Assembly: GCA_017394405.1 (NCBI GenBank) | Contig: JAFPYW010000034.1 | Coordinates: forward strand, 3,333 to 67,332 | Reading direction: 5' to 3' | DNA length: 64,000 nucleotides | From: Alphaproteobacteria bacterium | GTDB lineage: Bacteria; Pseudomonadota; Alphaproteobacteria; CAAHEQ01; UBA3637 | Shown: in pieces, positions 1 through 64,000 of the stretch | Position numbering within the stretch: position 1 is the first letter of the stretch | Layout of the letters: the number at the start of each line of letters is the position of its first letter | Made by a program: the position numbers and the translations under genes | The notes under the pieces: model-generated | Databases searched by the model: none | Told to the model about the DNA's origin: nothing | Seen by the model: only the letters and a program-made list of their open reading frames with translations

Positions 1-494
1 TATTCTTTGGATAATTCTTGCATAATATGATCACGCGTTACCTTGGCAATAATGCTGGCAGCAGCAATGGATAAGCTGAGCGAATCACCCTTTATTAAAC
101 ATTGACAAGGAATTTCCCACTTGGGTAGCCGATTGCCATCAATCAAAGCAAAATCAGCGCGGTGTCCTTTTTGTTCGGCGTCTTGTAAAGAACGACGCAT
201 CGCCAAAAAAGTGGCCTGTAAAATATTGAGTTGATCAATTTCTTCAGCGCTGGCTTGACCAATACCAATATAAGCCCCTGAATTCATAATTTGAGGAAAT
301 AATAATTCCCGTTTTGTCGCTGATAATTTTTTTGAATCGTTGATGGCATTGGCTAATTTTGAATCAATTTGAAAATTTGGCCAACAAACACAAGCGGCAA
401 CCACCGGTCCGCACCAAGGTCCTCGTCCCGCTTCGTCTATACCAAAGATAAGCCCTTTAGATGGACATGATTTTTCATAATTAAAATCAGGCAT
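1..494 (-). CDS. rnhB: Ribonuclease HII, N-terminal ~164 codons (3' end runs off the window)
   Basis: Reverse-strand translation from the ATG at 494 reads MPDFNYEKSCPSKGLIFGIDEAGRGPWCGPVVAA... GIDEAGRGP is the RNase HII metal-site signature. The gene is not in the ORF track because the window edge truncates it. Confidence 0.85.
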   Translation of the reverse strand, partial: MPDFNYEKSCPSKGLIFGIDEAGRGPWCGPVVAACVCWPNFQIDSKLANAINDSKKLSATKRELLFPQIMNSGAYIGIGQASAEEIDQLNILQATFLAMRRSLQDAEQKGHRADFALIDGNRLPKWEIPCQCLIKGDSLSLSIAAASIIAKVTRDHIMQELSKE

Positions 495-495
495 T

Positions 496-1761
496 TTATC
501 CCTTCAACGTCTTTACCACATCATCATAAGGCATCATTTGGCGAATTGGACCCAAACATGAAATGGTGGGCGTGGTGGCAAAAATTTTGGTCGCATATTT
601 TTGAACATCCTTCAAGGTGACGGCACGAATTGCTTTGACCAACGAAGCCTGAGATCTGACTTTACCATAACGCAAAATTTCAATGGCATTCATATCCGCA
701 TGTTGTGTAATATCTTCGCCACGCATTAAAAAGGCGGCCTCTAATCGGGTTTGTGCTTGTTTAAGTTCTTCGGGCGAGATTTTATGTGTTGCCTTTTTCA
801 ATTCATCTAGTAACACCGGCATTAAAACTTTCAATTCTTTTTCCCCGGTGCCGGCATAAATGCCCCAAATACCCGTATCTGTTTCTGCTGATGCGTAAGC
901 GTGAATTGTATAAACTAACCCGCGCTTTTCACGAATTTCTTGGAATAAACGGCTGGTCATTCCGCCACCCAAAATGGAAGCTAACAATCTGGCTGTCCAT
1001 AAATTTGGGGAAGTATAGGATTCACCCTTGAAGCCAACTATTAAATTGACTTGTTCGTGTGGTTTTTGTACATACTTATAGCCGCCACGATAAATGGCTG
1101 GTTCAGCCAATGGTGTTTTGTGCAACTGAAAATCACCAAACAATCGTTCGCATTTTTTACAAAAAGCGTCATGGTTCAACGGCCCAACAGCACTGATGAT
1201 AATGCGATCCGTTGCGTAGTGGGAATGAACATAATTCAACATTTTTTGGGGAGTCATAGCACGGATAACATTTGGATCCCCGGCAATATCCCGGCCCATA
1301 GGCTGATTTGGAAAAGCTGTTTGGCTGAAATTTGTTTCCGCAACATAGTGCGGTTGATCTTTGTACATGTTGATTTCCTGAATAATCACGCCCTTTTCGG
1401 TGTTGAGTTCTTTTTCATCCATTGTGGCGTGTTGAGTGATATCTGCAATAATATTCAGACCTATATCCATATCTTTTTTTAACATACGTGCATAGTATGC
1501 GGTGACATCTTGACCCGTGTAAGCATTGATATATCCACCAACTTGCTCTATCTCTTTAGCAATTTGCAAGGCAGATCGTGTTGTTGTTCCTTTGAAAGCC
1601 ATGTGTTCCAAAAAATGTGAAATACCACTTTCGTTTTTTTTCTCAAAACGAGAGCCAACACCAACCCACAAACCTAAAGTAACAGAAGCCATATCAGGTT
1701 GAAAATCAGTCACAATGCGAATACCATTTGATAAACGCGATACGTTTATTTTTTGTTTCAT
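496..1761 (-). CDS. M16 family zinc peptidase (pitrilysin/processing-protease-like)
   Basis: 421-aa ORF with the inverted zinc motif HFLEHMAFKGT (HxxEH) near the N-terminus. Length is typical for M16B. Confidence 0.85.
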   Translation of the reverse strand: MKQKINVSRLSNGIRIVTDFQPDMASVTLGLWVGVGSRFEKKNESGISHFLEHMAFKGTTTRSALQIAKEIEQVGGYINAYTGQDVTAYYARMLKKDMDIGLNIIADITQHATMDEKELNTEKGVIIQEINMYKDQPHYVAETNFSQTAFPNQPMGRDIAGDPNVIRAMTPQKMLNYVHSHYATDRIIISAVGPLNHDAFCKKCERLFGDFQLHKTPLAEPAIYRGGYKYVQKPHEQVNLIVGFKGESYTSPNLWTARLLASILGGGMTSRLFQEIREKRGLVYTIHAYASAETDTGIWGIYAGTGEKELKVLMPVLLDELKKATHKISPEELKQAQTRLEAAFLMRGEDITQHADMNAIEILRYGKVRSQASLVKAIRAVTLKDVQKYATKIFATTPTISCLGPIRQMMPYDDVVKTLKG

Positions 1762-1775
1762 GCTAATTATCCTTT

Positions 1776-2642
1776 TTAATCTAAGGGCTCCAAATAAATG
1801 GCCTTCATAAAGGTATCACTGAACTTTGACCACCAATGTTCTTCTTGACCGCGTGGAGTTTTATATTTTTTCTTATCCAAATTGAAGGAGTCTTTCAATT
1901 CTTCCCACCAATCGGATAATTCTGTCTTGAAATCTTTTGGTTGGTCTGGATTGTTTTCCTCACGATAAGCACGACGATATTGCTCTGGCGCCAAAGGAAT
2001 TTCCGGAGCGCGTGTTTCATAGGTAATAGCCACCAATGGTTTTAATGTCTGTCCATCCCTTAGGTGCATCAAGACATAACCAGTACCACCGCCAGCCAAT
2101 GCGCCATCCGTTTGAATCACATATTTGCCTCCCAATACGGCATTATCTAAATCAATATAATCAATAAAGAACGTGTTTTGAGTATTCACAATGGCTGTAT
2201 CAAAAATACTGCATCTGAATGCGTGAGATAACATACGGATGGTATTTTCCGGCGTAATGTCAAAAGTTGTTTGACTGTATTTACAGGTCGGCATCGATTC
2301 ATTGGCCGTTACCAAATAATCCAACATTAATGTTTGTGGGCCGGGAATGGTACGGGCAACAGGCATTGCAAATGTGGCATCTGTGACAGCAGATTTTGCA
2401 TGCCATTGAAGGTTGTTAGATTTACAAGCATATGTTTTTGTGTCGCCTTCACAAAAGTCAATGCGAGCATTCGGTTGTTTGAATAAAGTATAAAGTCTAC
2501 GCAACCAGGAATGGACTTGAGAACGTTGATCTGCAGTGTCGCAAATTCCCTTTTGACATACATAAACAGACGCATGAGTTGTTATTGCAAAACAACTAAA
2601 GATTATAAATGTCGCGATAAATAAAATTTTTTTTGCTGTCAT
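1776..2642 (-). CDS. Secreted hypothetical protein
   Basis: 288-aa ORF with an N-terminal signal-like segment KKILFIATFIIFSCFAITTHA, several Cys and an acidic/basic C-terminal tail. No family recognised. Confidence 0.6.
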   Translation of the reverse strand: MTAKKILFIATFIIFSCFAITTHASVYVCQKGICDTADQRSQVHSWLRRLYTLFKQPNARIDFCEGDTKTYACKSNNLQWHAKSAVTDATFAMPVARTIPGPQTLMLDYLVTANESMPTCKYSQTTFDITPENTIRMLSHAFRCSIFDTAIVNTQNTFFIDYIDLDNAVLGGKYVIQTDGALAGGGTGYVLMHLRDGQTLKPLVAITYETRAPEIPLAPEQYRRAYREENNPDQPKDFKTELSDWWEELKDSFNLDKKKYKTPRGQEEHWWSKFSDTFMKAIYLEPLD

Positions 2643-2692
2643 TCCCTGTCCTTTATAAAATCATAGTAGCAAGCGCCAAACAAAAAAGCAAG

Positions 2693-3400
2693 TTATTTTT
2701 TCAGATAAAGCGTTTTGCCCAATTGCCATGCTGCCAAAATGCCGATGCCGGCTGTTTCTGCTCGTAAAATTCCCACATCAAAATGGCATAAAACGCAATC
2801 ATTTTTTTGGAAAAAATCCATTTCTTTTTTGCTCCATCCCCCTTCAGGACCAACAAAAAACGCTACTGTCGCCTCGGGGGATAAGCGATTATCTGCACAG
2901 ATTCGTTCCGATAAACAACAACAGGTATAATCTTTGCATAATTTTTGATAAATAGTTGATACTTTGTCCGTAGGATGAATTGTCGGAACATCTAACCTTT
3001 CACATTGTTCCGCTGCTTCCCGAACGATAGCCTCTGCGTGTGTTTGATTAAAATGTGTATGAACGGTATGTTCCGTGATGAGCGGATAAATGTCTGTTAC
3101 ACCCAACTCGGTTGCTTTTTGTAACACAAGATCCATATTGTCTTTTTTGATTAGAGCTGGGCACAAAACACACGGATGTGGATGTGTTTGAGCACGAGTT
3201 TGCTTGATAAGGTTTAAGGAAAGTTGTTTTTTGTTTTTGATTTCCAACAGAGCAGACCACTCACCATCTTTGCCGTTAAAACATAAAATTTCCGCATTAT
3301 TCGGACAGCGCATAACGTGAATCAGGTAATGGGCGGTTTTTTCCGTCAATGCAACGGACATTCCTTTTGATAAGTGCTGATCAACAAATAATCGAATCAT
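2693..3400 (-). CDS. rsmE: 16S rRNA (uracil1498-N3)-methyltransferase RsmE
   Basis: 235 aa. C-terminal SPOUT signature FFVGPEGGWS...GILRAETAG is typical of RsmE. Confidence 0.85.
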   Translation of the reverse strand: MIRLFVDQHLSKGMSVALTEKTAHYLIHVMRCPNNAEILCFNGKDGEWSALLEIKNKKQLSLNLIKQTRAQTHPHPCVLCPALIKKDNMDLVLQKATELGVTDIYPLITEHTVHTHFNQTHAEAIVREAAEQCERLDVPTIHPTDKVSTIYQKLCKDYTCCCLSERICADNRLSPEATVAFFVGPEGGWSKKEMDFFQKNDCVLCHFDVGILRAETAGIGILAAWQLGKTLYLKK

Positions 3401-5382
3401 TATTCTTCCACCTTTAATAAAACGGCTGTGACGTCGTCAGGTGGTGGGGGCGGAACTTGTTTGAAAAAGTCATCAAACAGAGCATTCAGACCATCATTCA
3501 CGTTTGCGGCCTTTGTATGTTTCATCACCATTTTTTTGAATGTAACATCTCCCAATCTGACACCATCTTTTGTCGTTGATTCTATCAAAGCATCGCTGTA
3601 TAACAACAACATATCACCCTTTAATAACTGAATAGTTCTGTCTTTATATACAGTAGGTCTTGGCATAATACCTAATGGCAGCCCATCCGCCCTTAATGAA
3701 ATGGATTTTTTATTTCTGATAAGCAACGGATTTGGAGCGTTGGCGCCGGCATAAACTAAAGTTTTTGTGCGTTTATCAAAAATCCCCAAAAACATCGTGG
3801 CAAATTGTCCTCGGGGTAATAACCCGAACATTTGTTTGCTTAAATGCATTAAAAATTCGGCGGGCGAAGACATCCGTTTGTTATTTTGGCTGACAAGTGC
3901 GTGCAACCGGAAAGTATTCAAGGCGCTGGCCACCCCATGCCCCGAAAAGTCGCAAATATAAAACCCGATTTTATTAGATGAAATAGGAATCAATTGCCAA
4001 AAATCTCCCCCCAACAAAGATGAAGGTGTAAAGTATTGGGCTACATTCAGATGATAATTTTCACGCAGAGTATTTAAGGCCTTGTCCGTGGGCAACATAT
4101 CTATTTGCATATGTCTGGCGGCTTGTAATTCTGATTCAATTTGATCTAATTGATTGCTCAAACTTTGAACCAACAAACGGTTTTCTAAGTGAACACGAAC
4201 GCGTGAGAAAAATTCCAACGGATTGATTGGCTTTGTAATAAAATCAGTTGCGCCGGCTCGGAATGTTTTTTCGCGGGTTTCACGATTGTCAGATGCCGTT
4301 TGAATTAAAACTGGGATGGTATTCGTTTCTTTGTTGGCTTTAAGGTGTTGAATCACTTCATATCCATCCATGCGTGGCATCGTGATATCCAAAATAATCA
4401 AATCCGGTTTAATTTCTGTCGCTAATTTTAAGCCCTCTACGCCATCCGAAGCAAAAGCTACATCCGTGATGTTGATCAAGTTCAGCAGACGGCCCAATAC
4501 GGTTTGTGTGCTGGGGTTATCTTCTACGACCAATACCTTGCAGTTTGATAAGTCTTTTGAAGAGGCCAATGATGTTTGAGTAGATGAATCTTCCACATAA
4601 CCATCTGTCCAACGTTGAATAGGGTGGTCTTGTAACAAAAATGATAAAGTAATTTCTCGACCGAAGTCTTCAATGGTGCAAGAATCTGCTGCACCAGCAA
4701 TGATTCTGATCCCGCGGCCAGTTTTGTTGAGGATGTTTGTTGTTTGTTTTAATGGTAAAACGGCATTATTATATCCAATTCCTTCATCACGAATTTTAAT
4801 TTCCAATTTTTTAGCATTCCATACAGCAATGATACTGATAGATTTTTGGGCATAGCTAGGGTCGTTTAAGCGGTCATGTAATAACCGAGCATATTCAATA
4901 AAATCACGTGCGGATTGCCGCGTCACGCTGTTGATTTGTAAGTTTCCGTGAATCAATCCGTTCACAATAGATTCATGTAATGCAAAGTGAATACTTTCTT
5001 GTTGTTCTGCCGGTAAAATAATAAATTGTTGCAAAATATGTGTGATGTTTTCGGCAACATTGCAGGCATAAATGACGGGGCATGTCAGCAAAAACCCCAA
5101 TTTGTTTTTACCTTTGATGTCATTCATTTTCGCCGTAAAATCTTTGATGGATGTATCCAAAGCGTTGGCATCGATGACAGACATTGGAGCCAAAGCAGAG
5201 ATGGTCTGCAAATCTTGTCCAGAGGGCGCCTTAACTAAAACAGCGGTGTTGGAAGGCAGTTTTTGCATATTTTTTGGGGTCAGCATGGGATTTTGAGCGT
5301 TGGGCCATGCGATACCGCCAGTCAACTTTGTCAGACGTTTAATGTGTGTGGCAGTTAAATTAAAACCAGTTAAATAAAACAT
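3400..5382 (-). CDS. Multidomain signalling protein: RsbW/SpoIIAB-like HATPase domain + receiver (REC) + PP2C/SpoIIE phosphatase
   Basis: 660 aa. An anti-sigma-kinase-like segment reads HESIVNGLIHGNL...LEIKIRDEGIGY. The REC domain reads KVLVVEDNPSTQ...DLIILDITMPRMDGYEV...ITKPINP. The C-terminal SpoIIE-like segment reads GGDFW...YICDFSGHGVASAL...LLLYSDAL. Confidence 0.8.
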   Translation of the reverse strand: MFYLTGFNLTATHIKRLTKLTGGIAWPNAQNPMLTPKNMQKLPSNTAVLVKAPSGQDLQTISALAPMSVIDANALDTSIKDFTAKMNDIKGKNKLGFLLTCPVIYACNVAENITHILQQFIILPAEQQESIHFALHESIVNGLIHGNLQINSVTRQSARDFIEYARLLHDRLNDPSYAQKSISIIAVWNAKKLEIKIRDEGIGYNNAVLPLKQTTNILNKTGRGIRIIAGAADSCTIEDFGREITLSFLLQDHPIQRWTDGYVEDSSTQTSLASSKDLSNCKVLVVEDNPSTQTVLGRLLNLINITDVAFASDGVEGLKLATEIKPDLIILDITMPRMDGYEVIQHLKANKETNTIPVLIQTASDNRETREKTFRAGATDFITKPINPLEFFSRVRVHLENRLLVQSLSNQLDQIESELQAARHMQIDMLPTDKALNTLRENYHLNVAQYFTPSSLLGGDFWQLIPISSNKIGFYICDFSGHGVASALNTFRLHALVSQNNKRMSSPAEFLMHLSKQMFGLLPRGQFATMFLGIFDKRTKTLVYAGANAPNPLLIRNKKSISLRADGLPLGIMPRPTVYKDRTIQLLKGDMLLLYSDALIESTTKDGVRLGDVTFKKMVMKHTKAANVNDGLNALFDDFFKQVPPPPPDDVTAVLLKVEE

Positions 5383-5397
5383 TGTCCCCCTTTATGG

Positions 5398-6171
5398 TTA
5401 AAATGCAAATTTCTGTGCCTCAGCCAATTCTTCCGGTGTATTGATATCTGTTGGTGCATCCTCAATCAGTTTAATGGTTGGTACAATTAACGCATAAATG
5501 GTCATGCCATTTTCAAGCGCGCGTAATTGTTCCAATTTTTCAGTGCCTTCCAAAATGCCAACCGGACAACTGACAAATCTTTTCAATGCTTCGGTACGAT
5601 AAACATAAATGCCGATATGCCAGTACGCAAAATCTTTTGTCGGATCTTTGTCGCGATTAAATGGAACAGGGCTGCGCGAAAAATAAAGAGCACGCCCAAA
5701 ATCTTCCCCTTCTTTCAAACCCATAGCAATTTTGACATAATTTGGATTTTGAATATCTTCCAGTGCGGTGATTTTTTTGCCGACAGTTACCCAATCTGCC
5801 CCCGTTTTTTCCAACAAATCAACTAATCTTAAATTGAGTTTTGGATCTACATTGATGCCATCCCCTTGAAAATTGACAACAGTATCATATTTTGTGCCGT
5901 CTGGGTCAATTGTCTTGAGCGCACAAACAATGCGGTCTGTTCCTGAGGGCAAACTAGCCGGTGTCAAAACACATTGAGCCCCGAATTTTTGTGATTCTAC
6001 GACGATTTCTGGATCGCCAGCTGCAATATAAACATCTTCTTTCGGATGGACTTGAATGGCGTGTTCATATACATGTTGAATGACGGTTTTTCCATTGACA
6101 ACAGCCAAAGGTTTATTGGGCAGCCGTGTGGATGATAAACGTGTCGGAATAATAACTGCAACTTTTGACAT
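5398..6171 (-). CDS. kdsB: 3-deoxy-manno-octulosonate cytidylyltransferase (CMP-KDO synthetase)
   Basis: MSKVAVIIPTRLSSTRLPNKPL... is the KdsB N-terminal signature. The start is placed at the ATG at 6171, which has AAGGAG 8 nt upstream. The ORF-track start at 6228 adds 19 unsupported codons. Confidence 0.9.
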   Translation of the reverse strand: MSKVAVIIPTRLSSTRLPNKPLAVVNGKTVIQHVYEHAIQVHPKEDVYIAAGDPEIVVESQKFGAQCVLTPASLPSGTDRIVCALKTIDPDGTKYDTVVNFQGDGINVDPKLNLRLVDLLEKTGADWVTVGKKITALEDIQNPNYVKIAMGLKEGEDFGRALYFSRSPVPFNRDKDPTKDFAYWHIGIYVYRTEALKRFVSCPVGILEGTEKLEQLRALENGMTIYALIVPTIKLIEDAPTDINTPEELAEAQKFAF

Positions 6172-6234
6172 AAAATAACTCCTTAAACTGATATAAAAAT
6201 CATATCGTTTTTTGGGATGTGTTGTCAAGTAAAA

Positions 6235-7809
6235 TTATAGGTTTTGTAATGTGTTAAAAAATGTTGATTCTGCTTGGCGTAAGCGATGAACTAAATCCTC
6301 ATGCACATGATAAAAAGCATCGCCCCGAGCGTAAATAGCAAAACAAATCGCCTCAAACGGGTTATAGGCGCGTCCTTCGCGCAAAGCTAAGAAGTATTGC
6401 TGATCAAAATGGTTGTGACACCGTAAATGCCAAGAATCAACCACGCCCGGTGTGTTATATCGGCCCTTTTGGCCCATTAAAGAAGTAAAGAAAATCATCA
6501 CCCGTTTTGCCGGTGAAGCCAATACCGAGCCCAATTGCATTCTGTACAACCATGTGGGCTGAGTTAAATCATCCGTATAATTAAAACGTAAATCTTCGGC
6601 TAATTGACGGGCAAAAAGTTCGCGTTTTTCGTGGGGCAGCGCTGTAAAAAAGTCCAATAAAGAGGGATTGTCATGTGTGTCCGTCACGGCGATATCTTCT
6701 GGCATAGCTAATGCAGCGTGATATAAGTGGTCATGAACGGCCGGGTCGTTAAATTGAACGGGAACCATTCTGCCCAAATGAAAGGATCGTAAAACAGAAT
6801 CCATATATTGCGGACGGATGCCCAAATCTTCTGGATAAATGTCCATACTAGACAGGTGAAATTCATTAAAAAATGGCAACAAAAATTCGGCAGTCATACG
6901 ACGAAAATCTGCTTTATCTTTCAAATAGAATTTTTTCAACAACGGATGTTTGGGAGAAGAATAAAGCCGACCATTGGGATAATTTTTTTTGCCCGTATAA
7001 AAGCAATACGGATCCACCCATCCGATAAAATGGTCAATGCGAATACCCCCCTTGTTACCACGGAAGTAAAAGTGCAATAATTTTTTGAACATCCGTCCAG
7101 CGGGACCCAAATGTTGAGTTGGATTTTTTGTAAATAAAGCATGGGGATGTAAAATCGGAAAGCCCCATTTTTGTGGCGTTGCTGAGTATTGATCTGGCGG
7201 AGCCCCTAAACTCCAATCTTTCAAAAACCAATCAGGATGACGATCGCTCACTCGTGTCGGGACATTGATTGGAATATCGCCGATATAGGTAAAGCCACAA
7301 TGGCGCATTTGATCTTGAACCAGTTTGTTGCAAAAGGCCGTAAAAGGCAATTCGGATTTCGATTTTTTATACGCTTCTGTCAGGGCTTCGGTATAATCCG
7401 ACTCAACCTGCTTGAAATCAATATAACATAAATTTTTTTGTCGTTGATAAATTTTATCTAATGTTTTTTTTGAAATCAGACGTTTTTTATACAATTTATC
7501 TAAATCCAAAAAAAACGGATTGTAATCCCACGAAGACAGGTAAGGGGAATGCCACGTTTTTGCGCTTGTCTTTCCGATTGGGCCTTGCATAATTTTATGA
7601 ATAACACCATGCCAAAACCGCCAAATACGTGCGGCTCCTTCGCCATAGGGAGAACCGATTCCTGTATCCTTTTCATCGCTTTCTGCGGGCATGGATGTGG
7701 CGGGTAACCCCAAAACAATGGTCTTGTCCAAGGCATCATATCCTTCTTGAATTAAAGGACGATAAGCATCCCATAAAGCCATCAATGACTGAAAAGTTTC
7801 TTCGTTCAT
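6235..7809 (-). CDS. malQ: 4-alpha-glucanotransferase (GH77 amylomaltase)-like
   Basis: 524 aa carrying the three GH77 catalytic signatures as I remember them: GGIRIDHFIGW, IYPEDLG and VTDTHDNPS. Confidence 0.75.
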   Translation of the reverse strand: MNEETFQSLMALWDAYRPLIQEGYDALDKTIVLGLPATSMPAESDEKDTGIGSPYGEGAARIWRFWHGVIHKIMQGPIGKTSAKTWHSPYLSSWDYNPFFLDLDKLYKKRLISKKTLDKIYQRQKNLCYIDFKQVESDYTEALTEAYKKSKSELPFTAFCNKLVQDQMRHCGFTYIGDIPINVPTRVSDRHPDWFLKDWSLGAPPDQYSATPQKWGFPILHPHALFTKNPTQHLGPAGRMFKKLLHFYFRGNKGGIRIDHFIGWVDPYCFYTGKKNYPNGRLYSSPKHPLLKKFYLKDKADFRRMTAEFLLPFFNEFHLSSMDIYPEDLGIRPQYMDSVLRSFHLGRMVPVQFNDPAVHDHLYHAALAMPEDIAVTDTHDNPSLLDFFTALPHEKRELFARQLAEDLRFNYTDDLTQPTWLYRMQLGSVLASPAKRVMIFFTSLMGQKGRYNTPGVVDSWHLRCHNHFDQQYFLALREGRAYNPFEAICFAIYARGDAFYHVHEDLVHRLRQAESTFFNTLQNL

Positions 7810-7830
7810 CTTTCCCCCTTGATAAACGAA

Positions 7831-9105
7831 CTATATCATCTGTGGTGGCGTATCAGACGGTGTATTTTGTTGTTCGGTTGGTTGTGTCGGAGCCGTCGGT
7901 GCGGTTGGCGCCATTGGCGCCGCCGGAGTTGTTGTTGGAGCTGGCTGTGGCATTGCGGATTGCGCTTGCTTTTTGGCTTCCTCTTCACGCAGATCCAAAC
8001 CAATCGCTTCTGTAATAGAATTCAGATGACGCTTGCTCAAAATATCACCCAATTCCTTGTCAATTTTATGCAAGATGCCGGGGCCTTCAAAAATAAGACT
8101 GGCTTCGTCAATAGCAATCAATGAGGCGCCAGCGGCAATATGGGCAAAAGCCGTTGCCCCGTCAAACACACCTCCAGTTGCGATAATCGGCATATGGTCC
8201 TTTAATTGTGGATACAGGTGACGAATGAGTTCAGACACATATTGGTGTGTTGGCTTGCCAATCAACTGCCCAGCCATTTGGTGTTCCTTTGCTCCTTGAA
8301 TTCTTAAACGTGTATTCTTAGCCAAGGACATCGGTCCAGCCACAACAACGCCATCTGCACCACTGCCTAATAACACTTGAGAAACCAACGGGATTTCCAT
8401 CGTATTTATATCTAATGGAATTTTAATAAAGATTTTCGGCGGATGAATTGGTGCTGCCCGTTGAACTGTTTCTTTAACAGCCCGCACAATCGGCAAAATA
8501 GTAGAAGCATCCACGACCAATACACACAATTCCGCATTAGGATGTGAAAAGTCTAATGTCAAAAAGTCACAATAAGGCGCTGCCCGTTGAGCCATCAGCA
8601 CAAATTCATCCAAGTATGAAAAATGCCGGCCACGTTTGATGTTTGATTCCTCACTTTCCGCTGGAATAGCAATATCCAAACCCACAAAGTGTGGCAAATA
8701 CCGACGCTTCACGAACCATGGCAACATTTTTTCCAAACCTGGGTTGCGATAGCCATTACATTGACTAATAATTGCCCGATCTGCCTTGAAGAAAAACTTT
8801 TCTTGGGAGGGTAATTCTTTTTCCAATGTATAAGGGCCGAATGTACCGAAACTATACCCCATTTGCATCAAAGCATCTAATGTATTACCCCGTTTATCAA
8901 CACCATCGCCCAATCCGACAGGTGTAGGGAAATGACGACCGAACAAATCAATAGCCAAACGTGTGTCAGAGCAATGCCCCGACGGGAATGATCCGTCACG
9001 CAATCCCCAATAAAGCAATTTATGGGCCCAACGAATATTCACGTGTTGAACAATCCACCAAAAGATAATAAAGAGTAAGTTGCCGGTATTATGTGGTTTT
9101 TCCAT
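7831..9105 (-). CDS. Dihydroorotate-dehydrogenase-fold protein (divergent class-2 PyrD-like) with N-terminal membrane segment and Pro/Ala/Thr-rich C-terminal tail
   Basis: PyrD-like blocks are present: FPTPVGLGDGVDKRGNTLDALMQMGY, PIIATGGVFDG and AGASLIAI. The start is placed at MEKPHNTG (ATG at 9105), which has GAAGGAG upstream. Several canonical catalytic motifs look altered (see findings). Confidence 0.65.
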   Translation of the reverse strand: MEKPHNTGNLLFIIFWWIVQHVNIRWAHKLLYWGLRDGSFPSGHCSDTRLAIDLFGRHFPTPVGLGDGVDKRGNTLDALMQMGYSFGTFGPYTLEKELPSQEKFFFKADRAIISQCNGYRNPGLEKMLPWFVKRRYLPHFVGLDIAIPAESEESNIKRGRHFSYLDEFVLMAQRAAPYCDFLTLDFSHPNAELCVLVVDASTILPIVRAVKETVQRAAPIHPPKIFIKIPLDINTMEIPLVSQVLLGSGADGVVVAGPMSLAKNTRLRIQGAKEHQMAGQLIGKPTHQYVSELIRHLYPQLKDHMPIIATGGVFDGATAFAHIAAGASLIAIDEASLIFEGPGILHKIDKELGDILSKRHLNSITEAIGLDLREEEAKKQAQSAMPQPAPTTTPAAPMAPTAPTAPTQPTEQQNTPSDTPPQMI

Positions 9106-9106
9106 A

Positions 9107-10807
9107 TCAGACTCCTTCGTGATGCTTTTGTTTGAGGGCTTCCTTTTCATCGTCCGTTATCTTTCTGAATAACGGATCAGTTAAAGTAAAGGCATCTCCC
9201 TCTTTTAAGGTTGCTAATAATTTTTCACTTGGTTGATTCGGCCATATAAACGGCGTTTTTTTGCCAAAGATAGCCAACATTTTTTCGGCCGTAGTCGGCA
9301 TAATCGGCGATGTCAAATGAGCAAACAACCAAATCAAATTCAGGGCGGTATTCAAAATTGTGCCTGCATATTCTTTGTTTTCCTTGGCCACTTTCCATGG
9401 TTCTGTTTGGGCAATGTAGTTATTTCCGGTTGTCCAAATTTCACGTAACAATGCCAGGGATTTTCTGAACTCAATGGCGTCCATCTGGGTCGTATATTTT
9501 TGAATCAGGTCATCCAGCGTGGCGTATAATTCTTTTTCTTTATCTGTGACGGGGCCTATTGGTGGAATGACCGCGCCAAAGTTGTTTTGAGTCATTTTCA
9601 AAACACGATTGACAAAGTTGCCTAACACGTCATTCAAATCTTTATTGATAACAGCTTGGAAAGAATCAAAGCCAAAGAACGAATCGTCAGATTCGGGGCT
9701 GTTGGCTGGAATCCAGTAACGCCAATAATCGGCCGGAAATTCTTCCAACGCTTCATCCAAAAACACACCGCGGTGTTCAGATTTTGAAATTTTGCCGCCA
9801 ATGAAATTCAACCAACTGGTGGCCTTCAAGAAAGACACTTGTGTCCATGGTTCTCCCGATCCGAATAACATGCCTGGGAAGAAAATCGCATGGAACGGAA
9901 TGTTATCTTTACCAATAAATTCGGTATGCACCACTTCGTCAGGATTTAACCACCAATCTTCCCAATGACGATTGGCTGGATCTTTGTCGGCCCATTCTTT
10001 TGTGATGCCGATATAACCGATTGGCGCATCAAACCAACAATAAAAGACTTTGTCGTCATAGCCGGACTTGGGAACGGCAAATCCATTTTTTAAGTCACGT
10101 GTGATGGCGCGCGGTTGGAGGCCCTCTTTTAACCATTTTTTAGCGGTAGTGTAGGCGATGTCTGTCCAAATGCCTTTTTTGCTTTCAATCCAATGGGTAA
10201 TTTGTTCTTGCATTTTATCCAAACGAATGAATAAGTTGTTTGTTTCTTGGAAAACGATATTGTGGCTGCCAGAAACAGTGCTGTATGGATTTTTTAATTC
10301 CTCCGGCTCCAATAATTTTGTGCAATTTTCACATTGGTCGCCCTTGGCTTTTTCGTAGCCGCAATAAGGACATGTGCCCCCCACTTGGCTATCTGCTAAA
10401 TACTGATTATCATCTGGGCAAAACGGTCGTTTGGTTGTTTTTTCCAAAATAAAATCGTTCTTTTCTAGCCCCTCAAAGATCCGATCAGTCAATTCCTTGT
10501 TTTGGTCGGAATCCGTATTACCATAAGCATCAAAGGATAAATTAAAACCTTCATAAATTTTGGTGTGTGCATCATGATATTTTTTGATATATTCTTTGAT
10601 GGAGATTCCTTCCTGCTCGGCTGCAACCTCGATTTTTGTGCCATGCACATCGGTGCCACCAACGAACAAAACATCTTCTCCTTTTGCACGTAAATAGCGA
10701 GCATAAATATCGGCATTCAACATGGCACCGGCCAAATGCCCGATATGTGGCAGCCCGTTGATATATGTCAATGCAGAAGTAATTAAATATTTCTTTTTAG
10801 TCATCAT
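9107..10807 (-). CDS. metG: Methionine--tRNA ligase
   Basis: Contains LTYINGLPHIGHLAG (HIGH-type motif), the zinc knuckle CPYCGYEKAKGDQCENC and GKISKSEHRG (KMSKS-type motif). The true start is MMTKKKYLITS at 10807. The 173-codon N-terminal extension in the ORF track is antisense to rpoZ. Confidence 0.9.
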   Translation of the reverse strand: MMTKKKYLITSALTYINGLPHIGHLAGAMLNADIYARYLRAKGEDVLFVGGTDVHGTKIEVAAEQEGISIKEYIKKYHDAHTKIYEGFNLSFDAYGNTDSDQNKELTDRIFEGLEKNDFILEKTTKRPFCPDDNQYLADSQVGGTCPYCGYEKAKGDQCENCTKLLEPEELKNPYSTVSGSHNIVFQETNNLFIRLDKMQEQITHWIESKKGIWTDIAYTTAKKWLKEGLQPRAITRDLKNGFAVPKSGYDDKVFYCWFDAPIGYIGITKEWADKDPANRHWEDWWLNPDEVVHTEFIGKDNIPFHAIFFPGMLFGSGEPWTQVSFLKATSWLNFIGGKISKSEHRGVFLDEALEEFPADYWRYWIPANSPESDDSFFGFDSFQAVINKDLNDVLGNFVNRVLKMTQNNFGAVIPPIGPVTDKEKELYATLDDLIQKYTTQMDAIEFRKSLALLREIWTTGNNYIAQTEPWKVAKENKEYAGTILNTALNLIWLFAHLTSPIMPTTAEKMLAIFGKKTPFIWPNQPSEKLLATLKEGDAFTLTDPLFRKITDDEKEALKQKHHEGV

Positions 10808-10885
10808 AAACCCTCTAAAAAATTCATTTTTTACTATTATATCTGAAACAAAACGAAAGTGCAAGAATGTTTTTTTATTAAAAAC

Positions 10886-10914
10886 TTGATTTTTACGAAA
10901 AAATGCGATATACT
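10886..10914 (+). promoter_or_regulatory. Sigma70-type promoter upstream of rpoZ
   Basis: TTGATT (10886-10891), 17-nt spacer, TATACT (10909-10914). Confidence 0.45.
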
Positions 10915-10953
10915 TATTTCTAAGTTCAAATTTATATGTGGAAAGGAAGAAAA

Positions 10954-11325
10954 ATGGCACGTAGAACAGTAGAAGATTGTATTCAAAGAGTTCCCAATCA
11001 CTTTGAATTGGTTTTGTTGGCGGCAGGTCGCGCAAAATCACTAGAGGCTGGGGCAGATCCGATGGTTCCCAGAGAGGGTGATAAAAATCCGGTTGTGGCT
11101 TTGCGTGAAATCGGTCAAGATGCCGTGGATTTGAAGTTGTTACATGACGGCGTGGTGTCCAGTTTGCAACGTTATGCCGTGGCTTCCGAAGGTGATTCTG
11201 ATGCCGAAGAGTTGAAGGAAGTTGAATCCGAATTGTCTGGCGCAACAACACAAGATGCGTTGTATGCTGACAACGAATTTGTGGAATCTGAATCTTTCCA
11301 AGTGGTGGATAGCACAGAGGCCTAA
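10954..11325 (+). CDS. rpoZ: DNA-directed RNA polymerase subunit omega
   Basis: MARRTVEDCIQRVPNHFELVLLAAGRAKSL is the canonical RpoZ N-terminus. AGGAAG lies upstream of the ATG at 10954, and the gene has an acidic C-terminal tail. Confidence 0.85.
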   Translation: MARRTVEDCIQRVPNHFELVLLAAGRAKSLEAGADPMVPREGDKNPVVALREIGQDAVDLKLLHDGVVSSLQRYAVASEGDSDAEELKEVESELSGATTQDALYADNEFVESESFQVVDSTEA

Positions 11326-11352
11326 TCAACGCTTACGAACAAAGGGGGGAGT

Positions 11353-13275
11353 ATGCGTTCTGATGAATTGATCGAAACAGTCAGAAAATATGATAAACAC
11401 GCCGATATAAATGGGTTGCGTCGGGCGTGTATTTTTGCCGAAAAAATGCATCACGATCAACGCCGTGATAGTGGTGAGAAGTATATTATACATCCGTTGG
11501 CTGTGGCAGAAATTTTAGCGACTTATAAATTGGATAGTCAAGCCATTATTGCAGCATTATTGCACGATACAGTTGAAGATACTCCCGCATCATACGAATC
11601 GGTTCGGGCTCTGTTTGGTAAAGAGGTTGCTGAGTTGGTGCAAGGGCTGACAAAACTGGAAAGTTTTCAATTGCAATCATCTGCTTCAGGGCAGGCGGAA
11701 AATTTCCAAAAATTGATTTTGGCTTCCAGTAAAGATGTGCGAATCTTAATCATTAAAATGGCTGATCGTTTGCATAATATGAGGACTTTATGTAATTGTT
11801 CGCCGGAAAAACGTAAAAGAAAAGCCCAAGAAACAATGGATATTTTCGTGCCATTGGCTGAACGTTTGGGCCTGCATAAAATTCAAATTGAATTGGAAGA
11901 TTTATCTTTCAAGGAAATCAATCCGACTGCATACGCCAACATTCAAAAGCGTTTACAGGAAATGCAAACAAAAAACAAAATCAATATCCAATCTGTTATT
12001 CGCGAACTAAAGCAATTACTGATTCGGTCAAAAATCAAAGGAGACGTATTGGGGCGCGTGAAGATGCCATATTCTTTGTGGCGAAAATTACAAAAGCATC
12101 GCAATGAAATGTCTTCTATTTTTGATATTTTGGGGTTCCGTATTGTTGTTAAAAATGTACCAGATTGTTATCGTGTTTTGGGCCTTGTACATAATAGATA
12201 TCGCGCGATCCCGGGACGTTTTAAGGATTATATTTCCACCCCGAAAGACAGCGGATATCGATCTTTGCAGACCAGCGTTATTTCCGAAAAAGGATGGCCA
12301 TTGGAAATTCAAATTCGGACAGAGGATATGGAAGCCGAGGCAATGTATGGTATTGCGGCGCATTGGTCATACAAACAAGGGGTTAAACACGATGGCAAGA
12401 AACTGCCTTGGATGAAGGAATTTTTGAATATTATGTCGCAATCTAAGGACGCCAGCGAATTTTTGCGAAATGTTCAATTGCACTTATATACCGATAAATT
12501 ATTCTGTTTCGGTGCGGATGGCACATTGTATTCTTTGCGGCAAGGGGCAACGGTTTTGGATTTTGCTTGTGCTCAGGGAAGTAAAGTGGCTTTGAAATGT
12601 TTGGGGGCCACGGTCAATGGCGATGCAGCACCTTTAACACAACGGTTGGTTGATGGGGATAAGGTTGTTTTCAAATTGGCCAATAAAATTGTCGCTGATA
12701 AGAGTTGGTTAAAAATTGTGACAACGGCTCAAGCACAATCATTGTTGGAAAGTTATTTTGCAGAAAAACCAAAAGAAACAGAATCTTGGTTTTCGCGGTG
12801 GTGGGCTGGAAAATGGCATAAAGATGCTGAAATTTTGGGTTTGAAATCAAACACAAAGTATATCTTTGATCCTGCATGCCATCCAAAACCAGGAGATTCC
12901 ATTGTGGGCATTGATGACGGTAAGCAAGTGGTGATTCATAAGCGGACTTGTCCGAGATTAAGGAGTTATGAGTCCAATCCGCGGCGTTGGATTCCGTTGG
13001 AATGGCATAATCCGGATAAAAAGAAAAATACTTTAGAAGTTTCCTTGGCTCTTGTTTGGAAAACACGTCCAGAAAGTATGGGAAAAGTGATTGATACATT
13101 GACACAAGCGCACGCTGAAATTCAACAATTGACTACCTTGCAACAGGGGCACAAGAAAACCAATGTTATCGCCGATATTCGGGTTAGAAATAAAGATCAT
13201 TTGTTGGATGTTTTAGACGCATTGCGTGCTTGTGATGTTGTTGAATCTGTGTATCAGGAAAAGGGCGACAAATGA
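11353..13275 (+). CDS. spoT: Bifunctional (p)ppGpp synthetase/hydrolase (RelA/SpoT homolog)
   Basis: 640 aa. The HD hydrolase block reads HHDQRRDSGEKYIIHPLAVA...LLHDTVEDT. The synthetase block reads RFKDYISTPKDSGYRSLQT...EIQIRT. Sits in the rpoZ-spoT-acpS order. Confidence 0.9.
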   Translation: MRSDELIETVRKYDKHADINGLRRACIFAEKMHHDQRRDSGEKYIIHPLAVAEILATYKLDSQAIIAALLHDTVEDTPASYESVRALFGKEVAELVQGLTKLESFQLQSSASGQAENFQKLILASSKDVRILIIKMADRLHNMRTLCNCSPEKRKRKAQETMDIFVPLAERLGLHKIQIELEDLSFKEINPTAYANIQKRLQEMQTKNKINIQSVIRELKQLLIRSKIKGDVLGRVKMPYSLWRKLQKHRNEMSSIFDILGFRIVVKNVPDCYRVLGLVHNRYRAIPGRFKDYISTPKDSGYRSLQTSVISEKGWPLEIQIRTEDMEAEAMYGIAAHWSYKQGVKHDGKKLPWMKEFLNIMSQSKDASEFLRNVQLHLYTDKLFCFGADGTLYSLRQGATVLDFACAQGSKVALKCLGATVNGDAAPLTQRLVDGDKVVFKLANKIVADKSWLKIVTTAQAQSLLESYFAEKPKETESWFSRWWAGKWHKDAEILGLKSNTKYIFDPACHPKPGDSIVGIDDGKQVVIHKRTCPRLRSYESNPRRWIPLEWHNPDKKKNTLEVSLALVWKTRPESMGKVIDTLTQAHAEIQQLTTLQQGHKKTNVIADIRVRNKDHLLDVLDALRACDVVESVYQEKGDK

Positions 13276-13661
13276 TTATAGGATTAGGATTAGATTTGGT
13301 GGATGTGGCCCATTTCAAACGGGTGGCACAAAAGGGCGGTAAGGCCTTTTTTACCAAAATTTTGACTGATTCTGAATATGCGGAATGGCAAAAATTATCA
13401 TCTGTTCAAAAAATCAGATTTGGTGCCAAACGTTATGCCGCGAAGGAAGCATTTGCCAAAGCCTGTGGTACGGGCATTGGGGAATTTGTGGGTTTAAAAG
13501 ATGTCGGGGTGGATCACGATAAATTGGGGCGTCCATTGTTGCATTTTAGCCCGAATATGCAAAAAAGATTAAAAAAAAGATTCGGATCTTCCGTTCGTGC
13601 GGAAGTGTCCATTTCTGACGATAAAGTGGCTGGCGCCGTCGTTATTCTGTCTCAAGATTAG
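13272..13661 (+). CDS. acpS: Holo-[acyl-carrier-protein] synthase
   Basis: 129 aa. MIIGLGLDLVDV...AAKEAFAKA matches the AcpS pattern. A 4-bp ATGA overlap couples it to spoT. Confidence 0.85.
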   Translation: MIIGLGLDLVDVAHFKRVAQKGGKAFFTKILTDSEYAEWQKLSSVQKIRFGAKRYAAKEAFAKACGTGIGEFVGLKDVGVDHDKLGRPLLHFSPNMQKRLKKRFGSSVRAEVSISDDKVAGAVVILSQD

Positions 13662-14067
13662 ATTGTTCGTTCATTTGTTGCACTGGCACGGACAAATTAT
13701 CTGTCGGTTGTTCGGTGGCGCCGGCATCCAATTCTTCAACCGCAGGAGTGGCTTCTTCATTTTCAGCGGGGGCTTGTTGGGCCTCACGGGAAGCGCGTAG
13801 AGCATTTTCATTTTCAATCGCCAAATTTTGCAAGCGCATGTAGTGGTCGGCATATTGACGATATTGCTCTGCCAAAATCATATCATTGGCGGTGGAAGCA
13901 TCCTTGGCCAAAGCGGCATACTTTTCGTTTAATTGCAATGGAGTGCCGCGCAATTTTCCGGCCGGACCCGATGAATCTAAACAGGTATTGCGATAAATAG
14001 TTTGAGTTGGACGATTGTTTCTATTATTAAAACGTCTATTTTGACGATTGTGATTATTTTGTTTCAT
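13642..14067 (-). CDS. DUF4167 domain protein
   Basis: 141 aa with an Asn/Arg-rich N-terminus followed by GKLRGTPLQLNEKYAALAKDA...AEQYRQYADHY, the alphaproteobacterial DUF4167 pattern as I remember it. Confidence 0.7.
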   Translation of the reverse strand: MKQNNHNRQNRRFNNRNNRPTQTIYRNTCLDSSGPAGKLRGTPLQLNEKYAALAKDASTANDMILAEQYRQYADHYMRLQNLAIENENALRASREAQQAPAENEEATPAVEELDAGATEQPTDNLSVPVQQMNEQSNLETE

Positions 14068-14211
14068 ATGCCCTCAATGTTTTGTAAAAAATAAATCCAT
14101 TTTAAAAACTACAACAGGATTCAATCAATCCTTCAATGGATTACGAGAAATATGATACACAAATTTTGAAAAGATGTCAAGAGGAATCAACATGTTTTAG
14201 ATTAAGATTCC

Positions 14212-14239
14212 TTGACAAAGTAAGGACATCTGGTAAAAT
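14212..14239 (+). promoter_or_regulatory. Sigma70-type promoter upstream of the epimerase gene
   Basis: TTGACA (14212-14217), 16-nt spacer, TAAAAT (14234-14239). Confidence 0.4.
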
Positions 14240-14277
14240 GGCGAATAGATAGGGGTGTTTTTATGAAAGGAGCGAGC

Positions 14278-15228
14278 ATGTCATCAACAATTTTAGTTAC
14301 AGGTGGCGCGGGCTTTATCGGATCATCTTTGGCCGATAAATTGTTGGCTTTGGGACATCGTGTGATTGTGTTTGATAATTTTAATGATTACTATGATCCC
14401 GCCATCAAACAAAAAAACATAGAACAGGCTTTACAAAACAAAAATTATAAACTTTATAAAGGGGATATTGAACGCATTGACGATTTGGAAAAGGTCTTTG
14501 CTGAAAATAAAATAGACGCCATTGTTCATTTGGCTGCGCGGGCAGGTGTTCGTCCATCCATAGAGGCCCCGTTGGCGTATGCCATGACGAATATCATTGG
14601 AACATTAAACATCTTGGAAATGATGAAAAAATATAACATCAAACGTATGAGCATGGCGTCTTCTTCTTCAGTTTATGGAAATTGCAAGGCGGATAAGTTT
14701 TCGGAAGATTTAAATATTCGTGAGCCGATTTCACCGTATGCGGCCACGAAATCAGCGGACGAGCAAATTTGCTATACCTATCATCATTTGTATGGGATGG
14801 AAATTTATATGCTCAGGTTTTTTACCGTTTTTGGACCACGGCAACGTCCCGACTTGGCAATTAATAAATTTGTCAATCTGATTATGAATGATAAGCCCAT
14901 TGATATGTATGGCGATGGATCAACGATGCGCGATTACACATATATTGACGATATTACAGACGGCATTGTGGCATCTTTGAATTATCATGAAACGGGTTAT
15001 GAAATTTTTAATCTGGGTGGTGGCAGTCCTGTTACCTTGAAACAAATGATAGAAACGATTGAAGATGTGTTGGGCAAAAAGGCACAAATCAACCAACTGC
15101 CTATGCAACCGGGAGACGTTGATAAGACCGTTTCAGACATATCTAAGGCACAACGTTTGCTGGGATATCATCCCCATACTTCTTTCAAGGAAGGCATTCG
15201 TAAATTTGTTGAGTGGAAAAGGGGGTAA
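14278..15228 (+). CDS. NAD-dependent sugar-nucleotide epimerase/dehydratase (SDR family, UDP-glucuronate/UDP-sugar 4-epimerase-like)
   Basis: ILVTGGAGFIGS Rossmann motif and the YAATK catalytic YxxxK. The start is placed at the ATG at 14278 (AGGAG 5 nt upstream) rather than 14263. Confidence 0.85.
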   Translation: MSSTILVTGGAGFIGSSLADKLLALGHRVIVFDNFNDYYDPAIKQKNIEQALQNKNYKLYKGDIERIDDLEKVFAENKIDAIVHLAARAGVRPSIEAPLAYAMTNIIGTLNILEMMKKYNIKRMSMASSSSVYGNCKADKFSEDLNIREPISPYAATKSADEQICYTYHHLYGMEIYMLRFFTVFGPRQRPDLAINKFVNLIMNDKPIDMYGDGSTMRDYTYIDDITDGIVASLNYHETGYEIFNLGGGSPVTLKQMIETIEDVLGKKAQINQLPMQPGDVDKTVSDISKAQRLLGYHPHTSFKEGIRKFVEWKRG

Positions 15229-15230
15229 TC

Positions 15231-15305
15231 TGGCTGGGGTGGCTGGATTCGAACCAACGAATGACGGTATCAAAAACCGTTGCCTTACCACTTGGCGACA
15301 CCCCA
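15231..15305 (-). tRNA. tRNA-Gln (anticodon UUG)
   Basis: The reverse strand folds as a 75-nt cloverleaf. Acceptor is UGGGGUG/CACCCCA. The anticodon arm is ACGGU-UUUUGAU-ACCGU. The T-arm is GUUGG-UUCGAAU-CCAGC. The 3' CCA is encoded. Confidence 0.92.
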
Positions 15306-15372
15306 ATCATTTAATGGATGAAAGATATTCTAGCAGATTTTATCAAAAAATGCAAGAGGTATTTTGAACGCC

Positions 15373-15693
15373 CTAACGTGAAGACTTGCAATGGAAATTT
15401 CGTCCGATGTGTCTGCGAAAGGCTGGGTCAAGAGCCATCCCTTGTCCATTTTTAGGGTAAAACAAACGGAGATCTCTGGTGCCAAATTTAACCATTTGCC
15501 GTTCTATTTCATAAACATTATTTGTCCAGTAAGTTCTATCTTGTTGGGACAAACAATCAAACCTTGCTGCCGCAACTTTCTCATCTTCTGCGTTTGCAAA
15601 TTCATGTCCATGTTTTCTGGCTTCTTCGCGAGCAAATAACAATTTAACTTCTTCTGCTGCCATGTTTTCCATTTGTACGTTCGTATTTTCCAT
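15373..15693 (-). CDS. Hypothetical protein (106 aa) located between two co-oriented tRNA genes
   Basis: Open frame with AAGGAT 7 nt upstream of the ATG at 15693. No family recognised. Confidence 0.5.
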   Translation of the reverse strand: MENTNVQMENMAAEEVKLLFAREEARKHGHEFANAEDEKVAAARFDCLSQQDRTYWTNNVYEIERQMVKFGTRDLRLFYPKNGQGMALDPAFRRHIGRNFHCKSSR

Positions 15694-15717
15694 AGTGTAT
15701 CCTTTTCTATGTAAAAC

Positions 15718-15794
15718 TGGCGCGCCCGGCGAGATTCGAACTCACGACCTTCGCCTTCGGAGGGCGACACTCTATCCAGCTGAGCTACGGGCGC
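15718..15794 (-). tRNA. tRNA-Arg (anticodon CCG)
   Basis: The reverse strand folds as a 77-nt cloverleaf. Acceptor is GCGCCCG/CGGGCGC. The anticodon arm is UCGCC-CUCCGAA-GGCGA. The T-arm is GUGAG-UUCGAAU-CUCGC. The 3' CCA is encoded. Confidence 0.92.
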
Positions 15795-15806
15795 TTGATA
15801 GGGCAT

Positions 15807-15835
15807 ATTATACCGCAAAAACCAAAAAAAATCAA
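15807..15835 (-). promoter_or_regulatory. Sigma70-type promoter for tRNA-Arg (and possibly the downstream orf106 and tRNA-Gln)
   Basis: The reverse strand reads TTGATT-17 nt-TATAAT. The -10 element ends 12 nt before the mature tRNA 5' end. Confidence 0.55.
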
Positions 15836-15846
15836 GGTGTTTTTCC

Positions 15847-16794
15847 CTAGCCCCAATGGACAAGCATTTGGATCTTTTGAGCAATATCGGGGGCAGGGTT
15901 CAGGTATTTTGGTTTCATCTTGCCTGGCTTTAAGGCATCCATGGCATAGCCCCCTTCGTATAGTGCTTTGTGGAAGCGGGCATGCTTTTCGCTGACCATC
16001 CCATCGGGCGCAAAAATATACACGGGTTTATTTGTGCCGCAACATTCAGTGCACATGGACATAGAATCCCCTGTCACCACAATCATATCCGCCCACGCCA
16101 ACAACCCAAAATAGGGGTTTTCCGCTTTGTCGCCAAAACGATAGAAAAATTTGTTTTTCGGCAATTTCTTTTGCAACAATTCCACAATCTTTTTTGGAGT
16201 GCGGCGAGATGTTGTCGTAATCACGCTGGCTGGTTTTAGAGTGGCCACAGATTGAATTAAAGCATTTCCCATTTCAGTCGTAAATTCTTTGCCCTTTGTG
16301 GTGCCACCAACCAACAAAGCAATGCGTGGCTTTGGAAATTTACCCAATGTTTTTTCCCATTTTGCTTTTTCTTTTTTCAGGCGTTCCTCGGTAATGCGGT
16401 GGGGCGTGCCCAAAACTTGCATCACATTTTTGGCGTGTCCTTTGTAATTATCGTGGACGGGCAATACTATTAAATCCGCATCCTTTGCGCCGTTTAGTGG
16501 GTTCATCAGTTGCACAATTTTTGTTTTCCCTTTGCTTAAACGTTTGATAGCACGAGCAATCGGAAAACTGCGCCGACCGGCACTTAAAACCACATCTGGG
16601 AAATGGTGAGTTAAATCCTTTTTATATTTGGAATCAAGTCCGATAAATGTCCGCCAACGTAACCAGTTTGGCAAACGAATCCATTTGTTGTAGCGAATTT
16701 CTTTGCGTTCATAGGGGGCACCCAACGCCTCGGCAATGCCCAACAACTGATTGACATTTCCAGCACGATCATCGGCCAAAATCCATACTTTCAT
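15847..16794 (-). CDS. ELM1/DUF1022 family protein (putative glycosyltransferase-fold)
   Basis: 315 aa. MKVWILADDRAGNVNQLLGIAEALG... matches the N-terminus of bacterial 'mitochondrial fission ELM1' family proteins as I remember them. Confidence 0.65.
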   Translation of the reverse strand: MKVWILADDRAGNVNQLLGIAEALGAPYERKEIRYNKWIRLPNWLRWRTFIGLDSKYKKDLTHHFPDVVLSAGRRSFPIARAIKRLSKGKTKIVQLMNPLNGAKDADLIVLPVHDNYKGHAKNVMQVLGTPHRITEERLKKEKAKWEKTLGKFPKPRIALLVGGTTKGKEFTTEMGNALIQSVATLKPASVITTTSRRTPKKIVELLQKKLPKNKFFYRFGDKAENPYFGLLAWADMIVVTGDSMSMCTECCGTNKPVYIFAPDGMVSEKHARFHKALYEGGYAMDALKPGKMKPKYLNPAPDIAQKIQMLVHWG

Positions 16795-17172
16795 TTAGAA
16801 TCCTTTCACAACCACTTTGTTGGCGGCGGCCTTTTTTTGCAACTGAGTAATGCCTTTTTTGATGGCTTTTTCTTGTTTGGCGGAATCTTGTTTTTCGGAA
16901 CAGATATCCGTTTGAAAATACTGACATGGACGGCCCAAATAAGCCACATTTGCGGATTTATCATTCACGGCGGCGGTGCGTTGTTCGGCATCCATTTGTT
17001 CTTTTTCAACATAAATGGTCAAGGGTTCGCCCGGCTGATTCACGCGATACCAACCAGATAAAACATACGGCGGCGTATTCAGCGTTTGAAAGCGAAAATC
17101 GGCCTTATCCAACGGGTTGTGATAGGCACATCCGCCTAAAACCAATAAAGAAATAATACATAATTTTTTCAT
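16795..17172 (-). CDS. Lipoprotein, function unknown
   Basis: 125 aa with the lipobox MKKLCIISLLVLGGC. Its stop codon abuts the ELM1 start, indicating an operon. Confidence 0.6.
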   Translation of the reverse strand: MKKLCIISLLVLGGCAYHNPLDKADFRFQTLNTPPYVLSGWYRVNQPGEPLTIYVEKEQMDAEQRTAAVNDKSANVAYLGRPCQYFQTDICSEKQDSAKQEKAIKKGITQLQKKAAANKVVVKGF

Positions 17173-17199
17173 AACTTTAGAATAACAAAAAAAGTATAG

Positions 17200-17228
17200 A
17201 TTGACAAGTGCTTTGTGGATTTTTATAT
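17200..17228 (+). promoter_or_regulatory. Sigma70-type promoter upstream of the 21-codon micro-ORF
   Basis: TTGACA (17200-17205), 17-nt spacer, TATATG (17223-17228). Confidence 0.4.
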
Positions 17229-17265
17229 GAAAATTGACACCCAGCGTGTCTGAAAGGAGCTTAAA

Positions 17266-17331
17266 ATGCCAGGATGCGGATGTGGTTGTGGCACCAAAAA
17301 AGGTGGCAAACCCAAAGAAACTAAAAAGTAA
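17266..17331 (+). CDS. Micro-ORF encoding MPGCGCGCGTKKGGKPKETKK (21 aa)
   Basis: AAAGGAG lies 7 nt upstream of the ATG. The ORF is flanked by a promoter-like element and a strong hairpin terminator. It is too short for the ORF track. Confidence 0.45.
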   Translation: MPGCGCGCGTKKGGKPKETKK

Positions 17332-17333
17332 TC

Positions 17334-17366
17334 AAAAACCCCGACCAACCGGCCGGGGTTTGTTGT
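17334..17366. terminator. Bidirectional intrinsic terminator between the micro-ORF and the giant Cys-rich gene
   Basis: AACCCCGACC-aacc-GGCCGGGGTT hairpin with one A/C mismatch. An A-run lies on the left and a T-rich tract (tttgttgt) on the right. Confidence 0.6.
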
Positions 17367-17377
17367 AACAAAACAGC

Positions 17378-20300
17378 CTATTTACACAAGGCATGCCCAC
17401 CAGTATTTGACGGGCCCAAGTGTCTGTTGAGATTACCCATGGTGAAATGAATATACATCATCTTGGAACTATCATAAGGCGTTTGTGTCCAAGACCAATC
17501 ATATCCGTTAGCATCATTTTTACCCAATGCTTTTCTCAAAGCAATCAGGGTTGGACTGTAATTTTCATTTACATATTCCTCAGATTCGGACTTGATAGTG
17601 GTTGCGTCAGACCAATAACCATTCCATGTTGATTGAGCACATGATTTGCCCTGAGCACAACAATAATAAGACGTCGGATTTGTTTGTAATGTATTGCCAT
17701 TGTAGCAACCAACATCTGTTGATTCAATCAAGACCTTTCCTTTTGCAGCGCACCAATTGGCTGCGGACCAATAGTTCATCATATCATCACTTTTAATAAC
17801 GGTGCCCAATCCACTGATGGATGCACTGGCAGAATCACCCAAACTTTGACAGGTACCTTCTTCGGCAGATGTCATTTTGCAATACTCACCATCACCACAT
17901 TGGGTGTTTTTGGTACATGTTACTACGGCCTTAACACATTCGTATGTCGCACAACAACCGGTTTCTGTATTCGTTGCTGTACAGGTTAAATCATATCCGC
18001 TGTCGCAATATGTTGGACCTGTTGGGCCGGTGAAGGTGCTGTCTTTGTCAACACATTGATAATTCTCTGCGAATTCCGTTTGTGTAATGGTGCAAACAAC
18101 GCTCTTTTTCGTCAATTTATCACAATGTGCTGCACCGTCTGATATCGTCATACAAAAACCACTGTCGTAAATTTGGTTTGTGTATTTGCAAGTACATTCG
18201 TTGCTGATACAAATGGCATTTTCATCATCGTTGGAACATACCGTTCCATCGGTTTTGCCCGTGCAATCCGTTATGTCAGATTGGCTTTCTGGTATGACAA
18301 AGCCTTGTCCTGCGCCCGTTGAACTGTCAATACCAAGCAAACAACCCGTACCAGATTGTAAACATTGATACACATATTCATTAAGGAATATAGAATCATA
18401 CGGGATACAGACCTTTGCCGTTTGTTTTGTGTCCGTCATATACACATCTATTTCCATCAATTGGGTACCGCTGCCATAAGTGGCTGTGTCGCAAACAGTA
18501 GCGATACATGTGTTGTTATATTCTTTTATACAATCCCCATTTGATAAACAGGAGTATTCAATACAGCAGGTGCTATCCGAATCGTAACTGGTACATTTTG
18601 GCCAACCGCAACTGGGCTTTTCCAATGGCAGGATATTGTAGTAAGGCGAATCTTTCGCCACACAGCCATTATGTATATATGGCTCACCACTACTTTCGCA
18701 TTCAACAAATTTGTGTGTCAATTTATTGCAGTCCGCTGTATCACCAGACATGGTTTGACATACCTTTACACCAAAATTTTCTGGAGTATTTTGGGTTAAA
18801 TCATAACGTTGCTCTGTCCATTTACAAGTACATTCACCCGCGTAACAAATGAGGTCAGGATCGGCAGTATTGGAACAACTTATTCCATCCGCTTTACCCG
18901 TACAATCGGCCGCATAATCTACGCAGTGAAAAGCGCCTTGCTCAAAAACAACGGTTTGATTGGATTCACAACAAACTGGCTCAATAGCCAAACCATCCAT
19001 TATCGGCATTGGAACTTTTGTGCCATCGCAACAAATTTCTTTCGTTCCAGTTGCTGATTCATAAGATGTACAGTTCTGAGTGGTACCACCCGGCATTTTG
19101 CACAAAGCATGACCACCTTCGTTATAAGGGCTGAGGTGTGTATTCAAGTTGCCATAAGTGAAGTGGACATAAAGTGTTTTGGTGGTACTGTATGCCGTGC
19201 TGGTCCAAGCCCAATCATATCCGTTGGCATCGTTTTTGCCTAATTGTTTTCTTAAAGCAACCAAAATCGGGCTGTAATTTTCATTTACTGTTGCTTCATA
19301 TTCGGGCTTGATGGTTGTTGCATCTTGCCAGTAACCAGCGCTATTCCAAGATCCACAAGATTTACCCGATGCACAACAATAGGCATTACTGGCCTGATTT
19401 GTTACCAAGGTGCTTGTACCACTTTGATAACAACCGATATCTCCGGCTTCAACCAAAGATCCGCCTTGTGCTTCACACCAATTGGCGGCGGCCCATTGAC
19501 TCATCATATCATCACTCTTGATCACGGTTCCTAGATCGGTAATCGTGGCTTGTTCATAGGCGCCCAAAGGTTGACATGACGCATTGGTAATCGTGCTGCC
19601 TTCACCGGTCATCTTACAATATTCACCTTGAGCACAATCTGCATTGCTTTGGCATCCCCATGCGCATTCGTATGTGGCACAACATTCATTGCCGCCAACA
19701 GAGGCAGATTCGGCGCATTGTAATGTGCCATCACAATTTTCATAGTTCGTTGATCCAGTAAAGGTGCTGTCTTTGGCAGCGCAGATGTAGTTTGGTTCCA
19801 ACGTTGTTGTATTGACGCTACAAATAACTGGCTTTTCCGTCAATCTGTTGCATCTTGGCGTATCTGCGATATTTTCACAGGTATAAGTTGCCATATCAAA
19901 GGATTGATCCGTGTACTTACAATTGCATGTTTGGTCTATACAAATTGCATTTTCATCCGAGTCGGAACAACTGGTTCCATCTGCCTTGCCTGTACAGTCA
20001 GCTAAAACGGTCGGATCCCTTTCCATCAAACACAAAGCGTGTCCGCCTTCGTTATGACGTGGCAAGAATGTGTTCACATTACCATAAGTGAAGTAGATAT
20101 AAAGGGTTTTGGCACCATATTCTGTGGCCGTCCAAGACCAATCGTAACCACCACTATCGCCCTTTCCAAGCACTCTGCGCAATTGGATTAAAATTGGGCT
20201 GTAATTTGCATTTACCGTTTCTACGTTTTCGGGTTTGATGGTGGTTGGATCACTCCACAAATCCTTCCAAGACGCGCACGATTTGCCCGAGGCACAACAG

Positions 20301-21205
20301 TACGCACTGCTTTCTTGATCTGTTACCAAAGTGTTCGTGCCGCTCACATAACAACCAAGGTCTGATACTTCAACCAATGCGACACCTTGTGCTGCACACC
20401 AATTGGCGGCGGCCCAATAACTCATCATTTCATCGCTCTTGCGCACATCGCCCAAGCCGGAAATGGTGGCATCCGCATAAGCGCCCAGACTTTGACATGT
20501 ACCGGTGGTCGCGTTGCCGTTTTCACCAATCATCTTGCAATATTCGCCATTGCCACAATCAGCATTAGAGGTGCAACTGACATCGTGTTTGCAAACGCCG
20601 TCTTTTTCCACATAATCAGTAGGACATTTACAACCACCCATTCCATCGGCAACGTGGGTTGCTTCACATCCGCAAGCCCCAGGTGTTGTTGTGTCTGTAC
20701 ATATTTCTTCATCGGTTGCTGGTGCTGGTGGTTGTGGCGTAGGCTGATATCCAGGTTGCACATCAATACATTCGGTTTGTCCAGCATCCGGTTGATAAGT
20801 ATTTTCCGGACAAATTGTTTGTGTAGCACTGCCCGCATTGGGTACATAATAACCAGGTTGTGCTTGTGTGCACGATTCGGCCCCTGCTGCCGCATAAGTT
20901 CCGGCCGCACATAACACACAATGATCTGTCGCTAACACACGTCCCGCTTTACAACGCCAAACTCCGGCGATATATTCGGCCTCTGGATCGTTGGACAAAT
21001 CTGGACCATCGTTAATAATGAATTCCCCTGAATGGCCATCTGCGTGGCGGTGAATACCAAAAGAACTTACACCAGGGTTGTGGCGTTTGTAATAGTTGGA
21101 AGAACTTCCACTATGCCCACCCAATGCCCATGCGGAGTTTGTGCCTGCCACTGAAAGCAATAACAAACTAACGAAAGACAATGCTTGAAATATGTTGTGT
21201 GTCAT
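17378..21205 (-). CDS. Giant secreted cysteine-rich modular protein (1,275 aa): ephrin-receptor/TNFR-like Cys repeats plus 3x lectin/DUF1566-like modules plus 3x small Cys-knot modules
   Basis: Signal peptide MTHNIFQALSFVSLLLLSVAGTNSAWA. AAGGAGGG SD lies upstream of the ATG at 21205. Internal repeats are detailed under the repeat features and findings. Confidence 0.9.
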   Translation of the reverse strand: MTHNIFQALSFVSLLLLSVAGTNSAWALGGHSGSSSNYYKRHNPGVSSFGIHRHADGHSGEFIINDGPDLSNDPEAEYIAGVWRCKAGRVLATDHCVLCAAGTYAAAGAESCTQAQPGYYVPNAGSATQTICPENTYQPDAGQTECIDVQPGYQPTPQPPAPATDEEICTDTTTPGACGCEATHVADGMGGCKCPTDYVEKDGVCKHDVSCTSNADCGNGEYCKMIGENGNATTGTCQSLGAYADATISGLGDVRKSDEMMSYWAAANWCAAQGVALVEVSDLGCYVSGTNTLVTDQESSAYCCASGKSCASWKDLWSDPTTIKPENVETVNANYSPILIQLRRVLGKGDSGGYDWSWTATEYGAKTLYIYFTYGNVNTFLPRHNEGGHALCLMERDPTVLADCTGKADGTSCSDSDENAICIDQTCNCKYTDQSFDMATYTCENIADTPRCNRLTEKPVICSVNTTTLEPNYICAAKDSTFTGSTNYENCDGTLQCAESASVGGNECCATYECAWGCQSNADCAQGEYCKMTGEGSTITNASCQPLGAYEQATITDLGTVIKSDDMMSQWAAANWCEAQGGSLVEAGDIGCYQSGTSTLVTNQASNAYCCASGKSCGSWNSAGYWQDATTIKPEYEATVNENYSPILVALRKQLGKNDANGYDWAWTSTAYSTTKTLYVHFTYGNLNTHLSPYNEGGHALCKMPGGTTQNCTSYESATGTKEICCDGTKVPMPIMDGLAIEPVCCESNQTVVFEQGAFHCVDYAADCTGKADGISCSNTADPDLICYAGECTCKWTEQRYDLTQNTPENFGVKVCQTMSGDTADCNKLTHKFVECESSGEPYIHNGCVAKDSPYYNILPLEKPSCGWPKCTSYDSDSTCCIEYSCLSNGDCIKEYNNTCIATVCDTATYGSGTQLMEIDVYMTDTKQTAKVCIPYDSIFLNEYVYQCLQSGTGCLLGIDSSTGAGQGFVIPESQSDITDCTGKTDGTVCSNDDENAICISNECTCKYTNQIYDSGFCMTISDGAAHCDKLTKKSVVCTITQTEFAENYQCVDKDSTFTGPTGPTYCDSGYDLTCTATNTETGCCATYECVKAVVTCTKNTQCGDGEYCKMTSAEEGTCQSLGDSASASISGLGTVIKSDDMMNYWSAANWCAAKGKVLIESTDVGCYNGNTLQTNPTSYYCCAQGKSCAQSTWNGYWSDATTIKSESEEYVNENYSPTLIALRKALGKNDANGYDWSWTQTPYDSSKMMYIHFTMGNLNRHLGPSNTGGHALCK
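17381..17920 (-). repeat. Intragenic coding repeat A3 (aa 1096-1275) of the giant protein
   Basis: CTKNTQCGDGEYCKM...SDDMMNYWSAANWCAAKGKVLIESTDVGCY...YCCAQGKSC...NYSPTLIALRKALGKNDANGYDWSWT...GGHALCK. Clearly related to A1/A2 at both protein and DNA level. Confidence 0.85.
19100..19657 (-). repeat. Intragenic coding repeat A2 (aa 517-702)
   Basis: GCQSNADCAQGEYCKM...SDDMMSQWAAANWCEAQGGSLVEAGDIGCY...YCCASGKSC...NYSPILVALRKQLGKNDANGYDWAWT...GGHALCK. Confidence 0.85.
20030..20581 (-). repeat. Intragenic coding repeat A1 (aa 209-392)
   Basis: SCTSNADCGNGEYCKM...SDEMMSYWAAANWCAAQGVALVEVSDLGCY...YCCASGKSC...NYSPILIQLRRVLGKGDSGGYDWSWT...GGHALC. Confidence 0.85.
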
Positions 21206-21254
21206 AAACCCTCCTTGATTTTAAGTAATTGTACTCTCAAAAAAAACAATTTGC

Positions 21255-21285
21255 ATAAAAAACTCGCCTTATAAGGCGGGAAAAT
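21255..21285 (-). terminator. Intrinsic terminator of cspA
   Basis: Perfect palindrome CGCCTTATAAGGCG (21265-21278), followed on the reverse strand by AGTTTTTT. Confidence 0.6.
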
Positions 21286-21306
21286 GATTTTTTTAACAAA
21301 TTCAAC

Positions 21307-21510
21307 TTATTTTAATGTCAAATTTGTGGCACAGGTTTTGCCATTTTCTTCTTTTAATTCATAAGAAATAGCTTGGCCTTCATCCAAACCGCGCAATCCG
21401 GCTTCATGAACGGCTGTGATATGTACAAATACATCCTTTTCGCCTTCATCTGGTGTGATGAACCCATAACCTTTTTTATAGTTAAACCATTTAACTTTTC
21501 CTGACAACAT
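21307..21510 (-). CDS. cspA: Cold-shock protein (CspA family)
   Basis: MLSGKVKWFNYKKGYGFITPDEGEKDVFVHITAV carries the RNP1/RNP2 motifs KGYGFI and VFVH. The true start is the ATG at 21510. The 49-codon extension in the ORF track is unsupported. Confidence 0.9.
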   Translation of the reverse strand: MLSGKVKWFNYKKGYGFITPDEGEKDVFVHITAVHEAGLRGLDEGQAISYELKEENGKTCATNLTLK

Positions 21511-21726
21511 GGTGTCTTTACTCCTTGTTAGTTTTGCCTTATCATCGGCCCAAATTCGACAGTTCCGTTGGGCCCTTAAAAAGAAAACTTTATAAAAAAC
21601 CATAGCGTCTTTTGTCGAAGACATAAAAAGTATAAGATGAATAAAAATAAATAGCAAGAGATTTTATAAAAGATTTTTTGCTTGCTTTTTTGCCCGAAGA
21701 TAATTAGTGTAAACTCAGGAGGGTGC

Positions 21727-22467
21727 ATGAAAAAATTTTTGAAAATATTTTTTTGTTTTGTACTGATTGGCATCGTTTGCATAGCCATGGCAAAAAGTTA
21801 TCACAATGTGGATAACTATGTAAAAAATGCTCCAGCGGTGGCGTCTGAAAATGATTTGAAACGTGTCGTGCGGTATTTGACATCCGAGTTCAATTCTGAC
21901 GAAGATAAGGCGCGAGCAATTTATGCGTGGATTGTTTATAATATAGATTATGATGATTATAAATATAAAAGGTGGATTGAAAATCATCAAAAGAGTCGTC
22001 AAAAGGAAGTCCCAACAGTAGATGTGATTGAAAAAACACATGCGGGGATTTGTGGGGAGATTTCCGAGTTGTATGTTAAAATGGCTCAGTATGCAAACTT
22101 AAAGGCGGAAGTTATACATGGCATTGCGGTAACAGCTGGGGCTCGTATTAACAAAGATAATATGGATGAGTTTGAACATGCATGGGTGGCCGTTAAAATT
22201 GATCGCGAATGGGAATATATAGATCCCACATGGGCCATACCAGAAAAGGTTTTTACTGACGTTCGTACAGATGGTGCATATCGTCGAGAGTTGCAGAATC
22301 GTGTTTATAAAGCCGGAAAAATCCAACACAATAATCGTTCTGTGTCAAATGATTGGTTTATGACGGATAAAGAAGATATGATAAAAACACACTTTCCGAA
22401 TGATGAAAGATGGCAATTACAGCGTCGCCACAGAACGCTCAATCAATTTTTGAGGCAATTTAGATGA
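21727..22467 (+). CDS. Secreted transglutaminase-like cysteine-protease-fold protein
   Basis: Start MKKFLKIFFCFVLIGIVCIAMA (signal peptide) with AGGAGGG upstream. The Cys-His-Asp core pattern is present: HAGICGEISELY ... EHAWVAVKI ... YIDPTW. Confidence 0.75.
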   Translation: MKKFLKIFFCFVLIGIVCIAMAKSYHNVDNYVKNAPAVASENDLKRVVRYLTSEFNSDEDKARAIYAWIVYNIDYDDYKYKRWIENHQKSRQKEVPTVDVIEKTHAGICGEISELYVKMAQYANLKAEVIHGIAVTAGARINKDNMDEFEHAWVAVKIDREWEYIDPTWAIPEKVFTDVRTDGAYRRELQNRVYKAGKIQHNNRSVSNDWFMTDKEDMIKTHFPNDERWQLQRRHRTLNQFLRQFR

Positions 22468-22838
22468 GTACTGTTTTGGTTGTAGAAGATAATGAACTGA
22501 ATCGCCGGCTGTTTGTAGATTTGCTCTCAACACGGGGGTATAAGATATTGGAAGCGACGGATGGCCAAAAGGCGTTAGATATGGTTCAAAAACACGAACC
22601 AGATTTGGTGTTGATGGATATTCAATTGCCCGGTGTGTCAGGATTGGACGTAACGGCCCAAATCCGGTCAAACACGAACATTAAACAACCGCGCATTGTG
22701 GCTATTTCGGCATTTGCATTAAAGCAAGACGTGGATAAGGCAATTGAAGCCGGATGTGATGATTATATTTCAAAACCGATTGCTATCGCCTCCTTTTTCC
22801 AAACAATTGAAAAGAATTTGCAGGCGGATCAAGGGTAA
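22464..22838 (+). CDS. divK: Single-domain response regulator, DivK-like
   Basis: 124 aa. VLVVEDNELNRRLFVDLL...DLVLMDIQLPGVSGLDV...AISAFALKQD...DDYISKPI closely follows the DivK pattern as I remember it. Confidence 0.8.
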   Translation: MSTVLVVEDNELNRRLFVDLLSTRGYKILEATDGQKALDMVQKHEPDLVLMDIQLPGVSGLDVTAQIRSNTNIKQPRIVAISAFALKQDVDKAIEAGCDDYISKPIAIASFFQTIEKNLQADQG

Positions 22839-22871
22839 AACAAATTTGCCACTGATTTTTTATCTTTTTCC

Positions 22872-22900
22872 TTGACTTTTACGGGCATTGTTGTTATACT
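22872..22900 (+). promoter_or_regulatory. Sigma70-type promoter upstream of trcR
   Basis: TTGACT (22872-22877), 17-nt spacer, TATACT (22895-22900). Confidence 0.5.
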
Positions 22901-22933
22901 GCCCCCAGTTCAATTTTAATGAAAGGATTGATA

Positions 22934-23458
22934 ATGACTTTACCTTTAATGCCAAAAGCAACTGCCGTTTGGTTGGTAGAAAATACGGCTTTAACCTTCC
23001 AACAAATCGCTGATTTTTGTGGGATGCATTCTTTGGAAGTTCAAGCAATCGCCGATGGTGATGTGGCTTCTAATATTATAGGGTTGGATCCTGTGGCAAA
23101 CGGCCAATTGACATTAGAGGAAATTCATCGTTGTGAAAAAGATCCAAAGTTGGGTTTGTGCTTGGCGGAACATCCTGAAATTGACAAATTGTTGAACAAA
23201 GGTTCTCGCTATGTGTCGCAATCCAAACGCTTGGATCGTCCGGCCGGTATTTTGTGGTTGGTGAAAAATCATCCGGAATTGTCCGATGCTCAGATTGTCA
23301 AATTGTTAAAGACAACAAAACCGACAATCGTGGCTATTCGTGAAAAGACACACAAAAATATTCATAATATCCAAGCACGCAATCCTGTTACTTTGGGTTT
23401 GTGCTCGGAGACAGATTTGAACATGGCTGTGGCTATGGCCGTCAAAAAAGTTAAATAA
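22934..23458 (+). CDS. trcR: DUF1013 protein (cell-cycle transcriptional regulator TrcR family)
   Basis: MTLPLMPKATAVWLVENTALTFQQIADFCGMHSLEVQAIADG is the DUF1013 N-terminal pattern. The start is placed at 22934. Confidence 0.7.
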   Translation: MTLPLMPKATAVWLVENTALTFQQIADFCGMHSLEVQAIADGDVASNIIGLDPVANGQLTLEEIHRCEKDPKLGLCLAEHPEIDKLLNKGSRYVSQSKRLDRPAGILWLVKNHPELSDAQIVKLLKTTKPTIVAIREKTHKNIHNIQARNPVTLGLCSETDLNMAVAMAVKKVK

Positions 23459-23477
23459 TCTGATATAAGGGGGTAAT

Positions 23478-23732
23478 ATGACTGAACAAGCAACCGTCAC
23501 CAGTGACGCGGGAAAATTGAACACATTCGTTGATCGTATTGAACGATTGGAAGAAGAAAAGCGTGAATTGGCGACCGACATCCGTGAAGTGTTTGCCGAA
23601 GCAAAAGCTGCCGGTTTTGATACAAAGGTCATGCGTCAGGTTTTGCGTTTGCGTAAAATGGATCCGGCTGATCGCGCTGAAACAGAATTTTTGCGGGATG
23701 AATACAAAAAATTATTAGGTATGGCGGAATAA
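23478..23732 (+). CDS. gapR: GapR (DUF2312) nucleoid-associated DNA-binding protein
   Basis: 84 aa. LNTFVDRIERLEEEKRELATDIREVFAEAKAAGFDTKVMRQVLRLRKMD aligns well with Caulobacter GapR as I remember it. Confidence 0.85.
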   Translation: MTEQATVTSDAGKLNTFVDRIERLEEEKRELATDIREVFAEAKAAGFDTKVMRQVLRLRKMDPADRAETEFLRDEYKKLLGMAE

Positions 23733-23752
23733 TCAGACTTAAACTATTCAAA

Positions 23753-23782
23753 ATCCCCGACAGATAAATCGGGGATTTTTTA
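23753..23782 (+). terminator. Intrinsic terminator after gapR
   Basis: ATCCCCGA-cagataaa-TCGGGGAT hairpin followed by TTTTT. Confidence 0.7.
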
Positions 23783-23852
23783 TTGGTATTTTTGATATTG
23801 CCTTTTTTGTGAATTTGGTCTAATATCATAATAGAACAGGAGAGAGTTTTCT

Positions 23853-24578
23853 ATGAAAAAGTTGGGGATTTTATTGTTGAGTAGTTTGTTGGTTGCGTGC
23901 GCTTCCAGTGATGAAATTGAAGTAAATAGTGCTGAGGAAGCATATCTGGAAGGGTATCACGCCTTTGAAAAAACAGATTATGAACGCGCCGCAAAGGCAT
24001 TTGATTTGGTGGAACAAAATTATCCGTTTTCGGAATGGGCTGATAAGTCTCAAGTCATGATGGCGTATTCGCAATACAAACAAAATAAATACAGCGATGC
24101 ATTAATGACATTGGATCGGTTTATTCAATTGCATCCGGGAAATAAGAATACACCATACGCTTTGTATTTGAAGGGGCTTTGTTATTTTGAACAAATGGCC
24201 GATTCTTCTCGTGAACAGGAAATGACAGCCAATGCGGACGCGACATTTAAGGAATTGATTGCCCGTTATCCGTCGTCTGTGTATTACAATGACGCCAAGG
24301 CCAAGTTGGTGATGATTCAAAATCATCTGGCGGGGCAAGAAATGGAAATTGGTCGTTATTATCAAAAACGTGAAGATTTTACCGCCGCTATGAATCGATT
24401 CCAAGCCGTGTTGATCAATTATCCCGAATCGAATCAGGTGCCGGAAGCGTACTATCGTTTGGCCGCTTGTTATCAGGCATTAGGTATGTTAGAGCCCGCG
24501 GATAAAATAACGGCCACATTGACCGAAAAATTCCCGGATTCACCTTGGACAAAACGGGCGCAAAAATTAACGGAGTAG
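23853..24578 (+). CDS. bamD: Outer membrane protein assembly factor BamD
   Basis: Lipobox LLVAC, TPR-like repeats and a length of 241 aa. Lies immediately upstream of recN, as in other alphaproteobacteria. Confidence 0.85.
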   Translation: MKKLGILLLSSLLVACASSDEIEVNSAEEAYLEGYHAFEKTDYERAAKAFDLVEQNYPFSEWADKSQVMMAYSQYKQNKYSDALMTLDRFIQLHPGNKNTPYALYLKGLCYFEQMADSSREQEMTANADATFKELIARYPSSVYYNDAKAKLVMIQNHLAGQEMEIGRYYQKREDFTAAMNRFQAVLINYPESNQVPEAYYRLAACYQALGMLEPADKITATLTEKFPDSPWTKRAQKLTE

Positions 24579-24582
24579 GCGA

Positions 24583-26241
24583 ATGCTGACAGCCCTTACA
24601 ATTCAACATTTTGTTTTGATTGATTCGTTGAATTTGACATTTGACAGGGGCTTGGGTGTTTTTACCGGAGAAACCGGCGCCGGCAAATCTATTTTATTGG
24701 ACGCTTTATCTTTGGTTTTAGGGGCTAGGTCTGAAACGCGTTTTATTCAACACGGCTCTGATCAGGCGGTGGTCAGCGCCACTTTTTCGTTGCCAAAATC
24801 TCATCCTGTTTTTCGTTTGTTAAAAGATCAAGGTTTGGAGGCGGATGAGGATTTGATTTTACGCCGCACTTTATCAAAAGATGGCAAAACAAAGGCCTTT
24901 ATTTGTGATCAACCGGTCAGCATTGGTTTGTTGAAAAGCGTAGGTGATTTGTTGGTGGAAATTCACGCCCAATTTGCCTCGCATGCGTTATTGAATCCTG
25001 CAACACATTTGGCAACTTTGGACCGATACGGAAAGTTGGAAAAGCAGGCCGCTGAAGTGGCTGATGCATGGCATAAATACCAAAAAGCGTTGGCGGAATC
25101 AAATGAATTTGAACAAAATTTGAACACACAATTGTCGGAAGAAGATTTGCTGCGTGCCGATTTGGAGGCTTTGGATAAATTAAATCCAAAAGAGGATGAA
25201 GAAGAAACTCTGACAAAACGGCGGGCGGCGTTGATGAATGCGGAACATATTGTGGAAAACATCCAAACTGCATGTGCGTTGTTAGGTGATGATGAACAGG
25301 GAATTTTGCGCTTAATCGGTCGAACAGAAAACCAATTGTTTAATGCCAATAAAACAACGGAAGGTCGCTTTGATAATGAGTTGAAGTCGTTGGCGGAGGC
25401 CGGAAATATCTTGTCTGATTTGTCATCCGATTTGGAACATGCGTTGAATGATTTGGGTGATACATCGGAATTGCCAATGATAGATGATCGCTTGTTTGCT
25501 TTGCGTGATATGGCGCGAAAATATCGAATTTCTATCGCGGAATTGCCAGCTTTTCGGGAAGAAGTGCGACAAAAATTATCCCTAACCGAACATGGCACCC
25601 AAAAATTGGCCGATTTGAAGCAGCGGGCGGAAGAATTGCGTCAAGCATACTATGTGTTGGCAAAAGGATTGTCCAATGCACGGCACAAGGCGGCAATTGA
25701 ATTAAACAAGGCCGTGATGGCGGAGTTGCCCACGCTGAAATTGGAAAAAGCGATTTTTGAAACGGCCGTAACGGATGTGTCGTTGGATCAAGGTTCTGCC
25801 ACGGGTTTGAATGAGGTTGTCTTTATGGTGGCGTTTAACAAAGGATCGCCAATGAATCCGATTCATAAATGTGCATCCGGCGGAGAATTATCGCGGTTTA
25901 TGTTGGCCTTAAAGGTGAATTTGACGGAAGACAATAATCGCACCTTGATTTTTGATGAAATTGACACGGGAATTTCGGGGGCCACAGCGGCTGCCGTTGG
26001 CGAGCGATTGGCACGCTTGGCCGAAAAACATCAAACGCTTGTGATTACACACTCGCCACAGGTGGCGGGCTTTGGTAAGCATCATTATTTGGTGCAAAAA
26101 GCAGATGTGGATGATAAAACTTTGACGTCTGTTTTACAATTGGATAAAGCGGGTCGGTTGGAAGAAATTGCCCGTTTGGTGTCCGGCGCCACAGTCACCG
26201 AAAAATCCCGCGCAGTTGCAAAAGAGTTATTGAAGGTTTAG
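24583..26241 (+). CDS. recN: DNA repair protein RecN
   Basis: 552 aa. N-terminal Walker A FTGETGAGKSILLDAL, a long coiled coil, and C-terminal ASGGELSRFMLALK...LIFDEIDTGISG. Confidence 0.92.
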   Translation: MLTALTIQHFVLIDSLNLTFDRGLGVFTGETGAGKSILLDALSLVLGARSETRFIQHGSDQAVVSATFSLPKSHPVFRLLKDQGLEADEDLILRRTLSKDGKTKAFICDQPVSIGLLKSVGDLLVEIHAQFASHALLNPATHLATLDRYGKLEKQAAEVADAWHKYQKALAESNEFEQNLNTQLSEEDLLRADLEALDKLNPKEDEEETLTKRRAALMNAEHIVENIQTACALLGDDEQGILRLIGRTENQLFNANKTTEGRFDNELKSLAEAGNILSDLSSDLEHALNDLGDTSELPMIDDRLFALRDMARKYRISIAELPAFREEVRQKLSLTEHGTQKLADLKQRAEELRQAYYVLAKGLSNARHKAAIELNKAVMAELPTLKLEKAIFETAVTDVSLDQGSATGLNEVVFMVAFNKGSPMNPIHKCASGGELSRFMLALKVNLTEDNNRTLIFDEIDTGISGATAAAVGERLARLAEKHQTLVITHSPQVAGFGKHHYLVQKADVDDKTLTSVLQLDKAGRLEEIARLVSGATVTEKSRAVAKELLKV

Positions 26242-26252
26242 GAAAATAATCC

Positions 26253-26282
26253 TTGACTTTTTTTGGAGGTTTGTGGTATAGT
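26253..26282 (+). promoter_or_regulatory. Sigma70-type promoter 12 bp downstream of the recN stop
   Basis: TTGACT (26253-26258), 18-nt spacer, TATAGT (26277-26282). Confidence 0.45.
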
Positions 26283-26298
26283 ATTCCAAGTTAAATCG

Positions 26299-26323
26299 GA
26301 GCAGTCTATCTGCTCTTTTTTTT
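26299..26323 (+). terminator. Intrinsic terminator hairpin 1
   Basis: GAGCAG-tctat-CTGCTC followed by T8. Confidence 0.65.
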
Positions 26324-26325
26324 AT

Positions 26326-26357
26326 GCCCATAGGAAATGACTCCTGTGGGCTTTTTT
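26326..26357 (+). terminator. Intrinsic terminator hairpin 2
   Basis: GCCCATAGG-aaatgact-CCTGTGGGC (9 bp, one G-U pair) followed by T6. Confidence 0.65.
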
Positions 26358-26377
26358 ATTAACTGAAAGGAAATAAA

Positions 26378-26833
26378 ATGACAGATAAAGCAAGATTATT
26401 ATTTGATGGAAGCTCATTAAAATGGGAAGAAGGTGGAGACGTTGTCAAAGAGTGGCCAGCTATGTCAGGCAAGGCAGATTTCCAAAGTAGCGAATATACA
26501 TGTGTGCCTGATGTTGGGCCAATTCCCGAAGGAAAATGGCATGTGAAACAAGAAAATCATCAATCTGCAGATTTTATTGATCATGCCTTAGGCTCTATTG
26601 GATTTGGCAAATGGCGAGGAGGATACTCTTCGTGGGGAGATGACCGAATTTGGTTAGAACCAGATAAAAAAACAAATACTCAAGGGCGCACAAATTTATC
26701 TATTCACGGCGGATCAGATCTTGGTTCCAAGGGGTGTATTGATTTGGCTGGCGGCATGAGCAACTTTGTGAGCTATTTTGATTCTCATGGAGAGGATATG
26801 GACTTAATTGTTGAATACCCGGATTGGTTTTGA
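26378..26833 (+). CDS. DUF2778/Tlde1-like protein (L,D-transpeptidase-fold peptidoglycan-targeting toxin family)
   Basis: 151 aa with no signal peptide. Contains VPDVGPIPEGKWHV ... RIWLEPDKKTNTQGRTNLSIHGGSDLGSKGCIDL. The His..(S/T)xGC(I/V) catalytic arrangement (H110, C120) resembles YkuD/Tlde1 as I remember it. Confidence 0.65.
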   Translation: MTDKARLLFDGSSLKWEEGGDVVKEWPAMSGKADFQSSEYTCVPDVGPIPEGKWHVKQENHQSADFIDHALGSIGFGKWRGGYSSWGDDRIWLEPDKKTNTQGRTNLSIHGGSDLGSKGCIDLAGGMSNFVSYFDSHGEDMDLIVEYPDWF

Positions 26834-26884
26834 CATTGACATTTAAATAAATATGAAACAAAATTGGGTTCAAGGGGTATCTTG

Positions 26885-27226
26885 ATGAGTAAAAAGGATA
26901 TATTTAAAAAGTTTGTTATTACTATTTTTATATCAATTGTTTGTTTGTTTATATTGTTATATACAACAGATGCAATAAATATGATTTTTGTTCACCCCTT
27001 TGAGTATTGGGGGAGTGAGCCCTTTAGTGATTGTTGGTATTATAAATCTGCAACACATTATGGCCTACGTGCTGTATTAGATGTGATCATCTGTTTGATT
27101 TGCTTGTATTGTGTTTTGAAATACCACAGAAAGCACTTTGGAAGAATTGCTATTTTAATATTATGTTATCTATTGTGGACTTTTAAATATCCGATAAAAA
27201 TCTGGATCAAGCATTTATTCTTTTGA
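26885..27226 (+). CDS. Small polytopic membrane protein (candidate cognate immunity protein)
   Basis: 113 aa from the ATG at 26885 (AAGGGG upstream). Three hydrophobic spans: FVITIFISIVCLFILLY, LRAVLDVIICLICLYCVL and IAILILCYLLWTF. Very AT-rich by eye. Confidence 0.6.
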   Translation: MSKKDIFKKFVITIFISIVCLFILLYTTDAINMIFVHPFEYWGSEPFSDCWYYKSATHYGLRAVLDVIICLICLYCVLKYHRKHFGRIAILILCYLLWTFKYPIKIWIKHLFF

Positions 27227-27229
27227 TAA

Positions 27230-29329
<2,100 letters not shown>

Positions 29330-29360
29330 CGATATTCTAAACAAAAAAGAGGGGAAATTT

Positions 29361-32012
29361 ATGGATCCAGAACAAAATACAGCCAGACCGCCGATGTCTA
29401 ATGCGCCTACTGAGCCGCATGCCGGACCCGCACCTGCGCCGTCCGTTGGACAGGATTCTGATTTATACACACAGATCGCTGGCCAGGATACTGATCCTCA
29501 GGTGGTTAAAAAGAAAAAGCCCTCTTTATTGATGTCTGCGGTTATCGCGTTTATGCGAATGACGCTGTATTTTGATTCTTTGCGTCGCGCCCATGAACAG
29601 GCGTTTCATTTTTTGGGATTGGTGTGGGCCTTTTTCATGGGGGTGCTATATTTAAGTGGTATTTTGGTGTTATTGGCCGCGGTTTATAATCGTCTGCAAA
29701 TGCCGATTTTGTTGGAAGATCAATTGCGTGTTCGGAACATTGAATTTGCTTCGGCAGATTATTCAATGGATCGGATTGTGGTGCATGAATTGAAGGATAA
29801 TAACGGAACCTATACGGTAGATACATTAGTGGTCTATTCCACCTTTACTGATATGTTGCAAAAACGAATTCGTTTAGTCGTATTGGATGGCCTGAACATC
29901 TTTTTTGATACAAAGTCTGATTTTAATCCTGTGCAGGATATACCGGCCATTTTGAATCAAATCCAAAATCCGGCCCGTGGTCGTGTTGATTTGAAAGTAA
30001 ATGCAATCACGGTGAATAACGGAAAATTGAATTTTAAGAACCGCCAAATTGAAGTACCTATTTCATTTTCTATGGTTGGCAGTTATGGGCGGCGGACACG
30101 AATCGTGATGCCATTGTCTGTCAATCAGCCATCCTTCCAAGCCGAAAGTACTTTATCTTTGGATCATACAGGAAATCAACAGCCAGAATGGAATCTTTCC
30201 ATTTCTAAGGGTATGATTACTTTGCCACGTAGTTCGCCAGAAAACATCAATGGGGAATTCAAAATTGCTTTGAATAAAACGGCTTTTGATCATTTGAATG
30301 CAGATTTCAAATTGGGTTATGGGACAATTGAAAAGCATATTACGGCCACATTCCAAGCAACACAGAACAAAGATATGACAGCTAATGTGTTGTGGCAAAA
30401 AAATAATTTAACCGAACCAGATCAATATAGTTCTTTGACCTTTTCTGTTTCTCATTTAACAATGGATCAGATGGGGCAAATTCACGGATCCGGGCGAATG
30501 GTGATAGATTCTAAAAAATTTGTGACGCCGAATGTTTCGTTGGATAATCTGCATACGTCTTTTATGGGAGATTTTCAATGTTCTAACTGGACAAGATGTT
30601 CGTTGGAACTTTTGGAAAAAGCTCCAGTTTCCATTCAAAACTTGTGGTTCCAATATCAACGGCACGGCGTTCGTTCAACTGATGCCGTCGCCTTTACGAT
30701 ATTGCCACATGCCGATGTGTTGGTATTAAAAGATGATGATCCATACTTGAAGTTTTATTTTGATATTGTTGATTTTGATATGGATGCAACATTGTCTGTC
30801 ACTGGGGAAAAATTATTGACATCCGTGCCAAAGATGGTGCTGATCGGCGGTATTGCAGATGCTTCATCAGATGCTTCGCAATTGTCACTCAGTATGGAAA
30901 ACTTTAATTATCAAACATCCAACATTTTGATAGAAAAGGGTATTTTGAAGGCAGAGAATTTATTGCAGCCAACCAGTTTAATCAAAATGCATGCCGACAA
31001 AACGAATGTCAGCAACACCCCATTGTTATCGCAAGATTTCAGTCTAGATATGAATATGGTGGGGTCGCAAACTCGTGCACAACTGAAATTTTTGGAAACA
31101 CCTATTGTTGTGCAATTGGAGGGTAATTTATCATTGGCTCAACGAGCCTTTGCGGGTCGTGTATTTGTTCCGCCGTTTGAGGTGGGCGATTTGCCACAAC
31201 CACTCAGTGCATATTGGCCAAATGTTCCGGCAAACCTGACGAATTTTACGGGCAGTTTAGCCCTGTCCGGCCAAGTGAATTGGGGGGGTGTTCATAGTAT
31301 TGTCGGTCCGCTTAGTATCGGGATGAAAGGGATGTCCTTTACAATCAACGATATAGATGTTGTCGGAATGAATACAGTTTTAACGGTGGAAAGTTTGGTT
31401 CCATTCATAACAGCGCCCTCACAACACGTTTTTGTGCAATCTATTGAAAGTTTGATTCCGTTCCAAAATTTGGACGTGAATTTCCAAGTAGATAGTCAAG
31501 GATTGAGATTAAATCAATTTACAACATTAGGGGCAGGAATTCCGTTGTCTTTACCAGCTTCAGTCATTTCTTCAAAAAGCGCTAATTTGTTGATGTATCT
31601 GAAAAACGATGCCCCCATTACACATAAGGAATTCCAAAATGTTGTTCATTTGAAAGATATTGATGTGACGGCCGGGACTGCCAACGTGTCAATTCCTGTT
31701 GAATTGCAAAATAATAACTTGGAAATTTCGAATGTGACATTGAAAATTTCCAATGCCTTGTTAAAATTCATCGGAGATACTTATAGTTCTGTTATTGGCA
31801 ATGACACAAATTATTATGTGCGCAGCGGCCAGATCATTATGGATAAAAATCGTGTCTTACAATTGGTGTTAAATGGCCGGACCTTGCCAAGTAAGAATGC
31901 AAAAGATATTCAATTAAACGAAGTGCATTTGCCAGACAATGTCTTTGTGTTGGCTCATCCACAACCAGTGCCATCTGATATTGAAAAACGGCTTGGGCTG
32001 CTGTTCAAGTGA
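29361..32012 (+). CDS. Large membrane-anchored envelope protein (883 aa), possibly AsmA/YdbH-like
   Basis: The start is the ATG at 29361 (GAGGGG upstream). The ORF-track start at 29145 overlaps ligA out of frame. Has a Pro-rich N-terminus, two TM spans (SLLMSAVIAFMRMTLYF and LGLVWAFFMGVLYLSGILVLLAAVY), then ~750 aa of beta-rich sequence. The family call rests only on size and topology. Confidence 0.7.
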   Translation: MDPEQNTARPPMSNAPTEPHAGPAPAPSVGQDSDLYTQIAGQDTDPQVVKKKKPSLLMSAVIAFMRMTLYFDSLRRAHEQAFHFLGLVWAFFMGVLYLSGILVLLAAVYNRLQMPILLEDQLRVRNIEFASADYSMDRIVVHELKDNNGTYTVDTLVVYSTFTDMLQKRIRLVVLDGLNIFFDTKSDFNPVQDIPAILNQIQNPARGRVDLKVNAITVNNGKLNFKNRQIEVPISFSMVGSYGRRTRIVMPLSVNQPSFQAESTLSLDHTGNQQPEWNLSISKGMITLPRSSPENINGEFKIALNKTAFDHLNADFKLGYGTIEKHITATFQATQNKDMTANVLWQKNNLTEPDQYSSLTFSVSHLTMDQMGQIHGSGRMVIDSKKFVTPNVSLDNLHTSFMGDFQCSNWTRCSLELLEKAPVSIQNLWFQYQRHGVRSTDAVAFTILPHADVLVLKDDDPYLKFYFDIVDFDMDATLSVTGEKLLTSVPKMVLIGGIADASSDASQLSLSMENFNYQTSNILIEKGILKAENLLQPTSLIKMHADKTNVSNTPLLSQDFSLDMNMVGSQTRAQLKFLETPIVVQLEGNLSLAQRAFAGRVFVPPFEVGDLPQPLSAYWPNVPANLTNFTGSLALSGQVNWGGVHSIVGPLSIGMKGMSFTINDIDVVGMNTVLTVESLVPFITAPSQHVFVQSIESLIPFQNLDVNFQVDSQGLRLNQFTTLGAGIPLSLPASVISSKSANLLMYLKNDAPITHKEFQNVVHLKDIDVTAGTANVSIPVELQNNNLEISNVTLKISNALLKFIGDTYSSVIGNDTNYYVRSGQIIMDKNRVLQLVLNGRTLPSKNAKDIQLNEVHLPDNVFVLAHPQPVPSDIEKRLGLLFK

Positions 32013-32040
32013 TAAAAACTGGCTAAATTATAAAAAAGAC

Positions 32041-32069
32041 TTGCAAAAAAAATAAAAATCGTGTATAAA
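32041..32069 (+). promoter_or_regulatory. Sigma70-type promoter upstream of rpmF
   Basis: TTGCAA (32041-32046), 17-nt spacer, TATAAA (32064-32069). Confidence 0.4.
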
Positions 32070-32114
32070 TAATGTCATTAAATCTGGTTTAACAATTTAA
32101 GAAGAGAGTCTAAA

Positions 32115-32297
32115 ATGGCAACACCAAAAAAGAAAACATCTAAATCTAAACGCAATATGCGTCGTTCTCATGACGCTTTGGCTGCGGGTTCTTACACAGA
32201 ATGCCCAAAATGTGGTGAATTGGTTCGTCCGCACCATGTTTGCACCGCTTGCGGTACATATAATAAAAAAGAAGTATTGGTTAAAAAAGCCAAATAA
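32115..32297 (+). CDS. rpmF: 50S ribosomal protein L32
   Basis: [22 protein letters not shown]...[20 protein letters not shown] is the typical L32 sequence with a zinc ribbon. Confidence 0.92.
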
Positions 32298-32323
32298 TTA
32301 TTCCTAACCATAGGGGGTAATAA

Positions 32324-33370
32324 ATGGATAAACAAATCGTTATTTCCATTGATGCCATGGGGGGTGATTTTGCACCACGTTCCGTTTTGGAAGGGGTTGC
32401 AATCGCCGCGAAAAAGCATAAAGATCTCTTTTTCTTTTTGTTTGGAAATGAGGAAGTTTTAACCCCTATTATTAAGGAAGTTGGATTGCCTGAAACACGT
32501 TATAAAATCCATCACACAACACATGTGATTAAAGGAACAGACAAGCCATCTCATGCCATTCGGACAGGTCGTGAGTCCAGTATGTGGCAGGCCATTATGG
32601 CTGTGCGCAACGGATATGCAAAGGCCGTTGTGTCCGCCGGTAATACAGGGGCATTGATGGCCATGAGTAAGATTTGTTTGGGAATGATTCCGGGTATAGA
32701 TCGCCCGGCCATTGCCGCGATTTTGCCATCTGAAACAGGTCCGATTACGTGTTTGGATTTGGGTGCTAACACAGAATGTGATGCACAAAACTTAGTGGAA
32801 TTCGCCATTATGGGTGATGTGTTACATAAGGTTTTGTTTGGTGATGAACACCCGAAGGTTGGTTTGTTGAATATCGGATCCGAAGAAACCAAAGGGCGTG
32901 AGGAGATTCGTGATGCCGCCACTCAATTAAAAGAATATGGCGAACATTTGAATTTTGTTGGCTTTGTTGAAGGAAATGATATTGCCGCCGGTAAGGCGCA
33001 AGTGTATGTGTCGGATGGTTTTTCCGGCAACATTGCCTTAAAAACATTGGAAGGTACAGCCAAGTTTTTCGCTCACACTCTGAAAAAGGGTATGAAAAGA
33101 TCACCATTTGGTATTTTAGGCTTTTTAATTGCTGCTCCGGCATTGAAAAAATTAAAGAAGAAATTGGATCCGCGTCAATATAATGGGGCCATGTTGGTTG
33201 GTTTGAATGGTATTTCCGTAAAAAGTCATGGTGGTGCTGATGCCTTTTCGTTCGCTTGTGCTATTGATTCCGCCGCTCGTATGGCCAAAAATGATTTGTG
33301 CGAAAAGATAAAGACGGAAATGACGGCGTTTATGAATCTTTCCGGCTTGAATGATACCGCTGCACCTTAA
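32324..33370 (+). CDS. plsX: Phosphate acyltransferase PlsX
   Basis: 348 aa. ISIDAMGGDFAP...VSAGNTGALMA...SHGGADA are PlsX signatures. Sits in the rpmF-plsX order. Confidence 0.92.
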   Translation: MDKQIVISIDAMGGDFAPRSVLEGVAIAAKKHKDLFFFLFGNEEVLTPIIKEVGLPETRYKIHHTTHVIKGTDKPSHAIRTGRESSMWQAIMAVRNGYAKAVVSAGNTGALMAMSKICLGMIPGIDRPAIAAILPSETGPITCLDLGANTECDAQNLVEFAIMGDVLHKVLFGDEHPKVGLLNIGSEETKGREEIRDAATQLKEYGEHLNFVGFVEGNDIAAGKAQVYVSDGFSGNIALKTLEGTAKFFAHTLKKGMKRSPFGILGFLIAAPALKKLKKKLDPRQYNGAMLVGLNGISVKSHGGADAFSFACAIDSAARMAKNDLCEKIKTEMTAFMNLSGLNDTAAP

Positions 33371-33451
33371 AAAAATGTGAAAAAATTCAATAAAATACTT
33401 GCAAATTTTTTGTAAGTGTGGCAAGATGTATGTATTCAAAGAGAGGTTACT

Positions 33452-33739
33452 ATGACACAAAAAACAATAACACGTGCAGATATCGCGGAATCTTTGTATC
33501 AGGAATTGGGTTTTTCCCATGCTGATGCATTTAAGTTGATTGATAAGACATTGACTTATATTATTGAGGCATTTGAGCGTGGTGAGGAAGTCAAATTGGC
33601 TCACTTTGCCTCGTTTATTCCGCACAAGAAATCCGAGCGTATGGGACGTAACCCCAAAACGGGACAATCTCATGTGATTACACCTCGTACTGTGTTGTCT
33701 TTTAAGCCATCTCATTCTTTCAAAAGTAAAATAAAATAA
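33452..33739 (+). CDS. ihfA: Integration host factor subunit alpha
   Basis: [20 protein letters not shown]...[23 protein letters not shown] is the HU/IHF fold with the beta-arm GRNPKTG. The start is placed at 33452 (GAGAGG upstream). Confidence 0.85.
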
Positions 33740-33750
33740 AAAGGGGACGT

Positions 33751-34095
33751 ATGAAATCTGAACACGCTTATCGCACAATTACAGAAGTCGCTGAGTTGTT
33801 GCAGATTCAACCCTCTGTTTTGCGATTTTGGGAAACACAATTTTCACAAATTAAACCAACAAAACGGATGGGGCGCCGGTATTATCAATCAGACGATATT
33901 GTATTGTTGGCGAAAATCCGCGATTATTTGTACAAAGATTTTTTGACCATTAAAGGCGTGCAAAAAAAATTGAGATCCGAATTGGACGAACCAGAGCCAA
34001 TGATTACCTCCAGTGCGGTGTCACAGGATGCGGGTATCCGTACGTTTGTTCAAGAAATTAGTGATATTAAACAAGAACTAGCACAATATTTGTAA
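33751..34095 (+). CDS. MerR-family transcriptional regulator
   Basis: [39 protein letters not shown] is a MerR-type HTH. ihfA-merR adjacency is conserved in alphaproteobacteria. Confidence 0.8.
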
Positions 34096-34105
34096 GATAA
34101 ACAAA

Positions 34106-34140
34106 ATAAAAAAACAGGAAGAAGACTTCCTGTTTTTTTG
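34106..34140. terminator. Bidirectional intrinsic terminator
   Basis: A7-ACAGGAAG-aaga-CTTCCTGT-T7 between the convergent merR-like gene and the H1-like gene. Confidence 0.75.
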
Positions 34141-34157
34141 TTTTCAAAGCATCTCGC

Positions 34158-34847
34158 TTATTTTTTCTTGGCCTTTTTGGCTGCCTTTTTAACTGGCGCT
34201 TTCTTCGCTGCCTTTTTAGCCGGCGCTTTCTTAGCGGGAACTTTCTTCACCGCTTTTTTAGCTGGGGCTTTTTTAGCCGGTGCTTTCTTCGCGGGAGCTT
34301 TTTTCACCGCTTTTTTGGCTGGAGCTTTTTTGGCAGGAGCCTTTTTAGCAGCTTTTTTAGCTGGTGCTTTTTTGGCTGGCGCCTTTTTAACAGGGGCCTT
34401 CTTGGCTGGTGCTTTTTTAGCAGGAACTTTTTTCACCACTTTCTTGGCAGGAGCCTTTTTAGCTGGAGCTTTCTTAGCGGGAGTTTTTTTCGCTGCTTTC
34501 TTAGCCGGAGCCTTTTTGGCCGGTGCTTTTTTGGCTAATTGCTTTGCTGCTTTTTTAACGAGAACTTTCTTCACAGGCGCCTTCGGGGCCGCTGCGGCCT
34601 TCACAACCACTTTGGCTTTTGGCTTTGTTGCCTTGGCCTTTGGTTTGGCTTGGACTTTTGGTTTGGAAACAGCTTTGACAACAGTTTTCACCGCTTTTTT
34701 AGCAACCTTCTTTGGTGCTTTTACAGCAAATAACTGCTCACAGGCCTTGATCCAACATTCCTTGTCCTTGCCTTCAGGACGACCCGCTTGTTCCCAGATA
34801 TAATAGGCAGCAACGCGGATGTTTTCTTCATTGATTTCGTGTGTCAT
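34158..34847 (-). CDS. DUF2934 domain protein with histone-H1-like Lys/Ala/Pro repeat tail
   Basis: The N-terminus [32 protein letters not shown] matches the DUF2934 pattern. It is followed by ~125 aa of [10 protein letters not shown] repeats. The plus-strand ORF 34138-34803 (FLAGAF repeats) is its antisense shadow. Confidence 0.8.
34161..34541 (-). repeat. Coding tandem repeat ([10 protein letters not shown] units; 15-nt-based periodicity)
   Basis: Visible reiteration of gctggNgcttttttNgc units on the plus strand, which translate to (A/V)[12 protein letters not shown] on the minus strand. Confidence 0.8.
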
Positions 34848-34933
34848 TGTAATACTCCTTTTCCCTCAACGATTTGAATATAATTGAAAAAAAATTATTT
34901 TGCAACACTTTTTTTATAAAAAAAATATGTTTT

Positions 34934-35743
34934 TTATTTTTTATTCATATTTTCCTGTAAAAACGGCAATAATTGATCCATTGGTAATCCTCTGGAAAAC
35001 CAATAACCTTGGGCATAATCGCACCCATTGTCGCGCAACCATTCTTGCTGTTCTGTTGTTTCCACACCTTCGGCCAACACCGGGAATCCCAAGTCATGGC
35101 CCAGTTTAATAATGGAAGACACAATAGATTTATTCTTTTCATCTTCCATTAAAGTGCGAATAAAGGATAAATCAATTTTTAATTTCCGGATGTTCAAACG
35201 TTTCAAACGCTCAAACGAAGAATAACCCGTTCCAAAATCATCAATAGAAACAGGAATATTCAACTCAGCCAATTTATCCAATACACCATTAGACAATATC
35301 TCATCTGTCAATTCCTGAGATTCTGTCAATTCACATTCCAAATATTTAGAATCCAAATTATTTGCTTGTAATTCTTTTTGAATTGTGGAAATTAAATCTT
35401 TTTCCTGTAATTGGCAGATAGACAAATTGACTGCCAAAAACAAATCCGGTGCGACGGTATGTACTTTGACCAAATCCGGCACTGTATGATTAAATAAATA
35501 AGTTGTAAATTCGTGAATTAAACCGGTTTTTTCCAATAACGGAATAAATTCCATTGGCGGTACATAGCCACGTTTTGGACTTTCCCAACGTACCAACGCT
35601 TCAACCCCGCGAGTCTTATTTGTTTTTAAGTCCCATTCCGGTTGATAATAGAAAACGAATTCCCCATGTTTTAAGGCGTCTTGCAACTCTTTTTCCGTGA
35701 TGGGCTTCGGGTGATGCCGTAAAATTTTTTCAAAAAATGACAT
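34934..35743 (-). CDS. Stand-alone EAL-domain protein (c-di-GMP phosphodiesterase)
   Basis: 269 aa with EALVRW, NLS, ELTE, DDFGTGYSS, KIDLSFI, EGVET and QGYWF motifs all present. Confidence 0.85.
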   Translation of the reverse strand: MSFFEKILRHHPKPITEKELQDALKHGEFVFYYQPEWDLKTNKTRGVEALVRWESPKRGYVPPMEFIPLLEKTGLIHEFTTYLFNHTVPDLVKVHTVAPDLFLAVNLSICQLQEKDLISTIQKELQANNLDSKYLECELTESQELTDEILSNGVLDKLAELNIPVSIDDFGTGYSSFERLKRLNIRKLKIDLSFIRTLMEDEKNKSIVSSIIKLGHDLGFPVLAEGVETTEQQEWLRDNGCDYAQGYWFSRGLPMDQLLPFLQENMNKK

Positions 35744-35887
35744 ATATCCTCCTTTTCTTTTTCTTACACTTTAACCAATTTTTTTACAAAAAGCACGCTT
35801 TTTTTGAAAAAAATATACACTTTTTTCATTTTTTTGATTATAATTTGGACATTCATAGTGAGAAGAGGAAAGGATTAAATACGAAAA

Positions 35888-37414
35888 ATGACACAAAAAC
35901 CGATTGTTTTATGTATTTTGGATGGATGGGGATATAATCCGCAAAAAGAAAATAATGCGATTGAAATGGGAAAAACACCCGTTTGGCATGAGTTGCTTTC
36001 CAAATGGCCTCATACAATGTTAAAAACATCGGGCTCTGATGTCGGTTTGCCAGATGGCCAAATGGGAAATTCCGAGGTTGGTCACATGAATTTGGGCGCC
36101 GGCCGTGTTGTATTCCAAGATTTACCACGTATTGATAACGCCATTCAAAATCATGAATTGGAAAAAAATCCTGTTTTAGTCAATTTGATTCAAAAATTAA
36201 AACAAACCAACGGAACCTGTCATTTGATGGGATTGTTGGGGCCCGGTGGTGTGCATGCTATGCAACGTCATATTGTTGCGTTGGCGCATATATTAAATAG
36301 TCATGAAATAAAGGTGGCCCTGCATGGATTTTTGGATGGACGTGATACACCACCCGATTCGGCCAAAGGTTTTGTTGCTGAGTTAGAAAAAGATATTGCA
36401 AATATGCCTTTTGTTAAAATTGCAACAATTGGTGGACGTTATTATGGTATGGATCGCGATAATCGTTGGGATCGCGTGACAAAGGCCTATGAGGCCATTG
36501 TGAATGCAAATGGCAACCGCTTCAAAATGGCAGATGATGCCATCAAAGCCAGTTATGATTCCAAAGTGTTTGATGAATTTGTGGTGCCTTGTGTTATTGG
36601 AGATTATCAAGGAATGCAAGATGGAGATGCCGTAATGATGGCGAATTATCGGACGGATCGGGCGCGTGAGATTACGCGGATGATGTTGCAACCTGATTTT
36701 GAATTGGCCCCACGATCCCGGGTGATTCATTTTGCGGATGCTGTCGGGATGACTGAATATTCTGCGGAACATACACAATGGATGCACATTTTGTTCCCGC
36801 CGGAACAATTGAAAAATATCTTCGGGCAAGTGGTGGCGGATGCTGGATTAAAACAATTGCGTATTGCCGAAACAGAAAAGTATGCTCACGTAACATTCTT
36901 TTTCAATGGTGGTGAAGAAAAATTATTTGATGGCGAAGATCGTATTTTGGTGCCCAGCCCGAAAGTGGCGACATATGATTTGCAACCGGAAATGTCTGCA
37001 ATAGAAGTGACGGACAAATTGGTTGAAGCCGTGAATTCGGATAAATTTGATGTGATTATTGTCAATTATGCCAACGGGGATATGGTTGGACATACCGGTA
37101 TTATGGCGGCTGCCGTTAAGGCAACAGAAACGGTCGATGCGTGCGTTGGTCGATTGGTGGCTGCGGTGGAAGCCAAAGGTGGTGCCTTGTTTATTACGGC
37201 GGATCACGGCAATTGTGAAGATATGGTGGATGAAAATGGGGCGCCCAAAACAGCACATACTTCAACACCAGTTATGGCGATTTTGGTGAATGGTGAAGGT
37301 GTCAAAGAATTGAAGAAAGGCCGTTTGGCGGATGTCGCGCCGACATTATTGACATTGCTCGGAATTAAGCAACCAAAAGAAATGACAGGACATTCTTTGA
37401 TTGAAAGGGATTGA
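35888..37414 (+). CDS. gpmI: 2,3-bisphosphoglycerate-independent phosphoglycerate mutase
   Basis: 508 aa. ILDGWG...GNSEVGHMNLGAGR...GGVH...ADHGN are iPGM signatures. Confidence 0.92.
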   Translation: MTQKPIVLCILDGWGYNPQKENNAIEMGKTPVWHELLSKWPHTMLKTSGSDVGLPDGQMGNSEVGHMNLGAGRVVFQDLPRIDNAIQNHELEKNPVLVNLIQKLKQTNGTCHLMGLLGPGGVHAMQRHIVALAHILNSHEIKVALHGFLDGRDTPPDSAKGFVAELEKDIANMPFVKIATIGGRYYGMDRDNRWDRVTKAYEAIVNANGNRFKMADDAIKASYDSKVFDEFVVPCVIGDYQGMQDGDAVMMANYRTDRAREITRMMLQPDFELAPRSRVIHFADAVGMTEYSAEHTQWMHILFPPEQLKNIFGQVVADAGLKQLRIAETEKYAHVTFFFNGGEEKLFDGEDRILVPSPKVATYDLQPEMSAIEVTDKLVEAVNSDKFDVIIVNYANGDMVGHTGIMAAAVKATETVDACVGRLVAAVEAKGGALFITADHGNCEDMVDENGAPKTAHTSTPVMAILVNGEGVKELKKGRLADVAPTLLTLLGIKQPKEMTGHSLIERD

Positions 37415-38544
37415 TGTTGAAAAAGTTGATTTTGGTTTTGTTGGTTTGTGTGATCGGAACGCCGATGTGGGCTGCGCCGACAGCAAAGGATTTGGCCAAA
37501 ATTGAGGCCCAAATCAAGCAAGAGAAAAAAGTTCAGGCCGAAAACAAACGAAAATCTCAAGCGTTGGATAAAGAGGTTCAGAATGTTCAAAAGGAAATGG
37601 TGTCCTTGGCCAAAAGCGTGCGTAAACACGAAGGTGAATTGTCGTTATTGGAACAAAAGAAAAAAGAATTGGAAAAACAGCAGGCAGAGTTAGAAGAGCG
37701 ATTATCATTGTCTTCTAAGCAATTATCTAAAATTATGCAAGGTATGCAGACTTTGGCTTTGCGGCCGAGTGAGATTTTATTGTTTCAATCCAAAACGCCG
37801 ATTCAAGTGTTGCGATCAAAAAGGTTGATGCAGTATAGTTTTCCAATCGTGGGGGGTATCCAAGCGCAAACTCAATCTGATTTGGCGACGTTAAGCCAAG
37901 TGAAGTTTGATTTGCAAACAAAAATTTCGGCCATTAAAACGACCAAGGCCGAATTATCAGATAAAAACGAAAAAATGGAAAAATTGGCTCAACAGAAAAA
38001 AGTATTGCAGGCACAATATACTTCCACTTATGAAAAATCAAAAGCCAAAACGGAAAAGTTGGCAAAAGAAGCATCTAGTTTGAAGGAATTGTTGGCAAAA
38101 ATTGAAAAGGAACGCAAGAAACAGCCCAAAACGCAAGTACGTCATCGTTCATTCGGAACAGGGGCTTTTGCTCGGGCGCGAGGTTCTTTAGCATTACCAG
38201 CCCAGGGGCGCATTACACAAAATTTCGGAGATACAACGGGCGCCAGCCAATCTCATGCAAAAGGAATGGTGGTCACGACTCGTGGTGGGGCTCAGGTGAC
38301 AGCGCCATTTGATGGAACCGTTTTGTTTGCGGGTCCGTTCCAAAATTATGGCAAGTTAGTTATTATTGATCATGGAGATAATTACTTGACGGTTTTGGCG
38401 GGAATGGATACAATAACAACATCGGTTGGTAGCCAAATTTTAACGGGAGAGCCCGTTGGTCGGATGAGTTCCGATTATAGAAGTTTATACATTGAGGTGC
38501 GCCAAAATGGTCAGGCAATCAACCCAAGACCTTGGTTTATTTAA
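37411..38544 (+). CDS. Murein hydrolase activator EnvC-like (coiled coil + degenerate LytM/M23 domain)
   Basis: Signal peptide, ~200 aa of coiled coil, then a C-terminal LytM-like domain (GKLVIIDHGDNYLTVLAG...LYIEVRQNGQAINP) that lacks the HxH metal site. gpmI-envC-ctpA synteny supports the call. Confidence 0.75.
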   Translation: MMLKKLILVLLVCVIGTPMWAAPTAKDLAKIEAQIKQEKKVQAENKRKSQALDKEVQNVQKEMVSLAKSVRKHEGELSLLEQKKKELEKQQAELEERLSLSSKQLSKIMQGMQTLALRPSEILLFQSKTPIQVLRSKRLMQYSFPIVGGIQAQTQSDLATLSQVKFDLQTKISAIKTTKAELSDKNEKMEKLAQQKKVLQAQYTSTYEKSKAKTEKLAKEASSLKELLAKIEKERKKQPKTQVRHRSFGTGAFARARGSLALPAQGRITQNFGDTTGASQSHAKGMVVTTRGGAQVTAPFDGTVLFAGPFQNYGKLVIIDHGDNYLTVLAGMDTITTSVGSQILTGEPVGRMSSDYRSLYIEVRQNGQAINPRPWFI

Positions 38545-38553
38545 GGAGAAAAT

Positions 38554-39852
38554 ATGAAAAAAATACTTTTATTTTTAATGATGACAGCAATGGCTGTGCC
38601 AACAATGGCTGATACAACAAAGCCTGCCGAATCTGCGGAAAATGAGAATGTGTATGTGTTGATGGAATTGTTGGGATCTTCATTGAAAATGATCAAAGAA
38701 GATTATGTGGAAGATGTCAGTTATAAAACAATGGTAGAAAAGGCCTTAAACGGCGTCTTAACGGCCCAAGATCCGCACTCCGGTTTTTTGAACAAAGATG
38801 AAATGGATGATATGAATACGCAAACCAAAGGGGAATTTGGTGGCGTTGGTATGGAAGTGTCCAGTGAAAATAATTTCGTTCGTGTGGTGTCCCCGATTGA
38901 TGATACGCCGGCGTTCCGTGCGGGTATTCAGGCGGGCGATTACATTACACATATTGATGGAACATCTGTGGTTGGGTTGTCTTTGAATGAAGCGGTGAAG
39001 CGTTTGCGTGGTGAACCAAAAACAAAAGTTAAAATTAAAATTTCTCGTAAAAATAAAGAGCCATTTGAGGTTACTTTAACACGCGATATTATCAAAGTAG
39101 ATCCGGTGAAATTTGAAGCCAAAGGCAATATTGGATATATTCGTGTTTTAACTTTCAGCGAAAAAACAACCGCGGAATTACATCGTGCCATTAAAGAAAT
39201 AAAAGAAAAAATCGGCAAAGATTTAATCGGTTTTGTGTTGGATATTCGTAATAATCCAGGTGGCTTATTGGATCAGGCCGTTGGCGTGGCTGATACATTC
39301 TTGGCCCAAGGCGAGATTGTTTCTACGCGTTCCAGAAAACCGGAAGAAACGTTGCGTTTTTCCGCTAAATCTGAAGATATGACAGACGGATTGCCGCTTG
39401 TAGTGATGATCAATGAAGGGTCTGCCTCTGCTTCCGAAATTGTTGCTGGGGCGTTGCAAGATCATAAACGCGCCGTGATTGTCGGATTAAAATCTTTTGG
39501 AAAAGGATCTGTTCAAACGATTCGTGAAATTCCTGGATTCGGCGCCATTAAAATTACTACTGCACGTTATTTCACACCATCAGGTAATTCAATTCAGGCT
39601 AAAGGAATCACGCCGGATGTGGAAATTCCCCGCGCTGAATTAAAGGAATTGCCCAAAATAACGGGTTGGGGTGAAGGCGATTTGGATGGGGCTTTGTCCG
39701 CTGAAGTTGGTAAAAAAGCAAAAGACACAACCGAATTCGTGCCAGAAGAAAAAACCGACGATACTAAAAAAGATGAAAAAACGGATTATCAGTTGGATCG
39801 TGCATTAGATATTTTAAGAGCAATGTCTGTGATGGCGGCCCAAAAGGAATAA
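38554..39852 (+). CDS. ctpA: Carboxy-terminal processing protease (S41)
   Basis: PDZ segment GGVGMEV...V..PIDDTPAFRAGIQAGDYITHIDG. S41 core VLDIRNNPGGLL...GSASASEI...KSFGKGSVQ. Confidence 0.88.
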   Translation: MKKILLFLMMTAMAVPTMADTTKPAESAENENVYVLMELLGSSLKMIKEDYVEDVSYKTMVEKALNGVLTAQDPHSGFLNKDEMDDMNTQTKGEFGGVGMEVSSENNFVRVVSPIDDTPAFRAGIQAGDYITHIDGTSVVGLSLNEAVKRLRGEPKTKVKIKISRKNKEPFEVTLTRDIIKVDPVKFEAKGNIGYIRVLTFSEKTTAELHRAIKEIKEKIGKDLIGFVLDIRNNPGGLLDQAVGVADTFLAQGEIVSTRSRKPEETLRFSAKSEDMTDGLPLVVMINEGSASASEIVAGALQDHKRAVIVGLKSFGKGSVQTIREIPGFGAIKITTARYFTPSGNSIQAKGITPDVEIPRAELKELPKITGWGEGDLDGALSAEVGKKAKDTTEFVPEEKTDDTKKDEKTDYQLDRALDILRAMSVMAAQKE

Positions 39853-39853
39853 G

Positions 39854-40357
39854 ATGGCAACAGAAGAACTGACATATCGTCAATCTATTGGCTTTATGAT
39901 GTTTGATTCTAAAAAACGTGTTTTTTTGGGCAAACGTTGTTGGCCAAAGGATTCGCCGTATCGCTTTCAAATGCCGCAAGGTGGTATTGAGCCAGGTGAA
40001 ACACCCGAGCAGGCCTTGTGGCGCGAAATGTACGAAGAAATCGGTTTGACAAATGATCAGACGGAATTAGTGGCCGAAGCGAAAGAATGGCTGACGTATG
40101 ATTTGCCGCCCAATATGCGGACCTCTATTGTTGGAAACAAGCAAAAATGGTTTTTGGTGTATTTCAAAGGAACATCCCAAGATTTTGTTTTCACACATGA
40201 AAAACATCCGGAATTTTGTGGCGCGCGTTGGGTTGCCCCAAAAAAAGTTCCGTACTTGGTTATTCCATTCAAACGGAAAGTATATCGTCAGGTTTTGAAT
40301 GAATTCAAACCATTGATTGATGCGTTTGAAGTGCCTATTTCGTCACCACAACCATAG
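39854..40357 (+). CDS. rppH: RNA pyrophosphohydrolase (Nudix)
   Basis: YRQSIGFMMF...WQMPQGGIEPGETPEQALWREMYEEIGL contains the Nudix box GGx5Ex7REx2EEIG. Confidence 0.85.
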   Translation: MATEELTYRQSIGFMMFDSKKRVFLGKRCWPKDSPYRFQMPQGGIEPGETPEQALWREMYEEIGLTNDQTELVAEAKEWLTYDLPPNMRTSIVGNKQKWFLVYFKGTSQDFVFTHEKHPEFCGARWVAPKKVPYLVIPFKRKVYRQVLNEFKPLIDAFEVPISSPQP

Positions 40358-40877
40358 ATTCACGCAATACGCGATTATCCCCGATGGTATAGCCGGTTTG
40401 CAACTCTTCCACAATGGTGCCGGCGGGTTTTGACGGATCTTCAACTTGTTGAATCACCTGATGTTTATCGGGGTCAAAAACATGGCCCACATCTTGCATT
40501 TTTTTGACGTGGTTTTTACCCAAAGCATCTTCCAATTGTTTATGGACCATTTCAACACCTTGCAACAAACTGGTAAAAAATGGTTCGCATGGTTTATCTG
40601 ATTTGCCCATTTCCACTTTTGCTGTTTTTAGGGCGCGTTCCAAATTGTCCATCACGGGTAACATATCAAGAGCAAAATCTTTATTGGCATAACGGGCAGT
40701 ATTTTGCATGTCTAATGTGCAACGTTTACGCATATTTTCCACTTCGGCGGCATTGCGTAAAGCCAAATCTTTCCAATGCAACAATTCCTCTTGCAAATGA
40801 GTCACTTGATCATCGGCTTGTGTGGCGACATTTTGTTCTTTTTTTTCTTCGGATTTGTGTTCTTTTTTCTTATCCAT
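40335..40877 (-). CDS. grpE: Nucleotide exchange factor GrpE
   Basis: The start is MDKKKEHK at 40877 (AAGGAAGG upstream). Contains LRNAAEVENMRKR...VMDNLERAL...FDPDKHQ..., the typical GrpE pattern. Confidence 0.85.
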   Translation of the reverse strand: MDKKKEHKSEEKKEQNVATQADDQVTHLQEELLHWKDLALRNAAEVENMRKRCTLDMQNTARYANKDFALDMLPVMDNLERALKTAKVEMGKSDKPCEPFFTSLLQGVEMVHKQLEDALGKNHVKKMQDVGHVFDPDKHQVIQQVEDPSKPAGTIVEELQTGYTIGDNRVLRESMVVVTK

Positions 40878-41017
40878 CTGACACCTTCCTTTTTTGATAT
40901 CTATCAACTTTGCTATCTATACTTATATATGTAGTCGTTTGGGACAAAAAAATCAAGAGCACTTGCGTTTTTTTATGAAAAATGCTACACTTTTTTCCAT
41001 AAACAAAGGAGTAAAAA

Positions 41018-41740
41018 ATGGCAAGACCATCCGGTCGCGCAGCCGATGAATTGCGCAAGATTGAAATTCAAACACATGTGAATAAATATGCCCCTGGTTC
41101 ATGCTTGATTAAATGGGGTGATACGCATGTTTTATGCACAGTTATGATTGAAGATAAAGTGCCAGCATGGATGAAGCAACAACAAAAACACGGCGGTTGG
41201 CTGACTGCGGAATATGGTATGTTGCCTCATGCTGGAAATATTCGTAAAGACCGCGATGCAGTAAAAGGTAAGCAAGATTCTCGGGCCATTGAAATTCAAC
41301 GTTTAATTGGTCGTTCCTTGCGCGCAATTGTGGATTTACATCAAATTCCAAACAAAACAATCAAGGTCGATTGTGATGTATTGCAGGCCGATGGTGGTAC
41401 GCGTACAGCCAGCATTACAGCCGCCTATATCGCCCTCAAAATGGCAGTAGATTCCGCCCTGAAAGATGGTTCCATTGAACATAGTCCTTTGGTGGGGCAA
41501 GTGGCCGCTGTTTCCTGCGGTGTTGTGGGTGGTGAGCCCGTTTTGGATTTAGATTACGCGGAAGATTCCAATGCAGGAACGGATGCCAATTTTGTGATGA
41601 CGGCCGATGGAAAAATGATTGAAATTCAAGGATCGGCCGAGGGGGCTCCTTTTTCAAAAGATGAATTTGGAACTTTGCTTTCTTTGGCTGAGAAAGGGAT
41701 TGCCGAACTGATTCAAAAGCAAAATGATGCCTTAAAATAA
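41018..41740 (+). CDS. rph: Ribonuclease PH
   Basis: MARPSGRAADELRKIEIQ...GSCLIKWGDTHVLCT...DCDVLQADGGTRTASITAAY is the canonical RNase PH sequence. Confidence 0.92.
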   Translation: MARPSGRAADELRKIEIQTHVNKYAPGSCLIKWGDTHVLCTVMIEDKVPAWMKQQQKHGGWLTAEYGMLPHAGNIRKDRDAVKGKQDSRAIEIQRLIGRSLRAIVDLHQIPNKTIKVDCDVLQADGGTRTASITAAYIALKMAVDSALKDGSIEHSPLVGQVAAVSCGVVGGEPVLDLDYAEDSNAGTDANFVMTADGKMIEIQGSAEGAPFSKDEFGTLLSLAEKGIAELIQKQNDALK

Positions 41741-41779
41741 GGGCTTGCCTCTTTGAAAAAAAGCGGCTAAACTGATGAT

Positions 41780-43927
41780 ATGAAAAAGCAAACGAAAAAA
41801 CAAACGCCGCCGACGATGGAAGAAGTGCTTGATTATTTGAAAGCACAATCTTCGCCCGTGACAAAACGGGATGTGGCACGCGCTTTTCATATCAAGGGGA
41901 ATGATCGAATTCACCTAAAAAAAATCCTAAAAGATTTAAAAGAAAAAAATGAAATTCAAGGGGGCAGCGGTGGTCGCAAAATCGGCCTGACGGATGCTTT
42001 GCCTGAACGCGTTGTGGTGGAAATTACAGGGCTAGATTCCATGGGTGATTTATTGGCGCGCCCTTTGGAATGGCCTGCCGACAAACCGATGCCACAAATC
42101 ACAATTACAGCAGACAAGCTGATTCCGCCCGCGGGTGTTGGTGATATTGTTCAAGTATCCGTGAAATCCGTTGGAAATAAATTATACGAAGGGGCAACTT
42201 TACGCCGTATGACCGCCGGCGAAAATCATATGGTTGGCATTTACGAAGATGGTTATGTCCATTCGGTGGATCGCAGACTCTCGCGCGATTTTGAGTTGGT
42301 GCGTGTGCCTCCATCCATAAAATTGCAAAACAAAGACATTGTGGTGGCCGATATTCCGATGGTGCGTGACAGAAATCCGAAAGCGACATTTATCAAAAAA
42401 ATCGGCAATTTTACAGAAGCCTTTGCGCCCACTTTGATTGCGATTTATCAACATAGTTTGCCGGTTGCCTTCACCGAAGCAGCCGAAAAACAAGCACAAA
42501 ACTTGAAAGTACCGCCTGTGGATAAAGACCATGAGGATTTGCGTCAAATTCCTTTTGTGACAATTGACGGTGCGGATGCGCGCGATTTTGATGATGCCGT
42601 GTGGGCAGAAGAAACGAATGAGGGCTTTCATGTGATGGTTGGTATTGCGGATGTGGCGTGGTATGTGCGCCCTGGATCCGCACTGGATATGGATGCGCGT
42701 TTGCGTGGTAACAGCACTTACTTCCCTGACCGCGTGTTGCCTATGTTGCCATTTGAATTATCTAACGGTGTATGTTCATTAAATCCGAATGAAACACGAG
42801 CGTCTATGGTATGTGAAGTATGGTTGAACAAGCAAGGCAAAAAGTTGCATCATACTTTCCGTCGTGCCTTGATTAAATCTGTGTGCCGCTTGACTTATCC
42901 AGAAGTGCAAGATGCTCTAGATGGCAAAACACCTATTGTTGGCTTAGAACAAGAAATTGATACTTTGAACAAGGTCTATCGAGTGCTTACGAAATTGCGT
43001 GCGAATCGTGGTGTCTTAGAATTGGATGTGCCAGAGCGTCAGGTGATTTTGGATAAAAAGGGTCATGTCAAAGCCATTAAAGTTCGTGAATCATTGGATA
43101 GTATGAAGTTGATTGAAGAGCTGATGATTTTGGCGAATGTGTCAGCAGCTGAAACTTTGGAAAGCGCAGATGTACCCACCATGTATCGTGTGCATGACCG
43201 CCCAAGTGATGAAAAGCGCGAACGCTTGAATGCCTTTTTAACAAGCCTACATTATAAAGGTGTGCGCGAAGATGCGGTACCAAAAGACTTTAATGCTATT
43301 TTATTGAAAGCGGATGGCACAAAGCAAGATTATGCCATCAACGAGTTTGTGTTGCGCAGCCAATCACAAGCCGAATATTCTCCCAACAACATTGGGCATT
43401 TCGGATTGGCTTTGTCGCACTATGCGCACTTTACGTCACCGATTCGTCGTTATGCAGATGTGTTGGTACATCGGGCACTGATTAGGGCATTGAAATTGGG
43501 GGCGGGGGCTTTGACGGCAGAAGAAGCCGATACCTTTGAGAATATTGCCGAACATATTTCCGCCACAGAGCGACAATCAGCAGCAGCCGAAATGGATGCG
43601 GTGGATCGTTATACCGCCAGTTTCTTAGCCGGTAGAGAGGGAGAAGTGTTTACCGGACGTATTTCCAGCGTGACGGCTTTTGGTTTGTTTGTTGCGATAG
43701 ATGAATATGGTGCGGATGGCTTTATTCCTTTCCGCTTGATGACGGGCGATTATTATGAATATGATGACGAAGCACAACGCCTTGTCGGGCGTGGCAGCGG
43801 CAAAACCTATCAAATGGGAGATGAAATTCGCGTGATTTTGATGGAATGCGAACCCGAAACAGGTAGTTTGTTGTTTCGTCCTGTATCCGCAAAAATGTCA
43901 TTTCCTACCCGCAAAAGAAAAAAGTAA
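41780..43927 (+). CDS. rnr: Ribonuclease R
   Basis: 715 aa. RNB catalytic block TIDGADARDFDDAV...YFPDRVLPMLP...HFGLA...YAHFTSPIRRYADVLVHR, plus a C-terminal S1 domain GRISSVTAFGLFV. Confidence 0.9.
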   Translation: MKKQTKKQTPPTMEEVLDYLKAQSSPVTKRDVARAFHIKGNDRIHLKKILKDLKEKNEIQGGSGGRKIGLTDALPERVVVEITGLDSMGDLLARPLEWPADKPMPQITITADKLIPPAGVGDIVQVSVKSVGNKLYEGATLRRMTAGENHMVGIYEDGYVHSVDRRLSRDFELVRVPPSIKLQNKDIVVADIPMVRDRNPKATFIKKIGNFTEAFAPTLIAIYQHSLPVAFTEAAEKQAQNLKVPPVDKDHEDLRQIPFVTIDGADARDFDDAVWAEETNEGFHVMVGIADVAWYVRPGSALDMDARLRGNSTYFPDRVLPMLPFELSNGVCSLNPNETRASMVCEVWLNKQGKKLHHTFRRALIKSVCRLTYPEVQDALDGKTPIVGLEQEIDTLNKVYRVLTKLRANRGVLELDVPERQVILDKKGHVKAIKVRESLDSMKLIEELMILANVSAAETLESADVPTMYRVHDRPSDEKRERLNAFLTSLHYKGVREDAVPKDFNAILLKADGTKQDYAINEFVLRSQSQAEYSPNNIGHFGLALSHYAHFTSPIRRYADVLVHRALIRALKLGAGALTAEEADTFENIAEHISATERQSAAAEMDAVDRYTASFLAGREGEVFTGRISSVTAFGLFVAIDEYGADGFIPFRLMTGDYYEYDDEAQRLVGRGSGKTYQMGDEIRVILMECEPETGSLLFRPVSAKMSFPTRKRKK

Positions 43928-43933
43928 TAACGC

Positions 43934-43962
43934 TTGACAAGTGATTAGAATTCGGTTACTCT
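43934..43962 (+). promoter_or_regulatory. Sigma70-type promoter upstream of the OMP gene
   Basis: TTGACA (43934-43939), 17-nt spacer, TACTCT (43957-43962). Confidence 0.35.
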
Positions 43963-43984
43963 GTTTGAAAACAAAGGAGACAAA

Positions 43985-44536
43985 ATGAAAAAATTAGTCT
44001 TATTATTGCTTTGCTTTATGGCAACATCTGCATTAGCGGCTTCACCGTTGCGTAGCGGTTTGTATTTGGGGGCTCGTTTGTCGGGTATGCGTTCCGAATT
44101 AAAAGTGGATAATAAAAAAGATCACGGCAACATGTATGGTTTTATGGGGGTTGTCGGTGCACGCATTCGGTATTTTCGTGTGGAGTTGGAATATTTGGGA
44201 ACCAGACCAGTTAAAATTAAAAGACGCGAAATGGAAACTTCTTGGTTAGCGGGACAGGCGTATTATGATATTCCATTGAAAACAAAAATTCGTCCGTTTG
44301 TCAATGCTGGATGGGGCTATCATGAAACAAAAATTAAAAATAAAGAGCATCCGTATAAAGAAACAAGAAAAGGTTCTGTGTGGAACTTGGGTGGTGGTTT
44401 AACTTGGAATACCAGCAATGCTGCCAATATTGATTTAGGATATCGTTATGTTAATTTGGGTAATTTCAAAACGCCGGAAGGAACGCTTAAACCGAAAACC
44501 CATATGATTTATTTGGGATTCCGTTACGTTTTCTAA
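43985..44536 (+). CDS. Small outer-membrane beta-barrel protein (OMP_b-brl/Omp25-like)
   Basis: Signal peptide MKKLVLLLLCFMATSALA, alternating amphipathic beta strands, and the C-terminal YLGFRYVF ending in Phe. Confidence 0.7.
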   Translation: MKKLVLLLLCFMATSALAASPLRSGLYLGARLSGMRSELKVDNKKDHGNMYGFMGVVGARIRYFRVELEYLGTRPVKIKRREMETSWLAGQAYYDIPLKTKIRPFVNAGWGYHETKIKNKEHPYKETRKGSVWNLGGGLTWNTSNAANIDLGYRYVNLGNFKTPEGTLKPKTHMIYLGFRYVF

Positions 44537-44595
44537 CCAAAGGTGGGGGTGCGGTTTCCTTGATTTAATCGCATAATAATAAAGGGAATCACAAT

Positions 44596-46644
44596 ATGCA
44601 ACATAGCAAACAATTATTCAAAGAAATTGCGAGAGTTGGTCGTTTAATCGGCTGTGCTGTCGTATTGTTTGTGGTGGCTATTTATTTGTGGGCTAGTGCA
44701 TTTTTCACGCGGCCGGTTTCATGGCATTTTTTGTGGCATCAATTCACAGCCAGGTGGGTGCTGATTTGTATTGGTGTTGCGGTTTTCAGTTTTATTTTGT
44801 TTGTTGCTATTCGCTTTATTTATTTGGTTTCCAATATTACATCTCAAATGTTTTTCGGGCATAAATGGAAAAGGTTGTCCCGTGAAAAAGTGGCTTTGGA
44901 AAAATCTTTGGAACAATTTTACAGCGCATTGAAGCGAATTCATACGCCGTTGGCCATGACAAAGGGACGTAAAATTGTCTGGTTGAACGAAGAAATGCAA
45001 GAATTATTGCAAAAGAAGAATGTAACATTGACAGATTTGGCTGTATTGTTCCCACATGTGGATTTGCCCCATAAATTGTCCAGTATTATTCGCCGGTTAA
45101 AGGTGCAACGCGGCTATGTGAAAAATGTTTTTATTTGTGTCAATGGTATGTCAAAACCAATTATATTGTCGGCAGTTTGCTTGAAATCTCACCATCCGGA
45201 AATTGGTATTTTGTGGAGCTTGGAAGATGCGTCGGCAGAACATCAAAACAAATCAATGGAGCGTTATTATGACGCCGTTTTTAATTCGCTAAAATTATTT
45301 CATTCCATTAAAAATCCAGCAGAAGAAAAAAACGCCGTGTCGCGGATGTTACGGGAAATCAGTCAGGCCTATCATTTGACATTGGCCGGTTTTTTGAAAT
45401 TGGAAGGCGATTATTTGATCCCGGAAGTCAGTTATTCGGATGGCAAGTTTTCTTCAATTCCAGATCGTTTTGATTTAAGGGATGCTGTTGTAAAAACCTC
45501 CGCCGTTGCAAAGGCAATTCGTTCCAAAAAATGTGTGGGCTATGCGGATGTGGCACCATTACCATATTATCGTTTTTTGAAAGATACAAACAAAGAATCT
45601 CCGCAATCAACCTGTGCATTCCCGATGATTATCAATCATCAGTTAGAGGGTGTGATTACGTTGTATGGATCCGATCGTAATTTCTTTTCAGCACGATTAT
45701 TACAGCGGTTGAATCAGCTGTTCCAAGAAATCTTTTTGGCGATAGGAATAGCGCGCTTTCGCTGGGAAAACAAACGAGCTATGTTGGAATATGACAAACA
45801 ATTAAAAGACCAGGTGAAAGAATTGGAGCAAGGCCGCAAAACCTTAAAACGTCAGGCCCGTGAGATGAATGGTGTTGTAAAAGACTTGATTATTGCGCGC
45901 AATCAGGCGGAAGAAGCAAACCAAGTTAAAAGTGAATTTTTGGCCAGCGTTAGCCATGAATTGCGCACGCCGTTGAATGCTATTTTGGGTTTTTCGGAAG
46001 CGATGGAAACAGAAACATTTGGACCGATGAAAAATCAACGTTATAAAGAATACAATCGCTATATCTATACAAGTGGCAAGTATTTGCTTTCCTTGATCAA
46101 TGATGTGTTAGATTTATCGGCGGTTGAATCTAAACGTAAAAAAAGGGTGGAAACGTCATTGAATTTGGCGCGTTTGATCCATGAAACTGTGGAAATAATA
46201 AAAGGATACCCAGACGCGAATAAGAAAGCTTTCACCATACATGTGCCAGATACGATTGAATTGTTGGCAGAGGACAGATCTATCCGACAAATTTTATTGA
46301 ATATCTTATCTAATGCGGTGAAATTTACGGGAGATGATGGAAAAATTGAAATTTCGGCTCGTCTGACATCTGGATCTGATTTGCGTTTGGTAGTGGCCGA
46401 CAATGGCGTTGGTGTGCCAAAGGACAAAATTAAAACATTGTTCCAACCATTTGTGCAACTGGAAAATGTTTTGACAAAGGAACACAAAGGTAGTGGATTG
46501 GGGCTGGTGCTGGTTAAAAAATTGATGGAATCATATCAAGGAACGGTTCAAATGACCAGCAAACTTGGGGCTGGTACGAAAATGATATTGATATTTCCCA
46601 AAAAACGTGTTATGAAGATTAAAAAACAAAAGGAGCAAAAATGA
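44596..46644 (+). CDS. Membrane sensor histidine kinase (TM + PAS/GAF-like + HisKA + HATPase_c)
   Basis: H-box EFLASVSHELRTPLNAILGFSE, N-box LLNILSNAVKF, G1 DNGVGVP and G2 GSGLGL. Two N-terminal TM spans. Confidence 0.85.
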   Translation: MQHSKQLFKEIARVGRLIGCAVVLFVVAIYLWASAFFTRPVSWHFLWHQFTARWVLICIGVAVFSFILFVAIRFIYLVSNITSQMFFGHKWKRLSREKVALEKSLEQFYSALKRIHTPLAMTKGRKIVWLNEEMQELLQKKNVTLTDLAVLFPHVDLPHKLSSIIRRLKVQRGYVKNVFICVNGMSKPIILSAVCLKSHHPEIGILWSLEDASAEHQNKSMERYYDAVFNSLKLFHSIKNPAEEKNAVSRMLREISQAYHLTLAGFLKLEGDYLIPEVSYSDGKFSSIPDRFDLRDAVVKTSAVAKAIRSKKCVGYADVAPLPYYRFLKDTNKESPQSTCAFPMIINHQLEGVITLYGSDRNFFSARLLQRLNQLFQEIFLAIGIARFRWENKRAMLEYDKQLKDQVKELEQGRKTLKRQAREMNGVVKDLIIARNQAEEANQVKSEFLASVSHELRTPLNAILGFSEAMETETFGPMKNQRYKEYNRYIYTSGKYLLSLINDVLDLSAVESKRKKRVETSLNLARLIHETVEIIKGYPDANKKAFTIHVPDTIELLAEDRSIRQILLNILSNAVKFTGDDGKIEISARLTSGSDLRLVVADNGVGVPKDKIKTLFQPFVQLENVLTKEHKGSGLGLVLVKKLMESYQGTVQMTSKLGAGTKMILIFPKKRVMKIKKQKEQK

Positions 46645-47618
46645 GGGCTAAATCTATCGTTGGTATTTGCTTAATCGTTGCGTGTGTGGTGAGCATTGTT
46701 CCATTGATGCGTCACGCTTTAGCTAAAACAGAAGCAAATGGTATTATCGTGGATGAAGAAAAGGAAGTGGTGAAGGAACGCAAGCGTGTTGTCGCTGAAT
46801 GTGCTTATATACGTCCGATGCGGGTGGCTACTTTCGTCAGCAATCCACCATTCGGTTGGGTGGAACGAACCACGATCAATGGTACAGAAGCATTGGTCAG
46901 TTATGGAGCAGGTGTGCGTATTTTTGAAGAATTAGCAAAAAAATTGGGCTGGCGTTATATCAAAACGGGCTATACATCCCAAACACGTGCAATCAACGCC
47001 TTAAAACGTGGCGAATTAGATTTATTGATTGGTGTTTATACGCCCAATTCTTTGAGTACAGGAACACGTGGAACATTACCCGTGTATCCCAGTTTTTTCC
47101 AAAATGTTTTTACGGTTTATTTTGTGAAAGATCGGGAATTTCCTGTAACCTCATTTGAAAGTTTGGAAGGTAAAAGAGGTTTGATTCGTCACGAAGAAAA
47201 CATTTACCCATTATTTTCATCACATAAAACAGCGGATATGAATTTAATGCAGGTGAATACCGCTAAAAAGGCATTTGAAATGTTATTGAATGATGAGGCA
47301 GATTATTTAATTGGCAGCCCATATTCTATTGAAGCCGAATTGCGGCGTTATAAATTACATGAAACAATCGTATCCGGGGATATTGTTATGTTGGATGCCA
47401 ATATGTTTTTTGTTTTAACCACGAACACAGATTGTTTCCGTTTGCGTGATATGTTGTCATCGGAATTAAGCGAGTATGTGAAAGATCAATCACATATCAA
47501 TGATATTATTCGCACAGAAATTGATAACTGGGGGGAACGTTTCCGGGAAGATAAGGAATTGAACGTCACGGAAAAAACGCCCGACCAAGAACAAGATACC
47601 GCTGAAGTTACGAATTAA
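46641..47618 (+). CDS. Periplasmic substrate-binding protein, family 3 (PBPb)-like
   Basis: N-terminal signal/anchor and an SBP_bac_3-like block FVSNPPFGW...INALKRGELDLLIGVY. Its ATGA start overlaps the kinase stop. Confidence 0.65.
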   Translation: MRAKSIVGICLIVACVVSIVPLMRHALAKTEANGIIVDEEKEVVKERKRVVAECAYIRPMRVATFVSNPPFGWVERTTINGTEALVSYGAGVRIFEELAKKLGWRYIKTGYTSQTRAINALKRGELDLLIGVYTPNSLSTGTRGTLPVYPSFFQNVFTVYFVKDREFPVTSFESLEGKRGLIRHEENIYPLFSSHKTADMNLMQVNTAKKAFEMLLNDEADYLIGSPYSIEAELRRYKLHETIVSGDIVMLDANMFFVLTTNTDCFRLRDMLSSELSEYVKDQSHINDIIRTEIDNWGERFREDKELNVTEKTPDQEQDTAEVTN

Positions 47619-49042
47619 AATGGTTTCCGTTTAGGAACTGGTGGAACTTTTCCAGCCAAATGTTTTTTGAACTCTGGGTTGATACTTTCAGCCCATGATT
47701 GGAATTTTTCCAATTCAAATTCTGTCAATTGCGTGCTGCCAATTTTGTTGTTTCCAAAAGGATTGACAACCTTGCCGTTTTTCAAAACTTCAAAGTGTAA
47801 GTGCGGTCCAGTGGAACGTCCGGTTGTGCCGACATAAGCAATAACTTCGCCACGTTTGACTTTGCTGCCGACCTTCAAATCTTGGCGATAGCCGTTCAAG
47901 TGTGCATAAGCTGATTGATATCCGCCTTTGTGTCCGATACGGATGTATTTGCCGTAAGATCCTTTGCGTCCGATAATTTCAATAGTGCCATCGGCAGCTG
48001 CTGTGACAGGGGTATTTTTGGGAACGGCTAAATCTACACCTTTATGAAAGATTTCGTATTGCAAAATCGGATGGCGTCTTCTGCCAAACGGGGAGGACAG
48101 ACGTGGTCGCGCTTTTAATGGTTTTTTCAACAGCATTTTTTCTGTTGTGCGACCTTTGGGATCATAAAAAGCATTGTTATAAGAATATTTATGAAATTCT
48201 TTTTTGCCGGATTTTAAGCCAACATATAATAATTGCTTCGTGCCAATTTCCACACCACCCGGCGTTTCTTTTGATTCCACGATGATATCCACGGTATCGC
48301 CCGGGCGGATGTCTGTTGAAAAATCAAACTCGCCGTCCAACGCGGCTGTAATTTGATTGATGATTGAATTCGGAACATTTGCTTTTTTAGCAGACCCGGC
48401 AAATGTTCGCTCAATCACGACCTGCATCCGTTCTTGTTTGGTTTCAATACGACCTGTTTGTGAAAAGGTAACCCAAGAGCCGTCTTTTTCACGTAAAACA
48501 GACAAAGATTCTGTTTCTTTTGGGCGTACAGACATACCGGCTAATGTGCCATCTTTTTCGTGGAAGAACAAGAATGTTAAACCAGGACGCAACGATTTCA
48601 GGTTCATCAGCAATTCCAGTGCTTCAACAATTTCCATGCGTTCATTGGATGGTACATTTTGTTCGGATAATAATCCCAACAAACTATCGCCTTTTTGCAT
48701 GACGCGTGTTGTGGCGGTCACTTCGCCGGCCGCGACACGTTTTTCCAAATCATCTATTGATAGTTCAGGTTGGCTTTCAACTGGCTCGTCCCCTAAATCT
48801 TCATGAACAACTTCTGGTTCGGTTAAATCGGGGGTCTCAATGGGTGTTCCATCTTCCGCAGGGGATTCTTCTTTTTGTGTGGGCACCAAAGCAAATGGCA
48901 AGGTCATGAAGCACAACAGCACCATTAGCCCTATAAGCAAGGCAAACTGCCGGTTGATCAATTGCAAACGATCACGCATGATGCGTTGAGATAGTTTTAA
49001 TTGTTGAGATAGGGTCTGTATCTTATCTAATAGTTTACTCAT
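47615..49042 (-). CDS. M23 family metallopeptidase (MepM-like murein endopeptidase)
   Basis: N-terminal TM span. The C-terminal M23 core has an intact metal site: HKGVDLAVP...GGYQSAYAHL...GTTGRSTGPHLHFEV. Confidence 0.82.
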   Translation of the reverse strand: MSKLLDKIQTLSQQLKLSQRIMRDRLQLINRQFALLIGLMVLLCFMTLPFALVPTQKEESPAEDGTPIETPDLTEPEVVHEDLGDEPVESQPELSIDDLEKRVAAGEVTATTRVMQKGDSLLGLLSEQNVPSNERMEIVEALELLMNLKSLRPGLTFLFFHEKDGTLAGMSVRPKETESLSVLREKDGSWVTFSQTGRIETKQERMQVVIERTFAGSAKKANVPNSIINQITAALDGEFDFSTDIRPGDTVDIIVESKETPGGVEIGTKQLLYVGLKSGKKEFHKYSYNNAFYDPKGRTTEKMLLKKPLKARPRLSSPFGRRRHPILQYEIFHKGVDLAVPKNTPVTAAADGTIEIIGRKGSYGKYIRIGHKGGYQSAYAHLNGYRQDLKVGSKVKRGEVIAYVGTTGRSTGPHLHFEVLKNGKVVNPFGNNKIGSTQLTEFELEKFQSWAESINPEFKKHLAGKVPPVPKRKPF

Positions 49043-49083
49043 ACCGAGTATTGATGACAGACTTTTGGTAAAATGTCAAGTGT

Positions 49084-50031
49084 TCATTTGATAAGGAGAG
49101 CCAAAATCGCCACAGCATTTTGAACAAAACCGGTTTGTAATGGATCCTGCATCAACCAAAATGAGAGTGTATTTTGCCGAATTTGGATGTCTTGGAGGAA
49201 CATTTTTTCTTCACTGATTAAATCGTGTGTGCCAAGCGGTGACTCAGATTCCAATATTTGACACGGGCAATTGCTGTTATATAGGGGGCGTATGCCGTTG
49301 ATGTGAGGCGTTGTGTTGAGGACGGCTTGAACATAAAAAACACCCCCGCGAATGACCGGAGCAAAACATGTATGGATGCGAACGGATTTTAATCCCAAAC
49401 AATTTAACTGATTGGGAATTAGAGTAGTTAAATTTCGGAAAAAGTCCGGAATTAAATTGAACGCTAAAGACGGATATTGTTCAGGTTCGGATGGTGTTTG
49501 GGTGAAAAAATGTCGTGTTTGACGAATCAACTGTTCGGCGTAATCCGGATCTTGATACCAAGCCCCGATAAAAGCGGCGACTTCAGCGTCTTTTACCCCA
49601 TATTTCTTGTGCAACGGCCATAAAGCATTTGCAAGTGCAATAGTCGCGGAATTTGGCGCACACAAACATTTGTGTCGTAATTTGTGAATCTTTTGACCAT
49701 TCAACAGGGGGACAATGCAGACGGCATTTTTTAGCCGACCAGTGCAATCAATGATCCAATTTTTTCCGTGTAAAAAATGATGAGGATACCGGTCAAAAAT
49801 ACGCGGTTCGCATAAAAATAGGATGTGTGGTTGCATTAAATCAAATAAATCCAAGGCGGACGATGTAATGGTTTGATGTTGGTAAGTCAAACTGATTCCG
49901 GATTCTTGATGTAAATCCAAGGGGCGAATTAAATCAATGGGGTAACCTTGGGCTGCCAACTCGGCCAAGATCGCTTTACCGATGGCGTTTTGTGTTCCCA
50001 ATACCGCAATTGTAAGATCTTTTTTCTTCAT
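49084..50031 (-). CDS. Aspartate-semialdehyde dehydrogenase/USG-1-like protein, apparently lacking the catalytic Cys and His
   Basis: The start is MKKKDLTIAVLGTQNAIGKAILAEL (Rossmann-like) at 50031. CAPNSATIALANAL occupies the place of the canonical ..PNC(S/T)T.. motif. Confidence 0.6.
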   Translation of the reverse strand: MKKKDLTIAVLGTQNAIGKAILAELAAQGYPIDLIRPLDLHQESGISLTYQHQTITSSALDLFDLMQPHILFLCEPRIFDRYPHHFLHGKNWIIDCTGRLKNAVCIVPLLNGQKIHKLRHKCLCAPNSATIALANALWPLHKKYGVKDAEVAAFIGAWYQDPDYAEQLIRQTRHFFTQTPSEPEQYPSLAFNLIPDFFRNLTTLIPNQLNCLGLKSVRIHTCFAPVIRGGVFYVQAVLNTTPHINGIRPLYNSNCPCQILESESPLGTHDLISEEKMFLQDIQIRQNTLSFWLMQDPLQTGFVQNAVAILALLIK

Positions 50032-50129
50032 GGAACAAACATGGTTTCCAAAATAAAAAAACGCGAGATAGTCTTTGGGATGTTGCAATTTTATGTGGGT
50101 TGTGATATCTTACGCAAAAAGGAGAAAAC

Positions 50130-51008
50130 ATGACTGAACATATTTATCAAAAAACAATTGCAAAAATAATTGAAGCAGATGGCATTGGATTACATTCTGG
50201 AAAGCCAATTCATATGACATTAAAACCGGCTGATCCGAACACGGGGATCGTTTTCTTTCGGGTGGATGTAACGGACAAAGATAATTGTGTTCCGGCCAAG
50301 TGGGATCATGTGGTGGATACACGTATGAATACTTGTTTGGGAAATGCGAGTGCTGTCGTTATTTCAACGGTTGAACATTTTATGGGGGCGTTGGCCGGTT
50401 TGGGTGTTACAAATTTGGCAGTTGAATTGAGCGGTCCGGAATTGCCACTGATGGACGGATCTGCTCGTGATTTTGTGACATTGTTGGAAGAAGCCGGCGT
50501 GGTTAAACAATCTGAGCCCGTGAAAGCATTGAAGATTTTGAAGGCGGTTGAGTTTTCGGATGGAAAGGGTGCAACAACTCGTTTGGATCCGGCGGATAGC
50601 GGTTTGTCTTTCAAATTTGAAATTGACTTTCCTCAAACAAAAATTATCGGTCATCAACAAATTGATTTTGATTTGAATGAAGCTGCATTTAAGCAATTGA
50701 TTGCACCCGCGCGGACCTTTGGTTTCGCTGCGGAGGTGGAACAATTACGTGCGATGGGATTGGCACAAGGGGCCAGTTTGGAAAACGCAATTGCTATTCA
50801 GGGCGATTCCGTGTTGAATCCAGGCGGATTGCGTGACGCCAATGAATTTGTGGAGCATAAGGTGTTGGATGCTATTGGTGATTTGTATGAAGCGGGGATG
50901 CCGATTATCGGTCGTTTTACGGGTGTAAAATCGGGCCATTTCCACAATAACCAACTATTGCGGGCTGTTTTTGCGGATCCCGCTAATTACGAGATTGTTA
51001 CTTTATAA
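50130..51008 (+). CDS. lpxC: UDP-3-O-acyl-N-acetylglucosamine deacetylase
   Basis: 292 aa. GIGLHSGKPI...TVEHFMGAL...ELPLMDGSA...FVEHKVLDAIGDL...GHFHN are LpxC signatures. Confidence 0.92.
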   Translation: MTEHIYQKTIAKIIEADGIGLHSGKPIHMTLKPADPNTGIVFFRVDVTDKDNCVPAKWDHVVDTRMNTCLGNASAVVISTVEHFMGALAGLGVTNLAVELSGPELPLMDGSARDFVTLLEEAGVVKQSEPVKALKILKAVEFSDGKGATTRLDPADSGLSFKFEIDFPQTKIIGHQQIDFDLNEAAFKQLIAPARTFGFAAEVEQLRAMGLAQGASLENAIAIQGDSVLNPGGLRDANEFVEHKVLDAIGDLYEAGMPIIGRFTGVKSGHFHNNQLLRAVFADPANYEIVTL

Positions 51009-51356
51009 ATGATCTGCGGATAATTTTTCACCGGCTAAAATATGGGCATGTAGGTGAGGGACTTCCTGTCCCGCATCGCGTCCTGTGTTAAAGACCAATC
51101 TGTATCCGTCAGTCAAATTCAGGGCCTTAATTGTGGCAAAAATACCCTTCAAAAAGCCGTCAATTTCATTTTGGGACGCATGATCCAACATATCCTGAAA
51201 GTTGATATATTCACCCTTTGGAATCACTAATACATGAATTTTTGCCTTTGGATTGATATCGTAAAAAGCTAGAACAAAATCGTCTTCATAAACTGTTTTG
51301 TTTGGAATTTCGTGGCGTAAAATTTTTGCGAAAACATTGTTGGAATCGTAAGTCAT
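51003..51356 (-). CDS. HIT family protein (HinT-like)
   Basis: The start is MTYDSNNVFAKILRHEIP at 51356. Contains the histidine triad QEVPHLHAHIL. Confidence 0.85.
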   Translation of the reverse strand: MTYDSNNVFAKILRHEIPNKTVYEDDFVLAFYDINPKAKIHVLVIPKGEYINFQDMLDHASQNEIDGFLKGIFATIKALNLTDGYRLVFNTGRDAGQEVPHLHAHILAGEKLSADHL

Positions 51357-51436
51357 TTTTTCACTCTCCTTGTTGCTTTTTACTTGCATTTTCGTTCATT
51401 TTCGTTCAGAATAGAATAAAAAGGGTGAAAAAGCAA

Positions 51437-52510
51437 ATGAAAAATATATACTTCTTTTTGAAAACGATATTGGTAACGGTTTTAATGCTGGCTGGAATAA
51501 ATGCTTGGGCTGGTTTATATACAATCACGGGTGTTCCCGTGGCGGCAGAACGGGCCACGGCTTTGCAAGCAAAAGAGGCCGCATTGGCGGAAGGTCAAGT
51601 TGTCGCATTTAATCGTTTAATGACGCGCTTGGCGGGGGAAAAGGGTTTATCACAGGTGCCACAAGTAACGGAAGAATCTGTGTTGGATTATGTACTGGGT
51701 GTGTCTATTGAAAAGGAAAAAACAACAGCGACAAAGTATACCGGATCTATTGCGGTGGAGTTTAATCCGGAATCTATCAAATCATTATTGACAGACCAAA
51801 GTGTTCCGTATTTGAAGGATTTGCCTCCCTCATTATTGGTTGTGCCACAATATACGGCGAATGGACAAACTTTGACAATTACCGATTCAAATCCGCTTTA
51901 TCGTTCTTTGAAGGCAAAAAACAATTTTGCTTCGTTTTATCAAGCAACTGTTCCCGTTGTAGCGGATCGGGAGTTGGTTGAACGGGCGTTGGCTGGCGGT
52001 TCTGCATTGACAACTTTATTGCAAAATTATGGTAAAGATCGATTGATGTTATTGCAAATGGAGCCGGAATCGGCTGATACTTGGGTAATGAAAACATCTT
52101 TCTTGCCACGGGCATCTATGGAAAATCAAGCGATGACGAAACGATTCAAAATGTCGGGCGGTGATATGCAAGTGGCTGCTGGTCAAATGTCAAACGCCGT
52201 CTTTACAGAAATGGAATCGCGTTGGCGTAATGACAGAACGGATCGTTTCCAAGAAAAACAAGTTTTGTATTTGCGTGTTCCGGTCAATAGTTTGTCTGAA
52301 TGGCAACGTTTGGAACAACAAATGAAATCTTGGACATTTTTTGATAAATTGGAAATGCGAGGGTTGTATTTGCCTATGGTTTTATTGGAAGGGGTTTATC
52401 AAGGTGATGAAAATGATATTGCCGATAAATTAGCTTCTTATGGGTGGCAGTTAAATAAAGATTTCAGCGGCAATGGTGCTACTTTGTCGCGAAGGATAGT
52501 ATATGAATAA
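51437..52510 (+). CDS. Secreted protein, tentatively DUF2066-like
   Basis: The start is MKNIYFFLKTILVTVLMLAGINAWA (signal peptide) at 51437. Its position upstream of the AI-2E transporter and hda matches an alphaproteobacterial synteny I remember. The family name is tentative. Confidence 0.55.
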   Translation: MKNIYFFLKTILVTVLMLAGINAWAGLYTITGVPVAAERATALQAKEAALAEGQVVAFNRLMTRLAGEKGLSQVPQVTEESVLDYVLGVSIEKEKTTATKYTGSIAVEFNPESIKSLLTDQSVPYLKDLPPSLLVVPQYTANGQTLTITDSNPLYRSLKAKNNFASFYQATVPVVADRELVERALAGGSALTTLLQNYGKDRLMLLQMEPESADTWVMKTSFLPRASMENQAMTKRFKMSGGDMQVAAGQMSNAVFTEMESRWRNDRTDRFQEKQVLYLRVPVNSLSEWQRLEQQMKSWTFFDKLEMRGLYLPMVLLEGVYQGDENDIADKLASYGWQLNKDFSGNGATLSRRIVYE

Positions 52511-53555
52511 AACAATTGCCCTTTGGTGTTGTCTTGCCTTGATAATTTGGTTTGTGATTCAAATCAGCGGTATTTTGTTGCCGTTTGTATTGGGCTTTAT
52601 TTTTGCATATGCATTAAATCCGGTAGTTAAAAAAATGTCCAAAAAAATGCCGCGTGGTGCGGCAACGGGTTTGGCGGTGTGTGGCTTAACCATTTTGACA
52701 ATTTTGTTGATTTTGATTTTGGTGCCGGTGTTGCAAACGCAGGTAATGGATTTTATTGTTAAAATTCCGAATTTGGTCAGTTTGATTTGGGAAAAAATGC
52801 GTAATTTGCTGACTTATACCGGGCATCATGTGTCGGAACAACAACTAACCCAATTATCTGAATCTGTGTCGGAAACGGCTCTGACAGTATTCCAAGGTTT
52901 AGGGGGTGCTTTAAGGCGTATTATTTCTGGTAGTGTGGCGTTTTTCAGCGTTGTTTCATTGTTGTTGATTACACCGGTTGTTTTGTTCTATGTGTTGCGG
53001 GATTGGCCAAAAATTATATCAAAAACAAAGGAGATCGTACCCATGAAAAAACGTTCTAAAATGGAAGAAATTGTCTCGGATATCAACACGACATTGGCTG
53101 GATTTATTCGCGGACAAGCTAGCGTGTGTTTGATTTTGGCCATTTATTACGCTACGGGTTTATCTTTGGTTGGGCTGAATATGGGCTTGTTGGTTGGTAT
53201 GCTGACAGGTATCTTGATTTTTATCCCTTATATCGGATATGGAATTGGCTTGTGTTTGAGCGTTTTGTTGGGCTTGTTACAGGGCTTAACCGGGACACAA
53301 TGGTTGTTCTTGGGCGGCATTTTCTTGGTTGGCCAAATTTTGGAAGGATATTTTTTAACACCGTATTTAGTGGGCAAACGTGTGGGGTTGCATCCCGTTT
53401 GGGTTATCTTTGCATTGTTGGCTGGCGGTATGGTTGCTGGGCCTTTGGGTGTTTTATTGGCGGTGCCGGTATCGGCTGTGTTAGGTGTTTTAATCCGTCA
53501 TTTATTATCTTGGTATCGGACAACTGCTTTTTTCAAGGGGACCAAAACGAAATGA
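52503..53555 (+). CDS. AI-2E family transporter (PerM/YhhT-like permease)
   Basis: 350 aa with ~8 TM spans and the C-terminal ...GGMVAGPLGVLLAVPVSAVL pattern typical of the family. Confidence 0.8.
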   Translation: MNKTIALWCCLALIIWFVIQISGILLPFVLGFIFAYALNPVVKKMSKKMPRGAATGLAVCGLTILTILLILILVPVLQTQVMDFIVKIPNLVSLIWEKMRNLLTYTGHHVSEQQLTQLSESVSETALTVFQGLGGALRRIISGSVAFFSVVSLLLITPVVLFYVLRDWPKIISKTKEIVPMKKRSKMEEIVSDINTTLAGFIRGQASVCLILAIYYATGLSLVGLNMGLLVGMLTGILIFIPYIGYGIGLCLSVLLGLLQGLTGTQWLFLGGIFLVGQILEGYFLTPYLVGKRVGLHPVWVIFALLAGGMVAGPLGVLLAVPVSAVLGVLIRHLLSWYRTTAFFKGTKTK

Positions 53556-54205
53556 CCAAACAATTGGCGCTTGATTTTCCGACCAGACAAACGTATGAAA
53601 GGGCTGATTTTTGGATTGCTCCCTGTAATCAGGAAGCGATTTCGTGGGTGGATAAATATCCTGATTGGCCAACACGGGCGTTGATTATTTATGGAGAAGA
53701 AGGATGTGGAAAGACCCATTTGGCAGCCATTTTTTCATCTGAGCGGATTGAGGCCGAAGATTTAACGGAAGATTTTGTGCCGACCACAGAAAAAGTTGTG
53801 GTGGAAAATTTGGATCATTTGAAAGATGAAAATGCCCTGTTTCATTTGTTTAATGTAATTCAAGAAAAGAATGGTGGGTTGTTGATGACATCACGTCGCG
53901 TGCCGGTATTTCAATTGCGTGATTTGCAGACGCGAATCAATATGACACCAAAAGCAGAAATTCAAATGCCGGACGATGAAACAATTATGTCTGTGTGTGC
54001 CAAAATGTTTGCGGATCGACAAGCGATTGTTGACCCCACCGTTTTGTCCTATATTGCGACGCACGCGCCACGTTCTTTTTCAGCAATTCAACGGGTTGTG
54101 AGTGTGGCAGATGAACTTTCTTTGGCCGAGGGTAGACGAATTACAATTTATTTGGTAAAATCAGCCATAGAAAAAGTCACGAATGCGGGAGGTGCAAATG
54201 CCTAA
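53552..54205 (+). CDS. hda: DnaA regulatory inactivator Hda (HdaA-like)
   Basis: The start is MTKQLALDFPTRQTYERADFWIAPCNQEAISWVDKYPDWP...IYGEEGCGKTHLA, an ATGA overlap with the permease. The ORF-track start at 53126 lies inside the permease gene. Confidence 0.78.
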   Translation: MTKQLALDFPTRQTYERADFWIAPCNQEAISWVDKYPDWPTRALIIYGEEGCGKTHLAAIFSSERIEAEDLTEDFVPTTEKVVVENLDHLKDENALFHLFNVIQEKNGGLLMTSRRVPVFQLRDLQTRINMTPKAEIQMPDDETIMSVCAKMFADRQAIVDPTVLSYIATHAPRSFSAIQRVVSVADELSLAEGRRITIYLVKSAIEKVTNAGGANA

Positions 54206-54965
54206 GAAGAAAAGAAATTTCACAATGCCAAATTGGGCAAAGGCGTTATTGATTGTAATCCTGGGTGTTTTGGTTGGTATCAGTTTGGCGACATATCATG
54301 CCACTGACAAATGTTGGAACACAGCATCAAACTTGCCGGTTGAAAACTGGTTGGGTGTTGTTGGGGCTTTTGCTGCCGATGCCTTGTTGCAAATGTTGGG
54401 ACATTTTGCGCTGTTTGTTCCGTTTATCATTATAGTACTGGGGATTTTGATTTTTTTGAAAAAAGAACACATTCGCTGGCGTTTGTTGGGTATTACCGTG
54501 GCCCTATTATTGGCGTGCTGGATGTACCAAGGTTTCGGTGGGCAAATGTCTGATTGGTTCAAGGCCGGAGATGCTGGTTTCTTGGGACGTTATTTCAAGA
54601 ATTGGGGTGTAATTAAACCGATGTGGATTCGTGTTTTGATATGGTGCGGTATTGTTGTGTTGGCGATTTTCAGTTTGAAGTTACCGGTAAAACGGGTCAG
54701 CGAATGGACGGGAAAAGGATTATGGTGGGGATTGAAAAAAGTGCCAGTGAAGGTGCCTGAAAAAATCAAGAAACCTTTCCGTGCGGCTTATGTAAAAGCA
54801 CAAGTCAACAAGATTAAAAAATCTGCGCCGAAAGAAAAATTAAAGGCCTCTCATGTGGATAAGAAAAAGTCGGATATTATGGCTGAATTAACGAGGGGAG
54901 CGCTTATCGGTTGCCCCCAAGTACATTGTTGGCTCCGGTTAAATCTCTGTCGGGTGTGGCCCTGA
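54198..54965 (+). CDS. ftsK: FtsK, N-terminal membrane-domain fragment (frame interrupted)
   Basis: GGAGG SD precedes the ATG at 54198. Contains FtsK_4TM-like spans (ALLIVILGVLVGISLATY, GAFAADALLQMLGHFALFVPFIIIVLGILIF, and others). The frame ends at 54965 after leaving FtsK-like sequence near 54895. Confidence 0.7.
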   Translation: MPKKKRNFTMPNWAKALLIVILGVLVGISLATYHATDKCWNTASNLPVENWLGVVGAFAADALLQMLGHFALFVPFIIIVLGILIFLKKEHIRWRLLGITVALLLACWMYQGFGGQMSDWFKAGDAGFLGRYFKNWGVIKPMWIRVLIWCGIVVLAIFSLKLPVKRVSEWTGKGLWWGLKKVPVKVPEKIKKPFRAAYVKAQVNKIKKSAPKEKLKASHVDKKKSDIMAELTRGALIGCPQVHCWLRLNLCRVWP

Positions 54966-56398
54966 GCAAAGAGATGATGGCTCAAATGTCGGCGAAATTG
55001 GAGAGTGTTTTACAATCTTTCCAAATTCAAGGAAAGGTAACGGATGTATCCCCGGGGCCGGTGGTGACTTTATATGCGTTTGAACCAGCGTCAGGAATTA
55101 AAGTGTCGCGAGTAATTTCTTTGGAAGAAGACGTGGCACGTGAAACGAAAGTGTCGTCTGTGCGTATGGCGGTTATCCCCGGCACAAATGCGATTGGTAT
55201 TGAAATGCCGAATATGACGCGGGAAACGGTTTATATTCGTGAAATGATTGAACAATCGTCCTTCCAAGAACATAAAGGGGCGCTGCCGATTATTTTGGGA
55301 AAAGATATTGGGGGGCGTCCGGTGTATGCTGATTTGGCAAAAATGCCACACTTACTGGTGGCCGGTACGACTGGTTCGGGTAAATCTGTCGGAATCAACA
55401 CAATGATTTTGTCGTTGTTGTATCGTTTTACGCCGGAACAATGTCGTTTGATTTTGGTGGATCCGAAAATGGTGGAATTGTCTGTTTATAATGGTATTCC
55501 TCATTTGTTGACACCGGTGGTGACCGAACCGCAAAAAGCATTGATGGCATTGAAATGGGCTGTGCATGAAATGGAAGATCGCTATCGCGCGATGAGCCAA
55601 TTGAGTGTCAGAAACATTGAGGGCTTTAATGAAAAGTTGAAACAAGCCAAAGCCAATGGGGTTGAATTAAAACGCCGGGTGCAAACTGGGTTTGATGCTG
55701 CTACGGGCGAACCGATTATGGAAGACAAGCCATTTGATTTGACGCCGCTGCCGTACATTGTGTTTATCATTGATGAAATGGCGGATTTGATGGGACAATG
55801 TGGTAAAGAAGCAGACCCGTTGATTCAACGTTTGGCCCAAATGGCACGTGCTGTTGGTATTCATTTAGTGTTGGCAACACAGCGTCCGTCTGTGGATGTA
55901 ATCACGGGTACAATTAAATCCAACTTCCCATCCCGTATTTCGTTCCAAGTGCGCAACCGAATTGATTCTCGTACGATTTTGGATGAACAAGGTGCCGAAC
56001 AATTATTGGGTCGCGGAGATATGTTGTATATGCCGGCGGGCAGTTCGCCATCGCGTGTGCATGGTCCGTACGTGTCTGACGAAGATGTGCAAGCCGTCGT
56101 TGATTTTTGGGCGCATCAAGGAACGCCTGAATATGTGGATGCAGTGGTTACCGAATCGGCCAATATAGCGGGTGGTGTCGGTGGCGTTGGCGGCAGCGGT
56201 GATGAATTGTATGACAAAGCCGTGCAATTGGTGTTGCGTGATAAAAAACCGACGACCAGTTATATTCAACGGCGCCTGTCCATCGGGTATAACAAAGCGG
56301 CCGATTTGATTGAACGTATGGAGGCCGAAGGGGTGGTGTCTGCCCCGAATGCGGCCGGCAAACGCGAAATTTTAACCCCAGGTGGAGGCGAAGGATGA
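54887..56398 (+). CDS. ftsK: FtsK, linker + motor (alpha/beta/gamma) fragment in the -1 frame
   Basis: The frame opens at 54887 and reads ..GSAYRLPPSTLLAP... Then LVAGTTGSGKSVGINTMILSLL (Walker A), IVFIIDEMADLM (Walker B), and the C-terminal winged-helix gamma domain SYIQRRLSIGYNKAADLIERME. The ORF track starts it at TTG 54911. Confidence 0.8.
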   Translation: MNEGSAYRLPPSTLLAPVKSLSGVALSKEMMAQMSAKLESVLQSFQIQGKVTDVSPGPVVTLYAFEPASGIKVSRVISLEEDVARETKVSSVRMAVIPGTNAIGIEMPNMTRETVYIREMIEQSSFQEHKGALPIILGKDIGGRPVYADLAKMPHLLVAGTTGSGKSVGINTMILSLLYRFTPEQCRLILVDPKMVELSVYNGIPHLLTPVVTEPQKALMALKWAVHEMEDRYRAMSQLSVRNIEGFNEKLKQAKANGVELKRRVQTGFDAATGEPIMEDKPFDLTPLPYIVFIIDEMADLMGQCGKEADPLIQRLAQMARAVGIHLVLATQRPSVDVITGTIKSNFPSRISFQVRNRIDSRTILDEQGAEQLLGRGDMLYMPAGSSPSRVHGPYVSDEDVQAVVDFWAHQGTPEYVDAVVTESANIAGGVGGVGGSGDELYDKAVQLVLRDKKPTTSYIQRRLSIGYNKAADLIERMEAEGVVSAPNAAGKREILTPGGGEG

Positions 56399-57018
56399 AA
56401 AAAATAATTCTATTATGTTTGGCAATTACTTTTGCAACGCCGAGTTTTGCGTTGGTGGATAAAAAAGTTGACACCAAAGCGAATCGGGCGATTTTGACGA
56501 AAGTTGAAAAGGCCTATAACAAAATGAAAACACTGAAAGCGAAGTTTGCTCAATTCAATTCCAAGATGAAGGATGAATTGCATACAGGTACGATTTATAT
56601 TTCAAGGCCGGGACAGATGCGTCTTCAATATGAAAAGGGCTCACCTTTAGAATTTGTGGCAACACAAGGAGTCTTTATTTATCACGATAAAGATTTGGAA
56701 GAAGTGAATTATTTTGATTTGAATAGCACGCCTGTGGAGTGGATTTTGCGTGAAAAATTAGTTTTTGACGATCCCGGATTTGTGGTGACGGATGTGCAAG
56801 ACGTGTTGGACGAATACTTTATTACGGCGCATAAAAAGGGCGCAAAAGAGTTGGGAGAATTGACTCTTGTCATTGATAAAGACGAGATGACATTGAAACA
56901 ATGGGATGTTTTGGATGTGCAAGGAATTAAATCTACGGTTTCACTTTTTGATATTAAACAAAATATTCCTGTTGACAAAAAGATTTTTATGTTCCAAAAT
57001 CCATATAAAGATAAATAA
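56395..57018 (+). CDS. lolA: Outer-membrane lipoprotein carrier protein LolA
   Basis: 207 aa with a signal peptide. LKAKFAQ...G.IYISRPGQMRLQYE is the LolA pattern. An ATGA overlap couples it to ftsK, and ftsK-lolA synteny supports the call. Confidence 0.8.
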   Translation: MKKIILLCLAITFATPSFALVDKKVDTKANRAILTKVEKAYNKMKTLKAKFAQFNSKMKDELHTGTIYISRPGQMRLQYEKGSPLEFVATQGVFIYHDKDLEEVNYFDLNSTPVEWILREKLVFDDPGFVVTDVQDVLDEYFITAHKKGAKELGELTLVIDKDEMTLKQWDVLDVQGIKSTVSLFDIKQNIPVDKKIFMFQNPYKDK

Positions 57019-57037
57019 CAACTAAAGGGGGAGTCCA

Positions 57038-57658
57038 ATGAAAAAATTATTGTTATTAGGCGCTGCGTGTTTAATGGTTGTACCGGCAATGGCACAAAGA
57101 GGTGGCGAATGTGCTTATACACCATTGCAAAATTTAGTGATGAATGCGCGTGGACCGGAAGAAATTCAATCGTTGATTCAACGTAATGTGATTTTTGATG
57201 AACAAGTTCGTTGTGGTGGTTCTTTGATGCAATTGGCAATTCGCCGCGGTAATCCTCAAGTTTTGGCCGCCATTGTGCGTCAAGATCAAAAACGCGTCCA
57301 CGCACAAGTGACTTTAGATGCTTTCCCAATTTCGGGTGCGCCTAAAACAATTCCATTGATTTTATTTGCGGCTTATTATGCACCAAATAAGGATATTATG
57401 GAATTATTGGTTCAAGCTGGCGCTAATATCGGCGCGGTGGATGATTATGGACGCAATTTGTTGTGGTACATGGACAAAAACCCGGTGTTGAAAAATACCG
57501 CTTTGGTGGATGAATTAAACAATCGTTTGTTGTATAGCATGGGGAATCAGCAAGAGGGTGAGGCAGAAACAGCGACTCCTGCGCCGGAACAAGTTGCAAC
57601 ACCTGCAGCAGCGCCTCAAAAAGCGAACAGAAACGCTGGTTTATTGGACGAACAATAA
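57038..57658 (+). CDS. Signal-peptide-bearing ankyrin-repeat protein
   Basis: Signal peptide MKKLLLLGAACLMVVPAMA. ANK-like units GGSLMQLAIRRGNPQVLAAIV and IPLILFAAYYAPNKDIMELLVQAGANIGAVDDYGRNLLWY. Pro/Ala-rich C-terminus. Confidence 0.6.
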   Translation: MKKLLLLGAACLMVVPAMAQRGGECAYTPLQNLVMNARGPEEIQSLIQRNVIFDEQVRCGGSLMQLAIRRGNPQVLAAIVRQDQKRVHAQVTLDAFPISGAPKTIPLILFAAYYAPNKDIMELLVQAGANIGAVDDYGRNLLWYMDKNPVLKNTALVDELNNRLLYSMGNQQEGEAETATPAPEQVATPAAAPQKANRNAGLLDEQ

Positions 57659-57662
57659 TTCT

Positions 57663-58187
57663 CTAAATCAAATAAAAAAGGCCGCCTTGGCTTTGAATGA
57701 ATAAGTCTGCGTCTGGCATCAGTTTTTGCCGGATGGAGTAGATGTGGCTTTCAATCGTATGCGTTTGGGCTTCGGGATTGTATAGCCATACCATTTGTAA
57801 AATTTGCTCTTTTGTGGCCTTATGATGGGGGGCTTTAATCAAAAAGCAAACCAATTCGCTTTCTTTTTCTGTTAAAACAATTTCTTTATGAGTTGTTTTG
57901 TTGATAATTTTGCGGGAGGCTCCGTCAAAAAAGAATGTTTTGTTTTCAAAAGATTGCGGTTTATTTTGATATTTATTCAAAATTTGTTCCCATCCGCTCA
58001 AAGATAAGGGCAAGGACAGATCTTTTTTATCCACAAGGGGACAATTTATGTTGGGGTGTGGCAGATCGCTCAACCATATCACAAAATCATAAGTTTTGTC
58101 GGGTTGATACGGCCCAACATTTTTGTGTGCCAATAAGCGAACTAATGTGTCCTGTGTGTATTTATTTTGAATATAAAGTCCAATCAT
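57663..58187 (-). CDS. OmpR/PhoB-type winged-helix DNA-binding protein with a short, non-canonical N-terminal region
   Basis: The C-terminal Trans_reg_C pattern is LTEKESELVCFLIKAPHHKATKEQILQMVWLYNPEAQTHTIESHIYSIRQKL. The N-terminal ~80 aa is too short for a full receiver domain. Confidence 0.65.
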   Translation of the reverse strand: MIGLYIQNKYTQDTLVRLLAHKNVGPYQPDKTYDFVIWLSDLPHPNINCPLVDKKDLSLPLSLSGWEQILNKYQNKPQSFENKTFFFDGASRKIINKTTHKEIVLTEKESELVCFLIKAPHHKATKEQILQMVWLYNPEAQTHTIESHIYSIRQKLMPDADLFIQSQGGLFYLI

Positions 58188-58248
58188 TTGTTGCCTTTTG
58201 GGTGGAAGTTTGTTAGAATGATCTTATTATAGCAAAAAAAGGAAGGAA

Positions 58249-59514
58249 ATGATACCTTTATTTTTATACCGAGTTGGTTTTATTTTGATTACGCCCTTTT
58301 TGATCGTATTGTTTTTTATACGTCGTTTGAAGGGAAAAGAAAGTAAGACACGTTTTTGTGAACGATTAGGATACCCCAAAATGGCGCGTCCGGATGGAAA
58401 ATTGATTTGGATGCATGGTGCCAGCGTGGGTGAATGTTTATCAATGATGCCGTTGATTAATAAGTTGTTGGCAATGGATGATAAATTACATATTATGGTG
58501 ACCAGCGGAACGGTTACGTCGGCTGATTTGATGGCAAAACGTTTGCCGGATCGTGCTTTTCATCAATTTATTCCGATTGATTCCCCGTGGGGTGCGCGGC
58601 ATTTTGTACGGCATTTTCATGCAGACGCCGTATTGTGGTTTGAATCTGATTTTTGGCCGAATTTATTGGCATCAATTCATGCAGCAAAGATTCCTTTGGT
58701 GCTGTTAAACGGACGTATTTCCGATAAATCTTTTCAACGTTGGATGCGGGCGCGGTGGTTTTTGCGGCCAATTTTAAGGTTTTTTACATTGACATTAGGA
58801 CAATCTGTTGAAAATACTACGCGCTTAAAAGAATTGGGCAGTCCTTTGTCTGATTGTGTTGGAAACTTGAAATATGCGGCGCCGCCGGCACCGTATGATG
58901 CGGCTGAGTTGGAGCGTTTGTTGGCCGGTATCGGCAACAGAGAGTGTTGGTGTGGGGCTTCTACTCACAATAACGAGGAAGAACAAATGGCCGATGTTCA
59001 TTTGGAATTGAAAAAAACACATGAAGATTTATTGACTATTTGTGTGCCGCGTCATCCTCATCGTGCAGATGATATTGAAAAAATGTTGGTGAAAAAGGGC
59101 TTAAAAGTGGCGCGCCGTTCTCGCGGGGAAGAAATCAAGGCAGATACAGACTTTTATGTGGCGGATACGATTGGTGAAATGGGTTTGTTGTATAGATTGG
59201 CTCCGATTGTCTTTGTGGGGGGCAGTTTGATTCCTTTTGGTGGGCAAAATATGTTAGAACCGATGAGTTTGCGCCGTGCTGTGATTATTGGTCCGCATGC
59301 CTTTAATTTTCGGGAAATTGTTCAATCGGCGAAAGAAAGTCAGGCGTTGTTGGAAGTGCCGGATAAAAATGCATTGGGTGCCATGTTGGGTTATTTATTG
59401 AACACTCCAACGGCGCGTCAGGAAATTGCTGAACGTGCAGAAATTGTGGCAACTTCTGAAATGGCTGTGTTGGATCGTTTGTATGAGTGTTTGAAAGCAA
59501 AGGGGATTATATAA
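58249..59514 (+). CDS. waaA: 3-deoxy-D-manno-octulosonic acid transferase
   Basis: 421 aa. N-terminal anchor, WMHGASVGE...PLI motif and C-terminal GGSL..GGQN.LEP are typical of WaaA/KdtA. Confidence 0.88.
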   Translation: MIPLFLYRVGFILITPFLIVLFFIRRLKGKESKTRFCERLGYPKMARPDGKLIWMHGASVGECLSMMPLINKLLAMDDKLHIMVTSGTVTSADLMAKRLPDRAFHQFIPIDSPWGARHFVRHFHADAVLWFESDFWPNLLASIHAAKIPLVLLNGRISDKSFQRWMRARWFLRPILRFFTLTLGQSVENTTRLKELGSPLSDCVGNLKYAAPPAPYDAAELERLLAGIGNRECWCGASTHNNEEEQMADVHLELKKTHEDLLTICVPRHPHRADDIEKMLVKKGLKVARRSRGEEIKADTDFYVADTIGEMGLLYRLAPIVFVGGSLIPFGGQNMLEPMSLRRAVIIGPHAFNFREIVQSAKESQALLEVPDKNALGAMLGYLLNTPTARQEIAERAEIVATSEMAVLDRLYECLKAKGII

Positions 59515-60522
59515 ATGGCAACGCCAAAGTTTTGGACCAAATCAAACAATTGGCTGGTGAAGGTATTAAAGCCATTTGGGGCGGTTTATGCTTGGAGTGT
59601 GGCCCGTCGGTTGCGTCGCAAAAAAGCGTATCATGCACCCATTCCTGTTGTGTGTGTGGGAAATATTTTTGTTGGGGGCGTTGGCAAAACGCCGGTTTGT
59701 TTGGCTTTGGGAAAGTTGTTATATGCCAAGGGGTTGAGTTTTTATTATTTGAACCATGGATATAAAGCGGAAAAACGAAATGTTTTGGTTGATCCTCAAG
59801 CACATTCAGCGATGGATGTGGGAGATGAGGCCTTGTTGTTGAGTGAGGTGGCTCCGACAATTGTCAGCCAGAACAGAGCCAAGGGTGCGAAGTTGGCTGA
59901 AAAATGGGGTGCCAAGGCGTTGATTATGGATGATGGTTTTCAAAATCCGACATTGTATAAAGATTTTTCATTTGTGGTTGTGGATGGAAAAAAGGGTTTC
60001 GGAAATGAGCAGGTTTTACCGGCGGGGCCGTTGCGTGAGCCAGCTTTGGTTGGTCTGAAACGGGCTAACGCTGTGATATTGGCCGGTGAAGATACGTGGG
60101 GCGTGCGATTCTTTTTGGAAAGAAATCAGATTGATCTGCCGGTTTTGACGGGACATTTTGAATTAGATGATACCGTTGTGTCTATGTTCCGTGGCCAAAA
60201 AGTTTTTGCCTTCGCCGGTTTGGGAAATCCGGAAAAATTTTATCAATCATTACGTGATAAGGGTATTATTGTTGGTGGAACGCAAGATTTTCCGGACCAT
60301 TATTATTACACGCGCTTTGATTTGGAAGATCTGAAACATTCGGCGGCGGGGATGCCCCTGATGACAACGGAGAAAGATGGTGTTAAAGTTCCAAAAGATA
60401 TTCGTCAAAATGTTTTTGTGATGCCGGGACAGTTTGTTTTTGATGATCCCGAAAAAGTGTGGGATCTTTTGAAAGGAGTATTGAATGTCGCAAGTACGTC
60501 AAGCAAAACGGACGCTGTATAA
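59515..60522 (+). CDS. lpxK: Tetraacyldisaccharide 4'-kinase
   Basis: 335 aa with the P-loop VGNIFVGGVGKTP and DDGFQN. Sits in the waaA-lpxK order. Confidence 0.88.
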   Translation: MATPKFWTKSNNWLVKVLKPFGAVYAWSVARRLRRKKAYHAPIPVVCVGNIFVGGVGKTPVCLALGKLLYAKGLSFYYLNHGYKAEKRNVLVDPQAHSAMDVGDEALLLSEVAPTIVSQNRAKGAKLAEKWGAKALIMDDGFQNPTLYKDFSFVVVDGKKGFGNEQVLPAGPLREPALVGLKRANAVILAGEDTWGVRFFLERNQIDLPVLTGHFELDDTVVSMFRGQKVFAFAGLGNPEKFYQSLRDKGIIVGGTQDFPDHYYYTRFDLEDLKHSAAGMPLMTTEKDGVKVPKDIRQNVFVMPGQFVFDDPEKVWDLLKGVLNVASTSSKTDAV

Positions 60523-61387
60523 ACGTTTTTTTGAAGATCCGTTTGTCGGACTTTGGATTGCATTATTTTGTGGTATTACATGGTTATTGCCATTGCGGGC
60601 GGCCCAATGGTTCGGGCGTCGGATCGGCACGTTGGTTTATTGTTTTGCATGGAAACGTAATAAAATTGCCCTGAAAAATATGTCGGTTGGTATTCCAGAA
60701 GTGCCTGTTGAGGAACGCCGTAAATTGGTCAAAAAAATGTGGCAACATTTTGGGATGTTGTTTGCCGAAGTTGCTCACGGGGATCAGGTTTTGAACGAAT
60801 CTAAATTTGTCAATTTGAATTGGTTGCGCGAAGCGCGTGCTTCCGGTAAGGGCGGATTTATATGTTCGGCACATTTGGGAAACTGGGAAATGGATGTTCC
60901 AAAGATGGTGGGGAATAATTTCCAAATGAATCCTGTTTATCGCAAGGCCAACAATCCGTGGTTGGATAAGTTGCTTTTTGATCGCCGGCGTGGTGTTAAA
61001 ATTCCAAAAGGAACGTTAGGCGCGCGGTTGATGTTGGAAACATTGAACAAAGGTGATTTTATTGCAATTTTGTGTGATCAAAAGTTGCGGGAAGGCGAGG
61101 AAATTCCTTTCTTTGGCAAGCCGGCAATGACGGCAACGGCTATGGCTTCTTTGGCTATTAAAAAAGATGTTCCTATTTTTATGGTGAAGGGAATTCGTGG
61201 AAAAGACAATAAATATACCTTCACGGTGCAAGAAAGGGTAAAAATCCCGACGGGTTTGCCGGTTAAAGACGCGGTCCGTGAAACAATGGTTTATATCAAC
61301 AATCTGTATTGGGATTGGATTCGCACTAACCCCGAGCAATATCTTTGGGTGCATCGGCGGTTTGATAAGTCTTTTTACGAAGACTAA
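60485..61387 (+). CDS. lpxL: Lipid A biosynthesis (Kdo)2-lipid IVA acyltransferase family protein (LpxL/HtrB-like)
   Basis: 300 aa. N-terminal TM and SAHLGNWEM (HxxxxE acyltransferase motif of the family). Overlaps the lpxK end by 38 bp. Confidence 0.72.
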   Translation: MSQVRQAKRTLYKRFFEDPFVGLWIALFCGITWLLPLRAAQWFGRRIGTLVYCFAWKRNKIALKNMSVGIPEVPVEERRKLVKKMWQHFGMLFAEVAHGDQVLNESKFVNLNWLREARASGKGGFICSAHLGNWEMDVPKMVGNNFQMNPVYRKANNPWLDKLLFDRRRGVKIPKGTLGARLMLETLNKGDFIAILCDQKLREGEEIPFFGKPAMTATAMASLAIKKDVPIFMVKGIRGKDNKYTFTVQERVKIPTGLPVKDAVRETMVYINNLYWDWIRTNPEQYLWVHRRFDKSFYED

Positions 61388-62039
61388 AATGATATTGCGC
61401 GAGTGCGATGGCAAATAACAGGGGCAATAACGATTCGCCACCTTCTTCAAAAATCTTTAAGGCGAATCGGACGGGTTCTTCCAAACGAACGCCTTGTGCT
61501 TTGGCATATTTTGCGGGCAGGCGGTCGGCCAATTGTGTTAAAAATCCCAAAACGCCAAACGTGGCAATTGTCCAATAGGTTGGATTTAATTTGAAAAATT
61601 GTTTAACCATTGTTTTCATATGTTTGATGAGTAAATATAAAATGGCGAATACTACAACGGCGATAACACACGCTGCAATCACTTTGCCATATAAGGGCAC
61701 ATTGGCATTTTTGAAATAATTGATTTTGATGGCGGTGGTATCATTGATGGCTAACCAATGTTGGATGCCCATTTCGCGCAACATAGCAACAAACCATAAA
61801 AATAATAATGTTAAATAGGTGCTTTGCCGATTCGTATGTAAATAATCCGCAGCAAAACAAACGGCAACTCCGCCAGCAAAACCATAAAAGACGTTGGTCA
61901 ACACCTCGGTAACGCCGATTTCTTCGATATCAAAGACACCATAACGCCAACGGAAAAAATAACTGGCGCCGTAATAAATGGCCAACCCAATGATCACAAA
62001 CAGACCGGCAAAAAGCGGGGATAAAAATAATTTTTTCAT
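61326..62039 (-). CDS. Polytopic membrane protein, function unknown
   Basis: 237 aa with ~6 hydrophobic spans. No family recognised. Its 3' end overlaps the convergent lpxL-like gene by 62 bp. Confidence 0.6.
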   Translation of the reverse strand: MKKLFLSPLFAGLFVIIGLAIYYGASYFFRWRYGVFDIEEIGVTEVLTNVFYGFAGGVAVCFAADYLHTNRQSTYLTLLFLWFVAMLREMGIQHWLAINDTTAIKINYFKNANVPLYGKVIAACVIAVVVFAILYLLIKHMKTMVKQFFKLNPTYWTIATFGVLGFLTQLADRLPAKYAKAQGVRLEEPVRFALKIFEEGGESLLPLLFAIALAQYHFSLRKKTYQTADAPKDIARG

Positions 62040-62121
62040 AAAAAAGTCCTTTCTTTATGTCCCTTATAATAGCCGAAACTTATTGATTTTTCAAGAATTT
62101 TAATTTTTTTGAAAAAAGTGC

Positions 62122-62150
62122 TTGACAATTTAGTATTTGAATACTATATT
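62122..62150 (+). promoter_or_regulatory. Sigma70-type promoter with embedded 7-2-7 palindromic operator
   Basis: TTGACA (62122-62127), 17-nt spacer, TATATT (62145-62150). The perfect palindrome TAGTATT-TG-AATACTA (62131-62146) spans the spacer and the start of the -10 element. Confidence 0.5.
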
Positions 62151-62184
62151 TGAAATTGTTCAACCTAATAAAGGAGGTTTTAAC

Positions 62185-62517
62185 ATGAAAAAAATACTAA
62201 CTGCGGTTTGTTGTGCTGCTTTATTAACCACATCTGCGGCGGCTTGGGCTGGGCCCCATGGCGGCCATCACGGACATGGTGGTGGTCATCATCGTGCAAC
62301 TGTGAATGTGGTTCATCATGGTGGGCATCACCATGGCAGCAACTTGTTTTGGGGGGCTTTGGCGGGAGTTGCCGTTGGCACAATGATTGATGGGGTGATC
62401 CAATCATATCGTCCGCAACGCGTGACATACGTCACCCCAAGCACGCCGGCACAAAATTGTGTGACGGTAACCAACCAAAATACAGGTATTACAACGACGC
62501 AATGTACGACGATGTAG
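62185..62517 (+). CDS. Secreted His/Gly-rich small protein (candidate periplasmic metal-binding protein)
   Basis: The start is the ATG at 62185 with AAGGAGG upstream. Signal peptide MKKILTAVCCAALLTTSAAAWA, then GPHGGHHGHGGGHHRATVNVVHHGGHHHG, then a hydrophobic stretch and a Thr-rich tail containing 2 Cys. Confidence 0.7.
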   Translation: MKKILTAVCCAALLTTSAAAWAGPHGGHHGHGGGHHRATVNVVHHGGHHHGSNLFWGALAGVAVGTMIDGVIQSYRPQRVTYVTPSTPAQNCVTVTNQNTGITTTQCTTM

Positions 62518-62680
62518 TACAAAAAGGGGCGGTCCGTTGGGATCGCCCTAAATCCTTTCATAAATGAGCTGGTGCGTGGTGCTTTGTTTTTGTCAGGGCT
62601 ACCCCGCACCAGAATTAAAAGAAAAATAACCTTGTGATCTATATAATTTTTTGCTACTCTCAAAAGAAAAGGAGAATAGC

Positions 62681-63700
62681 ATGTCTATGAATGATAAATT
62701 AAAAAAACTTGCAGGCGAAGAATATGTATTGCCAGACACCCAAAACAAGTTGATTATGCGTGGCTCTCCGGAATTTTTGAGAGATATGCGAGAGATTTTG
62801 GATATTATGGTTCATTCTCCGACAGCATTAAAACTTCTTAATTTTAATGCGAGTTTATCTGAACCTTTGGCCGTAGAGAAATTCAAGGACGCTTTAGATT
62901 TGGGAAGAAATACAGGTAAAAGCATTCAATTGGCACATGGACAATTAGCAAATGGAAAACCTGTATCTAAGTATCAATGGTTGACTCTTTTACCCCACGA
63001 AATACGTCATTGTTATAACGCTCCTGTAAAAAATAGCAAAATACTTCATGCCTTGGCCTATGCAATTGTGAATGAAGCTGATGCACAAGCGATAGAGGGA
63101 TTGATTGCTTTAGAACTGAATGAATATCTAGAAAAAAACAAAGAAAATATACCGAATGCAGAAGATATACAGTATCATCTTAATTCTGATCCGAAAGTTC
63201 GATTTTTTAAGAAGTTTTATGATGGAGCAAAAGGAACAGATTTAGAGCGAAAAGCACAGGCCATGACCAGATTTGTAAAAGAATTTGCCAAATATCCAAT
63301 GAATGGTAGCAAATCAACATATGCAGAATTATGTTATAAAACGGCTTTGGAACGTGATACAACAGCAGATGGCTGGGAAAAATGTTCTGATGAAGAACTG
63401 GAAAAGATTGAAGATTGCCTTCTAGGCAGGATCAATCCTGAAACTATTAAAAATGAACCCTGGATGAAGGGTAGAAAAAAACTTTCCAGTGAAAAAGAAA
63501 CCATACAAAAAGAATGGCCGACCTTTTGTAAACGAATTATGGATGGAACCTTTAATACAGATGTGATACAATATGGGCAGGGTATTCGTCCTTCAAATTT
63601 AGTTGAAACAATATCTCCACAACTGGCTAATCATTTTCATGAAATAGGTATCATACCTCAAATACCAGCAAATACCCAGCAAAATTCCGGAAGAAATTAG
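62681..63700 (+). CDS. Hypothetical protein with an HExxH motif (candidate zinc metallopeptidase/effector)
   Basis: The start is the ATG at 62681 (AAGGAGAA upstream). 339 aa with no signal peptide. LLPHEIRHCYN contains HEIRH, with acidic candidates for a third ligand downstream (VNEADAQAIE). AT-rich by eye. Confidence 0.65.
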   Translation: MSMNDKLKKLAGEEYVLPDTQNKLIMRGSPEFLRDMREILDIMVHSPTALKLLNFNASLSEPLAVEKFKDALDLGRNTGKSIQLAHGQLANGKPVSKYQWLTLLPHEIRHCYNAPVKNSKILHALAYAIVNEADAQAIEGLIALELNEYLEKNKENIPNAEDIQYHLNSDPKVRFFKKFYDGAKGTDLERKAQAMTRFVKEFAKYPMNGSKSTYAELCYKTALERDTTADGWEKCSDEELEKIEDCLLGRINPETIKNEPWMKGRKKLSSEKETIQKEWPTFCKRIMDGTFNTDVIQYGQGIRPSNLVETISPQLANHFHEIGIIPQIPANTQQNSGRN

Positions 63701-63710
63701 TCTGATGATT

Positions 63711-63748
63711 TGAAAATAAAAGAAAAAGCCCTCATTTTGCTGAGGGCT
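63711..63748 (-). terminator. Intrinsic terminator of tRNA-Thr (also closes the convergent HExxH gene)
   Basis: AGCCCTCA-ttttgc-TGAGGGCT hairpin (63727-63748), followed on the reverse strand by a T-rich tract. Confidence 0.6.
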
Positions 63749-63756
63749 ATAATACA

Positions 63757-63832
<76 letters not shown>

Positions 63833-63842
63833 ACTGATACGC

Positions 63843-63871
63843 AGTATAGCACATCATACAGAAAAAATCAA
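63843..63871 (-). promoter_or_regulatory. Sigma70-type promoter for tRNA-Thr
   Basis: The reverse strand reads TTGATT-17 nt-TATACT. The -10 element ends 10 nt before the mature tRNA 5' end. Confidence 0.55.
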
Positions 63872-64000
63872 GTTTTATATCGGATTATTTTGCGGAAACT
63901 TTGCGAGGTTTCACCAACTTAATTGTCTTGGCGGTAACCTTTACTTGGGCGCGGCAAACAGGCAAACAGGTGACGTCTTGTTCCTTCATCCTGGTGCTTT

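Follow-up and report, generated by a model that had tools for sequence, protein, structure and literature searches.

Gene locus and expression signals

The window, that is, the whole 64-kb stretch of DNA analysed, comes from an uncultured alphaproteobacterium of the gut or rumen and carries on its minus strand a complete gene that is the longest open reading frame of the region (Table 1). The encoded protein is identical to the NCBI entry 'MAG: hypothetical protein II942_02335 [Alphaproteobacteria bacterium]', and cysteine makes up 7.5% of its residues. A Shine–Dalgarno core, AAGGAGG, lies 3 nt 5′ of the ATG. Beyond the stop codon, a terminator hairpin is flanked on both sides by A and T runs and also serves a convergent small ORF. 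It was not listed by a consensus scan because of one mismatch in the stem. The neighbouring genes are cspA and genes for a small lipoprotein, an ELM1-like protein, a transglutaminase-like protein, a response regulator and TrcR. None of the adjoining genes inspected has a role in secretion, as a chaperone or in modification. The initial annotation had noted the largest gene, the extreme cysteine richness, the gene's own Shine–Dalgarno sequence with a bidirectional terminator, and the lack of adjacent secretion, chaperone or modification genes; these observations all stand.

Table 1. Features of the gene and modules of the encoded protein (positions in the window)
Feature	Residues (aa)	Cys	Position	Strand	Basis or remark
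CDS, complete	1-1275	96	17378..21205	-	1,275 aa
Shine–Dalgarno AAGGAGGG			21209..21216	-	read directly; 3-nt spacer (TTT) before ATG
Hairpin terminator CCCCGGCC-GGTT-GGTCGGGG			17334..17361	.	read directly; 3′ of stop codon
Sec-type signal peptide	1-27		21125..21205	-	sequence features (heuristic); cleavage motif AWA|LGG
Post-signal leader (GGHSGSSSNYYKRH-PGVSSFGIHRH...)	28-84	0	20954..21124	-	no Pfam match
Ephrin_rec_like (PF07699) Cys repeat region	85-168	6	20702..20953	-	Pfam match
Cys-rich linker L1	169-205	6	20591..20701	-	common to P0002, P0007
A1 module	206-395	10	20021..20590	-	self-BLASTP; model pLDDT 90.1
B1 + CC-x2-Y-x-C extension	396-517	14	19655..20020	-	self-BLASTP, alignment
A2 module	518-703	10	19097..19654	-	self-BLASTP
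Cys-rich linker L3 (CC...CC type)	704-763	6	18917..19096	-	matches P0002 aa 1387-1439
B2 + extension	764-886	14	18548..18916	-	self-BLASTP, alignment
Unique region	887-974	6	18284..18547	-	starts with A-like Cys knot SNGDCIKEYNNTC (alignment)
B3 + extension	975-1091	14	17933..18283	-	self-BLASTP, alignment
A3 module	1092-1275	10	17381..17932	-	self-BLASTP; model pLDDT 94.5

Module architecture

The N-terminus reads MTHNIFQALSFVSLLLLSVAGTNSAWA|LGG. The signal peptide, already proposed in the initial annotation, is the sole hydrophobic segment of the protein, and neither a lipobox nor a prepilin motif was found at this N-terminus. Judged by the signal peptide, the protein is exported via Sec. 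The Cys-free leader that follows is the local form of a motif, AF|GGGG ... Y-K/R ... GVDAIGVH, found in 45 of 157 proteins. This set comprises the A-family matches of a profile search and the matches of a further search, including P0007, which has no A module.

Segment-versus-whole BLASTP recovered the three A modules previously described (aa 206-392, 518-703 and 1092-1275; 58-67% identity, E 1e-30 to 1e-52). Three B modules also exist as proposed (aa 401-480, 767-853 and 978-1056; 33-49% identity), but their size of ~85 aa was too small: the true unit has ~120 aa and extends ~35 aa beyond the earlier border, up to a conserved CC-x2-Y-x-C. In A1, small Cys-knot hairpins at the N-terminal end precede a core predicted to be C-type-lectin-like. 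A3 closes the C-terminus (...GGHALCK), as in most relatives. After B2, the unique region opens with a stretch that aligns with the start of an A module, and we interpret it as a degenerate, vestigial copy; an A-HMM match in aa 887-974 was not significant. The underlying plan is apparently A1 + (B-A) x3, in which the A of the second B-A unit has degenerated. The cysteine counts of the successive modules are all even. Together with the total of 96, they fit intramodule disulfides, which would form in an oxidising compartment.

At the DNA level, the repeated copies are 63-84% identical, and within the window all of them lie inside the gene. They are therefore the result of an old internal duplication and not an assembly artefact, in line with the divergence noted before.

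The N-terminal ephrin-receptor-type Cys repeat was likewise borne out. Scanned alone, aa 80-168 matched PF07699 in three stretches with E 7e-8 and 32.6 bits (gathering score 23.1); the Pfam scan of the full-length protein did not report PF07699 even at E ≤ 10. Residues 97-153 share 42-52% identity with repeats in six proteins (P0003-P0006, P0008 and P0009), 6/6 of them pre-annotated with PF07699. Two of the PF07699-annotated matching proteins are from the protist Carpediemonas. This one short Ephrin-type repeat is the single element of the sequence that may speak for 'eukaryote mimicry'.

The proximity of the repeat to those of protist and metagenomic proteins could be taken as a sign of eukaryotic contamination, a recent protist transfer or a mis-assembled repeat. 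Such an origin is extremely improbable. The gene lies on one contig with typical alphaproteobacterial genes on its flanks, has its own expression signals, and its G+C content of 44.5% is near that of the window (41.7%). A diverged ortholog, P0002, with four A modules and one divergent A module, occupies the syntenic locus in another assembly. This synteny and the divergence of the repeat copies effectively refute a foreign or artefactual origin. The difference in module count between the window protein and P0002 is of a kind typical of fast-evolving surface proteins.

Family and predicted fold of the A module

The initial annotation compared the A modules with lectin and DUF1566 domains. The predicted fold agrees with this, but family membership does not: neither Lectin_C (PF00059; A1, A2, A3 and the whole protein) nor DUF1566 (PF07603; A modules) was matched at E ≤ 10. 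None of 121 relatives scanned matched Lectin_C, DUF1566 or FGE-sulfatase at E ≤ 0.01. The divergent A module of P0002 did not match PF07603 at E ≤ 1, and a bridging search with it yielded four unannotated proteins and nothing else. Sequence-profile searches thus tied A to no Pfam family and to no solved structure. At this level the A module defines an unclassified family. To our knowledge, nobody has studied it. The domain combination, said earlier to be undescribed, is so within Pfam, NCBIfam and PDB sequence searches; the A module itself is not unique to this gene.

The AlphaFold model of A3 reached a pLDDT of 94.5 and a pTM of 0.88, with five of five models concordant at a pLDDT of 93 or above. 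Its elements follow in the order strand, helix, insert, helix and four strands, which is the order of C-type-lectin-like domains. In a Foldseek search with this model, the best 50 PDB matches were all C-type-lectin-fold proteins, including adhesion modules such as the Bd2740 C-terminal domain, intimin and Mtd. The BFVD matches were mostly C-type-lectin-like, DUF1566 and DUF6273 proteins. These fold matches are weak: none reached E ≤ 0.001, the best E value was 0.024 and the best probability 0.93, the query-normalised TM was ~0.3, the target-normalised TM at most 0.60, and the rmsd mostly large. The cysteine of the NWC motif and that of the C-terminal ALC are invariant across 46 family sequences. 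They sit in helix 1 and at the C-terminus, at the canonical site of the helix-to-last-strand disulfide, and would pair there. The model presents A as a previously unclassified domain with a predicted C-type-lectin fold.

Formylglycine-generating enzyme (FGE), EgtB and OvsA also appear among the structural matches, and the A modules might be enzymes of the lectin-fold class like FGE or EgtB. These matches have the lowest target-normalised TM (~0.2), no family member scanned matches Pfam FGE-sulfatase, and the architecture, a triplicated domain that forms the tip of Cys-rich or pilin-like proteins, is unlike that of an enzyme. A catalytic role is very unlikely.

Relatives, export and location

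The A-family profile search returned at least 214 cluster representatives at E ≤ 1e-3. In a scan of species-representative genomes for the conserved A motif, 15/15 matches came from MAGs of uncultured Alphaproteobacteria of the gut or rumen, and a single MAG contained up to 6 loci. The A family is lineage-restricted. The A domain ends at most 6 aa from the C-terminus in 22 of the 25 proteins with a complete domain. Most relatives have a single C-terminal A domain, preceded either by the shared post-signal leader or by a prepilin-like N-terminus. The latter, G|RSMVEMLGVLA with Glu at +5, was found by pattern in 28 of the 157 proteins. These pilin-type N-termini reach none of the curated cut-offs, and the genes encoding them are surrounded by housekeeping genes rather than located in pilus operons. 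The type IV pilin or pseudopilin motif, G|(F/M/R)xxxE with a hydrophobic helix, is missing in the window protein. In a few relatives, a lipobox-like FSC|GG replaces the AF|GG junction.

Neither the protein nor its neighbourhood shows an outer-membrane anchor, an autotransporter barrel, a sorting signal or a secretion gene, which leaves room for a periplasmic location. The protein could be retained there as a structural or scaffolding component of the cell envelope, with its disulfide-rich modules acting inside the envelope. The Sec signal peptide as the only recognisable targeting signal, the conservation of the locus in two species, among housekeeping genes and next to the ELM1-like and small lipoprotein genes, and possible N-terminal membrane tethering by the lipobox-like junction are consistent with this. 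Against it, the fusion of the same A domain to prepilin-like N-termini points to extracellular display, the variable module number and many paralogs per genome fit surface or interaction proteins better, and in structure A comes closest to adhesion modules. Retention in the periplasm is unlikely, and a little more so than the protein or envelope ligand considered below. In the case of external display, a type II secretion-like route across the outer membrane would be the natural one for a folded, disulfide-bonded protein, as in Lcl.

Proposed function

It is moderately probable that the protein is an exported, multivalent, calcium-independent lectin-fold adhesin, for which we infer the ligand and the export route. 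The initial annotation likewise suggested an adhesin, putatively for glycans on a host or prey surface. Intimin, phage Mtd, Legionella Lcl and the tip of the Bdellovibrio Bd2740 fibre all rely on the C-type-lectin fold. The Sec-exported protein would be elongated, modular and stabilised by disulfides. The three A modules would be the binding units, each made up of a Ca-independent C-type-lectin-fold head behind a small Cys-knot hairpin. The Ephrin-type repeat, the B modules and the Cys-rich linkers may act as rigid spacers that keep the three heads apart. Spaced in this way, the heads could attach multivalently to a ligand on a surface within the gut or rumen, be it that of the host, a protist or another microbe.

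A regex search found none of the Ca/sugar motifs EPN/QPD and WND in A1, A2 and A3, so glycan binding is not indicated. Instead of a host glycan, the ligand may be a protein or part of a bacterial envelope, comparable to the pairs intimin-Tir and Mtd-pertactin, and possibly on other microbes. The targets of the best Ca-independent matches (Mtd, intimin and the snake-venom-like Bd2740) are proteins or associated with LPS, and classical sugar motifs are missing in Lcl too. The Ca-independent lectin folds of SPL-1 and Lcl still bind carbohydrates, and the data do not separate the ligand classes. A secreted binder of such a protein or envelope ligand is not likely.

Comparison with known systems

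The likeness to Ephrin_rec_like and GCC2_GCC3 proteins, such as protist surface proteins, is confined to aa 85-168, which exceed the Pfam gathering score in a scan of this part by itself. About two repeats are present here versus tens in the matched proteins, and the remainder of the protein is unrelated.

Canonical C-type lectins (PF00059) and the C-terminal domains of intimin and invasin have the same predicted element order and dominate the Foldseek lists. The A module differs from a canonical C-type lectin in the missing HMM match, the missing EPN/QPD or WND motifs and its large extra elements. Variable proteins of diversity-generating retroelements (Mtd type) share a lectin-fold domain that ends at the C-terminus. 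The 3′ end of the gene has no copy elsewhere in the window that might act as a template repeat; direct repeats that involve the gene are all intragenic.

DUF1566 proteins and Legionella Lcl (PF07603) offer a bacterial lectin-like head placed C-terminally on a stalk, also without Ca/sugar motifs. DUF1566 phage proteins were among the structural matches (best probability 0.63, target-normalised TM 0.54). The lectin-like DUF1566 head of Lcl lacks classical sugar motifs, and the protein is exported by the T2SS once folded, is surface-bound and binds host glycosaminoglycans (PMC11162425). Lcl-CTD is free of disulfides, while every A module contains 10 cysteines, and the Lcl stalk consists of collagen repeats in place of the Cys-rich modules of the window protein.

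The best structural match of A3 is the C-terminal domain of Bdellovibrio bacteriovorus Bd2740 (PDB 8oks; mosaic adhesive trimer fibre tip), with a probability of 0.92-0.93, a target-normalised TM of 0.57-0.60, an rmsd of 4.7-6.0 Å, 9-12% sequence identity and a Foldseek E of ~0.09. Bd2740 forms the Ca-independent lectin-fold tip of an adhesive fibre of a predator (PMC10769870). Unlike Bd2740, each A head includes an additional Cys-knot subdomain, and ~50 residues are inserted between its two main helices. The trimeric Bd2740 fibre has a single tip domain and is not rich in cysteine, whereas the window protein carries three heads per chain on Cys-rich spacers.

Gene, neighbourhood and N-terminus

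The large gene is a single open reading frame, the longest of its neighbourhood, and its 1,275-aa product contains 96 cysteines (7.5%). The ATG is preceded by a Shine-Dalgarno sequence, AAGGAGG, with a 3-nt spacer (TTT). The stop codon is followed by a hairpin, CCCCGGCC-GGTT-GGTCGGGG, with A and T runs on both flanks. Upstream, cspA has a terminator-like hairpin of its own. The G+C content of the gene is 44.5%, that of the window 41.7%. The remaining genes of the window are ordinary chromosomal genes, and no further member of the A family, defined by the ~185-aa A modules of the protein, is encoded within the 64 kb. An identical protein is deposited at NCBI as 'MAG: hypothetical protein II942_02335 [Alphaproteobacteria bacterium]'.

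Several neighbours deserve mention. A very small ORF (MPGCGCGCGTKKGGKPKETKK) converges on the large gene; it is preceded by a GGAG Shine-Dalgarno sequence of its own, and the two share a bidirectional terminator. Its peptide core GCGCGCGTKKGGKPKE(T/S)KK recurs at the corresponding position of L001, the syntenic locus. Directly upstream of, and abutting, an ELM1-like gene lies the gene for a lipobox-containing protein of 125 aa (LLVLGGC/AYHN), which has no Pfam match and is conserved in L001. A transglutaminase-core protein is encoded near the large gene, divergent from cspA, in the same arrangement as at the syntenic locus. Elsewhere in the window, a 129-nt reference recurs in 17 overlapping copies, arrayed in tandem at a spacing of 15 and 27 nt. 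The array lies inside two overlapping ORFs, of which the plus-strand one has no Pfam match.

Positions of features in the window, in proteins and loci of relatives, and in the A3 model
Feature	Position	Strand
Large gene	17378..21205	-
Leader	20954-21124	-
Ephrin_rec_like match	aa 80-168	
A modules	aa 206-392, 518-703, 1092-1275	
Tiny convergent ORF	17266-17331	+
125-aa lipobox protein	16795-17172	-
Its counterpart in L001	8632-8997	
Transglutaminase-core protein	21682-22467	+
Tandem array	34152-34565	
ORFs overlapping the array	34138-34803	+
	34158-34847	-
Prepilin-like plus A loci	L002:2059-4113	
	L003:3585-4601	
	L011:500-1756	-
	L017:5014-6168	
Divergent A-like module of P0002	aa ~1150-1300	
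A3 model, two Cys-knot hairpins	18-32	
A3 model, two strands	36-50	
A3 model, helix with W-x-x-A-x-N-W-C	56-65	
A3 model, Cys-rich insert of ~50 residues	after first helix	
A3 model, kinked helix pair	117-138	
A3 model, four strands, C-terminal Cys at end	148-185	

The sole hydrophobic segment of the protein is its N-terminus, MTHNIFQALSFVSLLLLSVAGTNSAWA/LGG, from which a lipobox and a prepilin motif are both absent. The Sec signal peptide is followed by a Cys-free leader, in which AF/GGGG comes straight after the signal peptide and a basic, Ser-rich (K/R-rich) stretch leads to GVDAIGVH. The Sec-type leader is established by sequence features and recurs in 45 of 157 proteins, a set of A-family profile matches and homologues of the full-length protein. 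The 45 include the window protein and P0007, a relative that has the leader and the Ephrin repeats in common with the window protein and lacks an A domain. In a few relatives, a lipobox-like FSC/GG replaces AF/GG. Since no feature for outer-membrane export or anchoring was found in the protein or adjacent to its gene, a periplasmic role is the main alternative to surface display.

A second N-terminus, found in 28 of the 157 proteins, is the prepilin-like G/RSMVEMLGVLAxxGVLS with Glu at +5. Towards the C-terminal side, these proteins have an A domain, whole or half. The largest, P0016 (NCBI MBP5534775.1), has 4,335 aa and 13 matched stretches. As judged by the motif, the N-termini are probably of the pilin type; all matches to pilin-family HMMs stayed below the cut-off. 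Pilus or secretion operons were sought beside these genes, and the neighbours were housekeeping genes (recA, gyrB, dnaN, rpsD).

Modular architecture

Segment-versus-whole BLASTP reproduced the three A modules proposed in the initial annotation, with 58-67% identity and E values down to 1e-52. The three B modules were likewise recovered (33-49% identity), at a different length: the unit was thought to span ~85 aa, and alignment of B with its downstream sequence extends it by ~35 aa, up to a conserved CC-x2-Y-x-C, to ~120 aa. An additional linker of the CC type (L3) lies in front of B2, and the sequence after B2, SNGDCIKEYNNTC, is similar to the Cys knot with which an A module opens. The B extension and this A-like start yield a layout, as read from the sequence, of signal peptide, leader, Ephrin-type repeat, linker L1, A1 and three B-A pairs, the middle A being degenerate. 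The DNA copies of the modules had been described as diverged. They are 63-84% identical and all intragenic; the duplication is therefore genuine and of old date.

Cysteine parity is established module by module: within the revised borders the counts are 6, 6, 10, 14, 10, 6, 14, 6, 14 and 10. Even counts throughout are what independent modules with internal disulfides would give.

The full-length protein had no Pfam match, even at E ≤ 10, and a single sub-threshold Cys-repeat match in NCBIfam. Module-wise scanning made visible what the full-length Pfam scan had missed: the predicted ephrin-receptor-type repeat matches Ephrin_rec_like (PF07699) with 32.6 bits against a gathering score of 23.1 (E 7e-8). 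Six proteins already annotated with PF07699, two of which belong to the protist Carpediemonas membranifera, contain repeats that are 42-52% identical to residues 97-153. In the module-wise scan, nothing matched the leader, the B modules, L3 or the unique region. For the A modules, the only matches were sub-threshold, Dickkopf_N-like and within the first 30 residues. Dickkopf_N, Myxo_Cys_RPT and Lustrin_cystein all scored below their cut-offs at this Cys knot and were taken as generic resemblance in Cys spacing. Sequence matches of the protein and the A profiles in the PDB were to antibody VH segments ('YYCA...W') or a helicase and were attributed to chance.

The A-domain family and its predicted fold

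An exhaustive search of 1.84 billion cluster representatives with the A profile retrieved 214 proteins at E ≤ 1e-3, of which 97 had E ≤ 1e-10. By sequence, the A module defines an unclassified family. The typical relative has 200-600 aa, ~6.6% Cys and a single A domain; a second or further A domain is present in only eight proteins. A terminal head position of the domain is established for relatives: of 25 proteins in which it is complete, 22 have no more than 6 aa after it. Both the Cys of the NWC motif and the one at the C-terminus are invariant in 46 family sequences.

Modelled from seven sequences, A1 reached a pLDDT of 90.1 with five models in disagreement. A3, modelled with 46 family sequences, reached a pLDDT of 94.5 and a pTM of 0.88, all five models scoring ≥93. 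In the A3 model, the order of the elements is that of a C-type-lectin-like domain. The best 50 Foldseek matches of A3 in the PDB were all lectin folds (animal C-type lectins, intimin, FGE, Mtd), none with E ≤ 0.001, and A1 gave the same picture. The best was the C-terminal domain of Bd2740, with a probability of 0.93, a target-normalised TM of 0.60 and an rmsd of 4.7-6.0 Å. Viral models in BFVD were mainly C-type-lectin-like, DUF1566 and DUF6273 proteins, again none with E ≤ 0.001. The NWC Cys and the terminal Cys sit where the canonical helix-to-last-strand disulfide would be and are a putative pair.

The initial annotation had likened the A modules to lectin-fold and DUF1566 domains. Its structural part is supported at the level of prediction: the confident model and the Foldseek matches, none at E ≤ 0.001, make a C-type-lectin-like fold class probable. 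Membership in the sequence families does not hold; neither Lectin_C nor DUF1566 was matched by the A modules in the module-wise scan. Among 121 scanned A-family relatives, there was likewise no match to Lectin_C, DUF1566 or FGE-sulfatase, and EGF-type matches were scattered elsewhere in these proteins. A word-pattern check of the A modules found neither EPN/QPD nor WND. FGE is among the structural matches; an enzymatic function of the A modules is nevertheless unlikely. It is also unlikely that the gene is the target of a diversity-generating retroelement; no template repeat was found in the 64-kb window.

Distribution and the syntenic ortholog

A search of species-representative genomes with a 7-sequence A alignment yielded no relatives; a hand-made degenerate DNA motif, designed for the peptide WW[AS]A[DEN]NWCKAQG, then located 15 loci. 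All 15 belong to MAGs of uncultured rumen or gut Alphaproteobacteria; one MAG contributes six and a second one three, evidence of paralog expansion. The scan detects close motif matches only, so the A domain may occur more widely.

P0002 (1,749 aa) is the sole close relative over the full length; it is encoded at L001, the equivalent genomic position of a different assembly. It is preceded by cspA and followed by a 121-aa lipoprotein and the ELM1-like gene; transglutaminase-like, response-regulator and TrcR genes lie beyond. P0002 has four A modules and a divergent fifth, along with three B modules, of which one is complete and two are partial. The locus is conserved and the module count is not, which establishes that module number varies between orthologs. 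Contamination as the source of the large gene is unlikely. Among all proteins fetched, B modules are confined to the window protein and P0002. The divergent A-like module of P0002 (…ATNWCASIGKRLLTKAEM…SYWIADS…GGVVCV) is missing from the window protein. Its relatives are four short metagenomic proteins, all unannotated, and it provided no bridge to DUF1566.

Possible function and known systems

Surface display would involve folding with disulfides in the periplasm and export in the folded state. Three lectin-fold heads on rigid Cys-rich spacers could then provide multivalent ligand binding in gut or rumen; candidate ligand classes are glycans, proteins and bacterial envelopes. It is conceivable, though rather doubtful, that the A domain, the leader and the prepilin-type fusions form an undescribed surface-protein toolkit, seemingly confined to uncultured gut and rumen Alphaproteobacteria. 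The head would be displayed on Cys-rich stalks, exported by a dedicated route that depends on the leader, or on filaments resembling type IV pili, for attachment to eukaryotic (host or protist) surfaces, and the window protein would be one of few multi-headed versions.

What is new is a Cys-braced lectin-fold family, unclassified and of narrow lineage distribution, together with two alternative N-terminal export modules and a three-headed architecture with an otherwise unseen B module. The A, B and leader modules lack a Pfam model, a database gap. With its confident fold in silico, the A module is a candidate for domain description and ligand screening. The finding overturns no principle and the organism is uncultured; to our knowledge, such Alphaproteobacteria of gut and rumen are represented by metagenome-assembled genomes only. 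A lineage-specific, multi-paralog, disulfide-rich lectin-fold family would be a concrete candidate system for attachment or recognition in these bacteria. Some relatives seem to be fused to pilin-like N-termini.

Lectin-fold adhesive heads are well established on bacterial and phage proteins and fibres. Two systems are close in kind. Legionella Lcl has a DUF1566 head that is lectin-like without the classical motifs and is exported by a T2SS (PMC11162425). Bd2740 of Bdellovibrio is the Ca-independent lectin-fold tip of a predator's adhesive fibre (PMC10769870).

Follow-up and report, generated by a model that had tools for sequence, protein, structure and literature searches.

A putative Tlde1-family toxin-immunity gene pair inserted between recN and ligA in an uncultured gut alphaproteobacterium

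We analyzed a stretch of 64,000 nucleotides (hereafter the window) from the genome of an uncultured gut alphaproteobacterium, in which a cassette of approximately 1 kb composed of two genes lies between recN and ligA (Table 1). The flanking genes also include bamD (Pfam YfiO, E = 2e-54). The start of ligA is likely the ATG at 27272 rather than the TTG at 27248 of the automatic ORF list, judging from an alignment in which the N-terminus MQT[RK]EEI and the upstream sequence TTGCTT-17-TA.A.T are retained in two related loci (L012 and L014).

Table 1. Features of the recN-ligA region (positions in the window)
Feature	Position	Strand	Description
recN	24583..26241	+	Left flank of the insertion site; Pfam SMC_N and AAA_23
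Sigma-70-like promoter (predicted)	26253..26282	+	TTGACT-18-TATAGT, extended -10 TG; consensus scan, 10/12 matches
Leader hairpin 1 (predicted)	26298..26316	+	Followed by a T-run (terminator-like); fold prediction
Leader hairpin 2 (predicted)	26326..26351	+	10 pairs, followed by a T-run (terminator-like); fold prediction
Gene 1	26378..26833	+	151 aa, ATG start; Tlde1/DUF2778-family L,D-transpeptidase-fold enzyme, putative peptidoglycan toxin
Promoter-like site	26836..26864	+	TTGACA-17-CAAAAT in the spacer between gene 1 and gene 2; consensus scan only, 10/12 matches
Gene 2	26885..27226	+	113 aa, ATG start; three TM spans; putative cognate immunity protein ('family A')
ligA (NAD-dependent)	27272..29329	+	Right flank; Pfam DNA_ligase_aden and others

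Three alphaproteobacterial MAGs have a recN 77-79% identical to that of the window. In L012, the most closely related MAG (79% identity in recN and 92% in ligA), only 48 nt separate the stop codon of recN from the ATG of ligA, compared to 1,030 nt in the window. Given this short gap in L012, the gene pair is an insertion of about 980 bp. A first-pass annotation of the same DNA had proposed that a two-gene cassette separates recN from ligA, and both the ORFs and the empty site of L012 bear it out. It had also taken bamD, recN and ligA to be contiguous in alphaproteobacteria, which holds for recN and ligA in L012, within a comparison that covered close relatives only.

The same site hosts variants of the cassette in other loci (L001-L003 and L013) and different cargo in L014. 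These variants belong to related gut and rumen alphaproteobacteria, some of them with a MuF-type motif at the N-terminus and with partner genes in arrays. The recN-ligA junction is a variable hot spot of polymorphic toxins in this lineage. The first-pass annotation had suggested an orphan module, but the cassette is not a one-off orphan, given its variants at the same site in related genomes.

The region of gene 2 (26650-27250) has a GC content of 0.30-0.34, compared to 0.42-0.48 in recN and ligA, and gene 2 is indeed more AT-rich than its neighbours, as had been noticed at first reading. The composition of gene 1 is not distinct (GC 0.40-0.43). The repeat finder returned no flanking repeats marking integration around the cassette.

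A short imperfect duplication of the -35 region of ligA, missed by the repeat finder, lies near the insertion. As a signature of integration it is suggestive only.

Alignment shows the predicted promoter directly 3' of the recN stop codon to be retained in L001, L003 and L013, and the empty site of L012 lacks it. This promoter-like site belongs to the cassette, where it may drive transcription. The leader between this site and gene 1 is predicted to fold stably (z = -5.0) into two hairpins. In both L001 and L013, the stem of the first hairpin has a different sequence with the pairing retained, and the second hairpin shows compensatory changes. When compared to Rfam, the leader returned sub-threshold matches only, with no family at threshold. 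The promoter-like site in the spacer between the two genes could be a separate promoter of gene 2.

Gene 1 is preceded by a Shine-Dalgarno sequence (AAGGA) 6 nt upstream of the ATG, and its N-terminus (MTDKARLLFDGSS...) contains no hydrophobic stretch and no signal peptide. The Pfam profile PF10908 (Tlde1_dom) matches residues 27-124 with a borderline score of 30.1 bits (E = 7e-7), which is exactly the cut-off of the family, and the YkuD profile scores 20.6 bits. The relatives of gene 1 score between 28.7 and 41 bits with PF10908, and most homologs have a precomputed match to this profile. A search of the PDB sequences with gene 1 as a single sequence returned no match, and the known toxin Tlde1a was reached by the family profile only: a profile built from 19 homologs matches Tlde1a (7UMA/7UO8) with E about 2e-5 (1.9e-5), in an alignment that starts at the N-terminus and includes the catalytic motif. 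We obtained an AF2 model of gene 1 with pLDDT 91 and pTM 0.86. When this model was compared to the PDB with Foldseek, the top three matches were all Tlde1a (E 6e-8 to 3e-7, TM 0.69-0.71), followed by Bd1075, YkuD, LdtMt and Csd6.

The putative catalytic residues of gene 1 correspond to those of Tlde1a. H110-x9-C120 (IHGGSDLGSKGC; codons 26705-26707 and 26735-26737, respectively) aligns with H121-x9-C131 of Tlde1a (IHDSTKGYSHGC), and R104, S117 and G119 align with R115, S128 and G130. H110, S117, G119, C120 and R104 are invariant among the 19 homologs. In the structural study of Tlde1a, H121, S128, G130, C131 and R115 were mutated or given as functionally important, and R115 and G130, which belong to the D-amino-acid pocket, appeared conserved across Tlde1 subfamilies. 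A published trait of DUF2778 is that fewer residues separate the His and the Cys than in YkuD enzymes. Gene 1 thus combines a score at the PF10908 cut-off, a predicted YkuD-like fold nearest to Tlde1a, a short-spaced His/Cys motif and the arginine and glycine of the pocket. By sequence and predicted structure, it is a member of the Tlde1/DUF2778 family. The first-pass annotation had recognised this similarity, as well as the lack of a signal peptide, from the letters alone; the motifs that it quoted are present, H110 and C120 are at the positions that it gave, and profile searches and the comparison of the model with L,D-transpeptidase structures both return matches.

Gene 2 starts 51 nt past the stop codon of gene 1 and has a Shine-Dalgarno sequence (AAGGGG) 7 nt upstream. 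The automatic ORF list extends it to the TTG at 26864, and public gene calls return exactly the 113-aa product (P0022). A hydropathy scan places the TM segments at residues 10-26, 63-79 and 84-100, in agreement with the three-span membrane protein of the initial description. The predicted topology is that of an inner membrane protein with the N-terminus inside and the C-terminus outside. Residues 28-61 (...HPFEYWGSEPFSDCWYYKSATHYG...) form a conserved loop with acidic and aromatic residues on the predicted periplasmic side, which follows the pattern [FYW]-x-[FW]-G-x-E...W-x-Y-x-S...H-Y in the gene 2 family. The close homologs of gene 2 (P0023 and P0025-P0030) do not include the 711-aa P0024, whose similarity to the loop we rejected as an artefact of low-complexity repeats. 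The dN/dS ratio of gene 2 (0.31-0.35) indicates purifying selection.

We found no family above threshold for gene 2 in Pfam, NCBIfam, PHROG and PADLOC. We also rejected an anti-phage defence system as an explanation of the cassette, since it has no PADLOC match. For gene 2, AF2 gave a low-confidence model (pLDDT 65), too poor for fold comparison. Gene 2 has no match to DUF2195 and is a three-TM protein, and hence does not resemble Tldi1a, the immunity protein of Tlde1a, which is defined by a Sec signal and DUF2195. It does show the features described for membrane-type Tlde1 immunity proteins, being small, with at least one TM domain, and adjoining the toxin.

Overall, 22 of the 34 non-redundant toxin clusters have a small membrane ORF (60-170 aa, at least two TM segments) directly downstream, compared to 11% of the background ORFs. 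The conserved loop of gene 2 recurs in the small membrane ORFs found directly 3' of this toxin clade in distant bacteria, and hhalign associates the gene 2 family with the partners of distant toxins with probabilities of 91% (E = 9e-7) and 77%. Partner genes also form arrays of 2-5 paralogs (L009, L011, L001 and L026), with 3' remnants of the toxin between them, and intact partners occur beside deleted or truncated toxins (L072/L073, L010 and L040-L046). Conserved linkage, arrays and orphan copies support the idea that gene 2 behaves as a cognate immunity gene, the role that its position had suggested from the start.

P0001, a toxin that shares 91% identity with gene 1, has downstream of it a membrane protein of the unrelated family B and not of family A, which is awkward for a strictly cognate, one-to-one model of immunity. 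P0001 also led us to reject the length of the central loop of the toxin (short or long) as a predictor of the partner family (A or B), because it combines a short loop with family B. Similarly, we rejected a single superfamily of all partners, since hhalign joins only the subgroups of family A; families B, C, D and E show no relationship to A, nor to one another apart from weak signals between B and C.

For Tlde1c/Tai7, the original Tlde1 study had already described immunity proteins that contain at least one TM domain, and the published Tlde1 protein WP_078223291.1 is also followed by an ORF with two TM segments. A membrane partner is therefore not new in kind. The statement of the first-pass annotation that known Tldi proteins are soluble and periplasmic was incomplete, and what remains of the 'new flavour' that it proposed is the family of gene 2 itself, which has no annotation.

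In the relatives of gene 1, the toxin domain is fused to MuF, Pesticin, Peptidase_C39_2, Peptidase_M15_4, PG_binding_1 or an Rhs-like tip, and one fusion is a portal-adjacent protein of 717 aa. MuF fusions include L030, which scores above the Pfam cut-off, and P0004-P0010. Chromosomal relatives keep about 55 aa of MuF and lie outside prophages. In particular, L001 and L013, at the same locus as gene 1, carry an N-terminal MuF-type segment of 55-66 aa and share with gene 1 the leader, the start codon and the second codon. The combination of MuF, Rhs-like, Pesticin and PG-binding fusions with arrays, remnants and orphans is typical of polymorphic toxin systems. Rhs fusions among Tlde1 effectors were already reported in the original study.

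Our preferred explanation, to which we assign a probability of approximately 0.7, is that gene 1 and gene 2 form a Tlde1 (DUF2778) toxin-immunity cassette in the recN-ligA hot spot. By homology to Tlde1a, gene 1 would act as a cysteine-dependent L,D-carboxypeptidase/transpeptidase in the periplasm of the target cell, where it would trim the tetrapeptide stems of peptidoglycan to tripeptides or swap the terminal D-Ala. Either reaction would starve cross-linking and lead to cell-wall failure. The periplasm-facing aromatic and acidic loop of gene 2 would neutralise the incoming toxin, thus protecting kin cells. We infer the enzymatic activity, the toxicity, the neutralising effect of gene 2 and, most of all, the route of delivery, which we consider separately below.

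The toxin domain is also found in phages. Homologs of gene 1 occur directly after a portal gene (L035), beside baseplate genes (L015/L016), beside a Phage_lysozyme gene (L004) and just upstream of the terminase (L006, and gp41-gp42 of phage JC1; PMC9144972). Annotated phage and plasmid collections hold 2 and 4 matching records, respectively, and the BFVD fold matches of gene 1 include an annotated phage endolysin and a tape-measure protein. The lysozyme and baseplate contexts and these two fold matches indicate that the domain also serves non-toxin roles. The lysozyme and terminase contexts and the endolysin match would also fit a phage-derived lysis or release cassette, in which a holin-like gene 2 passes the leaderless gene 1 to the periplasm and causes lysis of the producer or release of its content. 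The order of the two genes, with a leaderless peptidoglycan enzyme first and a small polytopic membrane protein next, is that of classic endolysin-holin pairs, and the PG_binding_1 fusions resemble Gram-negative endolysins. However, gene 2 has no match to holin families in Pfam and PHROG, no other partner family matches them, and holin profiles compared to 10 partner representatives returned one sub-threshold match only, to the ORF of Eleftheria. In L004, a holin-like ORF and a lysozyme are already present upstream of the homolog. Class I holins have a charged cytoplasmic C-tail, unlike gene 2 with its predicted N-in/C-out topology and conserved structured periplasmic loop. Arrays of partners, toxin 3' remnants and orphans suit immunity genes and not holins, and the same enzyme domain is carried by Rhs-like and MuF delivery modules. 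Finally, Tlde1-type chemistry trims the stems and leaves the cross-links uncut, and the scanned ORFs of the window include no phage genes. We therefore regard a lysis cassette as unlikely.

If gene 1 were instead a housekeeping enzyme, namely a cytoplasmic L,D-carboxypeptidase that recycles or remodels the murein of the producer, with gene 2 as an unrelated or accessory gene, its lack of an export signal and the strong purifying selection on it would be readily explained. L,D-carboxypeptidases of the YkuD fold with cellular roles are known, two of which (Csd6 and Bd1075) were returned as fold matches of gene 1, and the original Tlde1 study left standing the possibility that some members of the family merely remodel peptidoglycan. 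The distribution of the gene is nevertheless patchy, and the closest relative, L012, is empty at the same site, at odds with a housekeeping-like presence in all relatives. Members of the family occur in phages and in fusions with modules for toxin delivery or with other toxins that degrade the wall, and many unrelated genomes show them in tight linkage with small membrane ORFs that evolve fast. Moreover, orphan partners and toxin remnants are found, and the AT-rich gene 2 is consistent with horizontal acquisition. All this makes a housekeeping role highly improbable.

Least probable of all is a decaying, non-functional orphan that lost its N-terminal MuF-type delivery module and is no longer expressed or used: gene 1 does lack the segment present in L001 and L013, with which it shares the surrounding signals, two terminator-like hairpins separate it from the promoter-like site and no delivery system is in view, but both ORFs are intact with good Shine-Dalgarno sequences, the catalytic residues are all retained, several lineages share the bare 151-aa form (P0001, P0002, P0003 and P0006), constraint has been long and strong (dN/dS 0.05 at dS about 1.1 between gene 1 and P0001), and Tlde1a itself is a single-domain effector with no delivery domain.

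Under the toxin-immunity reading, gene 1 has no signal peptide and would therefore be harmless in the cytoplasm of the producer and in need of delivery. The 20 largest ORFs of the window that we scanned are all housekeeping genes, and none of them encodes a T6SS, Rhs, VgrG or phage structural component, as the first-pass annotation had noted for the first three. Similarly, we found no T6SS, Hcp, VgrG or PAAR genes among the immediate neighbours of gene 1 and gene 2, no T6SS genes among the Pfam-annotated or sampled neighbours of the relatives in 13 bacterial or phage loci, and no secretion-system genes among the features annotated around the homolog of Eleftheria terrae, a standalone protein with the RefSeq name 'tlde1 domain-containing protein'. 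Since the relatives of gene 1 are carried by MuF, Rhs-like or PG-binding modules, and gene 1 is bare like Tlde1a, delivery could rely on loading as T6SS cargo or on a phage-related route, either of them encoded elsewhere in the genome.

A more specific version of the phage-related route, which we consider a long shot, is that the whole clade represents a T6SS-independent branch of Tlde1 that travels in phage-like particles. The MuF core of about 55 aa in the chromosomal relatives at the recN site would be an address tag for the portal or the capsid and, acting in trans, would load the wall enzyme into heads made by a resident prophage or a gene-transfer agent. Recipients would be protected in the periplasm by the small membrane proteins, and the tag-less gene 1 would be an alternative form of cargo or a variant that maintains immunity. 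The two tandem terminators of the conserved leader, past the promoter, would silence the toxin until particles are produced.

These results extend the Tlde1 family of peptidoglycan toxins into uncultured gut and rumen alphaproteobacteria, and identify the recN-ligA junction as a site where wall-targeting toxin cassettes are swapped in this lineage. They also define an unannotated family of small membrane partners with a conserved periplasmic loop, which is a candidate for catalogues of immunity genes. The MuF-type fusions, together with the lack of T6SS genes in the examined contexts, may offer a lead on how leaderless wall toxins could travel independently of T6SS. The toxin-immunity reading is expected for specialists rather than surprising, as this type of weapon is already known, and its novelty is modest.

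We finally compared the cassette to known systems. It shares with phage holin-endolysin cassettes the layout described above and the presence of some homologs in lysis regions, and differs from them in the absence of a holin family match for gene 2, in the arrays and orphans of its partners and in the fusions of its enzyme to delivery modules. The relatives of gene 1 with an N-terminal MuF core followed by small immunity-like ORFs resemble MuF polymorphic toxins (Jamet et al. 2017, PMC5576092; Zhang et al. 2012, PMC3482391). Gene 1 starts directly at the toxin domain with no MuF (PF04233) segment, and hence does not itself belong to this class. MuF toxins have been described as exclusive to phages and prophages, with no mention of peptidoglycan-targeting domains (Jamet et al. 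2017, PMC5576092), whereas the chromosomal relatives of gene 1 retain their short MuF core outside prophages. Compared by description, the clade of gene 1 shares with Tlde1c/Tai7 (Tae7) the TM partners, some Rhs fusions and a frequent location away from T6SS. In the original Tlde1 study, many Tae7 members do not adjoin T6SS genes and a share of them is fused to Rhs; a member lies close to T6SS structural genes in 43% of the Tae7 genomes, compared to none of the examined contexts of the gene 1 clade.

Tlde1a/Tldi1a from SPI-6 of Salmonella Typhimurium (Tae5/Tai5; PDB 7UMA, 7UO3 and 7UO8) resembles the cassette in several respects. Both toxins are single-domain, leaderless proteins (150-175 aa) that share an L,D-transpeptidase-like fold (predicted for gene 1), the H-x9-C spacing and equivalent R, S and G residues. 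Where Tlde1a has its capping subdomain, gene 1 contains a variable insert, and both toxin genes form a bicistron with a small protective gene, putatively so for gene 2. However, gene 1 is only 25-32% identical to Tlde1a, and the second residue of the catalytic motif is K in gene 1 (S-K-G-C) and H in Tlde1a (S-H-G-C). Tldi1a is a Sec-exported DUF2195 protein encoded upstream of its toxin, whereas gene 2 encodes a three-TM protein downstream. Tlde1a lies in a T6SS cluster, and gene 1 lies outside one, according to the window ORFs scanned.

The closest published sequences to gene 1 are those of the 'FFIHGG...GSAGCIDL' subgroup of the published Tlde1 alignment, and in particular WP_078223291.1, from a megaplasmid of Ralstonia syzygii (36% identity, E = 3e-21; 79 bits with the profile of the gene 1 family). 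The hosts of this subgroup are betaproteobacteria, whereas that of gene 1 is an alphaproteobacterium. The partner of WP_078223291.1 ('family F') has two TM segments, a GxGPPYYGxTTNMDKW loop and no sequence similarity to gene 2. Nevertheless, gene 1 and this subgroup share the motif IHGG...GS.GCIDL..M..F, and WP_078223291.1 is, like gene 1, a standalone protein with a small membrane ORF directly after it.

We found the two genes between recN and ligA to be real open reading frames (ORFs), located where the first-pass annotation had placed them, and we consider it fairly probable (roughly 0.7) that they form a toxin-immunity pair. Gene 1 follows an AAGGA Shine-Dalgarno sequence located 6 nt 5' of its start, and its N-terminus has no hydrophobic stretch, in line with the lack of a signal peptide reported at first pass. 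Its GC composition is not distinct from that of its neighbors.

When compared to Pfam, gene 1 scored 30.1 bits against Tlde1_dom (PF10908), which is exactly the gathering score, and a sub-threshold 20.6 bits against YkuD. A PDB search with the single sequence returned zero matches. A profile of gene 1 and 18 homologs matched Salmonella Tlde1a (7UMA/7UO8; E about 2e-5), with the alignment spanning from the N-terminal 'LxFDG' to the catalytic segment. The AF2 model based on the homolog alignment is confident (pLDDT 91, pTM 0.86), and the three Tlde1a entries rank first among its PDB matches (E 6e-8 to 3e-7, TM 0.69-0.71), followed by Bd1075, YkuD, mycobacterial L,D-transpeptidases and Csd6. The family alignment is invariant at R104, H110, G111, G112, G116, S117, G119, C120 and D122, as well as at W86, G87, R90 and the GP.PEG.W block. 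The His/Cys pair singled out at first pass, H110 and C120, is aligned with H121 and C131 of Tlde1a, while R104, S117 and G119 are aligned with R115, S128 and G130; all five Tlde1a residues were mutated or named as functionally important in the structural paper (PMC9638812). A shortened His-Cys distance was described in the original Tlde1 study as a typical DUF2778 trait. Gene 1 is nearest to the 'FFIHGG...GSAGCIDL' subgroup of the published Tlde1 family alignment (PMC9638812, supplement 3), which the gene 1 family profile scores at 79 bits, as opposed to 27.6 for Tlde1a and at most 14 for the 'RLHP...S.GCITL' group. Gene 1 shares 36% identity with WP_078223291.1 (E 3e-21). Because several independent lines of evidence (Pfam, profile, fold, residues and family alignment) agree, gene 1 is a divergent yet genuine member of the Tlde1 superfamily, and the original DUF2778/Tlde1 assignment stands. 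Comparison with a 91% identical homolog returned a dN/dS of 0.05 (dS about 1.1), which indicates strong purifying selection.

Public gene calls contain the exact product of gene 2 (P0022). A hydropathy scan returned the three transmembrane (TM) segments expected from the earlier description (residues 10-26, 63-79 and 84-100), and the charges place the basic N-terminus and the basic loop 80-88 inside, and the acidic loop 28-61 and the C-terminus outside. The AT-richness ascribed to gene 2 was also recovered, since GC content is 30-34% in gene 2 and its surroundings and 42-48% in recN and ligA. Gene 2 has no family in Pfam, NCBIfam, PHROG or PADLOC. When 1.84 billion representatives were searched exhaustively, only gene 2 itself and two real relatives were recovered, and a word-indexed search added five more. 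All relatives share the loop M-x-F-x-H/D-P-F-x-x-W-G-x-E...W-Y-Y-K-S...Y. The exhaustive search also gave a 711-aa protein with 10 matched stretches (P0024); this low-complexity tandem repeat, probably translated from a eukaryotic repeat, was judged spurious. With a dN/dS of 0.31-0.35, gene 2 changes more rapidly than gene 1 yet is still constrained, as expected for immunity genes.

Coordinates of the features in the window and at loci of relatives (L-numbers)
Feature	Sequence	Position	Strand	Remarks
Gene 1	Window	26378-26833		ATG start; 151 aa
Gene 2	Window	26885-27226		ATG start, most plausible; 113 aa; AAGGGG Shine-Dalgarno 7 nt 5'
Cassette leader	Window	26253-26377		
Direct repeat, copy in gene 1	Window	26721-26743		
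Direct repeat, copy 5' of gene 2	Window	26864-26886		
ligA -35 region, recN-side copy	Window	26252-26267		
ligA -35 region, ligA-side copy	Window	27236-27252		
ligA start region	Window	27237-27274		Start probably ATG 27272 (MQTREEIKQ...) rather than TTG 27248
Cysteine-rich protein	Window	17378-21205	-	1275 aa
MuF core of toxin	L001	10001-10180		
MuF core of toxin	L009	4289-4462		
MuF core of toxin	L011	25-207		
MuF core of toxin	L013	3087-3203		
Phage lysis region	L004	9264-11218		
recN-ligA gap with other cargo	L014	2650-3330		
Toxin stump and partner	L042	6010-6680		
WP_078223291.1 locus	L078	5001-5700		Ralstonia syzygii megaplasmid
'tlde1 domain-containing protein' locus	L076	6935-7674		Eleftheria terrae

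We parsed the genomic surroundings of gene 1 homologs, taken from eight contig look-ups and 49 metagenomic loci, and considered as partners all ORFs of 60-170 aa with at least two TM segments and a start -30 to +250 nt from the toxin stop. Of the 34 non-redundant toxin clusters whose downstream sequence was long enough, 22 have such a partner downstream, and one more has it upstream, while the background rate among mechanically called ORFs of the same size elsewhere in these loci is 11% (90/806). An HMM built solely from proteins found with the gene 2 query preferentially recovers ORFs immediately downstream of toxins. Profile-profile comparison associates the gene 2 family (family A) with the partners at L034, L038, L051 and the high-GC L029 (91% probability, E 9e-7, 73 columns), and with those at L019-L021 and L008 (77% probability, E 2e-5). 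Gene 2 and these partners of distant toxins have the periplasmic loop in common (compare, for example, YRFGTEIAGWRYYSKYHY and YTFGTEAGGWLYRSARHY with FEYWGSEPFSDCWYYKSATHY).

For other toxins of the gene 1 clade, the gene that follows belongs to an unrelated small membrane family (B, C, D, E or F). Partners also form arrays 3' of the toxin (A, B, A' in L009; A', B in L011; B, B' in L001; four or five paralogs in L026), short pieces of toxin 3' ends are left between partner genes (L001, L009, L074, L075), and an intact family A gene is found after a 14-codon toxin remnant (L072/L073) or with no toxin (L010). In L040-L046, human-gut contigs that reach 330 kb, a C-terminal 95-aa toxin stump precedes an intact membrane partner of 106-120 aa; its loop is MPWNAE[AT]LGWAYE[NK]KINY, and it looks like a widespread orphan immunity gene. 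The next ORF downstream of both WP_078223291.1 and the Eleftheria terrae RefSeq protein has two TM segments and shares the loop G-x-G-P-P-Y-Y-G-x-T-T-N-M-D-K-W with the partners at L048 and L054, and these proteins are another unannotated partner family. Overall, the toxin loci of the gene 1 clade behave like polymorphic-toxin loci. We consider the initial toxin-immunity reading essentially right. One toxin that is 91% identical to gene 1 (P0001) is followed by family B rather than family A, and we therefore rejected the idea that toxin loop length predicts the partner family. Possibly either partner family suffices, the few differing residues, which cluster at 73-80, determine specificity, or arrays were trimmed in a lineage-specific manner.

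The toxin domain is bare in the window and occurs in several other architectures among relatives. In P0004-P0010 it follows a phage MuF core of 55-66 aa (phrog_324, E 2e-21), and the MuF of L030 is above the Pfam cut-off. The chromosomal relatives have only this core of MuF (W-x-T-x-x-D-x-[RK]-V-R...H...G...F...P...NCRC) and sit outside any recognizable prophage. Their leader and first two codons are the same as in the tag-less gene 1, as if the MuF segment had been precisely inserted or deleted in frame. Elsewhere the domain is the C-terminus of a 717-aa protein directly 3' of a phage portal gene (L035), is fused to Pesticin lysozyme (L023), Peptidase_C39_2 (L029), Peptidase_M15_4 (L055) or PG_binding_1, or lies behind a core tip that is Rhs-like by sequence motif only ('...NNPVRYTDPDGR', L024). 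On L004, a phage-like contig of 94 kb from the Hadza gut, a one-TM holin-like ORF and a Phage_lysozyme gene precede a Tlde1-domain protein of 265 aa and a multi-TM ORF of 112 aa. Here a toxin-immunity pair closes a lysis cassette. Gene layout, the lysozyme beside the L004 gene, an annotated endolysin in the fold library and the position before terminase at L006 and in phage JC1, annotated with a DUF2778 gene, a small ORF and then terminase (PMC9144972), would all agree with a holin-endolysin-type cassette. This reading is nevertheless unlikely, as no holin match was found, Tlde1 chemistry trims stems without cutting cross-links, and partner arrays, toxin remnants, orphan partners and fusions to delivery modules all speak against it.

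The cassette is flanked by bamD, recN and the NAD-dependent ligA. We scanned the window RecN against one-genome-per-species contigs and recovered three MAGs of uncultured alphaproteobacteria (human gut, rumen and goat abomasum) whose RecN is 77-79% identical. In the human-gut MAG (L012; LigA 92% identical), the recN stop and the ligA ATG are 48 nt apart, compared to 1030 nt in the window, which confirms that the cassette is inserted. The rumen MAG (L013) and the metagenomic contigs L001-L003 have a gene 1 variant directly after recN, and the same gap in the goat-abomasum MAG (L014) hosts a 72-aa ORF (one TM, Cys-rich) and a fragment similar to the C-terminal part of a phage-type lysozyme. Since the site is thus empty, filled with gene 1 variants or filled with other cargo, it is a variable hot spot, and may collect different wall-targeting toxin modules. 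Among relatives, the cassette is neither housekeeping in its distribution nor universal. Such patchiness and the toxin-type fusions do not fit a housekeeping recycling enzyme, which makes this role for gene 1 very improbable. That the cassette is a decaying relic is hardly credible, given the strong constraint and the fact that the bare 151-aa form recurs across several lineages.

The -35 region of the ligA promoter (CTTG[A/C]xTTTT...) is present at both cassette ends and only once at the empty site of L012, and this short imperfect duplication might mark the insertion event. Just 5' of ligA, the arrangement TTGCTT-17-TACAAT ends 6 nt before the ATG and is kept in L012 and L014; its position suggests that the ligA mRNA is leaderless or near-leaderless. 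The cassette leader has an unusual order, with a strong promoter-like site, two terminator-like hairpins with T-runs, a Shine-Dalgarno sequence and the gene 1 start. Both stems still pair in L001 and L013 through compensatory changes, the folding z is -5.0, and no Rfam family matches. The leader could regulate toxin expression as an attenuator or small RNA, or could consist of recN terminators beside a chance promoter. One copy of a 23-nt direct repeat (83% identity) codes for the catalytic motif LGSKGCID in gene 1, and the other lies immediately 5' of the gene 2 ATG, where it reads in frame as LGSRGILM. The repeat may be the recombination scar of an earlier toxin-immunity junction, or may be due to chance because the second copy overlaps the gene 2 Shine-Dalgarno sequence. 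Elsewhere in the window, a secreted, extremely cysteine-rich protein is composed of three long repeats, each ending in the module ...SGLG[DT]V[IR]KSD[DE]MM.[YQ]W[AS]AANWC.A[KQ]G...GGHALC.

By homology to Tlde1a, whose activity on tetrapeptide stems serves as a model (PMC9638812), gene 1 is predicted to be a leaderless Cys-His L,D-carboxypeptidase/transpeptidase. In the periplasm of a competitor, it would weaken the wall by cleaving off or swapping the D-Ala at the end of tetrapeptide stems, while gene 2 would sit in the inner membrane with its conserved aromatic, acidic loop facing the periplasm and block the incoming enzyme. No T6SS, Rhs, VgrG or phage genes were detected among the window ORFs scanned, as already observed for the first three at first pass, nor among the annotated or sampled neighbors of relatives (13 loci) or the features annotated around the Eleftheria homolog. 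Of the published genomes with Tlde1 family genes, 43-77% have a member near T6SS genes. The bare gene 1 has the same architecture as the cargo effector Tlde1a, and it is therefore possible that a T6SS elsewhere in the genome delivers it.

In the literature searched we found no MuF-Tlde1 fusions, especially none in which chromosomal genes outside prophages carry a minimal MuF core, and no mention of the family A partner with its loop motif or of the recN-ligA hot spot. The Tlde1 (DUF2778) superfamily with its three subfamilies and occasional Rhs fusions, its members away from T6SS genes, and the TM-containing immunity proteins of one subfamily have already been published. Moreover, an 'LD-peptidase' toxin domain is already listed among polymorphic toxins, and standalone 'tlde1 domain-containing protein' genes with small membrane ORFs downstream are already present in RefSeq annotation. 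To these known Tlde1-type systems, the cassette adds a small number of new details.
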